Source: an uncultured Gemmatimonadales bacterium
Lineage (GTDB): Bacteria > Gemmatimonadota > Gemmatimonadetes > Gemmatimonadales > GWC2-71-9
Assembly (NCBI GenBank): GCA_963842945.1
Contig: CAWJIM010000004.1
Span: forward strand, 32,001 to 96,000
Reading direction: 5' to 3'
DNA length: 64,000 nt
Shown: in pieces, positions 1 through 64,000 of the stretch
Layout of the letters: each line of letters begins with the position of its first letter
Numbering within the stretch: position 1 is the first letter of the stretch
Position numbers and translations under genes: made by a program
Notes under the pieces: generated by a model
Told to the model about the DNA's origin: nothing
Seen by the model: the letters and a program-made list of their open reading frames with translations, nothing else
The model's database searches: none

Positions 1-112
1 GCGTCCCAGACAGCAACCCGGGATGTGGTGGTAAAGGCGAAGACCCCGGTGCTCCTCGTGCTTACGGCGCCGCTGGTGGCGCCGTAAGGTTTCTGTCTCG
101 TTGAAGTGACTC

Positions 113-1054
113 TCAGGCGGGTCGTGGGGCCGAGCTCTCGATCCGCTGCTTCTCCCGTTTCACCCGGATTGCGCCCGGCTCAGGTTCGATGGTCTCGCCC
201 CGGCGCTCCCGAGCCCAGGTTTCGGTGAACTCGGCGCCGAACAGGACGATCAGCGAGGAGTAGTAGATCCAGAGCAGCAGCACCGCGAGCGAGCCGGCTG
301 CTCCGTACGCCTGTCCCGGATTGCTCTTACCCAGATACAGCCCGATCACGTACTTGCCCAGTACGAAGAGGACCGCGGTAACCAGCGCACCCACCCAGAC
401 GCTGCGCCAGGAAATTTTGGCATCGGGAAGGACCTTGAACATCGCTGCAAAAAGGAGGGTTATGGTCCCCAGTGAGATCAGGAGGTTCAAGGCCTGAAGC
501 ACCGGCTCGGACAGGCCGGCCGGAAGAAACGATTCGAGCCGGTCTCCCATCCCCGACAATGCCGTGCTGATGACGAGGGACACCAGCAGCATGAATGCCA
601 CCACCAGAATGATCCCCAGCGAGAAGATCCTCTTGCCGAGAAACGCCTTGATGCCGCCCTGGTCGGGATCCGGCTCGACGTCCCAGGTCCGGTTCAGGCT
701 TTTCTGGAACTGACCAAATGCGCCTGTCGCACCGAAGATCAGTACGACAATCCCGAGGATGGTCGGCAGTGCCCCACTGCCCTGCGGCTTCTGGTCTGCC
801 TTCTCAATGATGGTTCGAACCTGCTCGCCGGCGGTTGGTCCCATGAGACTTTGCATCTGGGATTCGAGGCCGCCGCGCACGTCATTGGCATTCATGACCG
901 CGCCAACAATCAACAGCAACAGCACGAGCACCGCCGGCAGCGAGAAGATCGTGTAATAGGAGAGAGCCGCCGCGGAATCCATGCAATCGTCGGCGATGAA
1001 ATCACTGGCGCTCTTTTTGAACAGACCGACAATCCCTGTACGCGCATTCGCCAT
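113..1054 (-). CDS. YihY/virulence factor BrkB family inner-membrane protein
   Basis: AAALSYYTIFSLP, GAFGQFQKSLNRTW and YGAAGSLAVLLLWIYYSSLIVLFGAE motifs; multiple TM helices; start taken at ATG 1054 (MANART). Confidence 0.9.
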   Translation of the reverse strand: MANARTGIVGLFKKSASDFIADDCMDSAAALSYYTIFSLPAVLVLLLLIVGAVMNANDVRGGLESQMQSLMGPTAGEQVRTIIEKADQKPQGSGALPTILGIVVLIFGATGAFGQFQKSLNRTWDVEPDPDQGGIKAFLGKRIFSLGIILVVAFMLLVSLVISTALSGMGDRLESFLPAGLSEPVLQALNLLISLGTITLLFAAMFKVLPDAKISWRSVWVGALVTAVLFVLGKYVIGLYLGKSNPGQAYGAAGSLAVLLLWIYYSSLIVLFGAEFTETWARERRGETIEPEPGAIRVKREKQRIESSAPRPA

Positions 1055-1149
1055 CGTATCCACCGTTGGGTTGAGCTCGGAATTGCCTCCAGGTACGGGA
1101 TGAACATGGGAGCGGCAAGCACTGAGGTAAGTGACCGGGGTCACCAGCC

Positions 1150-2451
1150 TTAACGGACGCGGCGGCCATCCTTCATGACCATCATTACCTGTCTCAAAGC
1201 ACCGATGTCGCGGGTGGGACTACCCTTGACGGCAACCAGGTCGGCCAGCAGTCCGGGCGCAATCCGGCCTCGATTACCGAGATGAAAGATCCTGGCGTTG
1301 CCGCTGGTTGCCGCCCGCACGGCATCAAGTGGTGTCATGCCCCCAGCGACCATTGCCTCGAGCTCCCGGACGTTGTCTCCATGGCTGAACACTCCGACGT
1401 CGCCGCCAAAGCAGATGGTGACGCCTTCATCCAGCGCCGCGCGGAAGCTGGCCCGCTTGTCGAGCACGGATTGGGGCACCGGCTGGGACCCACGACGCCA
1501 GCCTTCGAAGTACTGCGCGTAAGCCTCCGCCGCTGCGATGGTGGGACAAAGCGCAACGCCTCGCCGGCGCATCAGCCGAAAGACGTCGCGGGTGCCTCCA
1601 TCTCCGTGCTCAATGGTTTCAACGCCGGCCATCACCGCACGGCGCATTCCCTCCTCGGTGGTGGCGTGAGCCGCCACCGGTCTCCCGCTGCCCTGGGCCG
1701 TTTCGACTAGAGTCTTGAGCTCACTTTCACTGAAGGTGGGCCGAGCCTCACCCCCTGGGCCCCAGCGATAGTCCGCATAGACCTTGATCCAATCGGCCCC
1801 ATGACCGATTTGGCTGCGGACCACTCGTGCGATCTCCTCCGGACCGGTTGCCTCCTCCGCTCCCTGCGCTGGATCGAAGGAGTAGTCCGCCCGCCGCGGA
1901 CCGTAGCTCCCGGTCGCCACTATGGCTCGAGTGACCGTAATCAGCCGGGGGCCAGGAACGATCCCCTGGTCGATCGCCCGCTTGAGCTGCACGTCGTAGT
2001 CGAAAACCCCCTCGGTTCCCAGTTCCCGCTCGCTGGTTATTCCGGCCAGCAGAGTTGCTCGTGCGCTGGCCACAGCTCGCGCCATTCTGAGACCTGCCGG
2101 CTCTTTCAGGACCTGGTCGTCCCAGCTGGCTTCGTCATAGGGATGCAAGAACAGGTGGGAGTGTCCCTCGATCAGGCCAGGAATGAGGGTTGCGCCGGCC
2201 AGCTCCATCCGCTCGACATCCTTCGGCACTGCCAGACTGCTGGCTGGACCAACTGACTCGATCCGATTCCCCCGCACCAGGACCACCCAGCCGGGGCGCG
2301 GGCTATCCGAGACGCCGTCCCAGACGGCATCAGGCACCAGGAGCAGCCGCGAGGCGCTGCTATCCGGCCGATTCTGGGCCCTTACGGTCCCGGCTGAGAG
2401 CACCAGTACAATGAGGGCGGGCGATGAAAGAGCACGCAGTGGGTTTCTCAT
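1150..2451 (-). CDS. Exported metal-dependent amidohydrolase (Xaa-Pro dipeptidase-like)
   Basis: Signal peptide MRNPLR...VRAQ; PGLIEGHSH, VAAHA, TIEHG, GGDVG and GRIAPGLLADLVAV motifs; ATG overlaps the RES stop (ATGA 2451-2448). Confidence 0.88.
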   Translation of the reverse strand: MRNPLRALSSPALIVLVLSAGTVRAQNRPDSSASRLLLVPDAVWDGVSDSPRPGWVVLVRGNRIESVGPASSLAVPKDVERMELAGATLIPGLIEGHSHLFLHPYDEASWDDQVLKEPAGLRMARAVASARATLLAGITSERELGTEGVFDYDVQLKRAIDQGIVPGPRLITVTRAIVATGSYGPRRADYSFDPAQGAEEATGPEEIARVVRSQIGHGADWIKVYADYRWGPGGEARPTFSESELKTLVETAQGSGRPVAAHATTEEGMRRAVMAGVETIEHGDGGTRDVFRLMRRRGVALCPTIAAAEAYAQYFEGWRRGSQPVPQSVLDKRASFRAALDEGVTICFGGDVGVFSHGDNVRELEAMVAGGMTPLDAVRAATSGNARIFHLGNRGRIAPGLLADLVAVKGSPTRDIGALRQVMMVMKDGRRVR

Positions 2452-2927
2452 AAGTTGCGGCTGGTGGCAGGAGGCCCAAAGAGACGGCCGTCCCAGACCA
2501 CGTCGAAGGAAGGCCCTACCCGGATCCGGGCTGCGTCCGGGTGTGCCGGATTGATCACAAAGTTTCGCTCCACCGGCTGCCCCGGAATCGAGGGAACCAC
2601 CAGAACAGCGGTACGCCCCGTTGCATGCCACTGATCTCCATACGCCCGGGCCCCTGCCGACTCCTCCGAATCCCAGCCAGACACTGCGTCCGGATCAAAC
2701 ACCTCGATCGGCACGTCGTCGGGGATGTCGATGGCGGCGGCATGATGCGCTCCTGGCAGCTGGGTGCGGCCCGCGTGTACCAGCTTTTCGAGAATGGCGG
2801 TCGCGTAATGCTCCGACGCGTAGATCAGGACGCGGCCCGGTGAATTCCATCGGGCACCCTCGAGGGCAGCGCCGCTTCCATCGTAGACCGGATAGCGGCG
2901 CTTGGCCAGGCGAAAGACGGTTGGCAA
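2448..2927 (-). CDS. RES domain toxin (NAD+ phosphorylase family)
   Basis: VFRLAK, GSGAALEGARWNSPG, YASE...AILEKLVH and VPS...ERNFVINPAHPD; lies directly downstream of the antitoxin; start placed at TTG 2927. Confidence 0.88.
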   Translation of the reverse strand: MPTVFRLAKRRYPVYDGSGAALEGARWNSPGRVLIYASEHYATAILEKLVHAGRTQLPGAHHAAAIDIPDDVPIEVFDPDAVSGWDSEESAGARAYGDQWHATGRTAVLVVPSIPGQPVERNFVINPAHPDAARIRVGPSFDVVWDGRLFGPPATSRNL

Positions 2928-2943
2928 GAGAGATGGCGCTGCG

Positions 2944-3387
2944 TCAGACCGGGAGACTGTGCTCCAGCTTCCAGAGCAGCGTTTCCACCCGGCGGGTACC
3001 CAGATCGGTGGCTGCAAGATCGAGAGGAGCCTGATTCTCCAGCTGGGGATGGGGCGACGTGAGAAAGCGCTGGCCCTCCTCCGGCGACTCCCAGACCTGT
3101 TCGGCCAGAGTGGCCAGCCGCGCAATGCGCTCGAGCCGTTCGCTCTCGGCCGGCCTCAACCGCCCTTCTTCTTCCCGCCGCTGGAGCGTGGATCTGGGCA
3201 CCACAATCTGCTGAACGCGGGTCTTTTGCCGTTGGGGAAAGTGCCGGACGACATACTTCAGGGCGGCAAACGGGAGACCGCGTCCCACGGCACGCTCGAG
3301 ATCGGCGACGGAAGCCACGTCCTCTCTGAGTACCTTGGACCCGCCGAGATTCTGGGCGACCTTCAGCACGTCTGGATAGCTGGCCAT
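2944..3387 (-). CDS. Xre/MbcA/ParS-type antitoxin
   Basis: N-terminal HTH (VVPRSTLQRR), ESERLERIARL, and C-terminal FLTSPHPQLENQAPLDLAATDLGTRRVETLL. Confidence 0.9.
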   Translation of the reverse strand: MASYPDVLKVAQNLGGSKVLREDVASVADLERAVGRGLPFAALKYVVRHFPQRQKTRVQQIVVPRSTLQRREEEGRLRPAESERLERIARLATLAEQVWESPEEGQRFLTSPHPQLENQAPLDLAATDLGTRRVETLLWKLEHSLPV

Positions 3388-3403
3388 ATGGATTCCTTGG
3401 TGA

Positions 3404-3432
3404 CCATTTGAGAATAATTTAATCCCAAATGG
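3404..3432. promoter_or_regulatory. Inverted repeat, probable TA autoregulatory operator
   Basis: CCATTTGAGAATAA-T-TTAATCCCAAATGG (12/14 arm match), AT-rich, just upstream of the antitoxin start. Confidence 0.6.
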
Positions 3433-3608
3433 GCGGACGCGCCAGCCCCTCCTAGCCTGACAATCCATCTCTAGCTGCCCTAACGACTTACCTGACCCAT
3501 TTTCTCAGCCCCACGGGGCTTCGCTCCGGCCGGAGCCCCGGTACGCATTTCAAATATCAGTGACGTTCTTAGCGGGTCGACTCCCCAAAGGGAGGCTATA
3601 TTTGCTCG

Positions 3609-6600
3609 ATGCCGCTGAATTCCTTTCATCCTGTTGTCGCTCGCTGGTTCGAGCAACGGTTCGGTGAGCCTACCGCGCCGCAGCGGCAGGGCTGGGACGC
3701 CATTCGTGCCGGGCGAGACACCCTGATCTCAGCCCCGACCGGCTCGGGCAAAACGCTGGCCGCGTTCCTCTACTCACTGGATCAACTCTTCCGTGAGGGA
3801 CTCGAGCGTCCGCTCCCGGACGAAATTCGGGTGGTCTACGTCTCTCCGCTCAAGGCTCTCAGCGCCGACATTCATCTGAATCTGGCCGAACCACGGCGAG
3901 AGATTCGCCGCCTGGCCGAGGAATCCGGTCTCGAGGCCCCCCGAATCACTGCCGCCATCAGGTCGGGTGACACTCCGGCCGCCGAGCGTGCGGCCATGCT
4001 GCGGAAACCGCCGCACATCCTGGTGACCACCCCCGAGTCGCTCTACCTGCTCCTGACGGCTCGGCGGAGCCGGGAGATGCTGCGAACGGTCCGGACGGTA
4101 ATCGTGGACGAGATCCATGCAGTCGTGGAGTCTCGCCGGGGAGCGCACCTGGCCCTCACGCTCGAGCGACTCAGCCATGTGGCCGCCCAACCGGTTCAAC
4201 GGATTGGTTTGTCCGCCACGGTAAGGCCGATAGAAGAGGTGGGGCGCTGGCTCAAGCCCGCAAGCCCTCCGGTTCTGGTCAACACCGGACACCGGCGAAC
4301 CACCGATCTGGCGCTCGAATTGACCGGTTCTCCACTGCAGGCGGTCATCTCGGGAGACGCCTGGAACGAGATCTACGATCGTCTTACCGAGCTCATCAAG
4401 GCGCACAAGACCACGATCGTCTTCGTCAACACGCGTCGCCTTGCGGAGCGGGTCTCCCGCCATCTGGCCGAGCGGCTGAGCGAAGCCGCGGTGACTGCCC
4501 ATCACGGAAGTCTGTCCAAGGAAACCAGGCTCGACGCGGAGCAGCGGCTCAAGACGGGGCAGCTTCAGGCACTGGTGGCAACCGCCTCGCTGGAGCTCGG
4601 GATCGACATTGGGCATGTCGATCTCGTTTGCCAGCTGGGGACCCCGCGCCGCATCTCGACCTTCCTCCAGCGGGTGGGCCGCTCGGGGCACACCGTGCAT
4701 GGGACACCGAAGGGCCGGCTCTTCCCGCTGACCCGGGATGAGCTGGTTGAGTGCGTTGCCATCATCCGTTCGGTGAACCGGGGAGAGCTGGACCGGATCG
4801 TGATTCGAGGCAAGCCGCTGGACGTGCTGGCTCAGCACATCGTCGCCGAAACAGCCAGCGAGGATTGGGCGGAGGACGACCTCTTCGACCTCTGCCGGCG
4901 CGCGTACCCCTACCGCGATCTGCAGCGCGCTGAGTTCGACGAGGTCGTTCAGATGCTGGCCCAGGGGTTTGCCACCCGGCGAGGACGCCGGGCCGCGCTG
5001 GTTCACCACGATGCTGTAAACCGCAGAATCAGGGGTCGGCGCGGCTCCCGCATGCTGGCTATCACTTCGGGTGGCGCCATACCGGACAACGCAGACTATC
5101 GGGTCATTCTCGAGCCGGACAACACCTTCGTAGGCACCGTGAACGAAGACTTTGCGGTCGAAAGTCTTCAGGGGGACATCTTCCAGCTGGGCAACACCTC
5201 CTGGCGCATTCTTCGGGTGTCTCAGGGCACGGTCCGGGTAGAGGATGCGCACGGACAACCGCCCAGTATTCCGTTCTGGCTGGGTGAATCGCCGGCGCGG
5301 AGCGACGAGCTGTCGGCCGCAGTGTCGGAGCTGAGGCAGGAAGTGGAGGACCGGCTGGAGAACCGGACTGAGGCGGAGGCATGGGTTTCGGCCCTGCTGA
5401 ACGGTCCCGAGTCGCCCGCTGCCGCCCACCAGCTCGTGGAGTACCTGGCCGAGTCGAAGCGGTTGCTGGGGAGCTTGCCCACGCAGCAAACCATTGTTGC
5501 CGAGCGTTTCTTCGACGAAGCCGGCGGCATGCAACTGGTGATTCACGCCCCGTTCGGGAGCCGGGTAAACCGCGCCTGGGGGCTGGCGCTCCGCAAGCGT
5601 TTCTGCCGGCAGTTCAACTTCGAGCTGCAGGCCGCGGCCACCGAGGATGCACTGCTCCTCTCGCTCGGACCGCAGCATTCCTTTCCACTGGAGAGTGTCT
5701 TCCGATTCCTCCATCCGGAAACGGTGGAAGAGATTCTGGTCCAGGCGCTTCTCGACGCGCCGATGTTCGGCACGCACTGGAGGTGGAATGCCAACATCGC
5801 CCTGGCCATTCCCAGGAGCCGCGGGGGCCGAAAGAATCCGCCCCAGATTCAGCGCATGCAAGCGGAAGACCTCCTCGCCGCGGCCTTCCCCGATGCCGCC
5901 GCCTGTCTGGAGAACATTCCCGGCGATCGGGAGGTCCCCAATCATCCGCTGGTCAAGCAAACCATCGCTGACTGCGTGCACGAGGTCATGGATCTCGACC
6001 GTCTCACCGGCCTCCTGCGTCGGATTCTCGCGGGTGAAATCCGGCTGGTGGCCCGTGATCTTCCCGAGCCTTCCCCTCTGGCCCACGAGATTCTGAATGC
6101 CAGGCCGTACGCCTTCCTCGACGACGCCCCGCTGGAGGAGCGTCGCACACAGGCGGTGTACACCAGGCGAGCCTTCGAGCCTTCCTCTGCCGACGACCTG
6201 GGTGCTCTGGATCCCGCCGCTATCGAGCAGGTGCGGGATGAGGCCTGGCCGGAGGCCGAGAATGCCGACGAGCTCCACGATGCATTGCTCACCTCGGGCT
6301 TCCTGACTGACGTCGAGGGAATTTCCGGGCGAAACGGGCTGTCTTGGGGGGCGTTCTTCCGAGAGTTGGTTGCATCGGGCCGGGCAGACCGCGTTGCACT
6401 GGGCTCGGGGTCCGCGCTCTGGCTGGCCACGGAAAGGCTGCCTGAAATACGAGCGGTCATTGGCGACGTTACGAGCGTCAGCAAGGAAGACGCCGTACGG
6501 GAACTGATCCGGGGCCGGATGGGTATCGTGGGTCCGGCGACCGCCTCACAGTTAGCTGCCTCGCTCGAGATCGAAGAAGCCGACGCAGACATCGCGCTCG

Positions 6601-7949
6601 CTGCCCTTGAAGCCGAAGGTGTCGTTCTCCGGGGCCACTTTACGCAGGGCTCGTCTCAGCTCGAGTGGTGTGACCGCCGGCTGCTTTCCAGAATCCATCG
6701 CTATACCCTGAATCGGCTGCGGGCGGAGATCGAGCCTGTCAGTGCGGCCGACTTCATGCGCTTCCTCTTCGCCTGGCAACGGATCGATCCGGAATATCGG
6801 GTAGCGGGCCTGGAAGGACTGGCGTCGCTCCTGGGCCAGCTCGATGGTCTGGACCTGCCTGCCGCAGCCTGGGAAAGCGAAGTGTTGTCCTCCCGCTGTG
6901 AGGAGTACGATCCGTCGTTGCTCGACACCCTCTGCCTCACCGGCCGGGTGGCCTGGGGCCGGCTCACAACGCCGCAACGGACCGGCGGGACCACAGGCCC
7001 GATTCGCTCGACCAGCATTGCCCTGTTTCTTCGGGAACACGCGGAGTCGTGGATTTCCGCCGACTCTGCGAGCGAGCTGCAACTCTCCGGCTACGCCGAG
7101 CGGGTCCGGGAAGTCCTGCAGCAGCGAGGAGCGTCGTTCTTCCACGAGCTGGTGGCCCGGAGCGGCCTCCTGCCCACCCAGGTGGAACAGGCGCTGTCAG
7201 AGCTCGCCGGCACAGGCCTGATCACTTCCGACAGCTTTGCCGGGCTGCGTGCCCTGATCACGCCGTCGAGCAAACGCAAGCCATTGAGTGGGGCCCGGCG
7301 GCGGCACCGGACGGCGCCCCACGGGATCGAGACTGCAGGGCGGTGGTCGTTGCTGGGCACCAGCGGCAGCGAGCCGTCAAAGGATCGGGTGGAGCTGGCC
7401 GCTCGAACCCTGCTCCGCCGCTACGGAGTAGTCTACAAGCGGCTCCTGGCGCGCGAACCGGGTGCACCACTCTGGCGGGAGCTGCTGATGGTCTATCGCC
7501 GGCTCGAGGCTCGAGGTGAGATTCGCGGCGGGCGGTTCGTCACCGGCATGTCCGGGGAGCAATTCGCTCTACCCGAAGCCGTCGGTCAGCTCCGTTCGAT
7601 CCGACGGCTGGAGGGCGGAGGCCAGCTGATCGGCATCAGTGCCGCCGATCCCCTCAACCTGACGGGCATCGTTACACCGGGAGACCGGATTCCCGCCCTC
7701 ACCAGCAATCGCGTGCTCTACCGGGATGGCGCGCCCATCCTGGCTCGCGAAGCTGGGCAGACCAGATCACTGGTGGGTGACACTGAGCCCACCGCCGACC
7801 TGGTCCATGCACTGATACGCAAGCACAGCACCGCTCAGCTCCGGTCGTATCTGGGGATGACCGGCGCGCCCGCTGCCTCCGTTCCCCTCAACCGCCGGCC
7901 CGGCAAGCGGCGGAGCGAGCGGTACGAAAAGGTGAACAGTGAACGCTGA
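3609..7949 (+). CDS. lhr: Full-length Lhr SF2 DEAD/DEAH helicase with C-terminal winged-helix/glycosylase-like region
   Basis: [38 protein letters not shown] and QRVGRSGH motifs; C-terminal [15 protein letters not shown]...GEQFALP; 1446 aa. Confidence 0.93.
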
Positions 7950-7964
7950 CTTCTGATTCCGCCC

Positions 7965-8354
7965 ATGCGCTTCCCTGCCCTCGGCCAGTTCAGTGATCTC
8001 GCCCTGTTGTTGATGCGGCTCCTGGTGGGAGCGGTCTTCATCTCGAGCGGATGGAGTCACATCAAAGATCCGGTCACCCGGGGGAAGAGCATCGGCGTAA
8101 GTCCAGGGTTGACCCGGTTTCTCGGGCTGGCCGAGTTGTTTGGCGGGGCTGGTGTCGCCCTCGGTATTCTGCCTCAGCTGGCGGCACTGGGACTCATCCT
8201 CGTCATGCTCGGCGCCATCCAGAAAAAGATCTTCGTGTGGCATACGGGGTTCTGGGGAAAATCGAGCGACGGATGGCACTACGATCTGCTGTTCGTCGTG
8301 ATGTGTCTGGTAATCGCCACCACTGGCGGAGGACGCTTCGTTCTGTTCCCTTGA
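7965..8354 (+). CDS. DoxX family membrane protein
   Basis: LLLMRLLVGAVF, LAELFGGAGVALG and GWHYDLL...GGGRF motifs; 4 TM. Confidence 0.85.
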   Translation: MRFPALGQFSDLALLLMRLLVGAVFISSGWSHIKDPVTRGKSIGVSPGLTRFLGLAELFGGAGVALGILPQLAALGLILVMLGAIQKKIFVWHTGFWGKSSDGWHYDLLFVVMCLVIATTGGGRFVLFP

Positions 8355-8423
8355 GCGCGCTGCCTCAGCGGAATCACAGCTCCATAGCCATTTTAATTCC
8401 GGCCACTCAACCAGGAGCACCGA

Positions 8424-8873
8424 ATGCGCCAATTCGCTTTTGCCGCAGCCACATTCTTGCTGATCGCGACTCTCGGCTGCCGGAAGCAGCGGTCCAATGA
8501 TACCGGCGGGGTTAGCGACACGGCCACTACTCCACCCGCAGCCACCACTGCAGCCGCGCCGGCGGCAGACGATACGGCCACCGCCCCTCCCGAGTTCACC
8601 TTCGATCAGCGGCAGAACTTCGTTCAGTCCATTCGGCAGCAGCTCACCGAGATCGATCGCCAGATCGAGGAGCTGTCGGCCCAGGCCAAGTCACGCGGTG
8701 GCGCCGTCAGCGACCGAGCACTCACCAACGTCCGGACCGCACGCCGGACCGTGGACCGTGATCTGAGCCGGGTAAACGCCGCGACCGCCGCGAACTGGGA
8801 GCAGGTTAGGCAGGGCGTGACCCGGTCGGTCGAGAACCTGAATGAAGCGATCGAGGTGGCGCAACCGAAGTAA
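8424..8873 (+). CDS. Hypothetical lipoprotein with helical/coiled-coil domain
   Basis: Lipobox TLGC; Thr/Ala/Pro linker; GGAG SD; stop overlaps the next ATG (TAATG). Confidence 0.7.
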   Translation: MRQFAFAAATFLLIATLGCRKQRSNDTGGVSDTATTPPAATTAAAPAADDTATAPPEFTFDQRQNFVQSIRQQLTEIDRQIEELSAQAKSRGGAVSDRALTNVRTARRTVDRDLSRVNAATAANWEQVRQGVTRSVENLNEAIEVAQPK

Positions 8874-11492
8874 TGAGCAGCCACGACGCTCTGGCCGACC
8901 GCTTCCGGGTCGAGCGTGAGCTCGGCCGCGGCGGCATGGCAACAGTTTTTCTGGCCCACGATGTGAAGCAGGACCGGCTGGTCGCACTCAAGATCATCCA
9001 TCCCCACATTGCGGCCGGCCTCGGGCCCGAGCGCTTTCTTCGCGAGATCAAGCTCACGGCCAAGCTTCGTCACCCGCACATCCTGCCGCTCTTCGACTCC
9101 GGCGAGATCTCGGGGCAGCTGTGGTATACCATGCCTTACATCGAAGGCGGATCGTTGCGCCAGCGGCTCACCCGCGAGGGCCGTCTCCCCTGGGAGCAGG
9201 CGCTCGATCTAGGGGAGGACGTCCTGGCCGCCCTGAGCTACGCCCACCAGCAGGGCATCATTCATCGAGACATCAAGCCGGAGAACATTCTGCTCGAGGG
9301 AGGCGAGGCCGTGCTCGCCGATTTCGGCATTGCTCAGGCGATCAGCGCTGCCGGGGCGGAGCGGCTGACCGGAACCGGCGTGGCTATTGGAACTCTGGCC
9401 TACATGAGCCCGGAGCAGGCCGCGGCCGATGGAAACGTCGATGGGCGGAGCGACCTGTACTCGCTCGGCTGCGTGCTTTACGAGACGATTGCCGGCCATG
9501 CTCCGTTTTCCGGCTCGCCTCAATCCATCGTCGCGCAGCATCTCACCGCCCGCCCGCCGCCGCTCTCACTTCCCTCGAAGTCATTCCCGCCGGACATCTC
9601 CGGCGTCATCGAGACATCGCTGGCCAAGGACCCGGTCAATCGCTTTCCCGACGCCCTTGCGTTCACGTCTGCGTTGGAGGCAGCCCGTTCACGCCGGCCG
9701 ACGGCCACCCGCAAGCCGGCGGTGCTGCTCGGCCTCGCCATTCTCGGCCTGCTGGGACTCACCTTCTATGCCGGCCGGCGGATCCCATCGGCCGCGGTGG
9801 CCAGCGGATCAGTGGCCTCCGGACTCAATCGCCGTCTCACGCAGCTCACCTTCAGCGAAGGCCTGGAGGAGTGGCCCGCCTGGTCGCCGGATGGAGCCCG
9901 CCTCGCGTATGTCGCGGAGTCCGGCGGATATCGTCACCTGTTCGTGAGAACCCTGGCCACCGGCGCGGAGCGCAGGATCACCCAGCAGTCACGCGACGAC
10001 ATCCAACCCGCGTGGGCCCCCGACGGGCAGCACCTGGTCTTCGTCCGGGCCAGCACCAGCGGTGGCCGGCTGGAGCCGAGCGACATCAATGGCGTGTACA
10101 ACGAGGGCGGTGATATCTGGCAGGTGGATCTCGAGACCGGGCGCGAAACCCGGCTGGTGCAGGACGGATTCAATCCGGCATACGCTCCGGTCGGCGGGCG
10201 GCTGGCGTTCGATGCGACGTATGCGGGGGGCCGCCGGATCTGGGTTGCCGACAGTGGGGGCCGGAACCCGCGCCAAGTCACGTCCGATTCCAGTGAGGCC
10301 GTGGTCCATAGCGAGCCGCGCTGGGCGCCCGACGGCAGGAGGATCGTGTTTCGCCGGGTGGAAAAGATCAAGTCGGACATTCTGACGGTCGACCTCGATA
10401 CCCGGGGCATGAATCGGGTCACTGACGACAACGTCTTGGACATGGACCCTGTCTGGGCCGCCGACGGGTTGCACATCTACTTCGCCTCGTCTCGCGGGGG
10501 CGGGCTCAATCTCTGGCGCATTCGTGCTCACTGCTGCGGGCACAGCGGCCGGCTCGCCGGAGCAGCTCACCACCGGCGCCGGTGATGACATCCAACCGAC
10601 GCTGTCGCCCAAGGGAGACCGGCTTGCCTTCGCGGTTCGGGGGGTAAACTCCGATCTCTGGCGCATGCCCCTCAATCCCACAACGGGTCAGCCGAGTGGG
10701 CCTCCAGCGCCGGTGGTCATGACCACGCGGGTGGAAAGCCGAGGTTCGTGGGCACCGGACGGAAAGTCGATCGCCTTCAACTCCGACCGGCTGGGAGAGA
10801 TGAACATCTGGCTCCGCAGCCTGACCGACAGCACCGAACGGCAGCTGACCCGCGGCCCCGGCGGTGACTATCAGCCAAACTGGTCGCCCGATGGTCAGAC
10901 GCTGGTGTTCTTCTCTGCCCGAAGCGGCAACGCCGATATCTGGGCGGTGACGGTGGCGGATGGCAAACTCACCCAGCTGACCCACGACCCTGAAACCGAT
11001 ACCAACCCCTTCTATTCACCGGACGGCAAGCAGATTGCTTTCGTCTCCGATCGGGATGGCCGGGCAGAGATCTGGACGATCGGGGCCGACGGCGCCAACC
11101 CCCGACGTGTCACCTCCATCGGAGTAGGAGGACACTTCCTGCGATGGACCGCGGACGGGCAGTCGATCGTATTCCGGGCGGAGACCGGTGCCCAGATTCA
11201 GATCTATAGCGTCTCGCTTCGCGACGGCGCTCTGACGCGGCTGCCGGATGTTGCCAGCGGCGCTCACATGTCCTTCTCTCCGTCCCATTCGTTCATTCTG
11301 GACGTGAAAGGACACAAGGCGCTCTGGATCTTCCCGGTAAACGGACGCAGACCCGGGCAACAGATTTTCGCTTTTCCCAATCCTGAGATCAGAATCGACT
11401 ACCCGGCCTGGTCGCCCGATGGGGGTTGGGTTCTATTCGATCGGGCGGCGCCCAAGGGCGGCGATTTGTGGCTGTCGGAGGCCTCTCGCTAG
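8873..11492 (+). CDS. Ser/Thr protein kinase - TM - TolB-like (PD40) beta-propellers; one frameshift near 10525
   Basis: LGRGGMATV, HRDIKPEN, DFG and YMSPEQ motifs; TM helix; repeated PAWSPDG motifs continue in ORF 10524..11492. Confidence 0.88.
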
Positions 11493-11496
11493 GGCA

Positions 11497-13047
11497 ATGC
11501 AGCTGGTACGCCTGGTTGAGACATCGAGGCGGGTCTCCGAAACCAGCGGCAGGCTGGAGAAGATCGGACAGCTCGCCGCTCTGCTGAGCAACCTGTCTCC
11601 CGAAGAAATCGATATTGCGGTTGCCTTCCTGTCCGGATCCTACCGACAACAGAAGCTCAACATCGGCTACGCCGCGCTGCAGGCCGCCTCGCGGGGTAAT
11701 GCGGCGGAGCTGCCCAGCCTCGAGCTCACGGAGGTGGATGCGATCTTTGAACGGATTGCCAGAGTGCCCCCGGGTAAAGGCTCCACGGCCGAGCGCCAGC
11801 GCCTCCTGGGTGAGCTCTTCGCCCGGGCGACGGCGGCAGAGCAGGATTTCCTGTTCCGGCTGGTGGTGGGGGAGCTCCGGCAGGGCGCGGTCGAGGGGCT
11901 GATGCTCGAGGCGGTAGCGAGGGCAGCCCAGGTCCCGCCGGAGGAGGTGCGACGGGCCCGGATGATGGCTGGGGATCTCCCCAGCGTAGCCCGGACAGCG
12001 CTGACCGGTGGCCGGAGTGCCCTGAGCGCCTTTGCCACTCAGCTCTTTCGGCCGCTGCACCCGATGCTCGCGGGCTCCGCCGATGCTCCCGAGCTGGCGA
12101 TGAATGAGCTGGGAGAGGCCCTGCTGGAGTACAAGCTCGACGGCGCGCGCATCCAGGTGCACAAGGCCGGAGAGCAGGTTGCGGTCTATTCCCGCCGGCT
12201 GAACGATGTCACCGCCGCGGTACCGGAGCTGGTCGCAGCCGTGCGAGCGCTACCGGCCCGGGAGCTCATTCTGGACGGAGAGGTCATCGCGCTCCGGCCC
12301 GACGGGACACCGTACCCGTTTCAGATTACCATGAGCCGGTTTGGCCGAAAGCTCGACATCGAGCGCCTGCACCGCGAGCTGCCGCTCACTCCTTTCTTCT
12401 TCGATCTGCTTTACGCCGATGGCGGCGCCCTGATCGACCAGGCGGCGCGTCAGCGACTCTCCACCTTGTCGGAGATGGTCCCTCCCTCAATGGTGGTTCC
12501 CCGCCTGGTGACTGGGTCCACCGAGGAGGCAACTCGCTTCCTTCAGACCGCGATGGAGCGGGGACATGAAGGCATCATGGCGAAAGCTCTGGACGCGCCG
12601 TATCAGGCGGGACACCGGGGACGGCATTGGCTCAAGGTAAAGCCGGCTAACACGCTCGATCTCGTGGTGCTGGCGGCAGAGTGGGGACACGGGCGGCGGC
12701 ACGGCTGGCTCAGCAATCTTCATCTGGGCGCCCGGAACCCAACCGATGGCGGCTTCGTAATGCTGGGGAAGACCTTCAAGGGCATGACCGATGAGATGCT
12801 CGAGTGGCAGACCAGGCGGCTCTTGGAGCTGGAGCTGGCCCGGGACGGGATCACGGTCTACGTTCGGCCCGAGCTGGTGGTTGAGGTGGCGTTCAATGAG
12901 GTCCAGGGGAGCACGCAGTATCCTGGTGGGGTGGCGCTTCGCTTCGCCCGAATCAAACGATATCGAAGCGACAAGACCGCGGACCAGGCAGACACCATAG
13001 GCACCGTGCAGGAGCTCTACCGGCGCTTGACCGGAATCGAGCTCTGA
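11497..13047 (+). CDS. ATP-dependent DNA ligase (LigB/archaeal-type)
   Basis: EYKLDGAR (motif I), ILDGE, FFDLL, EGIMAK, WLKVK and LRFARIKRYRSDK. Confidence 0.93.
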   Translation: MQLVRLVETSRRVSETSGRLEKIGQLAALLSNLSPEEIDIAVAFLSGSYRQQKLNIGYAALQAASRGNAAELPSLELTEVDAIFERIARVPPGKGSTAERQRLLGELFARATAAEQDFLFRLVVGELRQGAVEGLMLEAVARAAQVPPEEVRRARMMAGDLPSVARTALTGGRSALSAFATQLFRPLHPMLAGSADAPELAMNELGEALLEYKLDGARIQVHKAGEQVAVYSRRLNDVTAAVPELVAAVRALPARELILDGEVIALRPDGTPYPFQITMSRFGRKLDIERLHRELPLTPFFFDLLYADGGALIDQAARQRLSTLSEMVPPSMVVPRLVTGSTEEATRFLQTAMERGHEGIMAKALDAPYQAGHRGRHWLKVKPANTLDLVVLAAEWGHGRRHGWLSNLHLGARNPTDGGFVMLGKTFKGMTDEMLEWQTRRLLELELARDGITVYVRPELVVEVAFNEVQGSTQYPGGVALRFARIKRYRSDKTADQADTIGTVQELYRRLTGIEL

Positions 13048-13072
13048 CACAATCGATCGCGGGAGAAATCAG

Positions 13073-14089
13073 ATGCGCGTAACGCTTTCGGCGGTTTCCG
13101 CTCTTCTTGGCTTGTTGCCGCAATGGTCTCGTCCGGCCATTGCCCTGGCTCAGGTGCCCATCAAGGAATGGCCGGTTCCGTATTCCAGCTCGCGGCCCCG
13201 TGACCCATACATCGATAGCCAGAACCGCGTCTGGTTTGTGGGACAGGTGGGGAACTACGTCGCCTACCTGGACCCGGCAACTGGCAAGTTCCGGCGCTAC
13301 GAGATCGACGAGGGCACCCTGCCCCACAATCTGATTGTGGATCGGAACGACATGGTCTGGTATGCCGGCAACGGGAACGGGCACATCGGCAAGCTGGATC
13401 CGAAGACCGGCAAGATCACGCGATACCCCATGCCAGATCCCGAGGCGGGCGACCCGCACACCCTGGTCTTCGATAAGAAGGGCGACATCTGGTTCACGGT
13501 GCAGAACGGCAACTTCGTCGGCCGGCTAAATACCGGGACCGGCAAGGTAGATCTGATCAGGGTGGCCACGCCGGGCGCGCGACCCTACGGCATCAAGGTG
13601 GACTCCAAGGGCCGGCCCTGGTTCAACGAATTCGGCAGCGACAAGATCGCCATGGTGGATCCAGCCACGCTCAAGATCCGGGAGTATAGTCTGCCGAACA
13701 GCAAGTCCAGGGGACGGCGCATGGCGATCACCAGCGACGATCGCGTGTGGTACGTCGATTACACCCGCGGCTTCCTCGGCCGGCTCGATCCCGCAACAGA
13801 GCAGTTCAAGGAGTGGGCCTTGCCCGGTGGTCCAGCCGCTCTTCCTTATGCCATGACCTCGGACGACAAGGACCGGATCTGGCTGGTGGAGACCGGTTCT
13901 CAGCCCAACCGCCTGGTGGGTTTCGATCCCAAGACCGAGAAATTCTTCGGGGTCACCCCCATTCCGAGCGGCGGCGGCACTGTGCGGCACATGATGTTCG
14001 ACGAGAAAGGCGGGCAGATCTGGTTCGGCACCGACAACAACACCATCGGCCGGGCGGAGGTCAGCAAGAAGGGTGACATGTCATCCTGA
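13073..14089 (+). CDS. Exported Vgb (virginiamycin B lyase)-like beta-propeller protein
   Basis: Signal peptide; repeated P-[HY]-x-[LI]...G.[IV]W[FY]...IG.LDP.TG blades. Confidence 0.8.
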   Translation: MRVTLSAVSALLGLLPQWSRPAIALAQVPIKEWPVPYSSSRPRDPYIDSQNRVWFVGQVGNYVAYLDPATGKFRRYEIDEGTLPHNLIVDRNDMVWYAGNGNGHIGKLDPKTGKITRYPMPDPEAGDPHTLVFDKKGDIWFTVQNGNFVGRLNTGTGKVDLIRVATPGARPYGIKVDSKGRPWFNEFGSDKIAMVDPATLKIREYSLPNSKSRGRRMAITSDDRVWYVDYTRGFLGRLDPATEQFKEWALPGGPAALPYAMTSDDKDRIWLVETGSQPNRLVGFDPKTEKFFGVTPIPSGGGTVRHMMFDEKGGQIWFGTDNNTIGRAEVSKKGDMSS

Positions 14090-14186
14090 AGGAGGACACG
14101 GGGACTCTACCACCTAAGCGGTCTGCAGGTTACAGTTCCACTCTCGCCTACAGGCCCCCCTCCCAAGTGGCGACAGGAGTGCAACT

Positions 14187-14567
14187 GTGCTGCTCCCGTC
14201 GACGACCATCCTAGTCGTAGATGACAATCCGTATGCCCGCGCTTTCATTGCTGGTGTGCTTCGCGATGGAGGGTACGACGTCGTTGAAGCGCACGATGGA
14301 CCCGAGGCGCTGCGGATGGTACCCACGATGCCAGCGCTTCAACTGCTGGTCACCGATGTGGTGATGCCGGGGCTGAGCGGCTTCGAGCTGGCATCTCATA
14401 TCGTCGCGGCCTGCAATGTGCCGGTTCTCTTCGTGTCTGCCTATCCGCAGAGCGATACCGATATCCCGGGGCCTCTTCTGCAAAAACCTTTCACTCCGGA
14501 AGCCCTGCTGAACGGAGTCGCACAGCTGCTCGCCTGGACCCATCTCTCAGACAAGAGAACGGCCTAG
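14187..14567 (+). CDS. Single-domain response regulator (receiver)
   Basis: ILVVDD, LLVTDVVMPGLSGFEL, VLFVSAY and LQKPFT motifs. Confidence 0.9.
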   Translation: MLLPSTTILVVDDNPYARAFIAGVLRDGGYDVVEAHDGPEALRMVPTMPALQLLVTDVVMPGLSGFELASHIVAACNVPVLFVSAYPQSDTDIPGPLLQKPFTPEALLNGVAQLLAWTHLSDKRTA

Positions 14568-14658
14568 TCGGGCGTTACCGCCTGAGATGGACGGCGTCGC
14601 GCGGCCGCGGCTTCCAAAGTAGCTTTTCGTCGTCCCCCAAAACTCAACCGGAGGCCCC

Positions 14659-15213
14659 ATGGTCAGCCTGGGTTCGCTTTGGCTTCCTATCCTCCTTTCA
14701 GCAGTCTTCGTCTTCATCGCCAGCGCCATCATCCACATGGTCCTCAAGTACCACAACAGGGACTACACCCGTCTGCCCAACGAGGACGCGGTGCGCGGGG
14801 CCATGCGGGGCAGCAAGCCGGCGCAGTACATCATTCCCTACTGCTCCGAGATGAACCAGATGAAGACCCCGGAGATGCAGCAGAAGTACACCGAGGGTCC
14901 GGTGGCGGTGATCAGCGTCATGCAGTCCGGTGTGCCGAACATGGGGAAGTCGCTGACCCAGTGGTTCATCTTCAGCCTGGCGGTGTCGCTGTTTCTCGCC
15001 TACCTCGCAGCGCATGCCATCCCCGCGGGTGCGCCCTACCTGCAGGTATTCCGGATCGTGGGCGCGGCGGGATTTCTGGCCTACGGCGCCAGCCAGGTGC
15101 AGCAATCCATCTGGTGGGGCAAGCCATGGCGGAACACCTGGAAGGACGTGTTCGACGGGCTGGTGTACGGGCTGGTAACAGCGGGGACCTTCGGTTGGCT
15201 CTGGCCGCGGTAA
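14659..15213 (+). CDS. Conserved hypothetical membrane protein
   Basis: GGAGG SD; 4 hydrophobic segments; coding-like codon bias. Confidence 0.75.
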   Translation: MVSLGSLWLPILLSAVFVFIASAIIHMVLKYHNRDYTRLPNEDAVRGAMRGSKPAQYIIPYCSEMNQMKTPEMQQKYTEGPVAVISVMQSGVPNMGKSLTQWFIFSLAVSLFLAYLAAHAIPAGAPYLQVFRIVGAAGFLAYGASQVQQSIWWGKPWRNTWKDVFDGLVYGLVTAGTFGWLWPR

Positions 15214-15232
15214 TCATTTCCGGAGGCGCGTT

Positions 15233-16963
15233 ATGTCAACACTGATGACGAGCCCTATCATCGCGGAGCCCGCCCCAACATCCCAGCCGCAGCTGGATGA
15301 GGTGGTCTCACGGCTCAAGCACGGTGCCCGCAAGTTCGTCGGGCTCTCGCTGGACCAGCGGGTGGAGCTCACCCGCGGCATGCAGACCGGCTATCTCCGC
15401 GTCGCCCAGGCCAGCGTCGAGGCGGCATGCATGGCCAAGGGAATTCGCCTGGGCAGCGCCCTGGAGGGCGAGGAATGGACCCTCGGGCCCTGGTTCGCGG
15501 TGCGGCACCTCCGGCTCCTGCGAGAGTCACTGCTCGGCATCAAGCAGACCGGCAACACCCGGGTGGGAAAGCTGGGGCGCACCGCGGATCAGCGTCTCAC
15601 GGTGCAGGTGTTCCCCGCGGGGTCAATCGACAGTCTTCTGTTTCAGGGAGTTCGGGTAGACGTGCATCTCCAGGCCGGCGTCACCGAGCAGGAGATGGAG
15701 AACTCCCGGGCCCACTTCTACAAGATGCCGGATCATGACGGACGGGTCGTCCTGGTGCTCAGCGGCGGCAACGTGAACGGCACCCCCACCATGGACGTGC
15801 TCACCAAGATGTTCAATGAGGGGAAGGCCTGCATCCTCAAGATGAACCCGGTCAACGCGTACTTGGGGCCATACCTCGAGCAGGCGTTCGCCGACGCCAT
15901 CGGGCAAGGCTACCTGGCGGTGGTGTACGGCGGTGCGCAGGAGGGCTCCTACCTGGCACGCCATCCCGATGTGGATGAGGTGCACCTGACTGGTTCCGAT
16001 ACGACATTCGAGCAGATCGTGTGGGGACCTCCCGGACCGGAGCGCGAGGCCCGAAAGGCGCAGGGGCAACCCTATCTACGCAAGACAGTGACCGCGGAGC
16101 TCGGCAATGTGTCGCCGGTGCTCATCGTGCCGGGGCGCTACACCGACAAAGAGTTGCAGTACCAGGCGGAGGACGTCGCCGCCGGGCTGACCTTCAATGC
16201 GGGATTTGACTGCAACGCCAACAAGGTCCTCATCCTGCCCAAAGGATGGGCTCAACGGGACGCATTCCTCAAGGCGCTCGAGCGGACCCTGTTCAAAGCA
16301 GCGCCCCGGAAGGCCTATTATCCCGGCGCGCACGATCGGTGGCGGCGCTATTCCAGCGGCCGCCGGTCGGTCACCCACTTTGGCCGGGCAAACGACCAGG
16401 TGCTGCCCTGGACCCTGGTACAGGATCTCGACCCCACCAGTCGAGAAGAGAGCGCATTCACCTCCGAGTCGTTCTGCCCGATTCTGTTCGAGACCCAGCT
16501 TGGGAGCGCAGATCCGGTGGAGTATCTCGACAAGGCGGTGAGCTTTGCCAACGAGCGTCTATGGGGAACCCTCTCAGCCGGACTGGTGGTACACCCCCGG
16601 ACGATGAAAGACCCGGTACTGGCGGGCTCGGTCGAGCGATCCATCGCGAATCTCCGGTACGGAACGGTCTGCGTGAACGCCTGGTCCGGATATCTCTTCG
16701 CCTTCGTGACCCCGCCCTGGGGAGCCCACCCCAGCTCCAGTCTGAACGACATCCAGAGCGGGATCGGCTGGGTTCATAACACGCCCATGCTCGAGGGCAT
16801 CGAAAAAGCGGTGCTGCGGCATCCCCTCACCGCGCTGCCCAAACCCGCCTACTTCCCGAGCCACCGGAGTGCTCACCGCCTGATGCCCCGGATGACCAAG
16901 CTGGAAGAGCGCGCGAGCTGGAAGAAGGTTCCTGGTGTGCTGGCGGCGGCGATGAGGGGGTGA
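15233..16963 (+). CDS. Aldehyde dehydrogenase family protein
   Basis: LKMNPVN, VHLTGS, TAELGNVSP, FNAGFDC (catalytic Cys), ESFCP and LRYGTVCVN motifs. Confidence 0.85.
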   Translation: MSTLMTSPIIAEPAPTSQPQLDEVVSRLKHGARKFVGLSLDQRVELTRGMQTGYLRVAQASVEAACMAKGIRLGSALEGEEWTLGPWFAVRHLRLLRESLLGIKQTGNTRVGKLGRTADQRLTVQVFPAGSIDSLLFQGVRVDVHLQAGVTEQEMENSRAHFYKMPDHDGRVVLVLSGGNVNGTPTMDVLTKMFNEGKACILKMNPVNAYLGPYLEQAFADAIGQGYLAVVYGGAQEGSYLARHPDVDEVHLTGSDTTFEQIVWGPPGPEREARKAQGQPYLRKTVTAELGNVSPVLIVPGRYTDKELQYQAEDVAAGLTFNAGFDCNANKVLILPKGWAQRDAFLKALERTLFKAAPRKAYYPGAHDRWRRYSSGRRSVTHFGRANDQVLPWTLVQDLDPTSREESAFTSESFCPILFETQLGSADPVEYLDKAVSFANERLWGTLSAGLVVHPRTMKDPVLAGSVERSIANLRYGTVCVNAWSGYLFAFVTPPWGAHPSSSLNDIQSGIGWVHNTPMLEGIEKAVLRHPLTALPKPAYFPSHRSAHRLMPRMTKLEERASWKKVPGVLAAAMRG

Positions 16964-17017
16964 GGGCAGCGGGGCAGCGGGGCAGCGGGGCAGCGGGGCA
17001 GCGGGGCAGCGGGGCAG
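16964..17017 (+). repeat. Octamer tandem repeat (GGGGCAGC) x~7
   Basis: 5 perfect and 2 near-complete units starting immediately after the ALDH stop codon. Confidence 0.95.
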
Positions 17018-17027
17018 AAAATAGAGT

Positions 17028-17092
17028 GTCATCCTGAGCCTGCGAAGGATCTTGCCCGACCGCGGGAGATCCCTCGCGTGGCTCGGAATGAC
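17028..17092. repeat. GTCAT...ATGAC REP-like palindromic element
   Basis: GTCATCCTGAGCCTGCGAAGGATCT ... AGATCCCTCGCGTGGCTCGGAATGAC forms an imperfect hairpin. Confidence 0.8.
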
Positions 17093-17102
17093 GATTGTTC
17101 TC

Positions 17103-17399
17103 TTAGGCGATGCCCTCTTGTCGCTTGGCCAGGAGGCGCTCGGTGAAGTCGAGGCGCTCCTCTAGCTCGCTGATCCGACTCTCGAGCGAATCGATGTAGT
17201 CCGGCCGATCCTCGGGACGCAGCCGAGAGCTGGGCAGGTCCCTCATCGCGTAACGATCCCCGGGATACCACCCGGTCCAGTTACCTCTCGACCCCACTGC
17301 CACGCAGCGCTCCGACCGCCTCCAGGCACGGTACACGAACCAGAGCACCAGGATCCAAAACAGCATTCCGAAGAAACCCATCTTGTCTCCCTGAGTCAT
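17103..17399 (-). CDS. Small membrane-anchored protein with C-terminal coiled coil
   Basis: N-terminal TM; LESRISELEERLDFTERLL; lies downstream of padR. Confidence 0.7.
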   Translation of the reverse strand: MTQGDKMGFFGMLFWILVLWFVYRAWRRSERCVAVGSRGNWTGWYPGDRYAMRDLPSSRLRPEDRPDYIDSLESRISELEERLDFTERLLAKRQEGIA

Positions 17400-17429
17400 C
17401 GCTGACTCACCAATTCGGTCTGAGAACTC

Positions 17430-18041
17430 TCAGCTTGCCTGTTCCGTCCCACCGCTTCCCTGTCCCGCTGCACTGCCGCCCCAGGCCTGCTCGATCTCGT
17501 CCGCGGCTTTACGCAATATCTCGGCGACGCGTTTCAAGGCGGGATCCTCTGGTCCTCGGCGCCATGCCCGCTTGAAGGTGACACCCGCGAGGTGCACGAA
17601 CGCGCCTTGCAGCTCGCCGATGCCGCCTCCGGTGAAGTCGCGCACCGTCTCCCGCACTCGGTCCAGTATTTCCTCCAGCAGGTCCCGGTGCTGCTCCAGG
17701 TAGCGCTCACCTTCGGGAGTGACGTGATAAACCTTCTTCCCGTCGGTATCGACCGCTCGGACGTAGCCCTCGTCTTCCAGAAGCTGGAGCGTGGGGTACA
17801 CCGTGCCGGCCGAAGGGGTGTAGTAGCCGCCCAACTTCTCCTCCAGCGCCTTGATGACCTCGTAGCCGTGTCGGGGCTTTTCCTTCAACAGCCGGAGGAT
17901 GACGAACTTGACCTCCCCCGACTCGAACATCTGGCTCCGCCGCCGGGGACCCCTCCCTCGGGCTTGCCAGGCGCCGGTCCACCAGCGGCCCCCGAACGGG
18001 AACCCAGGGCCGAACCCCCAATCATCGCGTGGGTTACACAT
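17430..18041 (-). CDS. PadR family transcriptional regulator
   Basis: VILRLLKEKPRHGYEVIK, PSAGTVYPTLQLLEDEG and KKVYHVTPEG motifs. Confidence 0.92.
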   Translation of the reverse strand: MCNPRDDWGFGPGFPFGGRWWTGAWQARGRGPRRRSQMFESGEVKFVILRLLKEKPRHGYEVIKALEEKLGGYYTPSAGTVYPTLQLLEDEGYVRAVDTDGKKVYHVTPEGERYLEQHRDLLEEILDRVRETVRDFTGGGIGELQGAFVHLAGVTFKRAWRRGPEDPALKRVAEILRKAADEIEQAWGGSAAGQGSGGTEQAS

Positions 18042-18083
18042 GCTCTAGCCTCCAATTTGACCAAGATACTGCTTGCGTACTGT

Positions 18084-18122
18084 CTTACGATATATCGTAA
18101 GTAATAGCGTGCGGTTCGTCAA
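18084..18122 (-). promoter_or_regulatory. Sigma70-type promoter of padR with overlapping perfect 18-bp operator
   Basis: Minus-strand TTGACG (18122-18117), 17-bp spacer, TACGAT (18099-18094); perfect palindrome CTTACGATATATCGTAAG at 18084-18101. Confidence 0.8.
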
Positions 18123-18136
18123 TAGCCCGCCACAGC

Positions 18137-18805
18137 TTACCGATTTTGCTTGGGACGGCGCCGCCCCCTACGGGTCTGGTCAGCGGGACGTAGGCACTCC
18201 AGAAGACCACTGAGGAACTCGAGATTGGAGCGCAGCATCGCCGGACTCTGGGCACTCTTGGCCAAGCCGAACGACCCCTCGATCGCTGCCACCAGGAAAG
18301 TCGCCGCCTTTCGGGGATCCAGATCTTTCCGCACCGAGCCCTCGGTTTGGCCTCGCTGCAGCACCTCGGCAAAGCCGTCGGTCCAGGTCTCGAACGTCGC
18401 CGCCACCCTGCGGCGAAACCGCTCGTCCAGCGGAGACATCTCCTGACCCAGATTGTTGAGCGGACAGCCGAGCTCGATCTCATGGGGCTGAAGCTGGGCC
18501 ACTCGGTGCTGCAACATTCCCTGCAAGGCGGTGAGCGGATCGCCCGGCTCCGCCTCGAGCACGCCAAGCCAGCGCTGGAGCAGGAGGTCACTCACCACCT
18601 CATCCACCACGGCGTAGCCGAGCGCAGCCTTGTCGGGAAAGTGGTGGTACAGGGCGCCCTTGGTCACGCCCGCCTGGTCCAGGATGGTGTCCAGGCTCGC
18701 GCCCTGGAATCCTCGGCGATAGATCTCCTTGAAACCGGCCTGAAGCAGCCGTTCCCGAGTGACATCCGGTTGGCGCTTGCGCCGGGGCGCGGATCGCTTG
18801 GCCAT
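18137..18805 (-). CDS. TetR/AcrR family regulator
   Basis: GFQGASLDTILDQAGVTKGALYHHFPDK HTH; GCPLNNL in the C-terminal domain. Confidence 0.93.
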   Translation of the reverse strand: MAKRSAPRRKRQPDVTRERLLQAGFKEIYRRGFQGASLDTILDQAGVTKGALYHHFPDKAALGYAVVDEVVSDLLLQRWLGVLEAEPGDPLTALQGMLQHRVAQLQPHEIELGCPLNNLGQEMSPLDERFRRRVAATFETWTDGFAEVLQRGQTEGSVRKDLDPRKAATFLVAAIEGSFGLAKSAQSPAMLRSNLEFLSGLLECLRPADQTRRGRRRPKQNR

Positions 18806-18824
18806 GTTGCTCCAGGAAGGATTT

Positions 18825-18918
18825 TCGTACCAAATGGTATGTAACGATTCTGCTTTCCCTCTGTCAACCAGCTTGACGGCCCGGGGATCGGCAGCGTATT
18901 ACATACCGGTTGGTATGT
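18825..18918. promoter_or_regulatory. Divergent promoters with two TetR-type operators
   Basis: TCGTACC-AAAT-GGTATGT (18825-18842) and ACATACC-GGTT-GGTATGT (18901-18918); back-to-back -35 boxes TTGACA (minus, 18867-18862) and TTGACG (plus, 18873-18878). Confidence 0.75.
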
Positions 18919-18973
18919 TGGTGCATAAGGAAGCCACATGTTTTCGCCGGAACTCATCTGAGGAGGATGCATC

Positions 18974-19417
18974 ATGGAACACACGATCGTGCATTTCGAG
19001 ATCCCGGCCGATCAGCCGGAGCGCGCGGCCAACTTTTATCGAGAGTTGTTCGGTTGGGACATCAAGCAGTTCGAGGGGTCGGTCGCCGGAGGAATGGAGT
19101 ACTGGATGGTGCGGACTGTCCCAACCGATGGGCAGGGCCGGCCCACCGTGCCGGGCGTCAATGGCGGGTTGATGCGCCGGATGTATCCCAATCAGCCCCT
19201 GGTGCACTACATCAACGTCGAGAGCGTGGACGAGTCGGTCAGCCAGGCGGAGCGGCTGGGTGCCAAGGTCCTGATGGGGAAGACGCCGGTGCCGGGAATG
19301 GGCTGGTTTGCGCAGTTGACGGATACCGAAGGGAACCTGTTCGCCGTCTGGGAAACCGACGCGAGCTCGGCGATGTCGGGGGCAGCCGCGGGGGAGGCCA
19401 GCAATGCTGGGCGGTAA
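18974..19417 (+). CDS. VOC/glyoxalase family protein
   Basis: IVHFEIPA...AANFYRELFGW, NGGLMRR and GWFAQLTDTEGNLFAVWE motifs. Confidence 0.9.
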   Translation: MEHTIVHFEIPADQPERAANFYRELFGWDIKQFEGSVAGGMEYWMVRTVPTDGQGRPTVPGVNGGLMRRMYPNQPLVHYINVESVDESVSQAERLGAKVLMGKTPVPGMGWFAQLTDTEGNLFAVWETDASSAMSGAAAGEASNAGR

Positions 19418-19781
19418 GGAAGCGATGGCGACGGTCGCCGTACGCGACTTGCAGGCCGCGAAGAAGTTCTACGAGGGCACGCTGGGGCTACGGCAGACCG
19501 ATGCGCAAGAACAGGAGGCGGTCACTTACCAGGCCGGGGCCGCCAAGCTCCTGGTGTACCGCTCCCAGTTCGCCGGAAGCAACAAGGCAACCGCGGTCAC
19601 CTGGCTGCTGGGCAGCGAGGTGGAGAAAGTGGTAAAGGGACTCCGAAGCAAGGGGGTTACCTTCGAGCATTATCAGCTGCCGGGCCTCACCCTCAAGGGC
19701 GACATTCACGAGGGTCAAGGCATGCAGGCGGCCTGGTTCAAGGACCCCGACGGCAACATTCACGCGCTGGTCAGCGGCTGA
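19404..19781 (+). CDS. VOC/glyoxalase family protein
   Basis: VAVRDLQAAKKFYEGTLGL and AAWFKDPDGNI motifs. Confidence 0.9.
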   Translation: MLGGKEAMATVAVRDLQAAKKFYEGTLGLRQTDAQEQEAVTYQAGAAKLLVYRSQFAGSNKATAVTWLLGSEVEKVVKGLRSKGVTFEHYQLPGLTLKGDIHEGQGMQAAWFKDPDGNIHALVSG

Positions 19782-19787
19782 GCCTCC

Positions 19788-20291
19788 ATGGTAACCGTCA
19801 ACGACATCCTGCAGGAGCTGGAACAAGAATCCCAGGCCACTCGTCGGGTGCTGGAGCGGTTGCCGGACAACAGGCTCCAATGGAAACCGCATCCAAAGTC
19901 CATGAGCCTGGGTCAACTGGCCATGCACGTGGCCAATCTGCCCGGGGCAATTGCGGAGGTTTCGACCGCCCCATCATTTGATGTGAACACTCCGGTTCCC
20001 CGGCCCGAGGCGGACAGCACCGCCCAGGTTCTCGAAACGTTCGAGGCCAGCATGGTCCGGGCTCGACAGATTCTCGCGGCCATGGACGATGCCGAGCTGT
20101 CTTCGCCCTGGCGAATGATGCAGGGAGATCGCGAGCTTTGGTCAATTCCGCGCGGGGCGTTTCTCCGTTCCGTAATGCTGAACCACTGGTACCATCACCG
20201 TGGCCAGCTCACGGTCTACCTCCGGCAGACCGGTGCGTCGCTGCCTGCGGTGTACGGGGATAGCGCCGATGAAAGGGTGATGCCAGGCTGA
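19788..20291 (+). CDS. DinB/YfiT family protein
   Basis: WKPHPKSMSLGQLAMHVA and NHWYHHRGQLTVYLR (His triad). Confidence 0.9.
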   Translation: MVTVNDILQELEQESQATRRVLERLPDNRLQWKPHPKSMSLGQLAMHVANLPGAIAEVSTAPSFDVNTPVPRPEADSTAQVLETFEASMVRARQILAAMDDAELSSPWRMMQGDRELWSIPRGAFLRSVMLNHWYHHRGQLTVYLRQTGASLPAVYGDSADERVMPG

Positions 20292-20319
20292 TGCGCGCCT
20301 GCGCGCCAGCCATGAAACC

Positions 20320-21801
20320 ATGACCTCGACCGATATTCCCACTCCTGCCGCGGCGAGCACCGTGCCCACGGCGGCGGAAGAAGCCGCCCCCCCGCCGCGC
20401 CGTCCCTACGACCGCTCGATTGTCGAAGGGCCGCTCGGTCCCGCCGTGTGGAAGATCGCGTGGCCCACGATGGTCACCAACGTCATCGGAGGTCTGCAGG
20501 GCATCGTCGACCACGTGCTGGTCGGGCATCTGGTGGGCTATCAGGGCAATGCGGCCATCGGCGTGAGCTGGCAGATCATGCTGGTGGTGATCGTCTTCAT
20601 CAGCTCGCTCTTTACCGGAATGAGCGTACTGGTGGCTCGGTTCACCGGGGCGGGAGACTCGGAGAAAGTCGACCGCGTGGTGTATCAGGCATTTCTTACC
20701 GCCATCTTCTTGTCGCTCGCGGTGCTGGCTCCCATTGGCTACTTCGCCTCGCCCTGGCTGCTCGATCTGGTGAACGCCGCGCCCGCGGTAAAGACCGAGG
20801 CGCTGCCGTTCCTCCGGGTCATGTTTCTGTTCAGCAGCGGCATGCTGGTCTTCTTCATGCTGGGTGGCGCTCTTCGCTCCGCCGGCGACGCGCGGACCCC
20901 GATGATCCTCGGCCTGGTGCTGACGATCTCGAATCTGGTCCTGAACGTGATCCTGATTCGCGGCCTCGGGCCGATCCCCGCCTTTGGCACTCTTGGATCT
21001 GCCATGGGCACGGTCATCGCCTCGGGTTTGCTGGCAGTCTACGCGCTATGGAAGCTGTGGACCGGCGGGTGGGTCGTGTCGTTTCCCCGGGCTCACGGGC
21101 TCGGGCCCGACTGGCCCATCATCCGCTCGCTGTTTCGCTTCGGATTGCCCGCGGGAATCCAGGGCATAGCCATGAACATCGGTGGAGTGGTGATGCTCGG
21201 CTTCATCGGATCTCTAGCCCAAAGCGCGGCGGCACAGGCGGCCTTCGCCATCTCCTACACCCAGCTGTTCTCCCTGATCACCTGGACGTCGGTGGGCCTC
21301 ATGGGTGCGGCTGCCGCGGTGGCCGGGCAGAATCTGGGTGCGGGCCACCCCGATCGCGCCGACCGCGCGGTCCACCTTGCCGCCCGCTATGGGGTGGCGG
21401 GGGCAGCCCTTGTCGGCATCTTCTTCCTCTTCTTTCCCCGCGAACTGCTGGCCATCTTCGGTATGAAGGAGCCCGCGGTGGTGGAGATCGGCATTCAGCT
21501 GCTCCGGATTCTCAGCCTCTCCGGGCTGCTTGTCGCCACGGCGCTGACCTATACCGGGGGGCTCCAGGGCACGGGAGACACCAAGAGTCCGCTCTACATC
21601 TCGATTGTGTCGCAGATTCTGGTGCCGCTGGGTATCTGCTTCTTCATCCGCCGCGCGGGCACGCTCGACCCGATTGATATCTGGATCGCGATTCTGGTCG
21701 GTCATGCCACCCGATGCGCGCTGAGCGTGGCGCGCTTCAATCAGGGAAAGTGGCGCACCATTGCGGTGGACCTCGATCAGGAAGGGAGAAGGGCGTCATG
21801 A
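20320..21801 (+). CDS. MATE family efflux transporter
   Basis: IAWPTMV, LRSAGDARTPM and GLQGTGDTKSP motifs; ~12 TM. Confidence 0.9.
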   Translation: MTSTDIPTPAAASTVPTAAEEAAPPPRRPYDRSIVEGPLGPAVWKIAWPTMVTNVIGGLQGIVDHVLVGHLVGYQGNAAIGVSWQIMLVVIVFISSLFTGMSVLVARFTGAGDSEKVDRVVYQAFLTAIFLSLAVLAPIGYFASPWLLDLVNAAPAVKTEALPFLRVMFLFSSGMLVFFMLGGALRSAGDARTPMILGLVLTISNLVLNVILIRGLGPIPAFGTLGSAMGTVIASGLLAVYALWKLWTGGWVVSFPRAHGLGPDWPIIRSLFRFGLPAGIQGIAMNIGGVVMLGFIGSLAQSAAAQAAFAISYTQLFSLITWTSVGLMGAAAAVAGQNLGAGHPDRADRAVHLAARYGVAGAALVGIFFLFFPRELLAIFGMKEPAVVEIGIQLLRILSLSGLLVATALTYTGGLQGTGDTKSPLYISIVSQILVPLGICFFIRRAGTLDPIDIWIAILVGHATRCALSVARFNQGKWRTIAVDLDQEGRRAS

Positions 21802-22253
21802 CTGCCAGTACCGGAACCGCGCCGACGATTGCCGAACCGTGGCGCTCCTGGACGCCGTACCTCCTCAGCGTCCTGCGGATCATCGCCGCATTTCTGTTCA
21901 TCCAGTTCGGCACCGCCAAGCTCTATGGGTTCCCGGAACCGATCATGCCCGGAGGTGGTACGGCTCCGTTCGGCAGCCTGGCCTGGTGGGCCAGCGTGTT
22001 CGAGACTTATGGTGGCTCCCTCCTCCTGGTCGGCTTCTACACCCGGCCGGTGGCCTTTATCCTGTCCGGCGAGATGGCGGTGGCGTACTTCAAGGGACAC
22101 GCTCCCCAGGGGTTCTGGCCGGTTCTCAATCAGGGAGCTCCGGCGGTCCTGTTCTGTTTCATATTCCTGTATCTCTCCGCGGCAGGCCCCGGCCCGTGGA
22201 GCGTCGATGCCCTCCGGAACCGAGCTCGGTTGAACCGCCGGTCCCCATCCTAG
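21798..22253 (+). CDS. DoxX family membrane protein
   Basis: LSVLRIIAAFLF..GTAKL, TRPVAFILSGEMAVAYF and GPGPWSVD motifs. Confidence 0.9.
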   Translation: MTASTGTAPTIAEPWRSWTPYLLSVLRIIAAFLFIQFGTAKLYGFPEPIMPGGGTAPFGSLAWWASVFETYGGSLLLVGFYTRPVAFILSGEMAVAYFKGHAPQGFWPVLNQGAPAVLFCFIFLYLSAAGPGPWSVDALRNRARLNRRSPS

Positions 22254-22270
22254 AAGTCCGGCTATAGCCC

Positions 22271-23137
22271 ATGGTTTATCTGCTCGCGCTGGGCTCAGCG
22301 CTGTTCTATGGTGCGGCCGACTTCACGGGTGGATGGACCAGCCGGCGAGCCGGGGCCATACCGGTCGTGGTGATCTCGCAGTTCAGCGGGATGCTGCTGC
22401 TCGCGCTGCTTTTGCCTGTGCTTCCTTCCGCCTCTCCCTCGCGCGACGATCTGCTTTGGGGTGCCGCGGCCGGCCTGACTGGGGGCGTCGGGGTGGCCCT
22501 GCTCTATCGCGCGCTCGCCATCGGCACCATGGCCGTGGTGGCTCCGACCACGGCCGTCTGCGCCGTCGCCATTCCGGTGCTGGTTGCCGTTGTTTTGGGT
22601 GAGCGACCGGTGCCGCTGGCCATCGCCGGTATCGTGTTGGGGATCATCTCCATCATTCTGGTCAGCCAGCAACAGACCGGGCACGGTGCCGGGCAGCGAG
22701 ATGGCGCTCACCGAGGGCGGCTGCCACCGGGCGTAGCCACGGCGTTCGCCTCCGGCGTGGCGATCGGGTTCTTCTTTCTCTCCCTGGCGCAGACCCGAGC
22801 CGAAGCGGGAATGTGGCCGCTGCTGATGGCTCGTGTGGTGTCCGTCCTGCTCTTTGCGACGGTCGCGTTCGCCACCCGGGCATCATTTCGGATGAGCAAG
22901 GGCGTGGCGGCGCTGGTGTGCGTCGCGGGTGTCATCGACATGCTGGCCAACGCGCTGTACGTGCTGGCTTCACGACAGGGCCAGCTCAGCGTGGTGGTAA
23001 CCCTGTCCTCGCTCTATCCCGCCAGCACGGTGCTGTTGGCCCGGGTCATCCTCCGCGAGCGGCTCAGCACCTTGCAGGTAACGGGGGTGGTCTGTGCGCT
23101 GGCCGCGGTGCTGCTGATCGTGAGTGGAGGCCAGTGA
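22271..23137 (+). CDS. EamA/DMT family transporter
   Basis: ~10 TM; GTMAVVAP and LSSLYPASTVLLARVILRERL motifs. Confidence 0.88.
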   Translation: MVYLLALGSALFYGAADFTGGWTSRRAGAIPVVVISQFSGMLLLALLLPVLPSASPSRDDLLWGAAAGLTGGVGVALLYRALAIGTMAVVAPTTAVCAVAIPVLVAVVLGERPVPLAIAGIVLGIISIILVSQQQTGHGAGQRDGAHRGRLPPGVATAFASGVAIGFFFLSLAQTRAEAGMWPLLMARVVSVLLFATVAFATRASFRMSKGVAALVCVAGVIDMLANALYVLASRQGQLSVVVTLSSLYPASTVLLARVILRERLSTLQVTGVVCALAAVLLIVSGGQ

Positions 23138-24637
23138 AGGCAGGGCGGCGCGAGTGGATTGGCCTGGCAGTCATCGCCCTGCCCTGCCTGCTCTACTCCA
23201 TGGACCTGACGGTCCTCAATCTGGCTGTCCCGGCGATTAGCGCCGACCTCCAGCCCAGCAGCACTCAACTGCTCTGGATTCTGGATATCTACGGCTTTCT
23301 GGTTGCCTCTTCTCTGATCACCATGGGCACCCTGGGAGACCGGATCGGGCGGCGGCGTCTCCTCCTGATCGGTGCCGCTGTCTTTGGTGTCACCTCGATT
23401 CTGGCGGCGTTCTCGACCAGCGCCGAGATGCTGATCGTGACTCGCGCGCTGCTCGGGCTGGCGGGAGCCACCCTGGCTCCGTCGACGTTGTCGCTGATCC
23501 GGAACATGTTCCTCGACCCAGGACAGCGGACCTTCGCAATCGGCGTCTGGGTGACCAGCTACGCGGTGGGCGGGGTACTGGGGCCCATACTCGGCGGAAT
23601 CGTCCTGCAGTACTTCTGGTGGGGATCGGCCTTTCTCATCGGCGTTCCGGTCATGGTGCTGCTTCTGATCGTGGGCCCGAGCCTCCTCCCGGAATTCAAG
23701 GACCCCGAGGCCCGGCGGCTCGACATCTCGAGCGCCGCTCTTTCCCTCGTGGCCGTGCTACTGGTGATCTACGGGCTCAAACGGTTCGCGGCCGATGGCC
23801 TCAGCTGGCTATCGGGCCTCAGCGCGGTGGCCGGCGTCCTGGTGGGTATGGTGTTCATCCGCCGTCAGCGCAGGTTGGATGATCCGTTCATGGATCTCCG
23901 CCTCTTCCGCTCTGCGGCGTTCAGCGCCTCACTGGCCGCGTACACCCTCGCGACCTTCATCTCGTTCGGGAGCTACATCTTCATCGCCCAGTACCTTCAA
24001 CTCGTACTGGGACTGTCTCCTCTCGACGCCGGTCTGTGGACGGTGCCGTTGATGGGCGCGTACATCGTTGGATCATTGCTGGTGCCCGCACTGTCACAGC
24101 GGTTCGATTCTGCCCGGGTGATGAGCGGAGGTCTGGTTCTGTCGGTCTTGGGGTTCCTCCTCATGGCTCGCCTGGGCCACAGTCCGAGCCTAACGCTGCT
24201 CCTGGTGGGCTCGATCGTGTACTCGCTGGGTCTGTCGCCAGTGGTGATTCTGGCTACCGATCTGATCGTGGGCAGTGCTCCGATCGAGCGGGCCGGATCG
24301 GCGTCCGCCTTATCGGAGACCAGCTCGGAGCTGGGTGGCGCGCTGGGCATCGCGGTGCTCGGCAGCATCGGGGGTATGGTCTATCGCCAGATGATGCTCA
24401 ACAATGTGCCGGCGGGTATACCTGCTCTCAGTGGCCCAGTCTGCCCGGGGCACGCTGGGAGCGGCTGTCGCCGAGGCCGCAGCGCTGCCCGGGGCGGCCG
24501 GCTCCGAGCTGGTGGTGGCGGCACGCGCGGCGTTCAGTCACTCCTTCGAGGTGGTCGCTCTGATCAGTGCCGCCATCGCGCTCGGTACCGCGATCATGAC
24601 CGGGGTGCTGCTTCGGCGCCATGACGTCTCCGCCTAG
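23134..24637 (+). CDS. DHA2-type 14-TM MFS efflux pump; frameshift near 24430
   Basis: MDLTVLNLAVPAI, GTLGDRIGRRRLL and ELGGALGIAVLGS motifs; C-terminus continues in ORF 24404..24637. Confidence 0.88.
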
Positions 24638-25220
24638 TCTTCTCCCGGGTGCCGCAGGTCTCCATCTGGCACCATCGCCTGAATCCGTTCCGGCTCCGGT
24701 CCACGTACATCCACCCGCAGTCTTCACTCCCGCAGACCCGAATGCGGGACGCCTCTTCGGAAGTAATCAGCGCGGCGGCTGACCAGAGCACCGGCCAGAG
24801 GACCGAGTCGAGTCTCCTCTCCTGATCTTCCCAGCCGAGCTGGAGGTGCCGGGGCGAGCCAGGCGGCGTCACCCTCAAGTGCCTGAGCGCGGGCGCCAGG
24901 ATCCGGTTGAAGTCCGCCACGGCTCCGGCAGACACCGACCCCTCGGCGAGCTCCAGGAACAATTGCCGGAGGACCTCACGGGCTCGAAGGGTGGCCCGGT
25001 AGACCGTGCCCGCTTCATTCGGGTTTCTGGCTGCTTTGCGCCGGAGCTTTGCCCCTGGTTCCGGCGAGAGTACGCCGGCACCTTCGGCCCACCGCGTCAG
25101 CCGCTCGTAGTCGTCAAGCCGCTCGTCCCTCAGGCCCTCACGGGTCCAATCCACGGTGTTCACCAGATCGACCGCGGGATCCCCTCCGACGTATTTGAAT
25201 GGCAGCACCTCTTCGGGCAC
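24594..25220 (-). CDS. ABATE/CGNR zinc-finger domain protein
   Basis: GGDPAVDLVNT and RIRVC...CGWMYVDRSRNGFRRWCQMETCG motifs; GGAGGAG SD before GTG 25220. Confidence 0.9.
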   Translation of the reverse strand: MPEEVLPFKYVGGDPAVDLVNTVDWTREGLRDERLDDYERLTRWAEGAGVLSPEPGAKLRRKAARNPNEAGTVYRATLRAREVLRQLFLELAEGSVSAGAVADFNRILAPALRHLRVTPPGSPRHLQLGWEDQERRLDSVLWPVLWSAAALITSEEASRIRVCGSEDCGWMYVDRSRNGFRRWCQMETCGTREKTRRRRHGAEAAPRS

Positions 25221-25344
25221 CCGAGACTCCTCCTTCCGACGCTCTCCAGCCTGCACCAGTATTCGCCTCTTGACAGGTGCAAATCTAACTGGTACCGTTG
25301 CACCAGTAAAGGCGGCTATACCGGTGCACCCATTGGAGGCTCTT

Positions 25345-25668
25345 ATGATCGCTCGTACCTGGCGTGGCGCAACCAAGGCAGAAGATGCCGAGCGCTACCT
25401 CGATTACCTGCACCAGACCGGCCTGGCCGAGTATCGGAAGGTCGAGGGGAACCGGGGGGTGCTGGCGCTCCGACGGGTGGCACAGGGGCAAGCCGAATTC
25501 CTGCTGGTATCGCTGTGGGATTCGGAGAGCGCCATCCGGCAGTTTGCCGGGCCGGACATCGACCGGGCGGTGTTCTATCCCGAGGACGAGCAGTTTCTGA
25601 TCGACCGTGACGATCACGTCACCCACTACGAGGTGATCTTTGACTCGGCTCTCGTACCCCAGAGCTAG
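25345..25668 (+). CDS. ABM (antibiotic biosynthesis monooxygenase)-like protein
   Basis: MIARTWRG...SLWDSESAIRQFAGPD..RAVFYPED..FL; GGAGG SD. Confidence 0.82.
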   Translation: MIARTWRGATKAEDAERYLDYLHQTGLAEYRKVEGNRGVLALRRVAQGQAEFLLVSLWDSESAIRQFAGPDIDRAVFYPEDEQFLIDRDDHVTHYEVIFDSALVPQS

Positions 25669-26688
25669 CGAAGCCCCGGCCAAGTGGGCGATGGTCGCCG
25701 CCTTTGGGGCCATCTATCTCTTTTGGGGCGGCACCTTCCTCGCTCTCCGCTACGCCGTAACCGAGGTACCGCCGCTCCTCACCATTGCCACGAGATGCAT
25801 CGGCGGAGCCCTGATTCTGTACGTCTGGCTGGGCGCTCGCCGAAAACTTGGCGCAACTACCGCCGCGCAATGGCTCACCTCGGCGCTCGCCGGTGGGTTC
25901 CTCTTCGTTGGCTGCCATGGCGTACTGGCCTGGGCCGAACAGCGGGTTTCCTCCGGCCAGGCAGCGCTCTACATGAGCGCCATTCCGCTCTGGATGGTGT
26001 TCCTTTCCTCCTGGCGTGAGCGGCGGGTGCCGCCCCGTCTGGTGATCGCGGGCCTGGTCCTGGGAATTGCCGGCGTAGCGCTGCTCACCGGGGGAGACGG
26101 GGCCTGGGCTGGGTCGATGAGCGACCGCCTGGCACTGGTGGGCGCCGACCTCAGTTGGGCTGCCGGATCCCTCATCGCCCGAAACGGACCCAAGCCCCAA
26201 TCCGTGGCCCAGTCAACCGCCATGCAGTTGCTGGCCGGAGGCCTGGTGGTGCTGCTGCTGAGCGCCGCCACGGGCGAGCTTTCCGGCTGGAGCGCCCAGC
26301 AGCTCAGTGCGAGAGGAATAGTCTCGATCGGGTTCCTGGTGTTGTGCGGAACCGTGCTTGGATTCGGGGCGTATACCTGGTTGCTGCAGGTGACCACGCC
26401 GGCCGCGGTAGGACCTACGCTTTCGTGAATCCGATTGTCGCCCTGGCGTTGGCGTGGATCGTGAGAGACGAACCGTTCGCGCTCAGGACGGTACTGGCCG
26501 GAGTGACCGTACTTGCTGGAGTGCTGCTGATCTGGAGAAGCTCGGCGCGGGAGAGTCATTCCCCGGAAACAACGCGTCATCCCGAGCGCGGTAGAGAATC
26601 GGCACTTCGCCGGGTTCTCGCGGCGCTGGAGATGACGCGCTATGCTGACGCTGCAGTTCGGACTACACCCAGGGCAAATCCGGACTGA
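25640..26688 (+). CDS. EamA/DMT family transporter; frameshift near 26413
   Basis: IYLFWGGTF, WAEQRVSSG and TYAFVNPIVALAL...DEP motifs; start and end uncertain. Confidence 0.8.
26573..26639. repeat. GTCAT...ATGAC palindromic element within the EamA 3' end
   Basis: CGCGTCATCCCGAGCGC...GAGAATCGGC-loop-GCCGGGTTCTC...GCGCTGGAGATGACGCG. Confidence 0.7.
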
Positions 26689-27058
26689 GCGCCCGCGGCA
26701 CAATCTGCGTGTTGGCATCGGCCCGGACCAGCAGCGATCCGTTGGAGTGGACGATCGCGTTCAGGATGTCGTAGGTGCCTGGGCCGGGCACCGCCAGGCC
26801 GTCGAGCAGCACTTCCCGGGGCAACGGCTCGCTGTCTCCGTCGGTCAGTACCTCGCGGATCCGGATCGGGCCCATGGTGCAGAAGAAGATTGCACCGATG
26901 TCCGAGTTTGCTGCAGGAATGCGCCAGCCGTCTACCGCGGCGGTGACGCGAATCCCGGTCAGGTCGGCCCGGATCTCCTGGCCGTGCTTGATCTCGGCGT
27001 CGGTCATCCGCTCCCGGAGACGGTAGCTCTGTGAATGGGCAAAGACGCGCGGTTCCAT
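26663..27058 (-). CDS. Hypothetical protein
   Basis: GAGGGGG SD; globular beta-rich composition; no family recognised. Confidence 0.65.
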   Translation of the reverse strand: MEPRVFAHSQSYRLRERMTDAEIKHGQEIRADLTGIRVTAAVDGWRIPAANSDIGAIFFCTMGPIRIREVLTDGDSEPLPREVLLDGLAVPGPGTYDILNAIVHSNGSLLVRADANTQIVPRALSPDLPWV

Positions 27059-27258
27059 AGGTTCCCCCTCGAGGTGGCCCCTCGCTGTGCCCGAACGGTG
27101 TTCGGGCGTTGGTGGCTGGAGTGCACCTCCACGTTAGGCTTGCGGGCCTGGCTTGTCGGTGGGGATGATGCGGGTCGAACGGTGGGCGGCGTCACCGGGG
27201 GAGTGTAGCAAAAAGGCGGTCTCCCAGTATTTTGGAAAACCCCCTACCGGAAGGCGCA

Positions 27259-27756
27259 ATGCGCTATTTGATCGCCACTGCCACCGTTCTGGCCCTGGTC
27301 GGCTGCGAGAAGCGGACCGAACGCGACGCCATGAGCACGGCAGATTCGGCTGGAACCACCGATACCGTCATGGCCAGGGACACGGCCTCGTCGTCCCCGG
27401 CCCTGACCGCCGTGGCCGACCGCCTGGTCGGTAGCTGGACCGCGAAGGGATACGACGCCGGCTCGAGCCGCGCCCAGCCGTTCAACATCACCTGGAGCCG
27501 GTCTCCCGATGGGAGTCTGGCGGGGATGGTCGCGTTCGAGGGTGGGGAGAAGTACAACGTGAAGATGGTCTCAACCGGCGACAGCACCTTTGTCTACCAG
27601 TCCGATCCGCACCAGAGCCCGACGCTCAAGGCACAGGTGGTAACCCGAACCCGAGCCAAGCTGGTGGGCGACACGCTCAGCGGAAACTACGAGGCCAAAG
27701 CCAAATCCGGTAAGTCACTGAAGGGCCACTTCACGGCCACCAAAGGGTCGCCGTGA
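27259..27756 (+). CDS. Hypothetical lipoprotein with beta-strand-rich domain
   Basis: Lipobox LVGC; D-S/T-rich linker; alternating beta-strand pattern. Confidence 0.72.
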   Translation: MRYLIATATVLALVGCEKRTERDAMSTADSAGTTDTVMARDTASSSPALTAVADRLVGSWTAKGYDAGSSRAQPFNITWSRSPDGSLAGMVAFEGGEKYNVKMVSTGDSTFVYQSDPHQSPTLKAQVVTRTRAKLVGDTLSGNYEAKAKSGKSLKGHFTATKGSP

Positions 27757-27775
27757 TTGTGACGCGGCTCACTCT

Positions 27776-30008
27776 TTAACGGCCCTGGCCGGCTGCCGCG
27801 CTGTCTCGGGCCGGAGCCTGCTTCATCCGCACGCTGTCGCCCTGAAGGGGGATCCGTTTCGCCTGAGCCGGAGCCCCCTCCAGCTCGTCCGCGATCCGAT
27901 CCGCCTCGTACACCTTGCGCAGCGCCTCGGTCAAACCGCGGGAGTGCACCGCCACCGCCCGCGCCGACTCATCGGTATAGAGGAACCGGTTGGGCAGCTG
28001 CTCGATGTTGCCGTCGAAGATCAGCCCCACCACCTCGGCGTTCTTGTTGATCACCGGGCTGCCCGAGTTGCCGCCGATGATGTCGTTGGTGGACACGAAA
28101 TCGAGCGGCTGCGACAGGTCGAGCCTGGTCGCGATGGGTCTTCCAGCGCTCCGGCAGCTGGAACGGCGGCTTGTCGTCGAACTCCGCCGAGCGGCCGTAG
28201 AGCCCGTAGAAGGTGGTCTTGTACGGCGCGATGGTGCCGTTCATGGGGTAGCTCTTCACCACGCCGTCGCTGATCCGCAGGCTGAACGTCGCGTCGGGCG
28301 GGAGCGAGCGGCCGTAGGCGGCGAAGATCGCCTGGCCGACCTTCTCCGCGTTGGCCGAGATCACGTCGTTGAGCCGGGCCGCGCGCTGCTGCACCCGCAT
28401 GGCGATCGGATTGAGCTTCCGGGCCAGGACGATCAGCGGATCCTTGGACGCGGCCACCGCCGCGGAGCCGCCCTCGAGCAGCGCGGCCCGGGCCGCCGAG
28501 TCGGCCAGCTTGGTGCCGTTGACCGCGCCTCGGCGGCCACCTCGGGGCTCCGGCCGCCGAGGAAGGCCTTGAGGAACGGATCGTTCTTGGGCAGGTCCTT
28601 GCTCGCCTGGGTGAGCCAGGCCTGGAGCATCTGCTTGTCCTGCTCCGGGTCGGTCGGGGCTTGGGCCCGCAATCGAGCCCCATGATCAGCTCGAGCCCTC
28701 CACCGCGATACTGCGGCAGCCGGAGCGAGTCGGGGAGCTTGGCCTGCTCCGGAACCCGCACGATCCCGCCGGCCGCGTTCAGCAGCGGCGACCCGCTGAA
28801 GCTGTACCAGCGCTGCTGCTTGGCGATGGCGGCCTGCTCCTTCTGCGCGGTGGCGATCGCGTCCCAGCAGGTGCCGTAACGAGCCTTGAGCTTGGGATCG
28901 GCGGCGACGCGGCGGCGGAAGTCGCGCTCGAAGGCGCGCTTCTTGGCCATGAGCGCGGAGTCCTGGAGGCCGGACAGGATAGCCGGTCACCGCCTTCTTC
29001 GAGTTCATCAGGCTGAAGATCTGGTTCTCCAGCGCGCGCCGGGTCTCGTCGTCCCTGCTTCGAGACCTCCTCTCAGGACCGCCAGGTTCCGGTCGTAGGA
29101 GGCGAGCTGGGCCGGATACTGCACGTCGCGGAGGAACTCCATCTGGGCGACGGTGAGCAGCCGGCCGGTGGAGCCGGGGTTGCCGGTGACGAAGACCAGC
29201 TCGCCCTCCTTCGCTCCCGTCGCGCGCTCCACTTCAGGTAGTCCTTGGGCTTGAACGGCTGGCCGTTCTCGTAGACCCGGAGCAGGCTGAGGTCGAGGTC
29301 GTAGCGGGGGTAGGTGAAGTTGTCGGGGTCGCCGCCGAAGAAGCTGATCGCCTCCTCGGGGGCCATGACCAGCCGGAGGTCGTCGAAGCGCTTGAACCGG
29401 TAGAGCGAGTAGATGCCGCCCTGGTAGTAGGAGACCACCTGGCAGGTGAGCGTCGGTCTCCGGTCTCGCAGGCCTTCCTGGATCTGGGCGATGGCGGCGT
29501 TGCGCTGGGCCACCTGTGTCGCGGGTGCCTTCGCCTGTGATCGCGCTCTGAATCTTGTCGGTCACGTCCTCGATCGACTGGAGCTGGTCCACGTAGAGGC
29601 CGGCGCACTTCCGCTCGTCGGCCTGGGTCTTGGCGACGAAGCCGAGCTCCTGGAAGTTCGAGTCGGGGGTGGAGACCGCGGTGATGCACTCGCGGGCGCA
29701 GTGATGGTTGGTCATCACCAGCCCGCTGGAGGACACGAACGAGGCCGAGCAGTTGGGCAGCCGCACCGAGGCGAGGCGGACGTGGTCGAGCCAGGCCTGC
29801 CGGCGGGCGTGAACCCGTAGCGCGCCTTCCAGTAGTCGAGCGGCGGCGCCTCGAAGGTCCACATGGTGCCGAACTCCTTGACGTAGCCGGCCGGGAGCTT
29901 GGCGGTGCCGAGCTCGGTCTGGGAGGTCACCTGGGCCGGCGCGACCCGCGCGGCAACCACAGAGAGGGCGAATGTGCCGATCAGGATCGAAAGTCGTCTA
30001 CCAAACAT
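27776..30008 (-). CDS. S46 family dipeptidyl peptidase; multiple frameshifts
   Basis: [49 protein letters not shown] and [13 protein letters not shown]...GLIFDGN motifs spread across several frames. Confidence 0.88.
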
Positions 30009-30066
30009 GCCATATCCCTCGGAGTGATTGTGACAAGAACCGCGCAGTCAGACTGAACCTTACAGC

Positions 30067-30579
30067 CTACCTGGCCACCGGTATTCGGGGTGGCTTGATA
30101 ACCCCTTCCCGCCCAACGATGCGCCGCAGGATACCGGTCTGTCCGACATGGTACGCTTCATGAAATGCAAGTGAGACCAGCAGGCTGCCTACGGTCTCTT
30201 TCGGGTTTCCTGTCGGGCTGAAGGGGGCCGGCCGGTCCATAGCCTCAGGAGCCAAGCCGTTCAGGCCATTTACCAACGGCTCCTGCAGCGCCCTGAAACG
30301 CCGCTTCAGCTCGTCGAACGCAATGGCGGTCTCAGGCCGGAACGGCTTCCCCCCATTGTCGTCGTAGCTGTCGAACTCCTCCTTCGGAAACATCGGCCTC
30401 TGGCCGAGCAGGGCGAGGGCCTGATTGCGCGAGCGGGTGAGATGTCCCACCAGCCAGTTTAGACAACTGCCACCCGGCTGAGGGTTGATCAGGCTCTCCT
30501 CGTGGGAAATCCCATCCAGGTTCTTCTCCAAGACCCGGCCCGAGATCCCGAATTGATGGGCGATCGTCTTGGTGTGCAT
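30067..30579 (-). CDS. DinB family protein
   Basis: NWLVGHL and AFHEAYHVGQ motifs; GAGGAG SD. Confidence 0.85.
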   Translation of the reverse strand: MHTKTIAHQFGISGRVLEKNLDGISHEESLINPQPGGSCLNWLVGHLTRSRNQALALLGQRPMFPKEEFDSYDDNGGKPFRPETAIAFDELKRRFRALQEPLVNGLNGLAPEAMDRPAPFSPTGNPKETVGSLLVSLAFHEAYHVGQTGILRRIVGREGVIKPPRIPVAR

Positions 30580-30761
30580 AGACTTGATCTCCTCTTGCCA
30601 GGCCGTCCGCATCTGCTCCGCGCGTTGCCAAGATAAGGCATCCGCATCGGCAGGACAGCGGGACCATCGAGTATGACATCAAGGCGGTGAACGACGAAGG
30701 GGGTGTTCGGGGATCAGTGACCGCTGTAACGTAAGCCTTCCATCACAGCCCGGATCATCCC

Positions 30762-33666
30762 GTGACCGACGTTCTTGCCCGGCTCCAGTCCGCGCTTCCC
30801 GGCAACTACCGGGTAGAGCGAGAGCTTGGCCGCGGAGGCATGGCGACGGTCTGGCTGGCCCACGACCTCAAGCACGATCGCCAGGTCGCCATCAAGGTGA
30901 TTCATCCGGAGCTGGCCGAGGCGCTCGGCGACGAACGGTTCCTCCGCGAGATCCGCATCGCCGCCCACCTGCAGCATCCCCACATCCTACCCTGATCGAT
31001 TCCGGCACGAACCCCGCGGCGGAGACACGGCGGGATCTCTCTATTACGTGATGCCGTACGTCGAGGGCGAGACGCTGCGCCAACGGCTCACTCGCGAAGG
31101 CCGGCTTTCACCGGAGGACACCGTCCGGATTCTTGAAGGACGTTCTGGACGCACTGATCCATGCCCACCGCCACGGCATCGTCCATCGCGATCTCAAGCC
31201 GGAGAACATCATGCTGGCCGGCCGCCACGCTCTGGTCATGGACTTCGGGGTCGCCAAGGCGCTGGCCGAGAGTCAGGATCATCCAACCGAGACACTGACC
31301 GCCATGGGCTTTGCCCTGGGCACTCCGGCGTACATGTCGCCCGAGCAGGCGGCGGGACAGTCCAACATCGATGCCCGTTCGGACCTCTACGCCGTCGGAG
31401 TGCTGGGCTACGAGATGCTGAGCGGAAAGCCGCCTTTCACCGGACTGACTCCCCAGGCCATTCTCGCCTCCCAGGTCACCCGGGCACCCGCTTCGCTCGG
31501 TCAGGTACGGCCCGAGCCGCCGCCGGAGCTGGCCGGAATCATCATGCGCTCTCTGGAGAAGGACCCGGAGCAGCGCTGGAGCTCAGCCGAGGAGATGCTG
31601 TCCCGGCTGGAACAGCTCTCAGTGATCCGAGGCGGCCGGCTCCGGAAGCCGCTGCTGGCTGGGGCAGTGATGTTGCCGCTGCTGATTGCCGCCGGATGGT
31701 TCGGCTGGGCCAAGCCCTCTCGGGAGCGGCATTGGGTACGCGGAGGAAGCCATTCCGCGGATGCTGGCCTTGAGCGAGGCCGGCGAAAACGAGAAGACCT
31801 ACAACCTCGCACGCCGAGTCGAGGCAGTGGCGCCGGACGATTCCCTGTACAACGTTCTGCGCTCCCGGTTCGTCCGCCCGGTCAGCATACGGACCGTCCC
31901 GGCCGGCGCCGAGGTGTTCCGGAAGGACTACGGCGCGCCGGACTCCACCTGGATTCCGCTGGGACGCACTCCGCTCGAACGGGCGATTCTGTCCTGGGCT
32001 GGCGGGGGCGCTGTCGGCACCACCGACCGTCTCAGGATCCAAGCTCCTGGCTACAGGACTCTGGAGCTGGTGGGTGTCCCCTTCGATTCGGTCATCCGGC
32101 TCGACAGGGAAGATGCGCTTCCTCCAGAGATGGTGCGGGTGGGTGGCGGACATCTCGATTACACCTTCTTCCGGTTCGGGCGGAAGGACGTTCGGGTGGG
32201 CGACTTCCTGATGGACCGGTACGAGGTGACGAACCGGGAGTTCAAGCGCTTCGTGGACGATGGCGGCTACCGCCGGAAGGAGCTGTGGGAGCACCCTTTC
32301 CAGGTGAACGGAAAGACGCTCGACTGGGCAGCAGGCGGTGTCCCGGATGGTGGACCGCACCGGGCGGCCAGGTCCCTCCACCTGGGAGGCCGGCGACTAT
32401 CCCGCCGGCCAGGACGACTACCCGGTGAGCGGGGTCAGCTGGTACGAGGCCGCTGCATACGCGAAATACGCCGGGAAGTCGCTGCCCTCGGTGGTACACT
32501 GGAACCGCGCGGCGGGTCTCCAGCTCAGCGCGTCCGTCGTCCCCTTGAGCAACTACTCGAGCCAGGCACCCTGGCCGGTGGGCAGAGGGCGGAATCAGCC
32601 CGTTCGGCACCTATGACATGGCGGGCAACGTGCGCGAGTGGTGCTACAACCAGGACGGCGGCAACCGCTTCATCCTGGGCGGCGGCTGGAACGACCTGCC
32701 CTACCAGTTCACCGACACCTACACTCAGCCGATGTTCGACCGGTCGCCCGATCAACGGGATTCGCCTGGTGAAGTATCTCGGGAGCGACTCGGCCCAGGC
32801 GCAAGTCCATGGAGCCGCTCCGCCGGGAGAGCCGCGATTTCATGAAGGAGCGGCCCGCGTCCGACGCGGTGTTCGCCGCCTACAAGCGGATGTACGAGTA
32901 CGACAAGGGAGCGCTGGACGCCCGGATCATGGAGACGGTGGACGAGGGAGACTGGACCCGTCAGCTGATCCGGATGAACGCGGCCTACGCCAACGACACG
33001 CTGCTCACGCTACCTCTATCTGCCCAAGCGGGGGACAAAGCCATTTCCGGTGGTGGTCTTCTGGCCTGGCTCCAACGTGGTGCGTGACGCCGAGCCACGA
33101 CCTCGTCCGGCAATCATCAGCTTCATCCTGACCAGCGGGCGCGCCATAGTGCAGCCGGTATTCAAGGGAACTCTGCAGCGGAAGGATGCTCTCAGGAGCG
33201 ATGATCAGGACAGCACGATTCTCTATCGCGACCACGTCATCATGTGGGCCAAGGACCTGAGCCGAAGCCTGGATTATCTGGAGACCCGGCCCGATGTGAC
33301 CCTGGACCGCCTGGCCTTCTATGGCGTGAGCTGGGGCGGAAGGATGGGCGGGATGATTCCCGCGGTGGAGCCCCGCATCAAGGTAAACGTGCTCAACGTC
33401 GCGGGGTTGTCGTTCGAGCGAGCCAAGCCCGAAGTAGATCCAGTCAATTTCATCTCGCCGGGTCAGGATTCCCACCCTCATGCTCAGCGGCACGGTACGA
33501 CTTCTTTTTCCCCTACGAGACCAGCTCTTTCCCCATGTTCCGGCTGCTCGGCACCCCGCCCGATCAGAAGCGCTACGTGCTGGAGAACGGGAGTCATTTC
33601 GTGCCTCGCCCTCGTCTCATTCAGGAGACCCTGGCGTGGCTGGACAAGTATCAGCCGGTGAAGTAG
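30762..33666 (+). CDS. Ser/Thr kinase - TM - FGE-sulfatase-like domain - alpha/beta hydrolase fusion; many frameshifts
   Basis: LGRGGMATV, HRDLKPEN, DFG; DRYEVTNREF, PVSGVSWYEAAAY, DMAGNVREW; GVSWGG, YDFFFP, SHF. Confidence 0.8.
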
Positions 33667-33745
33667 TCACGAGACATGAGTCGCGAGTCGCGAGTCGCGA
33701 GTCGCGAGTCAGGAGTCAGGATCAGGAGTCACGAGTCAGGATCAG
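33664..33745 (+). repeat. Heptamer tandem array (GAGTCGC/GAGTCAG/GAGTCAC) x~12
   Basis: 4 perfect GAGTCGC units at 33678-33705 plus degenerate units; begins at the kinase stop codon. Confidence 0.9.
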
Positions 33746-33836
33746 AAGTGTACGGACGCCCGCTTCCGGGCGACGATTTCCGGGTAATCGGAGACCTGAC
33801 CATCCGGGGAACCACCCGCGAAGCGGAAAGGACGGA

Positions 33837-33863
33837 GTCATTGTGAGATGCCCTCGCAATGAC
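33837..33863. repeat. Short GTCAT...ATGAC hairpin
   Basis: GTCATTGTGAG-ATGCC-CTCGCAATGAC (10/11 plus a G-T pair) between convergent genes. Confidence 0.7.
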
Positions 33864-33872
33864 ACCTGACTG

Positions 33873-34517
33873 TTATAGGGCGGTGGCCACACCCGTGGCC
33901 ACCAGGGCCAGGGCCCAAAGCAGATCGAGGTTCACCCACGCAGTCCTGAGGAACCGGAGCCCCACCTTCTCATAGACGATTGCCGCGATCGCTCCGGTCA
34001 CCAGCAGGTAGCCCCCGGTATGTACCACCGCGGCGGTGATCCCGCTCCACTGTATCCCCGCGCCGTCCAGCATGCCGGCCGACAGATGATGCACATGCTC
34101 GGCCGAGGGCAGATGGCCCAGCACCAGCGGCAGCACCATGAGTCCGGCTCCATGTGCCGTCGCCATCAGAAAGGACCAGGTCGCGAGCTCGCGGCTGTTC
34201 ACCTGCATTCCGCCGTAGACGATGTGGCGGGAGCGGACCAGCCGGTAAACGCCGAGGGCGACCAGCACGCCGGCCACTCCCCACTTGAGGGTTGAGGGCG
34301 GGAGCAGCGATCCGACGGCGGCGGCGGCACCGATCGTCACCAGCATCGCCACGGCGTGACCCACCGCCAGCGGGCCCAGCGCCGACCAGACCGCCTTTCG
34401 GCTGCCGCGCTGAAGCCCCAGTGCAACGGCGAAGAGCCAACCCATCGCGGGGTTGATCCCGTGACCCGCTCCAAGCGCCAGGAGGCCGGCCCAATATCCG
34501 TCAGTCAGGGAAAGCAC
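33873..34517 (-). CDS. His-rich polytopic membrane protein downstream of SBP56
   Basis: GHGINPAMGWLFAVALG, VGHAVA, AHGAG and HLPSAEHVHH motifs; ~6 TM. Confidence 0.78.
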   Translation of the reverse strand: MLSLTDGYWAGLLALGAGHGINPAMGWLFAVALGLQRGSRKAVWSALGPLAVGHAVAMLVTIGAAAAVGSLLPPSTLKWGVAGVLVALGVYRLVRSRHIVYGGMQVNSRELATWSFLMATAHGAGLMVLPLVLGHLPSAEHVHHLSAGMLDGAGIQWSGITAAVVHTGGYLLVTGAIAAIVYEKVGLRFLRTAWVNLDLLWALALVATGVATAL

Positions 34518-34550
34518 CTTTCACCACTCGTTCCATCGTTCGTCGTCCGC

Positions 34551-35949
34551 TCAGGAGAAGCAGAACGAATCCGAGGACGCGTCCCCGCCCTGGAGCCGCA
34601 CCTGGTGGCAGCGAACGCCGCGCTCCATCTCCAGGAAGAACTTGGGGTCGAGCGCCATGCCGCCGTTGGGCTTGGTGTCCAACTTCACCATCCAGCTCTC
34701 CAGGCCCGCCGGATAGAACTGATCGTCCCAGGGTGAGTACAGGCCGTTGGTCAGGTACACTCTCCTGCCATCCCGACTCAGCTCGACCATTTGGGGGCCG
34801 CCGTTGAGCCGCTTGCCCGGATTGGCCGGGTGCGCCGCACGACGCACGATCCCACCGATCTGCGTGGTTGCGGTGAGCTTGGGATTAAACGGGTCGCTCA
34901 CGTCGTATTGTCTCAGCTCGCCGGTTCCCCAGCAGGAGACGTAGAGCTGCCGGTCGTCCAGCGAGAGGTTGATGTCGGTAATAAGTGGCGCCACCGCCTT
35001 GAAGCCCTGCAGCAGCGGCGGCAGGTCCGCGGGATCCGCCGGCTCAGCCGGGATCTCGATAACCTTTTTTATCTTCCACTGCGTCCCCACCTTCCTTATA
35101 CCACAGCCACACACTCGCCGAGAGATCCTTCAGCGAAATCACCACGCCCACGAAGCCGTACGCCTTCCGGGGGTCGCGCGCGGGACGAAGCTCCAGCGTC
35201 ATCTGATACTCGTCGCCCAGATGGATCTTCTGCTGGTGCTTGCCGTTTCGCAGGTTCCACACATGGAGTGAGTTGCCGTACTTCCCGCCCAGCAGCATTT
35301 CGGGGACGACGCCCTGGCGCACCATGTTGGGGAAGCCCCACTCGCTGGTGATGGTCGTGTCGTGACCCAGGTGCCAGGCGAAGTCGTAGCCGAAGCGCTG
35401 GGGGCCGCGATCCTTCTCCCAGATTCCCTTGGGCTCGAAGCTGTCGTGGTCCAGGATGAAGATGCCGCCGGGCCCCTCGCCGTCGGGCGCGCCGAGGGCG
35501 GAGATGTAGATCCCGTCGGGGCCGCAGTGCACCGTGTGCGGCGTGGAGTAGTTGGTCTTCTTGGCCACGGTTTCTGCCTCGATCACCTTGACCAGCTCGG
35601 GTTGCCGCGGGTTGGCCTTGGTGTCGAGGATGTGAATCCGGGACGAGTTCACCCCCGGCACCACCAGATAGCGGCGCTCGACGTGCGGGTGCGGCGCCCA
35701 GGGACAGAGACTCGCGCTGCAGGCGTTCCAGCCGAAGTGGTGCAGCTCGTCGCCGTCGTTGGGCATGTCGAACTGCCCGACCAGCCGGCCGAATGACTTG
35801 GAGCCCGGCTTCACGTCGACCACACCGATGGCGTCGGGCCGTGAGGTGCTGGGGTTGAGCATCGCGAGATAGGCGAGCTCTTCGGGCGGCGCTTCCGCCG
35901 CCTGTTTGGCGGATGGATAGAAGGTGGGGTCGGGACGTAGGCTGGGCAT
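34551..35949 (-). CDS. Selenium-binding protein SBP56 / methanethiol oxidase family; frameshift near 35085
   Basis: GDELHHFGWNACS, PHTVHCGP, GYDFAW, LITDINLSLDDR.LYVSCW, GGPQMVELSRDG, WDDQFYP and GGDASSD motifs. Confidence 0.92.
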
Positions 35950-35993
35950 GGCTGCTCTCCGGATGTCTCTGAACTCAGTAATGGTCTCTATAT

Positions 35994-36023
35994 AGGACCC
36001 ATACGGATAAAGGACCCATACGG
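35994..36023. promoter_or_regulatory. 13-bp direct repeat upstream of SBP56
   Basis: AGGACCCATACGG at 35994-36006 and 36011-36023. Confidence 0.55.
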
Positions 36024-36097
36024 GGAAGTCGACAAAACTGCAAGGAGGGACGGAGGGTTCCTCACGTTCCCCACGCACCCCACGTAAATTCCGCCCG

Positions 36098-37347
36098 ATG
36101 ACCTCCCCAGCGCAGCCCGACCTCTCCAAGCTCCGGATCAATCGCGACGCGCCGCCGCCCAGTCTGAGCCGCGCAGTCCGGCGCAATGTGATCCTCGGTG
36201 TCGTCGCCCTGATTCTTCTGATCGGCGTATTTCTGGGTTGGCGCCGCGGGAGCGTCGTGACGGTGGAGACCGTCGTGGCCACGCCGCTCACCGCCGGTGG
36301 CTCGGGCGACAACGCCGGAAGCTCCAGCGTCACCGCCAACGGTTACGTGGTGGCGCGGACCCGGGCGTCGGTGTCGGCCAAGCTGCCGGGCCGGATTGCC
36401 GAGCTCAGGGTGAGCGAGGGATCCACCTCAAGAAGGACGAGATCATCGCCACGTCTGGAAAACGACGACTACCAGGCCCAGCTCGCCCAGGCGGAGGCGG
36501 CGCTGCTCACAGCCGGGCGGATCTGATGGAGGCGCGGGCGGCCTGGCGACAGCGGCGCAAGGAGGCCGAGCGCCTGCGGGATGATCCGGGCGCAGGAGTC
36601 CAGAGCCGTGGCCGAGCAGGAGTTCGATGCGGGGTGAGCGGGGAGAATCGGAGGCCGCGGCGCGGGTCCAGGCGGCGGAGGCGCGGATCGGGTCGGCCGG
36701 GCGGCGGCCGGAGCTTGCCCGGGCCAACCTGGAGAACACGGTCATCCGGGCGCCGTTCAGCGGCACCGTTCTCGGAAGGAAGCGGAGGTGGGCGAGGTGG
36801 TGGCGCCGTCGGTGGGAGGGGGACTGACTCGCGGCGCGGTGGTCACCATGGCCGATCTGACCACGCTCGAGGTCGAGGTGGACGTCAACGAGGCCTACAT
36901 CGCCCGGGTGACGAAGGCCCAGCCGGCCAAGATCACGCTCGATGCCTATCCCGACACCTCGTTTCGCGGGCGGGTGCGCCAGGTGGTGCCTACGGCCGAC
37001 CGGCAGCGCGCCACGGTGCAGGTCAAGGTGAGCCATCGTGGACCGGGATCCGCGGATCCTTCCGGAAATGGGTGCGCGGGTGGATTTTCTCGACACCGCG
37101 CGAGGGGCCGCCGGGGCCCCGCAGGGGCCGCTGCGGTTCCGGGTCCCCGCCGCGGCGGTGCGGGAAGTGGACGGCGAAACTGTCGTATGGCTGGTCCGGG
37201 ACGGCAGGCTCGAGTCCGCGCGCGGTGGAGGCGGGCCCGGTGAGCGGCGGATTCCGGGAGATCCGCTCCGGGCTCTCCGGCGGCGAGCTGCTGCTGACGG
37301 GCGGGGTGGATGAGCCGAAGGCGGGGATGCGGGTAAAGACGGAGTAG
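36098..37347 (+). CDS. Efflux periplasmic adaptor (MacA/HlyD family); frameshifted
   Basis: N-terminal TM; VTANGYVVARTRASVSAK, IRAPFSGTV, LEVEVDVNE and PTADRQRATVQVKV motifs. Confidence 0.85.
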
Positions 37348-37397
37348 AAGATCGGCAAAGTCTAGAAACTAGACCTGGCAGATATTCACGAGAATCA

Positions 37398-38088
37398 ATG
37401 GCCCTGGTAGAAATCCGTAACGTCTACAAAGTCTTCCAGCGCGACTCCGAGAAGATCGAGATCTTCACCGGCCTCACGCTCGACATCGCCGAGGGTTCGT
37501 TCACCGCGCTGATGGGCCCATCGGGATCGGGCAAGTCCACCCTGCTCAACCTGCTCGCCGGACTGGACAAGCCCACCAGCGGCAGCATCCGGGTGGCCGG
37601 GCTCCGAGGTGAGCGCGATGACCCCCGGCCAGCTGGCCGCCTGGCGGGCGGAGAACATCGGGTTCGTCTTCCAGACCCTGAACCTGCTGCCGGTGCTCAC
37701 CGCCTATCAGAACGTGGAGCTGCCGCTGCTGCTCACCCGGCTCTCCAAGAAGGAGCGCGACGAGCGGGTCAAGCTCGCGCTCGGAGTGGTGGGCTGCAGG
37801 ACCGGCTGAAGCACTATCCCCGGCAGCTCTCCGGCGGGCAGGAGCAGCGGGTCGCGATCGCGCGGGCGATCGTGGCCGATCCGACCCTGGTCCTGCTGGA
37901 CGAGCCCACCGGACAGCTCGACGCCAAGAGCTCGCAGGACGTGCTCGGCCTGCTGGAGCGGCTCAACGACGAGTTCAAGAAGACCATCATCATCGTCACC
38001 CACGACGCGCACGCCGCCGAGCGGGCCAAGACCGTGCTGCACCTGGAGAAGGGTGCCTTGATCGAGCGGGAGGCGGTGGTCGTCGTGA
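37398..38088 (+). CDS. ABC transporter ATP-binding protein (LolD/MacB-type); frameshifted
   Basis: [36 protein letters not shown] and VTHD motifs; end approximate. Confidence 0.88.
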
Positions 38089-39229
38089 AGTTTCTTCCTC
38101 TGGTGCTGGCCAATCTGGGCCGGCACAAGCGGCGGGTCTTTCTCACCATCAGCTAGCGTGGCGCTGGCGCTCTTCCTCTTCGCCTCGCTCCGAACCGTGG
38201 TCACCACGCTGGCCCGCGCCGCCCAGTTCGGCAGCGCCCGGCGGCTGGTGTGACCAAAACGCCACCGGCCTGGTCTTCCCCCTTCCGCTGAGCTATGCCA
38301 ACCGGCTCAAGGCCGACAAGGGGATCACGGCGGTGACCTGGGCCAACTGGTTCGGCGGCCGCTACGGCGACGGCAAGCGGTTCTTCGCCCAGTTCGCGGT
38401 GGACCCGACCTCCTATCTCGCGATGTATCCCGAGATCAGCCTGCCGGAAGATCAGAAGCAGGCATTCATCCGGGAGCGCTCCTCGGCCATCATCGGCCGC
38501 CGGCTGCTCGACGTGTTCGGCTGGAAGCTGGGACAGAACGTCACCATCCAGGGGACGATCTTTCCGGGCGACTGGACCTTCACCATCCGCGGGGTGTACA
38601 CCCCGACCGATGCCGGTGATCAACGACGACATGCTGATCTTCCATCACGAGTACCTGGAGGAGAGGATCGGCCGTCCCGGACATCGCCGGCTGGTACGTC
38701 CTGGAGATCAGCGATCCCAACAACTCCGCCGGCATGGCCAAGATGGTGGACGACCAGTTCCGAACTCCAGCGCCCCGACCAAGACCGGCACCGAGCAGGC
38801 GTTCAACGCCAGCTTTGCCACCATGTGGGGGAACGTGAGCCTGCTGATGGGTACCATCGGCATGGCGGTGGTGTTCGCCATCCTGCTGGTGACCGCCAAC
38901 GCCATGATGATGAGCGCCCGGGAGCGCACCAAGGAAGTGGCGGTGCTCAAGACCATCGGCTTCAGCGACCGGCGGCTGTTCGGAATGGTGATGCTGGAGG
39001 CGGCGATCATCACCCTGACCGGCGCGGTCATCGGCCTGGGCGGCGCCAAGCTGCTGTACAAGGCCAGCAACTTCAACGCCGCCGGCTTCCTGCCCGGCTT
39101 CGACGTCACCACCGACACGCTGCTCCTGGGTGCGGGGTCGCCCTGCTCCTGATGCTGGCCAGCGGATTGGTGCCGGCAATCCGGGCCGCCCGGCTGCCGG
39201 TGGTGCAGGCGCTGAGGACGGTCGAATGA
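38085..39229 (+). CDS. ABC transporter permease (FtsX/MacB-type); frameshifted
   Basis: [17 protein letters not shown] and [23 protein letters not shown] motifs. Confidence 0.85.
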
Positions 39230-40397
39230 AGATCCCGCTGGAGTACAACGCGCGGAGCCTGCTCCAGCGGCCGGTCTCCACCCTGCTCACCGCGCTGGGG
39301 ATCGGGCTGGTGGTCGCGGTCTTCATCGGGATGCTGGCGCTGGCCAACGGATTCCGGGCCGCGCTGATCAAGACCGGCTCGCCTCAGAACGTGATGGTGC
39401 TCCGGCGGGGCGCCGACTCCGAGCTCTCCAGCGGCCTGGACCGGCAGGCCGCGAGCATCCTGGCGTCCTCGCCTCACATCGCGACCGGGGCCGATGGCCG
39501 GCCGATGGTCAGCCCCGAGGTCTACGTCATCATTCCGCTGCCGCGGGCAGGGGGCAGCGACACCACCGGCCTGGCCAACGTGGTGGTGCGCGGCATCAGC
39601 CCCGCCGCCTGGACGGTGCGGAACAACGTCAAGATCGAGGCGGGCCGGAAACCGGAATCGGGCAAGGCCGAGATCTGCGTGGGCAAGAAGATGGCCGGCC
39701 GGTTCGACCACACCGGGCTCGGCGAGACCCTGCGCTTCGCCGGGCGCAACTGGACCGTGGTCTGCCGCTTCAGCGCCAACGGCTCGGCGTTCGAGTCGGA
39801 GATCTGGGGCGAGAACGAGCAGTTCATGCCGGTGTTCCGGGGCGACGCTTTCCAGTCGGTCAGCTTCCGGCTCAAGGATCCCGCCGCGTTCGACGAGGCC
39901 AAGCGGACGCTGGAGGGCGACCGGCGGCTCACGGTGGACGTGCACCGCGAGTCGGAGTTCTACGCCGAGCAGTCCGCAGCTGCTGGGCCGGATCCTCACC
40001 ATTCTCGCCCTCATGATCACCAGCATCATGGCGGTCGGCGCGATCTTCGGCGCGATCAACACCATGTACGCCGCGGTGGCGTCGCGGCGCCCACGAGATC
40101 GCGGTGCTGCTGACCCTCGGTTTCCATCCTCGGAGCGTGCTGGCCAGCTTTCTCGCCGAGTCGGCGTTGATCGCGGTGGTGGGCGGGGTGATCGGGGCGT
40201 TGCTGGCGCTTCCGATCAACGGGCTGGTCACCAGCACCACCAATTGGGCCAGCTTCAGCGAGATCGCATTCGGCTTCCGGGTGACGCCGGGACTGTTGCT
40301 GGCCGGGCTGATCTTCGCGGTGGTGATGGGCGTGATCGGGGGATTCTTCCCGGCCCGGCGGGCGGCTAGGCAGCCGGTGGTGCAGGCGTTGAGATAA
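39226..40397 (+). CDS. ABC transporter permease (FtsX/MacB-type); frameshifted
   Basis: [37 protein letters not shown] and GGFFPARRAAR motifs. Confidence 0.85.
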
Positions 40398-40404
40398 GGA
40401 ACTC

Positions 40405-40430
40405 CTCACGGCTTCTTCATAGTCTCCTCA
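40405..40430 (+). promoter_or_regulatory. Shared upstream motif, copy 1
   Basis: CTCACGGCTTCTTCATagTCTCCTCA; 24/26 identical to 41481-41506. Confidence 0.65.
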
Positions 40431-40472
40431 AGCTGCTTCACCGAGATTTCAGCACGGCTTCTGGAGGATTGT

Positions 40473-41473
40473 ATGTCCGTGCTGACCAAAGACGTCTGGG
40501 ATGTCTCCGAGCAGGACTTCCCGTCTACCTCACCGATCGAGACCCAGTTGGGTTTCCTGCTCCGCTATGCCATCCTGGCCCCTTCCGCCAAGAACAGTCA
40601 GCCCTGGTGTTTCGCCGTCCGGCAGAACCGGATCCATCTCCTGGCCGATATGCGGCGGCGGCAGCTGATTCAGGATCCCGGACAGCGGGAGCTGTACATC
40701 AGCCTGGGCTGCGCGCTGGAGAACCTCCTGGTGGCTGCCGAGCATTTCGGCTTCCGCCATGGCGTCAGCTACTTCCCCGAGCCGGAGAACCAGGAGCTGG
40801 TCGCGAGCGTGACCTTCGCCCGGGCGGAGTCCCTTCCCTTGCCCGGGCCGGCGCGCGGCTGAGCGCCATCGTCCAGCGGCACAACGACAACAGCGTCTTC
40901 CGTCCGGCGGTCATCCCGGAAGCCATTCGGACCCAGCTCGTGGCCTGCTGCACCGAGCCCGAGCTTCGCGTCCATCTCACCGATGACCCGCATTTCCGCC
41001 GGTGGATCGATGCGCTCACCGTCGAGGCCGATCGCACCGAATTCGCCGATCCGGCGTTTCGCCGCGAGCTGAGCTACTGGATCGGCCAGGGAGTGTTCGG
41101 GTCATCCCGGCTGATGGCGGGGCTGGAGCGATGGTCGTCTCGCACGTGGACCTGGGAGAGCCGGTGGCACGCAGGATCACGATATGCTGGAGAGCGCCTC
41201 GCTGCTGGGCTTGATCTGCGCCTCGGGCGACAGCCATCTGCTGCACGTCAGGACCGGACAGCTGTTCGAGCGGCTCTGGCTCACCGCCACCTCGGTGGGC
41301 GTCAGCCTTCATCCGATGAGCCAGACGATGCGCCACCCGGAGCTTCGGGCCGCCGTCGCGGAGCTGCTCCCTCAGCGGGCTGGGTGCCGCAGCACCTGTT
41401 CCGGGTGGGATTCTCCTCCCGAAACGATGAGCGGCACACACCCCGCCGGAGGCTGGAGGACGTGCTGGTCTAA
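40473..41473 (+). CDS. Acg family FMN-binding nitroreductase-like protein; frameshifted
   Basis: [42 protein letters not shown] and TPRR motifs. Confidence 0.85.
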
Positions 41474-41480
41474 GACACAA

Positions 41481-41506
41481 CTCACGGCTTCTTCATCCTC
41501 TCCTCA
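41481..41506 (+). promoter_or_regulatory. Shared upstream motif, copy 2
   Basis: CTCACGGCTTCTTCATccTCTCCTCA. Confidence 0.65.
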
Positions 41507-41553
41507 TAGTTGCGGCGCTATCCTGGGGCCCAGCCCTCACAGGAGAGTTCCCT

Positions 41554-43108
41554 ATGACAACTGCAGTCAGGGAGGCAAGATTTGCCACCCTCCCCCGCAT
41601 CGCCGCCGGTTTCAAGCCGAGTATTCCAATTCGGGCCCGTTACGACAACTGGATCGGAGGCGAGTATGCGGCGCCGTTCCGGGGCCAGTACTTCGTCAAT
41701 CCCACACCGGTCACCGGGCAGCCGCTCTGTGAGGTGGCCCGCTCGACCCAGGAGGACGTCGACAGAGCGCTGGACGCGGCGCATGCGGCCGCGGATCAGC
41801 TGGAACGGCACGTCGCCCGCCTACCGGGCGAACATCCTCAACCGGATCGCCGACCGGATCGAGGCCAACATCGAGACCCTCGCATTCATCGAGACCATCG
41901 ACAACGGCAAACCGATCCGCGAGACCACCGCGGCCGACCTCCCGCTGGCGGTGGATCACTTCCGCTACTTCGCCGGCTGCATCCGGGCGCAGGAGGGCGG
42001 GCTCTCCCAACTGGACGAAGACACCGTAGCCTATCACTTCCACGAGCCGCTCGGCGTGGTCGCCCAGATCATTCCCTGGAACTTCCCGCTCCTGATGGCC
42101 ACCTGGAAGCTGGCGCCAGCGCTCGCGGCCGGAAACTGCGTGGTCCTGAAACCCGCGGAACAGACCCCGGTTTCGATCATGGCTCTGATGGAGCTGATCG
42201 CCGACATCCTGCCGAGCGGAGTGGTCAACGTGGTGCAGGGCTTCGGGGTCGAGGCGGGTAAGCCGCTGGCGTCGAGCCCGCGGGTGGCTAAGGTCGCTTT
42301 CACCGGTGAGACCACCACCGGCCGGCTGATCATGCAGTACGCCTCGGAGAACCTGATCCCGGTCACCCTGGAGCTGGGCGGCAAGTCGCCCAACATCTTC
42401 TTCGCCGACGTGATGGACGCCGACGACGACTTCTTCGACAAGGCGCTCGAAGGTTTCGCGATGTTCGCCTTCAACCAGGGCGAGGTCTGCACCTGCCCGT
42501 CGCGGGCCCTGGTGCAGGAGTCGATCTATGACCGGTTCATGGAGCGGGCGGTCGCCCGGGTGAAGCAGATCGTCGAAGGGAACCCACTCGACCCGAAGAC
42601 CATGATCGGGGCCCAGGCCAGCAACGACCAGCTGGAGAAGATCCTGAGCTACATCGAGATCGGGAAGAAGGAAGGGGCTCGGGTCCTGACCGGCGGTGCG
42701 CGCAGGGTCCACCAGGGCGAGCTGGAGGACGGCTACTACGTCCAGCCCACGATCTTCGAGGGCAACAACCGAATGCGGATCTTCCAGGAAGAGATCTTCG
42801 GGCCGGTGCTCGCGGTCACCAAGTTCAAGGACCTCGACGACGCGCTCTCGATCGCGAATGACACCTTGTATGGTCTGGGTGCCGGCGTGTGGAGCCGGAA
42901 CATCAACACCTGCTATCGCGTGGGGCGCGGCATCAAGGCGGGCCGGGTTTGGACCAACTGCTATCACGCCTACCCGGCGCACGCGGCGTTCGGAGGCTAC
43001 AAGCAGAGCGGCATCGGACGTGAGAACCACAAGATGATGCTGGAGCACTATCAGCAGACCAAGAACCTCCTGGTAAGCTACAGCCCGAAGAAGCTGGGGT
43101 TCTTTTGA
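41554..43108 (+). CDS. aldB: NAD-dependent (acet)aldehyde dehydrogenase, AldB/ExaC type; frameshift near 41800
   Basis: [50 protein letters not shown] and [10 protein letters not shown] motifs. Confidence 0.9.
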
Positions 43109-43489
43109 TGGAGAGCGTGGCCCGCGTCGCCATTACCGATGCGGCCGCGGCCGTGCTGCGCAAGCTGGAGGCGCAGCACGGTGCCTTGCTGTTCCACCAG
43201 TCGGGTGGCTGCTGCGACGGGAGCTCCCCGATGTGCTTTCCCCGGGGGGAGTTTCGAGTGGGAGAGCGGGACGTGTCCTGCTGGGGAGCTGGAGGGCACG
43301 CCCTTCTATATAGGAGGGCAACAGTACGAGGTCTGGAAGCACACCCAGCTGTTGATCGACGTGGTGCCCGGCTGCGGCAGCGGCTTTTCCCTCGAGGCTC
43401 CGCTCGGCGTCAGGTTCCTCACCCGATCCCGGGTGTTCGACCTGCGAGAATTAGCCTGGCTCGCGGCGTGCGGAGCTAGCCAACCGTAG
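43108..43489 (+). CDS. DUF779 family protein; frameshift near 43280
   Basis: LLFHQSGGCCDGSSPMCF and WKHTQLLIDVVPG.GSGFSLEAP motifs; usual neighbour of aldB. Confidence 0.9.
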
Positions 43490-45133
43490 CTACCTAGCGC
43501 ATTTCTTGGGCTTCGGACTATTACGCCGCTGAAATTCTCCGCCGGGTAGCCACTGCGGCATCGCAGAATCGTTTGCCACCGCGATCGCCACGTCGCGCAC
43601 ATACTCGGCGAACTGCTTGGACCCCTCGAGGTTCAATGGGTTGAGAGTCCCCCACTGGTCGCTCGGCTGGTGGTAGTGCTGCTCCAGATATTCCTTCACC
43701 TTCGCATCGACGAACTGCTTGGTTCCCTGCACCGGCTCTGTCCCCAGGGCCATGTAGAGCGACGGCACGCCGGCCCGGGCAAATGGATAATTGTCCGCCC
43801 GGAGAAAGAACCCCTCCTCCGGATAGGGATCCGGTGACAGCTTGAGCCCCATGTGCTCCGCCGTGTTCCGCGCGATCTGGCCCAGGGTGCTCAGCTCCAC
43901 CCCGAGCGGTGCCGCGTCTTTCTTGGGGCCGAGCAACTCGATGCCATCGTCGAGATTCAGGTTGGCGGCTATGCGGTCGAGCGGAATCGGCCCGGAGCAG
44001 ACGAAGGCGTAAGCTCCGAATAGTCCCCACTCTTCAGCGGTGGTGAAGAGAAACGTGAGAGCGCGTGACTGCGGATGCTGGGCAAACACGCGGGCCAGCG
44101 CGAGCAGCGCCGTCACCCCCGAGCCGTCATCCAGCGTGCCATTGTAGATCGAGTCGCCCTCGACCGGCTTGCCGATACCGTACGCATCCCAATGCGCACT
44201 GAGCACCACATGCTCCCGACACGGGCCTCCTCCCTGCCCGAGACGGTACCGATGAAACGTTGTGCGACGTCACCGTACTGGTCTGGGTGCGGAACTTGAC
44301 CCCGAGCTTCACTCCTAAAGGGACGGCGCGGAAGCCGGGCTTCTCCGCCGCCTTGAGCATCGCCGCCAGCGAGCCTGACTTGGGCGGCAGCAGCCGAGCC
44401 AGGGCGGTATCGGTGATGCCGCCGAGAAAACGAAGTCCATTGTCGTCCACGTCTGCCGCCAGATAGCGTCCGAATCGCACGGGGCCCTGGGCGAACGCGC
44501 CGTTGGGCCGAATCAGCAGCATGCCCACGGCACCCCGTCGCTCGAGGTCGGCCAGCTTGTCGCTGAACCAGGAGAAGCGGGACGCTCGCACCCCGTTGAA
44601 GCGGACGGTGTCGCCCGGAATGGTGGGCTCACCGAAGATCATGACCGCGATCTTGCCCTTGAGATCGGTCCCGGCGAAATCATTCCACTTGTACATCGGT
44701 GCGTCGATGCCGTAGCCGACGAACACCAGGTCACCCGCTGCCTCGACGTCCGGTCTTCGCCCAGCATTGACGAAGGTGACCTCCTTTCCCGGCGCGAGCT
44801 CGCCGGAGATCCGGCCGCTGAGCCGCGCCTGGACCGGAGGCGAGGCCGAGTCGGGCCGTTGAACCAGGAGCTCCACCGGCTGTAGCCAGCTGGGATTCGT
44901 GTCTCCCGGCGCGGGTGCGGCGCCGGGCTGGAGGCCGAAGCTCTGCAACTCGGAAATGAGGTAGGCGGTGGTGAGCTCTTCGCCCTTCTTTCCGGGATAC
45001 CGCCCCTCGAAGAGATCCGAGGAGAAAAACTTGAGCCGGGCGGCCAGCTCCTGGGTCGAGATCGCGAGCGAATCGGGTATCTGCGCGGACAGCTGGGGGA
45101 CCAGCAAGTTAGAGCCAGGCAAAGATGTATCAT
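43490..45133 (-). CDS. Exported M28 family peptidase with PA domain; frameshifted
   Basis: SSDLFEGR, LVFVGYGI, SAHWDAYG, IYNGTLDDGSG, TAEEWGL, RADNYPF and YHQPSD motifs. Confidence 0.87.
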
Positions 45134-45250
45134 TGGGAGTAAGGTCGAGGACCCCTAAGATAGCAGACGGATTTTTGAAACAGAATCCCCCCGTTCCAGG
45201 ATTCGAACTCTCTTGTTCCGTCGTTCCTCCCGTCCATCGTATCTTCCATT

Positions 45251-46530
45251 ATGCCCAACCCGGGAAAGCAGGTCCAGCGCACCTACCTGTTGCTCACCCT
45301 GCTCTCCACGCTCTCCGCTTCCTTCATCTGGGGCATCAACACCCTCTTCCTTCTCGACGCCGGGCTCAGCAACGTCGAGGCGTTCGCGGCGAATGCGTTC
45401 TTCACCGGAAGGCATGGTGCTGTTCGAGGCGCCCACCGGCGTGGTGGCCGACACCTGGGGCCGCCGCACGTCGTACCTCCTCGGCGCCGGGGACGCTGCT
45501 CGTCTCCACCCTGATCTACCTCTGGCATGTGGCATACCCGTGCGGCCCTCCCCGGTTGGGCCATCGCATCCATCCTCTCGGGCTCGGCTTCACCTTCTTC
45601 TCCGGTGCAACCGAGGCCTGGCTGGTTGACGCGCTCACCTTCGCCGGCGTGGAGAGACACCTTCAAGTCGGTGCTGGCCCGGGGCCAGGTGGTGGGCGGT
45701 GCCGCGATGCTGGGCGGCTCGGCTGACGGGCGGTTTCGTCGCGCAGACGACCAATCTGGGCGCGCCCTACATCATGCGCTCCGTCACTCTCGCCTCACCC
45801 TGCTGGCCGCATTCATCTGGATGAAGGATCTCGGCTTCACCCCCAACCGCCGGGGTGGCATGGTCAAGGAAGTGCGGCAGACACTCTCGGGTCTCGATCG
45901 AAGAGCGGATGGTGGCAATCCGCCGGTGCGCTGGCTCATGCTGGCAGCAGTCTTTGCAGGCGGAGTCAGTATCTACGGCTTCTACGCCTTGCAGCCCTAC
46001 CTGCTCCAGCTGTACGGCAACCCCAATGCTTTCGCGGTCGCTTCCTTGTCCGCGGCGATCGTAGCCGGCACCCAAATGTTGGCCGGAGTTTTGGTGCCCC
46101 GTCTCGGCCGGGATTCCGCCGCCGCAGCGGCGCACTAACTGCCACTTACCTGACCAGCACGCTGTGCCTGCTCGCCCTGGGACTGAACCGGAACTTTGCC
46201 CTGGCGGTGGCGCTGGTCGTGATTTGGGGACTGAGCTTCGCGCTCGGCATGCCCATCCGCCAGACCTACATCAACGGCATCATACCCAGCCAGCAGCGGG
46301 CGACGGTGCTCTCATTCGACAACCTGATGAGCTCGGCCGGAGGCGTAGCAGGCCAGCCGGCGCTGGGGCGGGTGGCCGATGTCTATGGTTACGCCCGATC
46401 GTACCTGGTGTGTGCGGCGATCCAGGCGGTGGCGGTGCCGTTCCTGATGCTGGCCCGGCGGGAAAAAGTGGCGTCGGATGTGATAGAGGCGGAGAGACGG
46501 AGGGGCGGAGAGGCGGAGCCTGGCCAGTAG
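45251..46530 (+). CDS. MFS transporter; multiple frameshifts
   Basis: SFIWGINTLFLLDAGLS, FEAPTGVVADTWGRR, FFSGATEAWLVDAL and IPSQQRATVLSFD motifs. Confidence 0.82.
46486..46517 (+). repeat. Degenerate octamer repeat (GAGGCGGA) x4
   Basis: GAGGCGGA GAGACGGA GGGGCGGA GAGGCGGA in the last codons of the MFS gene. Confidence 0.65.
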
Positions 46531-46570
46531 GCATCACCTACCGACGTTCCGCGTTCCTACGTTCCGCCAG

Positions 46571-47451
46571 CTACACAGTCGGCAGCTCCGCTGCGCGGGC
46601 CCAAGGCCTGAGATCCATTCCGAAATCCTGTTTCATTCTCTGATACCATGCGTCGTCGTCCAGCGCCCCCCAGGCGACCCACTCCTCGTCGTTCAGGCTC
46701 TTGCGCCAGTCGAGAAAGGCCGCGGCATCGGGACCGGCGGGATGCCGGAGCTGCCAGCTGTCGCTCTCGGCGATCTCTAGGATTTTCTGGCCCACCATCG
46801 AGGCCGGACGCCCGGTCTGGAGGCTGGCGGTGAAGAGGGCGGCGAAGCGCTGCTGGTGGGGATATAAGGACGTGCTCTGGTGGTCGGCGATACAGCTGAG
46901 CAGCGCGAGTGTCGATGATCCCGGGTTCCACCACGGCGACGCGAATGTTGAACGGCTTCAGCTCCTGGGCCAGGCCTTCGCTCAGCTCTCGAGGGCAGAC
47001 TTCCGCGGCGGGGTACGGCGTCATCGGGGCCATGGCGATCCGGCCCGCGATGGAGACGACGTTGATGATGCAGCCGCTCCGCCGTTCCCGCATCCCGGGA
47101 GCACCGCCTGGATGCAACGAATCACCCCGAAGTAGTTGGTCTCCATCACCGCGCGGAACACACCGAGCGGGGCTCCTCCACCGACCCGGTCGGTGCGATC
47201 CGGCGTTGTTGACCAGCACGTCGATCGGTCCGCTCTCCCGGACGATCCGCGCCATCCCGTCGCGGACCGAGGAATCGGTGTCCACGTCCATCGGGACACT
47301 GAGATCGAAAGCTCTCCCGCTCCACGGCTTCCGGAGCCGCCGCCCCGGCCAGATCGCGCATCGTGGCATCCACCTAACCGGCCCGCCCAACGCAAGCGCC
47401 GTCGCCAGGCCGATGCCGGTGTTGCTCCCGGTGATCAGGACTGGACGCCAT
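46571..47451 (-). CDS. SDR family oxidoreductase; multiple frameshifts
   Basis: VLITGSNTGIG, IDVLVNNAG, METNYFG, IINVVS and VAVVEPG motifs. Confidence 0.82.
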
Positions 47452-47675
47452 GGCGAGACCCTCCGGGTCGATGGTCTGGCTCGATTCGGTGACACAATCT
47501 TTCAAAGGATGCGCACTAGCTTGCAGCACCGGCCGAGGTCCGTCAACGGCTGAACGGACCACGGAACCGTGGTCCAGCGGACCGCGGACACTCAAGAGCC
47601 CGGCCGGTAAGTCGCGCGATCGGGTCAGCCAACCCCACCTCGCCGTTCCCCCTGGCAACCGGTATACTCTAGCAA

Positions 47676-48747
47676 ATGCGACTCATAATCCTCCTGGCCG
47701 CTGCCCTGGGCTTCACCCTGGGGTGCGGGGACAACGGCACCGGACCGGGTGCGCTCCCGGATCGAGACGGCGCCCGGCTCGCCGGGCAACTCGACGGCCT
47801 GGCCGACTCGGTGGACGCCGGCGGATACTCGCCTGCCGCCGAGGCGTTGCGTCACGCCGCCGAGATCGTGCGACTCACCGGCCACGCCACGTCGGTCAGA
47901 CTGAGCGTCGACGGAGTCGCCAAGGATTTTTTAGGGGTGGGCGAACAGATCGACTTTCCCAACCTGGTGTGCACCTGGCCTACCGACAGCGGCGTCGCTC
48001 CACCACCGGATTCCACCGTTGTTCCGCCCTTCGACACGACAGGCGTGTTCCCACCGCTGCCACCCGATTCAATCGATTTTCCGCCGATCGATAGCGGCGT
48101 GCTCCCTCCCATGCCTCCCATGCCTCCGATCCCGGTCGACAGCGGCGTGATAAGCCCTCCGCCACTTCCCGAGTGTCACGAGGAGGGGAGCTTCTCGTTG
48201 TGTACGCTCATCGCCTGGGAGCCGGAGCGTCTCAATGAGGTGGTCCGGCTGGTGGCATACATCGGCTCCAGCGGAGTCGAGCCCGGCGTGCCTGACGTCA
48301 TGACCAGCCTCCCTTCGGGTTCTAGCAATCCTTCTCCGCCGACCGCACCTCCCGATTCCGGCAGCGGCAGCGGCGGCGAGCCCGGCGGATACCCCGGGTT
48401 CATGGGCGAGTATCTGGTGCGTGGACGTGGGCAGCTGGTTTGCGGTGGAGGGAACGCAGACCAACGACATCGTGCAGGCGGGCGGTCACTGCACCGCCGA
48501 TCGGGCGACCTTCGACTGGGCCCAGTTCGATTGCGCCGCGGCGCGGTACCGCTTCGAGTTCTCGATGAAGGTGGAGCCGGCCCGATACGGTCCGCCTACC
48601 GGCGTGGGCGAGCTCACCGGGCAACCGGAGGGTACCCACACCCTGACGATGAGCTCCACGGAACTGGATGGAGTAAGGCTCACCTGGCGGGCATGGACTT
48701 CACCTCCTCCGCCGTCGCCGCGGGATACGGTGGTGGCGATGGAGTAA
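47676..48747 (+). CDS. Hypothetical lipoprotein with Pro/DS-rich repeats; frameshift near 48420
   Basis: Lipobox TLGC; repeated DSGV..PP segments; C-terminus continues in ORF 48421..48747. Confidence 0.65.
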
Positions 48748-48774
48748 CACCCGTAGCTCTCGCCGAGACATTCC

Positions 48775-50404
48775 GTGATCCACTACCGTGTAACAGTGCT
48801 CGCCGCCGCGCTCTTCACCCTCTCGCGCAGGCCGGAAGGGTTCACGCCCAGGAGCACGACCACCAGCACGAGCTCGGAGAACTCGGACGAGTCGTTTTCC
48901 CGGTCTCCTGCACCCCGCAGGCCGCGGCGCTTCGAGCATGCTCTGGCCGGGCTCCATTCCTTCTGGTTCGAGGAGGGGTCGCGCGCCTTCGGTGCGGTCC
49001 TCGAGGCCGATCCGCGCTGCGCCATGGCCCACTGGGGACTCGCGCTCAATGCGTGGGGCAATCCGTTCGCAGGGGGCCCGTCGGGCGATGCCCTGCTGAA
49101 GGCCGCCCGCGAGGCCGAGCTGGCGTCGGCCCGGCCGGCCGGAAGCGCACGGGAGCAGGGGTTCATTTCGGCGACCGCGGCGCTCTATCGCAACACCGCG
49201 GATGTTTCGAATGCCTTGCGGCTACAGGCCTACGCCGACACCATGGCACGCCTCTACCGGGAACATCCCCGGATCTCGAGGTCGCCATCTATTACGCCCT
49301 GGCGCAGCTCGCTACGGCCCCGCGCACCGACACGACTTTCGCCCAACAGAAGCGGGCCATCGCCATTCTCGATCCGCTCTACGCTCGTTATCCCAACCAT
49401 CCCGGCCTGGCGCACTACATCATCCACTCAACCGACTCTCCACGGCTGGCGGCACTGGGCCTCGAAGCCGCCCGGCGGTATGCCAGCATCGCCCCTGCTG
49501 CGCCGCATGCTCAGCACATGCCGTCACATATTTTCGTGCGACTCGGGCTCTGGGACGAGAGCGGTGGCCACCAACTGGAAGTCCTACAACTCAGGTGTCG
49601 CTCATGCCCGAGCGACGGGACCCTGGACGACATCGGCGAAGGAGATCCACGCGCTGGACTACGCCGTCTATGGCTATCTCCAACGGGGGCAGGACTCAGC
49701 CGCACGAGCGGCGGTAGCCATGGCCCAGGCGGCGAAAGTTTCCCGGCCGTCAACGTGCTGATCGGCCAGTACAACCGCACTGCCATGGCCGCACGCATCC
49801 CTCTGGAACGGGGTGACTGGGCCGCCGCCGCGACCTTCCCTGCTCCTGGACTCTCCGGGACCGTGCCCGCCGCTCTCAGCCGGTTCACCCGTGCGATCGG
49901 AGCCGCCCGAGGTGGGCGGGCGGACGCGCGCGGTCGGAGGTGGAGGAGCTCGATTCGATCGCGCGCGATCTGACCATCGGGGAGACGCGTATTGGGCCCG
50001 GGTCGTCGGCATCAAGCGGGATGCGGCGGCCGCGTGGGTGCAGTTCGCCGCCGGAGACACGAGCGGTGCGTTAGCACGCGCGAGCCGCTGCCGATACCGA
50101 GGAGGTGACTGACAAGCACCCGGTAACTCCGGCCGAGCTGCTGCCGGCACGCGAGCTCCTGGGCGATATGCTCCTGGAGGGGGACGGTACCCCGAGGCTC
50201 GCGCCGCATACAGGCAACGCTTCTCCGCGAGACTGGCCGGGCCCGGAGTATCTTCGGAGCCGCCCGTGCGGCGGAGCTCGCCGGCAACCGTGCGGCGGCC
50301 ACCGAAGGGTATCGCCAGTTTCTGAAGCTCATGGCAAAGCCGATGGGGGCCGCCCCGAGCTGGCCACGGCAAGGAAATACCTAAAGACGTTCTCCAGCTA
50401 CTGA
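48775..50404 (+). CDS. Exported TPR-like helical protein; multiple frameshifts
   Basis: LGRVVFPVSC, LHSFWFE, DPRCAMAHWG, PNHPGLAHYIIH, APHAQHMPSHIF and HALDYAVYGYLQ motifs. Confidence 0.78.
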
Positions 50405-51276
50405 CCGGTCGAGTCGGACTCCGCTTCTCCAGTCTGCTGCGCCTGACCCGCACCCATCTCCCGGAGTTCGGCCCCGGCCTGGGCACTGGCCAGGTACCGG
50501 ACCGCATCTTTTGCCATGGTGGCGGGCCGGGCCACCTTTTCGGATCCGAGGATTGGTTCTTGAGCGCCCACACGTTGGTGATGAAATCGGCGTCCTTGGG
50601 TTCAGTCTTCTTCCAGCTCACGCCCTTGGGCATGACACCCGATGCCGGCGGCATCGGACCGTTCAGGGTGACCTTCTTGGCGACCAGGGTCACCCCTTGG
50701 CTGGGATCGACCCACCGGAGCATGACCATGGGAGCCCCCGGCATGACGCAAGCACTGCCCTTCTTCATCTTGTAGACGTTGCACTTCTGGCCGGCGATGG
50801 TCTCCGAACCAGCCTGCTCCCCGAAGACGGGTGACGTACGCGTCGGCGTCGCTCCCGCCGCCGAGCTCAGTGGCCAGCCTGAGATTCTCCCGGAACCGTG
50901 CCTTGCCGGATGCATCGAGTGCGGCATACTCTCGGGCGAGGTGAGGCCTTAATAAGGCGCTCACCTCACCCGCCTCCTGGCCGCCCATTTTGTTGTAGGT
51001 GTACTGGGAGTCTTTCGTCGCGACCACGAAGGAGCGGAGGGTGTCCTTCTTTCCAGACGCCTCCAACGGCATGACCATCCTCATGATCATCTGGTCCGCC
51101 GCGACTCCCAACTCAGAGGTAGGGGCCGCGCCGGGCTGCTGCTTCTGGGCGCTCACCTCGTATACGATATAGGCGGTTTTGACCGAGCCGCCGGTAAGGG
51201 CAAAGGGATTGTCCTGGGCTGCAACTGAGCCGGGCAAGAGCAGCGCGAGAATCGCTGCTCGGCGCGGAGTAAGCAT
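50398..51276 (-). CDS. Exported hypothetical protein; frameshifted
   Basis: Signal peptide ...VAAQ; GSETIAGQKCNVY motif; AGGAG SD. Confidence 0.6.
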
Positions 51277-51414
51277 CGAAATGACTCCTGGAAACGGGGA
51301 AATTGAAACGGGGACACTAAGATCGTCACACCGGAGCCCGGCGCGCCAGGGGGGAATTGTCGAGCGCCGCAGTCTCGCAGTATGTTGGGGTTCTTCTGAG
51401 ACACGGAGCGCGCA

Positions 51415-51995
51415 ATGAAAACGACCTCTTTACCCCTCACTGTATCTCATCGTGGCTCTGCCGGCGGTTCTCGCTGCCCAGAAAACCCCTCGATATCGGT
51501 ACCGTGGCACCAGGCTTCACCATGAATGGCGCCACCCGTTACGGCGTCCTCGCCCGCCCCATCCATCTCTCCGATTTCAAGGGCAAGACCGTTGTCCTGG
51601 CGTTCTTCTACAAGGCCCGAACCAGCGGCTGAACCGTCCAAATGAACGCGTACCGTGATCAGTACGCGAAGCTCTTCAAGAACGGCCGCAACGTGGTGCT
51701 CATCGCGATCAGCGCCGACCCCGACACCGCCCTCGCTTCCTGGGCACGGGACTCGGAGTTCCCGTTTCTGTTCGCGAGCGATACCGGGACGGCCGTCGCC
51801 AAGCGATACGGCGCCCTTGCCGACAAGCCGGGCATGACCAACCGCAACCTGTTCGTGGTGGGACCGGATGGGAGGATCGCCTACCGGGCGACTCCGTTCC
51901 GGGAAGTCGATCCGACGGCCTATACCGAGCTGGGAGCAGCGATTCAGAAGGCGGCAGGACCGAACGCCGTTGAGGGAAAAAATAACCGCTGCTGA
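51415..51995 (+). CDS. BCP/PrxQ-like peroxiredoxin with in-frame UGA (candidate selenocysteine) at the peroxidatic site; 5' end has indels
   Basis: APGFT..LSDFKGKTVVLAFFYKARTSG-TGA(51630-32)-TVQMNAYRD..IAISAD..FPFLFASD..RNLFVVGPDGRI; ORFs 51357..51632 and 51642..51995 are in the same frame. Confidence 0.85.
51643..51678 (+). other. Candidate bacterial SECIS hairpin
   Basis: Stem CGCGTAC (51647-53)/GTACGCG (51662-68); loop CGTGATCA with G at position 2 followed by U; 21 nt between UGA and loop; lower pairing TGAA/TTCA. Confidence 0.65.
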
Positions 51996-52027
51996 TGTGG
52001 AGCTGATGGTGAGAAGAAACCGGTATT

Positions 52028-52521
52028 TTACCGGGCCGTGATGGTTGGCATCGAATAAAACCCTCCCAGAATCGCGCCATAGATCAGGTGCGCGAACAGC
52101 ACCGAGATCGGCGTCTGGTAGCCGTAGTTGAGCGCCAGGAATCCGGGCGGCTCGAGCTGGCGGGTCACGGTCGGGCCCTGCTGCTCGCTGGCCATGCGCG
52201 GGATGCAGGCTCGGCAGCAGGCTCACACCGACGGTCAGCACGAACGAGCGCCTGCACCAGCCCGATGCGCCGCGCCGGGCCACCAGGTGGCCCGGCCCCA
52301 GACGTGAAACGCGGCGACGTAGACCAGCGAGAAGATCCAGCCGTTCACCAGGTGGACAGGAAGCCGACCAGCTTGGCCCGCTCGCGGTTGGGGGTGAAGA
52401 TCGTGCCCAGCATGTAGGGGAGATTCATGCGGGTGAGGCCGAGCCCCTGGCTGCCGGCCAGCACCGTGGTGAGCGCCAGCGTCGCCACGAAGCCCCAGAG
52501 CAGCCAGGCTCTCCAGTTCAT
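52028..52521 (-). CDS. Membrane protein coupled to the GH15 gene; frameshifted
   Basis: [42 protein letters not shown] and HLIYGAILG segments. Confidence 0.72.
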
Positions 52522-54408
52522 ACCTGGACCTCCTGCGTGCTTCGGCATCCTCCGGCTTCGTCGCGGCACCTGCCGCGGCATCGGCGTCTCGCCCTCCAGC
52601 CGCCGGCTGAGGGAGAGCGCCGCGTTGATCAGGCCGACGTGGGTGAAGGCCTGGGGAAAGTTGCCCAGCGCGGCGCCGGTCGCCGGGTCGATCTCCTCGG
52701 CGAAGAGCCCGACGTCGTTGGCGTGGCCGCAGAGCCGCTCGAACAGCTGCCGCGCCTCGTCCACGCTGCCGCCTCCGAGTGCGAGGTACTCCACAGCCCA
52801 GAAGCTGCAGATGCCGAACGCGCCCTCCCCGGGCGAGACGGGCTCGCCCTCTTTCTCCGGCTCTGATCCGCTGGTAGCGGTAGAGCAGCCCGTCGCCGGC
52901 GCCCAGCCGCTCGCGAATCCGCTGGTAGGTCTGCCGCATCCGCTCGGAGGTGGCGGACTCGAAGCCGTACCAGGCGAGCAGCAGCAAGCGTGGCGTCCAC
53001 CCGGTCGCCCTCCAGCTCGGCGACGTAGCTTTCCAGCGCCGGATTCCAGGCCCGCGCGTCTCGACCTGCCGGCGAATGGCCTCGCGGTTCTCCTCGAACT
53101 TCGCCCCGGGCGCCCAGCGCACATGGTCCTTCGCGTGCAGCTGTAGCAGCCGGTCGAGTGCCACCCAGCACAGCACCCGGGAATGGGTATGGTGGGCTCG
53201 GCCGGTGCGCGGCTCCCAGATGCCTTCGTCGGGCTCCTCCCAGTGCCGGCAGACGTATTCGCCCCAGGCGCGCAGCACCCGCTGGGTCTCCCGGTCCAGG
53301 CTGCCGCCCGCCTGCGACGAAGTGGGTCACGGCGTCGATCACCTCGCCGTAGACGTCGAGCTGAAGCTGCTCCGCGGCCAGGTTGCCGATCCGGACCGGC
53401 CGCGATCCGCGGTGTCCAGCCAGGTGATCCAGCGTGCGCTCGGCGGGCGGCTTGTTGCCGTAGACGTCGTAGAGCACCCGCAGCTCGGGCCGGGTCAGGC
53501 GGGTGGCGTGCAACAGCCAGTTGACGAAGGCGTGGGCCTCGTCCACGCAACCCAGACCGATCAGCGCGCGCACCGTGAGCGAGGCGTCGCGCAGCCAGCA
53601 GAAGCGATAGTCCCAGTTGAGCGGCCCGCCGATCCGCTCGGGCAGCGAGGTGGTCGGCGCGGCGACCACGGCACCCGAGGGAGCGAAGACCATGAGCTTG
53701 AGGGCCAGCGCGCTGCGAATCACCGCCTCGCGGCAGGGGCCGTCGTAGCGCGACGCTGGAGGCCCAGCTCTGCCACCAGCGCACCGTGCGCTCGAGCGCG
53801 GCGCGCGACCACTCACCCAGCGGCGGCAGCACCGCCGGCCCCTCGGCCGCGAAGGTGAGCGAGGCGTGGGCCGCGCTCCTGCGCAGAGCCGGGCACGGCC
53901 CGAACCGTGCCGTCACTGCCGATCTCGGGCGGCAGGTCGGTCCGCGAACATGAGCAGACCCGCGCCGGTCTCGACCCGAAGCCCCAGCTGTCCGGCCTGG
54001 CGCAGGCCGCGGTCGGAGTCCGTAGCCGGGACGCGGCTCGAACGACCACTCGATCTCCACCTCGCCGCGCTCGCACTCGATCAGCCGGAGGATCTCCCGC
54101 TCGGGCAGCAGCAGGCGTTGCTTCTCCTCCTCCGAGGCACACCGGCATCAGATCGGTGAGGACCAGCGTGCCCGCTTCGGTGTTGAACCGGGTCTGGAGC
54201 ACGTTGGTGTCTTCGATGTAGCGGCGTGCGGTCTGGAAGGGCGCGGCCGGGGCGATGCGCCAGTGCCCGGCGGAGGGTCGAGGAGCGCCCCGAAGACGGA
54301 GGGACTGTCGAACCGCGGCCAGCAGAGCCAGTCGATCGATCCGTCGCGCCCCACCAGGGCGACGGACCGGCCATCGCCGATAGCCGCGTAGTCGCCGATG
54401 GCGTTCAT
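52518..54408 (-). CDS. GH15 family glycoside hydrolase (trehalase/glucoamylase-like); multiple frameshifts
   Basis: [70 protein letters not shown] and GNFPQAFTH motifs. Confidence 0.9.
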
Positions 54409-54449
54409 CGGGTGTACTTATGGCGCCGAGGTCACGTCGGAGGGCCGCG

Positions 54450-56103
<1,654 letters not shown>

Positions 56104-56169
56104 CCGATTGGCACACGCGACAGATGAAGCGCGTGTGATTCCTTCGGTTGGCCGGAGTCGCTGGCGAGC

Positions 56170-56225
56170 GCTGGTGCGGCGACAGCCTCGGCCAGAGCAT
56201 CCGGCGTCGGGGAGACCTGGATCAT
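56170..56225 (-). pseudogene. pgl: Possible N-terminal stub of 6-phosphogluconolactonase
   Basis: MIQVSPTPDALAEAVA resembles a Pgl N-terminus; ATG overlaps the rpiA stop (ATGA); no further Pgl motifs before the convergent pgm end. Confidence 0.45.
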
Positions 56226-56920
56226 TGGCGGGTCCGGTGCTCGATCCCTGCCGGACCGGCGACGATGACGTCGGTCGCCAAGCCGAGGAATAGTCCGTGC
56301 GCGACCACGCCGGCCCGGGCCTGCAGCCGGCTGGCCAGCTCCTCCGGCTGCTCGATCGGCCCGGTGATGCAGTCGAGAATGAAGTTCCCCTGATCGGTGC
56401 GGACGGGCGAGGCGCCTGGTCCCATACGAAACGAGATCTGGGCCTGGGGCAGGAGGCCCCTGAGATACTCGGGCTGGTAGCGCGATCCGAAGGGCACCAC
56501 CTCGACCGGCAGCGGGCTCCGGGTGCCCAGTACCGGCGAGAGCTTGCTCTGGTCGGCCACGATCACGACCCGGCGGCTGGTCTGGGCGACGATCTTCTCC
56601 CGCAGAAGGGCGCCCCCTCGACCCTTGATGAGATTGAGCGCGGGATCGATTTCATCGGCGCCGTCGATAGTGATGTCGGTCGGAGTCACGCGCGACTCTT
56701 CTAGCAACGGAATCCCCCACCGCACCGCCTCGGCCGCGGTGCCGAGCGAGGTCGCCACCGCCTCGATGTCCTCGAGGGTGCCTGCCCGGAGCAGCTTGCC
56801 GATCCGTCGGATGGCGTAGGTCGCCGTCTCGCCGGTGCCGAGTCCCACCACCATACCGGACTGGACCAGCTCCACCGCACGCTCAGCCGCCTCCGTCTTG
56901 TAGTCGTCCTGCTGGCTCAC
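56222..56920 (-). CDS. rpiA: Ribose-5-phosphate isomerase A
   Basis: VGLGTGET, TIDGADEID, IKGRGGALLREKIV, LPVEV and TDQGNFILD motifs. Confidence 0.95.
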   Translation of the reverse strand: MSQQDDYKTEAAERAVELVQSGMVVGLGTGETATYAIRRIGKLLRAGTLEDIEAVATSLGTAAEAVRWGIPLLEESRVTPTDITIDGADEIDPALNLIKGRGGALLREKIVAQTSRRVVIVADQSKLSPVLGTRSPLPVEVVPFGSRYQPEYLRGLLPQAQISFRMGPGASPVRTDQGNFILDCITGPIEQPEELASRLQARAGVVAHGLFLGLATDVIVAGPAGIEHRTRQ

Positions 56921-56942
56921 GGCAGCACCTCACGTCGCAACC

Positions 56943-59075
56943 TCATGACCTGCTGGACCGGGCCCGAGCTAACTGCTGTCTCGCCGCGTTGACCACGTGG
57001 TCGGGCTCGAAGCCGAAGTGTTCCGCCACGACCTTCATCGGTGCGGAGAGCCCGAAGGACCGCATCCCCAGGATGGCGCCGGTGGTTCCGGTGAACTTGG
57101 CCCAGCCGAAGGTGGATGCGGCTTCGATCGAGACCCGCGCCGTGACCTCTGGCGGCAGCACGCTGTCGCGGTACTCCTCCGGTTGCTCATCGAAGATCTC
57201 CCACGATGGCAGACTCACTACCCGGGCAAAGATCCCCTCGGATTGGAGCCGCTCATAGGCAGTGAGACAGAGCGCCACCTCGCTCCCGGTCGCGAGCAGG
57301 AGCACGTCGGGCCGCCCCGACGGCGCGTCCGCCAGGACGTACCCGCCCCGCGCCACTCCACTCGCCGCCGCGTACTGGGTGCGATCGAACACCGGAAGCG
57401 CCTGACGGGAGAGCACCAGGCAGACCGGCCGGTCCCTGATTCCCATGATCAGCCGCCAGCTCTCTACCACTTCACTGGCGTCGGCCGGCCGGAGCACGAT
57501 CATGCCCGGCATGGCGCGGAGTGAAGCGAGGTGCTCGATCGGCTGATGGGTCGGCCCATCCTCGCCCAGGTTGATCGAGTCGTGGGTCCAGATGAAGATC
57601 GACGGCACTTCCATCAATGCGCTGAGCCGAAGCGCGCCGCGGCAGTAGTCGCTGAACACCAGGAAGCTGGAGCCATAGGACCGGAGCCCCGACAGGGCCA
57701 TGCCGTTCACGAAGGCGCACATCGCGTGCTCGCGGACCCCGAAATGAAAGTTTCGTCCGGCGTAGCTCCCGTCGTATTCCGGTGGCTCGAAGTCGCCCGC
57801 GCCCTCGAAGGTCAGGAGCGTCTTGGTGGAAGGCCAGAGATCGGCCGACCCGCCCAGCAGCCAGGGAACCCGGCGCGCGATGGCGTTCTGCGCCTTGGCC
57901 GACGCGTCCCGGCCGGCCACGCCCTTGGAGTCGGGAAGAAATACCGGAAGGTCCTGGTCCCAGTCGGGGGGCAGCGTGTGTCTCGGCATGCAGTCGACGT
58001 GGAGACCGGCAGCGGGGAACTTCTTCTGGTACGCCGCGACCAGCTGGTTCCACGCCGCGTGCGCCTCCCTGCCCCGGCGGCCGAGCTCGGCATGAAAGTG
58101 CTGGCGCACCCGGTCGGGAACCAGGAACTGGGCGTCCGGATCCCAGCCGTAGAACTCTTTGGCCAGACGAACCTCATCGGCGCCGAGCGGCTCGCCGTGG
58201 GCTTCCTTGGTATCCTGCCGGTTGGGAGCGCCGTAGCCGATGTGGCTGTCCACGATGATCAGCGTGGGACGGTCGCGGGTGGCGAGAAAGGTGTCGAACG
58301 CGTGGGTCAGCAGGTCGAGGTCGTTGACGTCGCCCACCCGGAGCACGTTCCAGTCGTAGGCCAGGAACCGGCCGGCGACATCCTCGGTGAAGGTGATTGA
58401 GGTCGAACCCTCGATGCTGATCCGGTTGTTGTCGTAGATCCAGCAGAGATTGGAGAGCCGAAGATGGCCGGCGAGTGAGGCCGCCTCGGAGCCGAGCCCC
58501 TCCATCATGTCGCCGTCGCCGCAGAAGACATACACGTTGTAATCGAACAGGTCGAAGCCGGGATGGTTGTACGTGGCCCCCAGCCAGCGGCCGGCCGCCG
58601 CCATGCCCACGCTCATCCCGATTCCCTGTCCCAGTGGACCGGTAGTCGCCTCCACGCCGGAGGTCCAGCCGTACTCGGGATGACCGGGACAGCGGCTACC
58701 CGCCTGGCGGAAGTTCTTGATGTCGTCCAGCGTGACCGCCAGTCGCCCCTGCCCCACCTCCTCGTACGACTCATTCACCGCCTTCACCTCAGCCAGGTGG
58801 AGCAGACTGTACAGCAACATCGAGGCGTGGCCGTTGGAGAGGACGAAGCGGTCGCGGTTGGGCCAGCGGGGATCGTCGGGATCGTAGCGAAGAAACCGCT
58901 GCCACAGGGTGTACGCGGCCGGTGCCAGCGCCATCGGAGTGCCCGGATGACCGGACTTCGCCGCTTGCACCGCATCCATCGAAAGCGTCCGGATGGTGTT
59001 GATGCAGAGCCGGTCCAGCTCCGCCCAATCCATCGTGCCTGCGGCGGTGTCCGGCGCGGTTCGGGTCGAGGTCAT
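56943..59075 (-). CDS. tkt: Transketolase
   Basis: SGHPGTPM, RDRFVLSNGH, TTGPLGQG, GDGDMMEG, FGVREHAM and GEDGPTHQP motifs. Confidence 0.96.
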   Translation of the reverse strand: MTSTRTAPDTAAGTMDWAELDRLCINTIRTLSMDAVQAAKSGHPGTPMALAPAAYTLWQRFLRYDPDDPRWPNRDRFVLSNGHASMLLYSLLHLAEVKAVNESYEEVGQGRLAVTLDDIKNFRQAGSRCPGHPEYGWTSGVEATTGPLGQGIGMSVGMAAAGRWLGATYNHPGFDLFDYNVYVFCGDGDMMEGLGSEAASLAGHLRLSNLCWIYDNNRISIEGSTSITFTEDVAGRFLAYDWNVLRVGDVNDLDLLTHAFDTFLATRDRPTLIIVDSHIGYGAPNRQDTKEAHGEPLGADEVRLAKEFYGWDPDAQFLVPDRVRQHFHAELGRRGREAHAAWNQLVAAYQKKFPAAGLHVDCMPRHTLPPDWDQDLPVFLPDSKGVAGRDASAKAQNAIARRVPWLLGGSADLWPSTKTLLTFEGAGDFEPPEYDGSYAGRNFHFGVREHAMCAFVNGMALSGLRSYGSSFLVFSDYCRGALRLSALMEVPSIFIWTHDSINLGEDGPTHQPIEHLASLRAMPGMIVLRPADASEVVESWRLIMGIRDRPVCLVLSRQALPVFDRTQYAAASGVARGGYVLADAPSGRPDVLLLATGSEVALCLTAYERLQSEGIFARVVSLPSWEIFDEQPEEYRDSVLPPEVTARVSIEAASTFGWAKFTGTTGAILGMRSFGLSAPMKVVAEHFGFEPDHVVNAARQQLARARSSRS

Positions 59076-60158
59076 GTTGCCGCCAGCGCCTCCGACTTGG
59101 CCGCGATCCGCTCCAGCAGCGCGTTCCACGACTTCACGAACGCCTCGGCTCCTTCGCGCTGCAGCTGCTCCGCCAGCGCGGCTACATCGATTCCGGCGCG
59201 CTCGAACTCGGCGATCACTGACTCGGCGTCGCCCCCATCCTCCGGCATGACTCCCTGAATCCTGCCGTGATCGGCCAAGGCGAGCAGGGTGGCGTCCGGC
59301 ATGGTGTTGATGGTGTCGGGCGCAGCGAGGGCCTCGATGTACAGCACGTCCGAGGCCCCGGGGTCCTTGGTCCCGGTGCTGGCCCAGAGCAGCCGCTGGT
59401 GCCGGGCACCGGCGCTGGCCAGGCACTCGGAGTGATGCGAGGCGAGCAGCTCGCGATACGCCCGATAGGTCCGGCCCGCGATCGCGATTCCCAGCCGGTT
59501 CCTGAGTCCGGCCGGGGCCCGCTCCTGCACCGCCTTGTCCCACCGGCTGATGAATACCGAGGCAACGGAGACGACGTCGGGGTTCAGGCCCTTCTCGATC
59601 CGGCGCTCGACCCCGCGTTGATAGGCTCGGGCGGCGGCGAGGTACTGCTCGGCGGAAAAGAGCAGGGTGACGTTGATCGGGATGCCGGCGAAGATCGCCT
59701 CCTCGATGGCGGGGAGTCCCTCCGGCGTGCCCGGAATCTTGATGAAGACGTTGGGCCGTTCGATCTGCCGGTGGAGCGTCTTGACCTCGTCCAGGGTACG
59801 CCGAGTGTCATGCGCCAAGATCGGCGACACCTCGAGCGAGACCCAGCCGTCGAGATGGTTGGTCCGCTGATGGACCGGCCGGAAGAGATCGGCGGCCTGG
59901 GTGAGGTCCGCCGCCGCGAGAGCGAAGAAGAGCTGGTCGCCGGAGAGGCCGGCTGCGCTCAGTTCCTGGATTCGCGCATTGTACCAGTCGCCGCTGCCGA
60001 TGGCGTGATCGTAGATGGTCGGATTGGAGGTGAGCCCGGTGACGGACAGCTCGCCGATGTAGTGCTTGAGCGTGCCCTTCTTCAGGATTTCCCGGGTGAT
60101 ATTGTCGAGCCAGAGGCTCTGGCCCAGATGCGCTGAGCTGTTGAGTGGGATTGGTCAT
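59072..60158 (-). CDS. tal: Transaldolase (type 2); frameshift near 60125
   Basis: QSLWLDNITR, GLTSNPTI, VSLEVSP, FIKIPGT, NVTLLFS, SVFISRWD and RLLWASTGTK motifs. Confidence 0.93.
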
Positions 60159-60174
60159 ACTTTCTTCCCTTCGG

Positions 60175-60863
60175 TCAGCGCGGTGGTCGCGCCGAGCAAG
60201 CGTGGGTAGGTCGTACTGCAGGAGATCACCGATCCGATCGAGAGTCACATCGGCCGGCGGATAGTTGGCGAGAATGTCGGGGTCGTGGGCGTAGTGGCCC
60301 TGGCGGACGAAGACGGTGGTGAGCCGCGACCCCCAAACCTGCTTCACCGCGGCCAGAATGTGGAGCTTGTCGTCGACCAGGACGTAGTGCTCCGCGGGGA
60401 AGCGGGCGGCGACGTCGTCCAGCTCCCTTTCCTTATGTATATAGACCAGAATCCGGCCCTCGACCGCGTCGCCCAGCCCCGAACGCTCGATCTTGCGGGG
60501 CTGGAACACCACATCACCATCGGTGAGGATCACGGTCGGGCCGAACTCAGCGAACCGCTCCAGCACGTCGAGCGAGCCGGGGAAGAGCCGGTTGGCAAAG
60601 GGATAATTCACCAGATAGGAGGAGATGGCGAGCAGGCAGGGATCCGGCGGATACGCGATCCGGTAGCGCTGCAGCGCACCGAGATAGTCGGCGTAGCCCA
60701 GCTCCTGGCGCAACTCCTCGAAGATCCTGAAGTAGTGCTCGGTGGAGGCGGCGCCGATCGCGCGGATCAGGTATCGCCGGAGATCGGCGATCACCCGGTC
60801 GTTGTCGAGCAGGGTGTTGTCGACATCGAACAGGAAGACGATCTCGCTACGCATCGAATCCAT
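60175..60863 (-). CDS. HAD superfamily hydrolase
   Basis: FLFDVDNTLLD, ILTDGD, IYIHKE-like (VYIHKE) and LVDDK motifs; stop approximate because an indel fuses it to tal in the ORF track. Confidence 0.85.
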
Positions 60864-60900
60864 CGATCACCGCCTCGCTAATCACCGACCTTCGGGATTT

Positions 60901-61248
60901 GGCGACTGGCGTGGGCTCCTCCGGGCGCTGTAGCACTCGTCGGTCGGAGCCCGGGGCACACCGGAACTCCTGTAGGCCTCCTGAGATGCAGCCCCGGTCT
61001 CCTCCCCTCGTGCTAACGCGCCCTGCGGAGCCCATCGCCAGTCGCCGCCCACCTGTGGCTCTCGGGAGAGCAATCTGGGAGTCACCTTGTAGAGCCTTTT
61101 GCATCGGCGAAGGGGACTGCTCCGAAGGGGCGCGTCAGCACGCGGGGAGGAGACCGGGGATTAAGGTCACGGAGCTGATACCGGCATGAAGCCCCTGGGC
61201 TCCGACCGTCGCGTGGTGCAGCGCTCCGGAGGAGCAGCCCCTTCGCCG
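60901..61248. other. Structured intergenic element: two inverted copies of a ~145-nt hairpin unit
   Basis: Pairings 60901-19/61027-46, 60915-57/61191-235, 60992-61023/61128-59 and 61105-23/61231-48. Confidence 0.85.
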
Positions 61249-61263
61249 GTTCACCGCAGATCC

Positions 61264-62659
61264 TCACGCGCACGCCCAATCCTGCTCGGGATTAAACCAC
61301 CCGCTTCCGTTGCTGAGCAGGCGATCGGCTTCAGCCGGTCCCCAGGTGCCGCTCTCGTACTGGTAGAGTGGAGTCGCGTTGCCCAGCACCGGCTCCACCA
61401 CGCGCCACGCCTCATCCACCGAGTCCTCCCGGGCAAAGAGCATCTGGTCTCCCCGCATCGCGTCGCTCAGCAGCCGCTCGTAGGGCTTCATCTCGTCTTT
61501 CCGGTCGTGGCAGGCGGTCAGCTCCACGTCCTCTCCCCGCATAGTTTCGCCCGGCAGCTTGGCACGGGCACCGAGGGAGAGCACCACGTGCGGGCTGAGC
61601 CGGAAACGGAAGCGGTTGGGCGGGGCTTGGGCGCAGTCGGGGAACAGCATCACCGGCGGGCGCTTGAGCTCGACCAGTACCTCCGTGGCCGTGACCGGCA
61701 GACACTTTCCGGCGCGGATGTAGAAGGGCACGCCGGCCCAGCGCCAGGAATCGATCTGGAGCCGCACCGCGGTGAAGGTTTCCACCGTGGAATCGGGCGC
61801 CACTCCTTCTTCCTTCCGATAGCCGATGAACTGTCCCCGCACCACGTCGCCTGGCTCCAGCGGGCGCATTGAGCGGAACGCCTGGGCCTTCTCGTCCCGC
61901 ACCGCCTCGACGCCCCGGGTGGAAGGAGCCTCCATCGCGAGCAGGCTGGCCACCTGGAGCAGGTGGTTCTGCACCACATCGCGAATCGCTCCGGCCTCCT
62001 CGTAGAACTTGCCGCGTCCTTCCACCCCGAACTTCTCCGCCATGGTGATCTGGACCCGCTCGACATAGTTGCGGTTCCAGATCGGCTCCAGGAAGCTGTT
62101 GGCGAACCGGTAGTAGAGCAGGTTCTGCACCGGCTCCTTGCCCAGGTAGTGATCGATCCGGAAGATCGAAGATTCGGGAAAGTTCTGGTGCAGCGTCGCG
62201 TTGAGCTCCTGGGCCGAGGCGAGGTCGCGGCCGAACGGCTTCTCCACCACCACCCGAGCGTCGGCTGCGATGCCGACCCGGGCCAGACCGGAGACCACGG
62301 TGGGAAAGAGACTGGGCGGGATCGCCAGATAGAAGAGCGGGCGCCGGCAGCCACCCAGCGCATCGCGGAGCCGATCGTAGGTGCCGGGGTCCTGGTAGTC
62401 ACCACCGACAAATCGGAGCAGCCCACAGAGCTTCTGAAACACGGCCGGGTCGAAGCTGCCGTGCTGCTCCACACTCTCGCGCGCCCGTTTCCCGCAGCTG
62501 CTCCAGGTTGTACTCGGAGCGGGCGACGCCGAGGACCGGCACGCTCAGGTGTTTGTGGCGGACCATCGCCTGCAGTGCGGGAAAGATCTGCTTGAAGGCG
62601 AGGTCGCCGGTGACGCCGAAGACGACGAGTGCGTCGGAGGGAGCGGGGAGTTGCGCCAT
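61264..62659 (-). CDS. zwf: Glucose-6-phosphate dehydrogenase; frameshift near 62480
   Basis: [40 protein letters not shown] and [13 protein letters not shown] motifs. Confidence 0.95.
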
Positions 62660-62668
62660 CGTGAGATC

Positions 62669-63684
62669 CTAGCCGGGGCCCTTCTCCTGGTGGCCGCCGA
62701 ACTGGTAGCGAAGGGCGGAGAGGATCTGATTGGCAAAGTCGCCCTCCCCCGGGAGCTGAAGCGCTGAAACAGGGCTGCGCTCAGCACCGGAGCGGGAACC
62801 GATTCATCAATGGCGGCGGCGATGGTCCAGCGCCCCTCGCCCGAGTCGGAGACCCGACCGGCAAAGTTGGCCAGGTCGGGACTCTCGTGCAGGGCGCGGG
62901 CGGTGAGATCGAGCAGCCAGGAGCTGATCACGCTGCCGCGGCGCCAGAGCTCGGCGATCTCCCCCAGATCCATTTGATACTGGTAATGCTCGGCGTGACG
63001 CAGCGGCGTGGTCTCGGCATCGGCTTCCTGGCTGTGGAGGCCGGCGCCGGCGTGGTGCAGGATGTTGAGACCTTCGGCATACGCGGCCATCAGGCCGTAC
63101 TCGATCCCGTTGTGCACCATCTTCACGAAGTGCCCGGCCCCGGCAGGGCCGCAATGGAGATAGCCTCGCTCGGCGGTGCCCTTACCGGCCTTGCGCCCCG
63201 GAGTGGGGGCTGCTGCGTCCATACCGGGAGCCAGCGTCGCGAACACGGGATCGAGTCGCTTCACCACGTCCGGCTCACCGCCGATCATCAGGCAATATCC
63301 CCGCTCCAGTCCGAAGACGCCGCCGCTGGTGCCCACGTCTACATAATGAACGCCCTTCCCTTTCAGTTCCGCGGCTCGCCGGATGTCGTCGTGGTAATAG
63401 GAGTTGCCGCCGTCGACCACGATGTCGCCCGAGGCGAGCAGCGACGAGAGATCCGTCAGGGTCTGATCCACCAGCGCCGCCGGCACCATGAGCCAGACCA
63501 ATCGGGGTGGCCGGAGCGCCTTGACGAAGGCGGCCAGTGAATCGGAGCCCGTGGCACCCTCGCCGGCCAGCGCCTTCACCGCCGGCGGGTTGACGTCGTA
63601 GACCACGCACTCGTGTCCGGCGCGCATCAGCCGGCGAACCATGTTGCCGCCCATCCGTCCCAGCCCGATCATCCCTAGTTGCAT
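62669..63684 (-). CDS. gnd: 6-phosphogluconate dehydrogenase (short, decarboxylating); frameshift near 62745
   Basis: MIGLGRMG, VDGGNS, DVGTSGG, GHFVKMVHNGIEYG, DSGEGRW and RYQFGGH motifs. Confidence 0.94.
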
Positions 63685-63706
63685 ACTGTGAATGTACTGG
63701 GAATTT

Positions 63707-63851
63707 GGTAAGCGGTGAGCGGTGAGCGGTGAGCGGGCGTACAGGTTGGCATTGTCATTCTGAGCACAGCGTTGTCACTCTGAGCGAAGCGAAACATCCC
63801 TTCCGCCTGGACACGGACCTCCCGCTTACCGCTCACCGCTTACCGCTCACC
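63707..63851. repeat. Inverted heptamer arrays enclosing two GTCA-type half elements
   Basis: (GGTRAGC)x4 at 63707-63734 and (GCTYACC)x4 at 63824-63851; inner tandem TTGTCATTCTGAGCACAGCG / TTGTCACTCTGAGCGAAGCG at 63752-63791. Confidence 0.88.
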
Positions 63852-64000
63852 AGGTTCAGCCCCCGGAGCGCGGCGCCGAGAAGCGCGGCCTCGAGCGCGA
63901 CGACAGAGACCGGCATCCGTCCGAGCAGCTCGGCCATCCGTCCCTTGGCCGTGAACGCGCTGAGGAACCGGCCGTCCCGGAGCGCGGGGAGAATCCGGGG
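63833..64000 (-). CDS. glk: Glucokinase, C-terminal part (runs off the window)
   Basis: PRILPALRDGRFLSAFTAKGRMAELLGRMPVSVV..AALLGAA is a typical Glk C-terminus; lies upstream of gnd. Confidence 0.85.
   Translation of the reverse strand, partial: PRILPALRDGRFLSAFTAKGRMAELLGRMPVSVVALEAALLGAALRGLNLVSGKR

Follow-up and report, generated by a model that had tools for sequence, protein, structure and literature searches.

The window analysed here, a stretch of 64,000 nucleotides, contains a gene that looks broken by an in-frame TGA, which raises the question of whether it is damaged, or whether it encodes a selenoprotein that gene calling has cut in two. Translation confirms what an earlier note on this DNA had stated, namely that both ORF halves lie in a single frame, reading LAFFYKARTSG-*-TVQMNAYRD across the TGA, and a genome-wide scan places this TGA first among 211 that are flanked on both sides by coding-like sequence. 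The apparently stop-broken gene, whose features are collected in Table 1, encodes, almost certainly, a single exported enzyme of the antioxidant type that has selenocysteine (Sec) at its catalytic site. In structural terms, it is very likely one intact gene for an exported, single-selenocysteine enzyme of the peroxiredoxin (Prx) fold, belonging to the BCP/PrxQ type.

Table 1. Features of the predicted selenoprotein gene; positions are those of the window.
Feature	Position	Strand	Remarks
Shine-Dalgarno-like GGAG	51405..51408	+	6 nt 5' of the start codon; sequence observed, function putative
Start codon and signal-peptide-like segment	51415..51481	+	Hydrophobic, ending with an AxA-type site; Gln 51479-81 comes next
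Homopolymer runs with frame errors	near 51418-21 and 51482-89	+	Interrupt the signal-peptide-like segment
Mature peroxiredoxin-fold domain (AhpC-TSA, PF00578)	51486..51995	+	Single frame across the TGA
Tyr replacing Pro of PxxxTxxC/U	51609..51611	+	
Thr of the TxxU motif	51621..51623	+	T in 156/160 TGA forms
In-frame UGA, predicted selenocysteine	51630..51632	+	Peroxidatic position
Bacterial SECIS, predicted	51643..51678	+	Upper stem 51647-53/51662-68, loop 51654-61
SECIS lower helix, weaker	51643-46/51675-78	+	
Conserved catalytic Arg	51843..51845	+	R117 of the read-through protein P0001

The read-through protein, P0001, matches the AhpC-TSA family with 93 bits against a cut-off of 26 (Pfam E 1.7e-26), and its AF2 model, built on an alignment of 47 sequences, reaches a pLDDT of 95 and a pTM of 0.91. 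The best fold match is Bcp4 (3hjp, TM 0.84), the values for Bcp4, 2ywn and the 1-Cys AhpE 1xxu ranging from 0.80 to 0.84, and the best PDB sequence matches are likewise BCP/PrxQ and AhpE proteins (E 2e-13, about 29-30% identity). Bcp4, 2ywn and AhpE are Cys enzymes, with the motif Pro kept in the two alignments examined; AhpE resembles P0001 in being without a resolving Cys, and P0001 differs from the BCP/PrxQ/AhpE structures by additional residues that are inserted ahead of its first core strand. When P0001 is aligned with its homologues, the UGA falls on their peroxidatic Cys, with Thr at -3 and Tyr at -7, and Arg117 is invariant in the 47 aligned sequences and coincides with the Arg of the Bcp structures. 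The position of the stop on the catalytic Cys of BCP/PrxQ, the kept Arg and the replacement of the motif Pro by Tyr, all of which the earlier note had read from the single gene, are thus borne out, as is its statement that the core has no resolving Cys: P0001 has a single Cys, directly in front of its stop codon, that orthologues do not have, and no other Cys occurs in 65/67 TGA and 2/2 Cys orthologues. Among the best full-length database proteins, 119 of which were parsed, 115 have one Cys and four have none. P0001 does not reach the curated cut-offs for BCP (PRK09437, 57 of 140 bits), PrxQ (NF053650, 42 of 260 bits) or the prototype PrxU (NCBIfam NF040737, 47 of 270 bits), the source of which we take to be Eubacterium acidaminophilum. 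Because of these failed cut-offs and the missing Pro, P0001 is filed as a variant, which would work like a Sec-Prx.

The 229 matches found for this protein reduce to 186 distinct orthologue loci (L023-L249 without L070, a distant Bacteroidota CxxC protein), of which 160 have TGA, 24 TGC and two TGT at the catalytic position; the Cys loci were chosen deliberately from the first 150 of the 211 matches listed, so that 160:26 is not a frequency. The TGA is kept down to about 50% protein identity, and 46 of 48 related loci come from Gemmatimonadota or from a group within it. It is very improbable that the TGA is a sequencing error or that this genome carries the gene as a pseudogene. The assembly is indeed rich in frame errors, with selA, selB and ccdA split and the N-terminus of the present gene placed in another frame, but the TGA recurs in 160 distinct loci of many assemblies and in an intact sister copy on contig C14 (84% identity), and the contigs of relatives that align over 51630-32 show no letter other than those of TGA, none of them covering 51329-51516. 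The TGA itself cannot be an error. Further upstream lie the breaks at which the correction of two homopolymer indels had been proposed to give a signal peptide. A signal-like hydrophobic segment is present, in a different frame from P0001 as assembled, and the breaks match the error pattern of the assembly, in which ccdA is likewise split by frame errors; the exact N-terminal sequence given by the two-indel reading is uncertain, since comparison with the C14 copy suggests that there are perhaps more than two errors. The gene end at 51995, which follows an A-run (51977-82), may reflect a further frame error, and a promoter and terminator scan found no site upstream of the peroxiredoxin gene.

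A further reading takes the UGA as a true stop, the product being the 117-residue ORF that starts at ATG 51642, or else takes the hairpin described below as an unrelated regulatory element. This ATG, four codons past the UGA, is found in 158/160 TGA forms, and databases list the corresponding fragment. The same Met codon is, however, present in 26/26 Cys forms and is therefore a structural residue; moreover, the fragment has neither the signal nor the first strands nor the catalytic site, and the upstream half of the protein is conserved as much as the downstream half, which leaves this reading exceedingly improbable. The expectation that standard annotation misses the gene agrees with the two fragments looked up (2/2), for which public gene calls keep a downstream piece of 108-113 residues, named hypothetical or redoxin-domain protein, and none of the best 120 full-length database matches is a recognisable Sec form. 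The full-length database proteins P0002-P0005, in which Trp or Leu occupies the Sec position and the hairpin-coded peptide is intact, are probably wrong-code translations, base errors or misread Sec forms.

Downstream of the UGA lies the predicted SECIS, whose perfect 7-bp stem closes an 8-nt loop that begins with C-G-U 21 nt after the UGA, just as the earlier note had described it. Folded alone, the hairpin has an energy of -9.4 kcal/mol. It agrees with the bacterial SECIS model given in PMC13188914, in which the loop has 3-9 nt (here 8), the stem 4-16 bp (here 7), a G stands within the first two loop positions (here at position 2), the distance from the UGA is 16-37 nt (here 21) and the MFE is at most -7.5. 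Its folding energy is not beyond chance (z = -1.0, 30 of 200 shuffles folding equally well) and was rejected as evidence for a SECIS; the evidence for the hairpin is its conservation. The 20-base core (+18 to +37) is identical in 154/160 TGA forms, with one loop base different in the other six, and has decayed in all 26 Cys forms, which differ in 3 to 10 bases. A complete 7-bp stem is found in 154/160 TGA forms versus 1/26 Cys forms. An alternation of this kind is far from a family in which all homologues have Cys and no hairpin is conserved, the outcome that had been named as speaking against selenocysteine.

The outer pair of the stem joins two wobble positions and occurs as C-G (79), U-A (52), G-C (20), A-U (2) and U-G (1), with an unpaired A-A in six forms. 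In the first 67 loci, which give 53 distinct rows, this pair shows 12 two-sided changes, a number reached by none of 500 shuffles in a control that ignores kinship. The other six of the seven upper-stem pairs are invariant and therefore give no covariation signal. In 160/160 TGA forms, there is no variation of codon at +6, +7, +8, +10 and +11, codon +8 being CGT in all of these versus 2/26 Cys forms; at comparable four-fold sites outside the hairpin, the top codon accounts for 43-75%, except for Gly -1 at 88%. The lower TGAA/TTCA pairing, which had been put forward as an extension of the stem, is upheld in part: it is present in the MFE fold of 61 nt and 94.8% paired in the 53 distinct orthologue rows, but none of these rows has a two-sided change in it, and it does not form when 51643-51678 is folded alone.

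The machinery for reading such an element is found in the host genome (G000), a Gemmatimonadales MAG as judged from its relatives, which is 87% complete and 6% contaminated, and in which the earlier note had advised a search for selA, selB, selC and selD. All were found. SelA is above its cut-off in three frameshifted pieces, selB lies on contig C2, where frameshifts divide it into pieces and so keep it below its cut-off, selD has one TGA within the gene, and two tRNA-Sec genes with a TCA anticodon score 63 and 70 bits, above the Rfam tRNA-Sec cut-off. There is very little doubt that SelB would bind the hairpin and deliver Sec-tRNA to the UGA, the insertion mechanism itself being ordinary. The second tRNA-Sec (C15) and the second copy of the peroxiredoxin gene (C14) were rejected as true duplications, as C14 and C15 double C4 and C1 in syntenic order with 78-88% identity; these doubles probably come from a co-binned relative, which fits both the syntenic doubling and the 6% contamination.

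The presence of the TGA form follows that of the machinery. Among 95 genomes with the codon read, those with TGA only comprise 67 with and three without selA, those with Cys only one with and 21 without, and those with both forms three with and none without, counts that are not independent because the genomes are related. In the three genomes that have TGA but no selA match (G054, G217 and G220; 85-95% complete), selB is present throughout, together with a selD with TGA in G217 and G220 and a tRNA-Sec in G054, so that Sec machinery is evident in 73/73 genomes with the TGA form. Two families are represented among the Cys-only genomes. G049 (100% complete) and G057 (99%, one contig) have Cys and neither selA nor tRNA-Sec. 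Of the unpublished genomes, G217 is included in the 95-genome table, the 160 TGA forms and the tree, and G003, G102 and G194 enter only the survey tallies given below; no conclusion rests on unpublished genomes.

The same data bear on the idea that a dedicated suppressor tRNA reads the UGA as Cys or as another residue. UGA-reading tRNA-Cys variants have been described in some bacteria, and Cys orthologues of P0001 exist; on the other hand, the only TCA-anticodon tRNAs among the 52 tRNAs of G000 are tRNA-SeC genes above the Rfam cut-off, the TGA forms follow selA/selB, and the SECIS-type hairpin is conserved only in TGA forms. Since all TCA-anticodon tRNAs are called tRNA-SeC, recoding of UGA to Cys has no support, and the suppressor idea is extremely unlikely, in line with its earlier ranking as the lesser alternative. 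Insertion of Sec at the UGA, which had been proposed in its place, is supported by the TGA in 160/186 loci, the Cys forms without hairpin and the presence of selA, selB, selC and selD; none of the three outcomes that the earlier note had named as refuting it was observed.

Export, which had likewise been proposed, is supported by the N-termini of the orthologues, 60 of which, out of 67 with enough flanking sequence, are signal-like in a crude screen for hydropathy and an AxA site. The seven that fail include the copy of this window, frame-broken copies and two slightly below the threshold. It is highly likely that the N-terminal signal takes the protein across the inner membrane and that the N-terminal frame breaks of the present copy are long-read errors.

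The commonest neighbours of the orthologues are ccdA (PF02683) and a gene for an exported TlpA-like protein, which converge on the Sec gene. A converging tlpA is found in 81/135 loci with 1000 bases of flank, 79 of the 81 having CxxC, and ccdA stands behind it in 74/127 loci with 1700 bases of flank; among loci of at least 80% identity, the link with ccdA-tlpA is kept in only 6/39. In this window, the gene is not beside ccdA-tlpA, its neighbours being an exported-looking ORF and a glycoside hydrolase 15 gene. The former (50602-51276, minus strand) is divergent, has no Pfam match, apparently continues in another frame and is syntenic on C14; the latter (52028-54408, minus strand) is glycoside hydrolase 15/trehalase-like, is split between frames into several pieces, after which comes a gene for a small membrane protein, and converges on the Sec gene. 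Elsewhere in G000 (C2:316997-315113, minus strand; loci L250 and L252), ccdA, a tlpA whose exported product has CxxC, and the gene of an exported peroxiredoxin with Cys are co-directional. The peroxiredoxin is a paralogue with 39% to P0001 that retains the Pro, and this run is likely an envelope reducing operon that serves the Cys paralogue where relatives have the converging Sec gene.

A comparable route is described for PprX of Caulobacter crescentus, a periplasmic BCP/PrxQ protein that is reduced by TlpA and ScsB/DsbD (PMC3322552). P0001 resembles PprX in being of the BCP/PrxQ type with predicted export, tlpA and a DsbD-type gene (ccdA) being the commonest neighbours of its orthologues; it differs in that PprX has Cys, the complete PxxxTxxC, a resolving Cys and ScsB as partner, whereas P0001 would use Sec, has neither the Pro nor a resolving residue and would have a small CcdA in the place of ScsB. 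By this analogy, TlpA fed by CcdA is a likely reductant route. As for the catalytic cycle, the selenolate, held by Thr and Arg, would probably reduce H2O2 or organic peroxides and be converted to selenenic acid, although we infer peroxidase activity from fold and motif only. Since there is no resolving Cys, re-reduction is proposed to occur directly by the CxxC of the exported TlpA, with electrons supplied via CcdA, as in the ScsB-TlpA-PprX relay of Caulobacter, a step for which the chances are judged slightly better than even.

One reason to question peroxidase activity is the residue at position -7. The Pro found there is described as absolutely conserved in Prx (PMC3322552) and as crucial, within a highly conserved PxxxTxxU (PMC13188914), and its absence means that peroxidase activity is possibly altered or lost. 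The protein could then be an exported selenoprotein that is not mainly a peroxidase and, after the loss of Pro, has another redox role in the envelope, for instance in a thiol/selenol relay, in the repair of sulfenic acids or in the handling of metals. Consistent with this are the Phe, Tyr or Ile in place of Pro in 153/160 Sec forms, the lack of a resolving Cys in 65/67 orthologues, the failure to reach any curated Prx cut-off and the example of PrxL of Caulobacter, a Prx-like envelope protein with no detectable peroxidase activity (PMC3322552). Nevertheless, Thr, Arg and the full Prx fold are retained, the direct Cys orthologues have the whole PxxxTxxC and are named peroxiredoxin Q/BCP by their sources, and Pro is kept in seven Sec forms, so a role other than that of a peroxidase is considered unlikely.

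Across the 160 TGA forms, position -7 is F in 101, Y in 51, I in one and P in seven, and it is Pro in 26/26 Cys forms. The best 120 full-length database proteins comprise 116 with Cys, of which 114 have Pro and two an aromatic residue instead, and four with Trp or Leu at the Sec site and an aromatic residue at -7. A quick, unrooted tree of 108 of the 183 rows, for which the diagnostic columns were masked, requires eight changes for Cys, two of them forced by starred branches, and a test on 62 rows that were chosen after the quick tree had been seen speaks against a single clade of the 22 Pro forms (p-AU 0.0002). The residue at -7 has so switched more than once, nearly always together with Cys; co-evolution and the direction of the switch are suggested. 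As a statistical claim, Pro-Cys co-evolution lacks support, as there are only three independent pairs on starred branches (p 0.5).

A wider, tentative and rather doubtful reading is that Sec frees the Prx active site from its invariant Pro, in a phylum-wide envelope enzyme that pairs Sec with an aromatic residue and Cys with Pro, has switched several times and has reverted to Cys-Pro where the Sec machinery was lost. If true, it would be a counter-example to two views expressed in section 10 of PMC13188914, that bacterial Sec-to-Cys changes are uncommon except in FdhA and SelD and that selenoproteins are seldom retained in aerobes, and it would provide a paired series for the use of selenium in an oxidising compartment. 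The Sec-aromatic and Cys-Pro pairings also constitute natural variants for studying the role of the conserved Prx Pro.

Sec-Prx proteins (PF00578, TxxU) are an established bacterial family (PMC13188914 Table 1, PMC1794560, PMC2398784, PMC5029168), with 91 proteins in 78 organisms (PMC5029168) and 253 in GOS (PMC2398784). P0001 shares with them PF00578, Sec at the peroxidatic position, TxxU, a SECIS just 3' of the UGA and the alternation of Sec and Cys, and differs by Tyr/Phe for Pro, the predicted signal peptide, the lack of a second Cys, the PrxQ size and a score far below the PrxU cut-off. The main text of PMC13188914 and PMC5029168 does not mention Gemmatimonadota as a Sec-Prx host, and that of PMC13188914 does not contain 'Gemmatimonad', 'periplasm' or 'signal peptide'. 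Both Sec-Prx (TxxU) and periplasmic PrxQ (PprX) are known, and their combination was not found in literature searches; these, at the level of the papers listed, revealed no description of an exported Sec-Prx of Gemmatimonadota without the motif Pro, though supplementary tables could list it. In a survey of 251 Gemmatimonadota genomes, 200 had an ortholog-level match and 204 had selA. Given this spread and its annotation as fragments only, an envelope enzyme that depends on selenium has probably been overlooked in a phylum common in soil, and selenium may be of importance for the oxidative-stress biology of Gemmatimonadota.

Some loci and genomes combine several forms. A Sec form with Pro kept stands in tandem with a Cys form in L217 (G265), L233 (G239) and L064, and G097 has both forms on different contigs. 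G000 itself has further likely selenoproteins, which we take to be SelD (C19:381810, plus strand), a SelW-like protein with CxxU (C3:161158, minus strand), an FdhA, that is, a formate dehydrogenase alpha subunit (C5:153550, minus strand), and another Prx, names that were given from motifs. In each of the first three, a hairpin may form at a distance of about 19-22 nt from the UGA, on its 3' side. The second Prx (C24:122028, minus strand) has an in-frame TGA at the peroxidatic site and a weak hairpin, with the motif Pro present and an N-terminus that is not signal-like.
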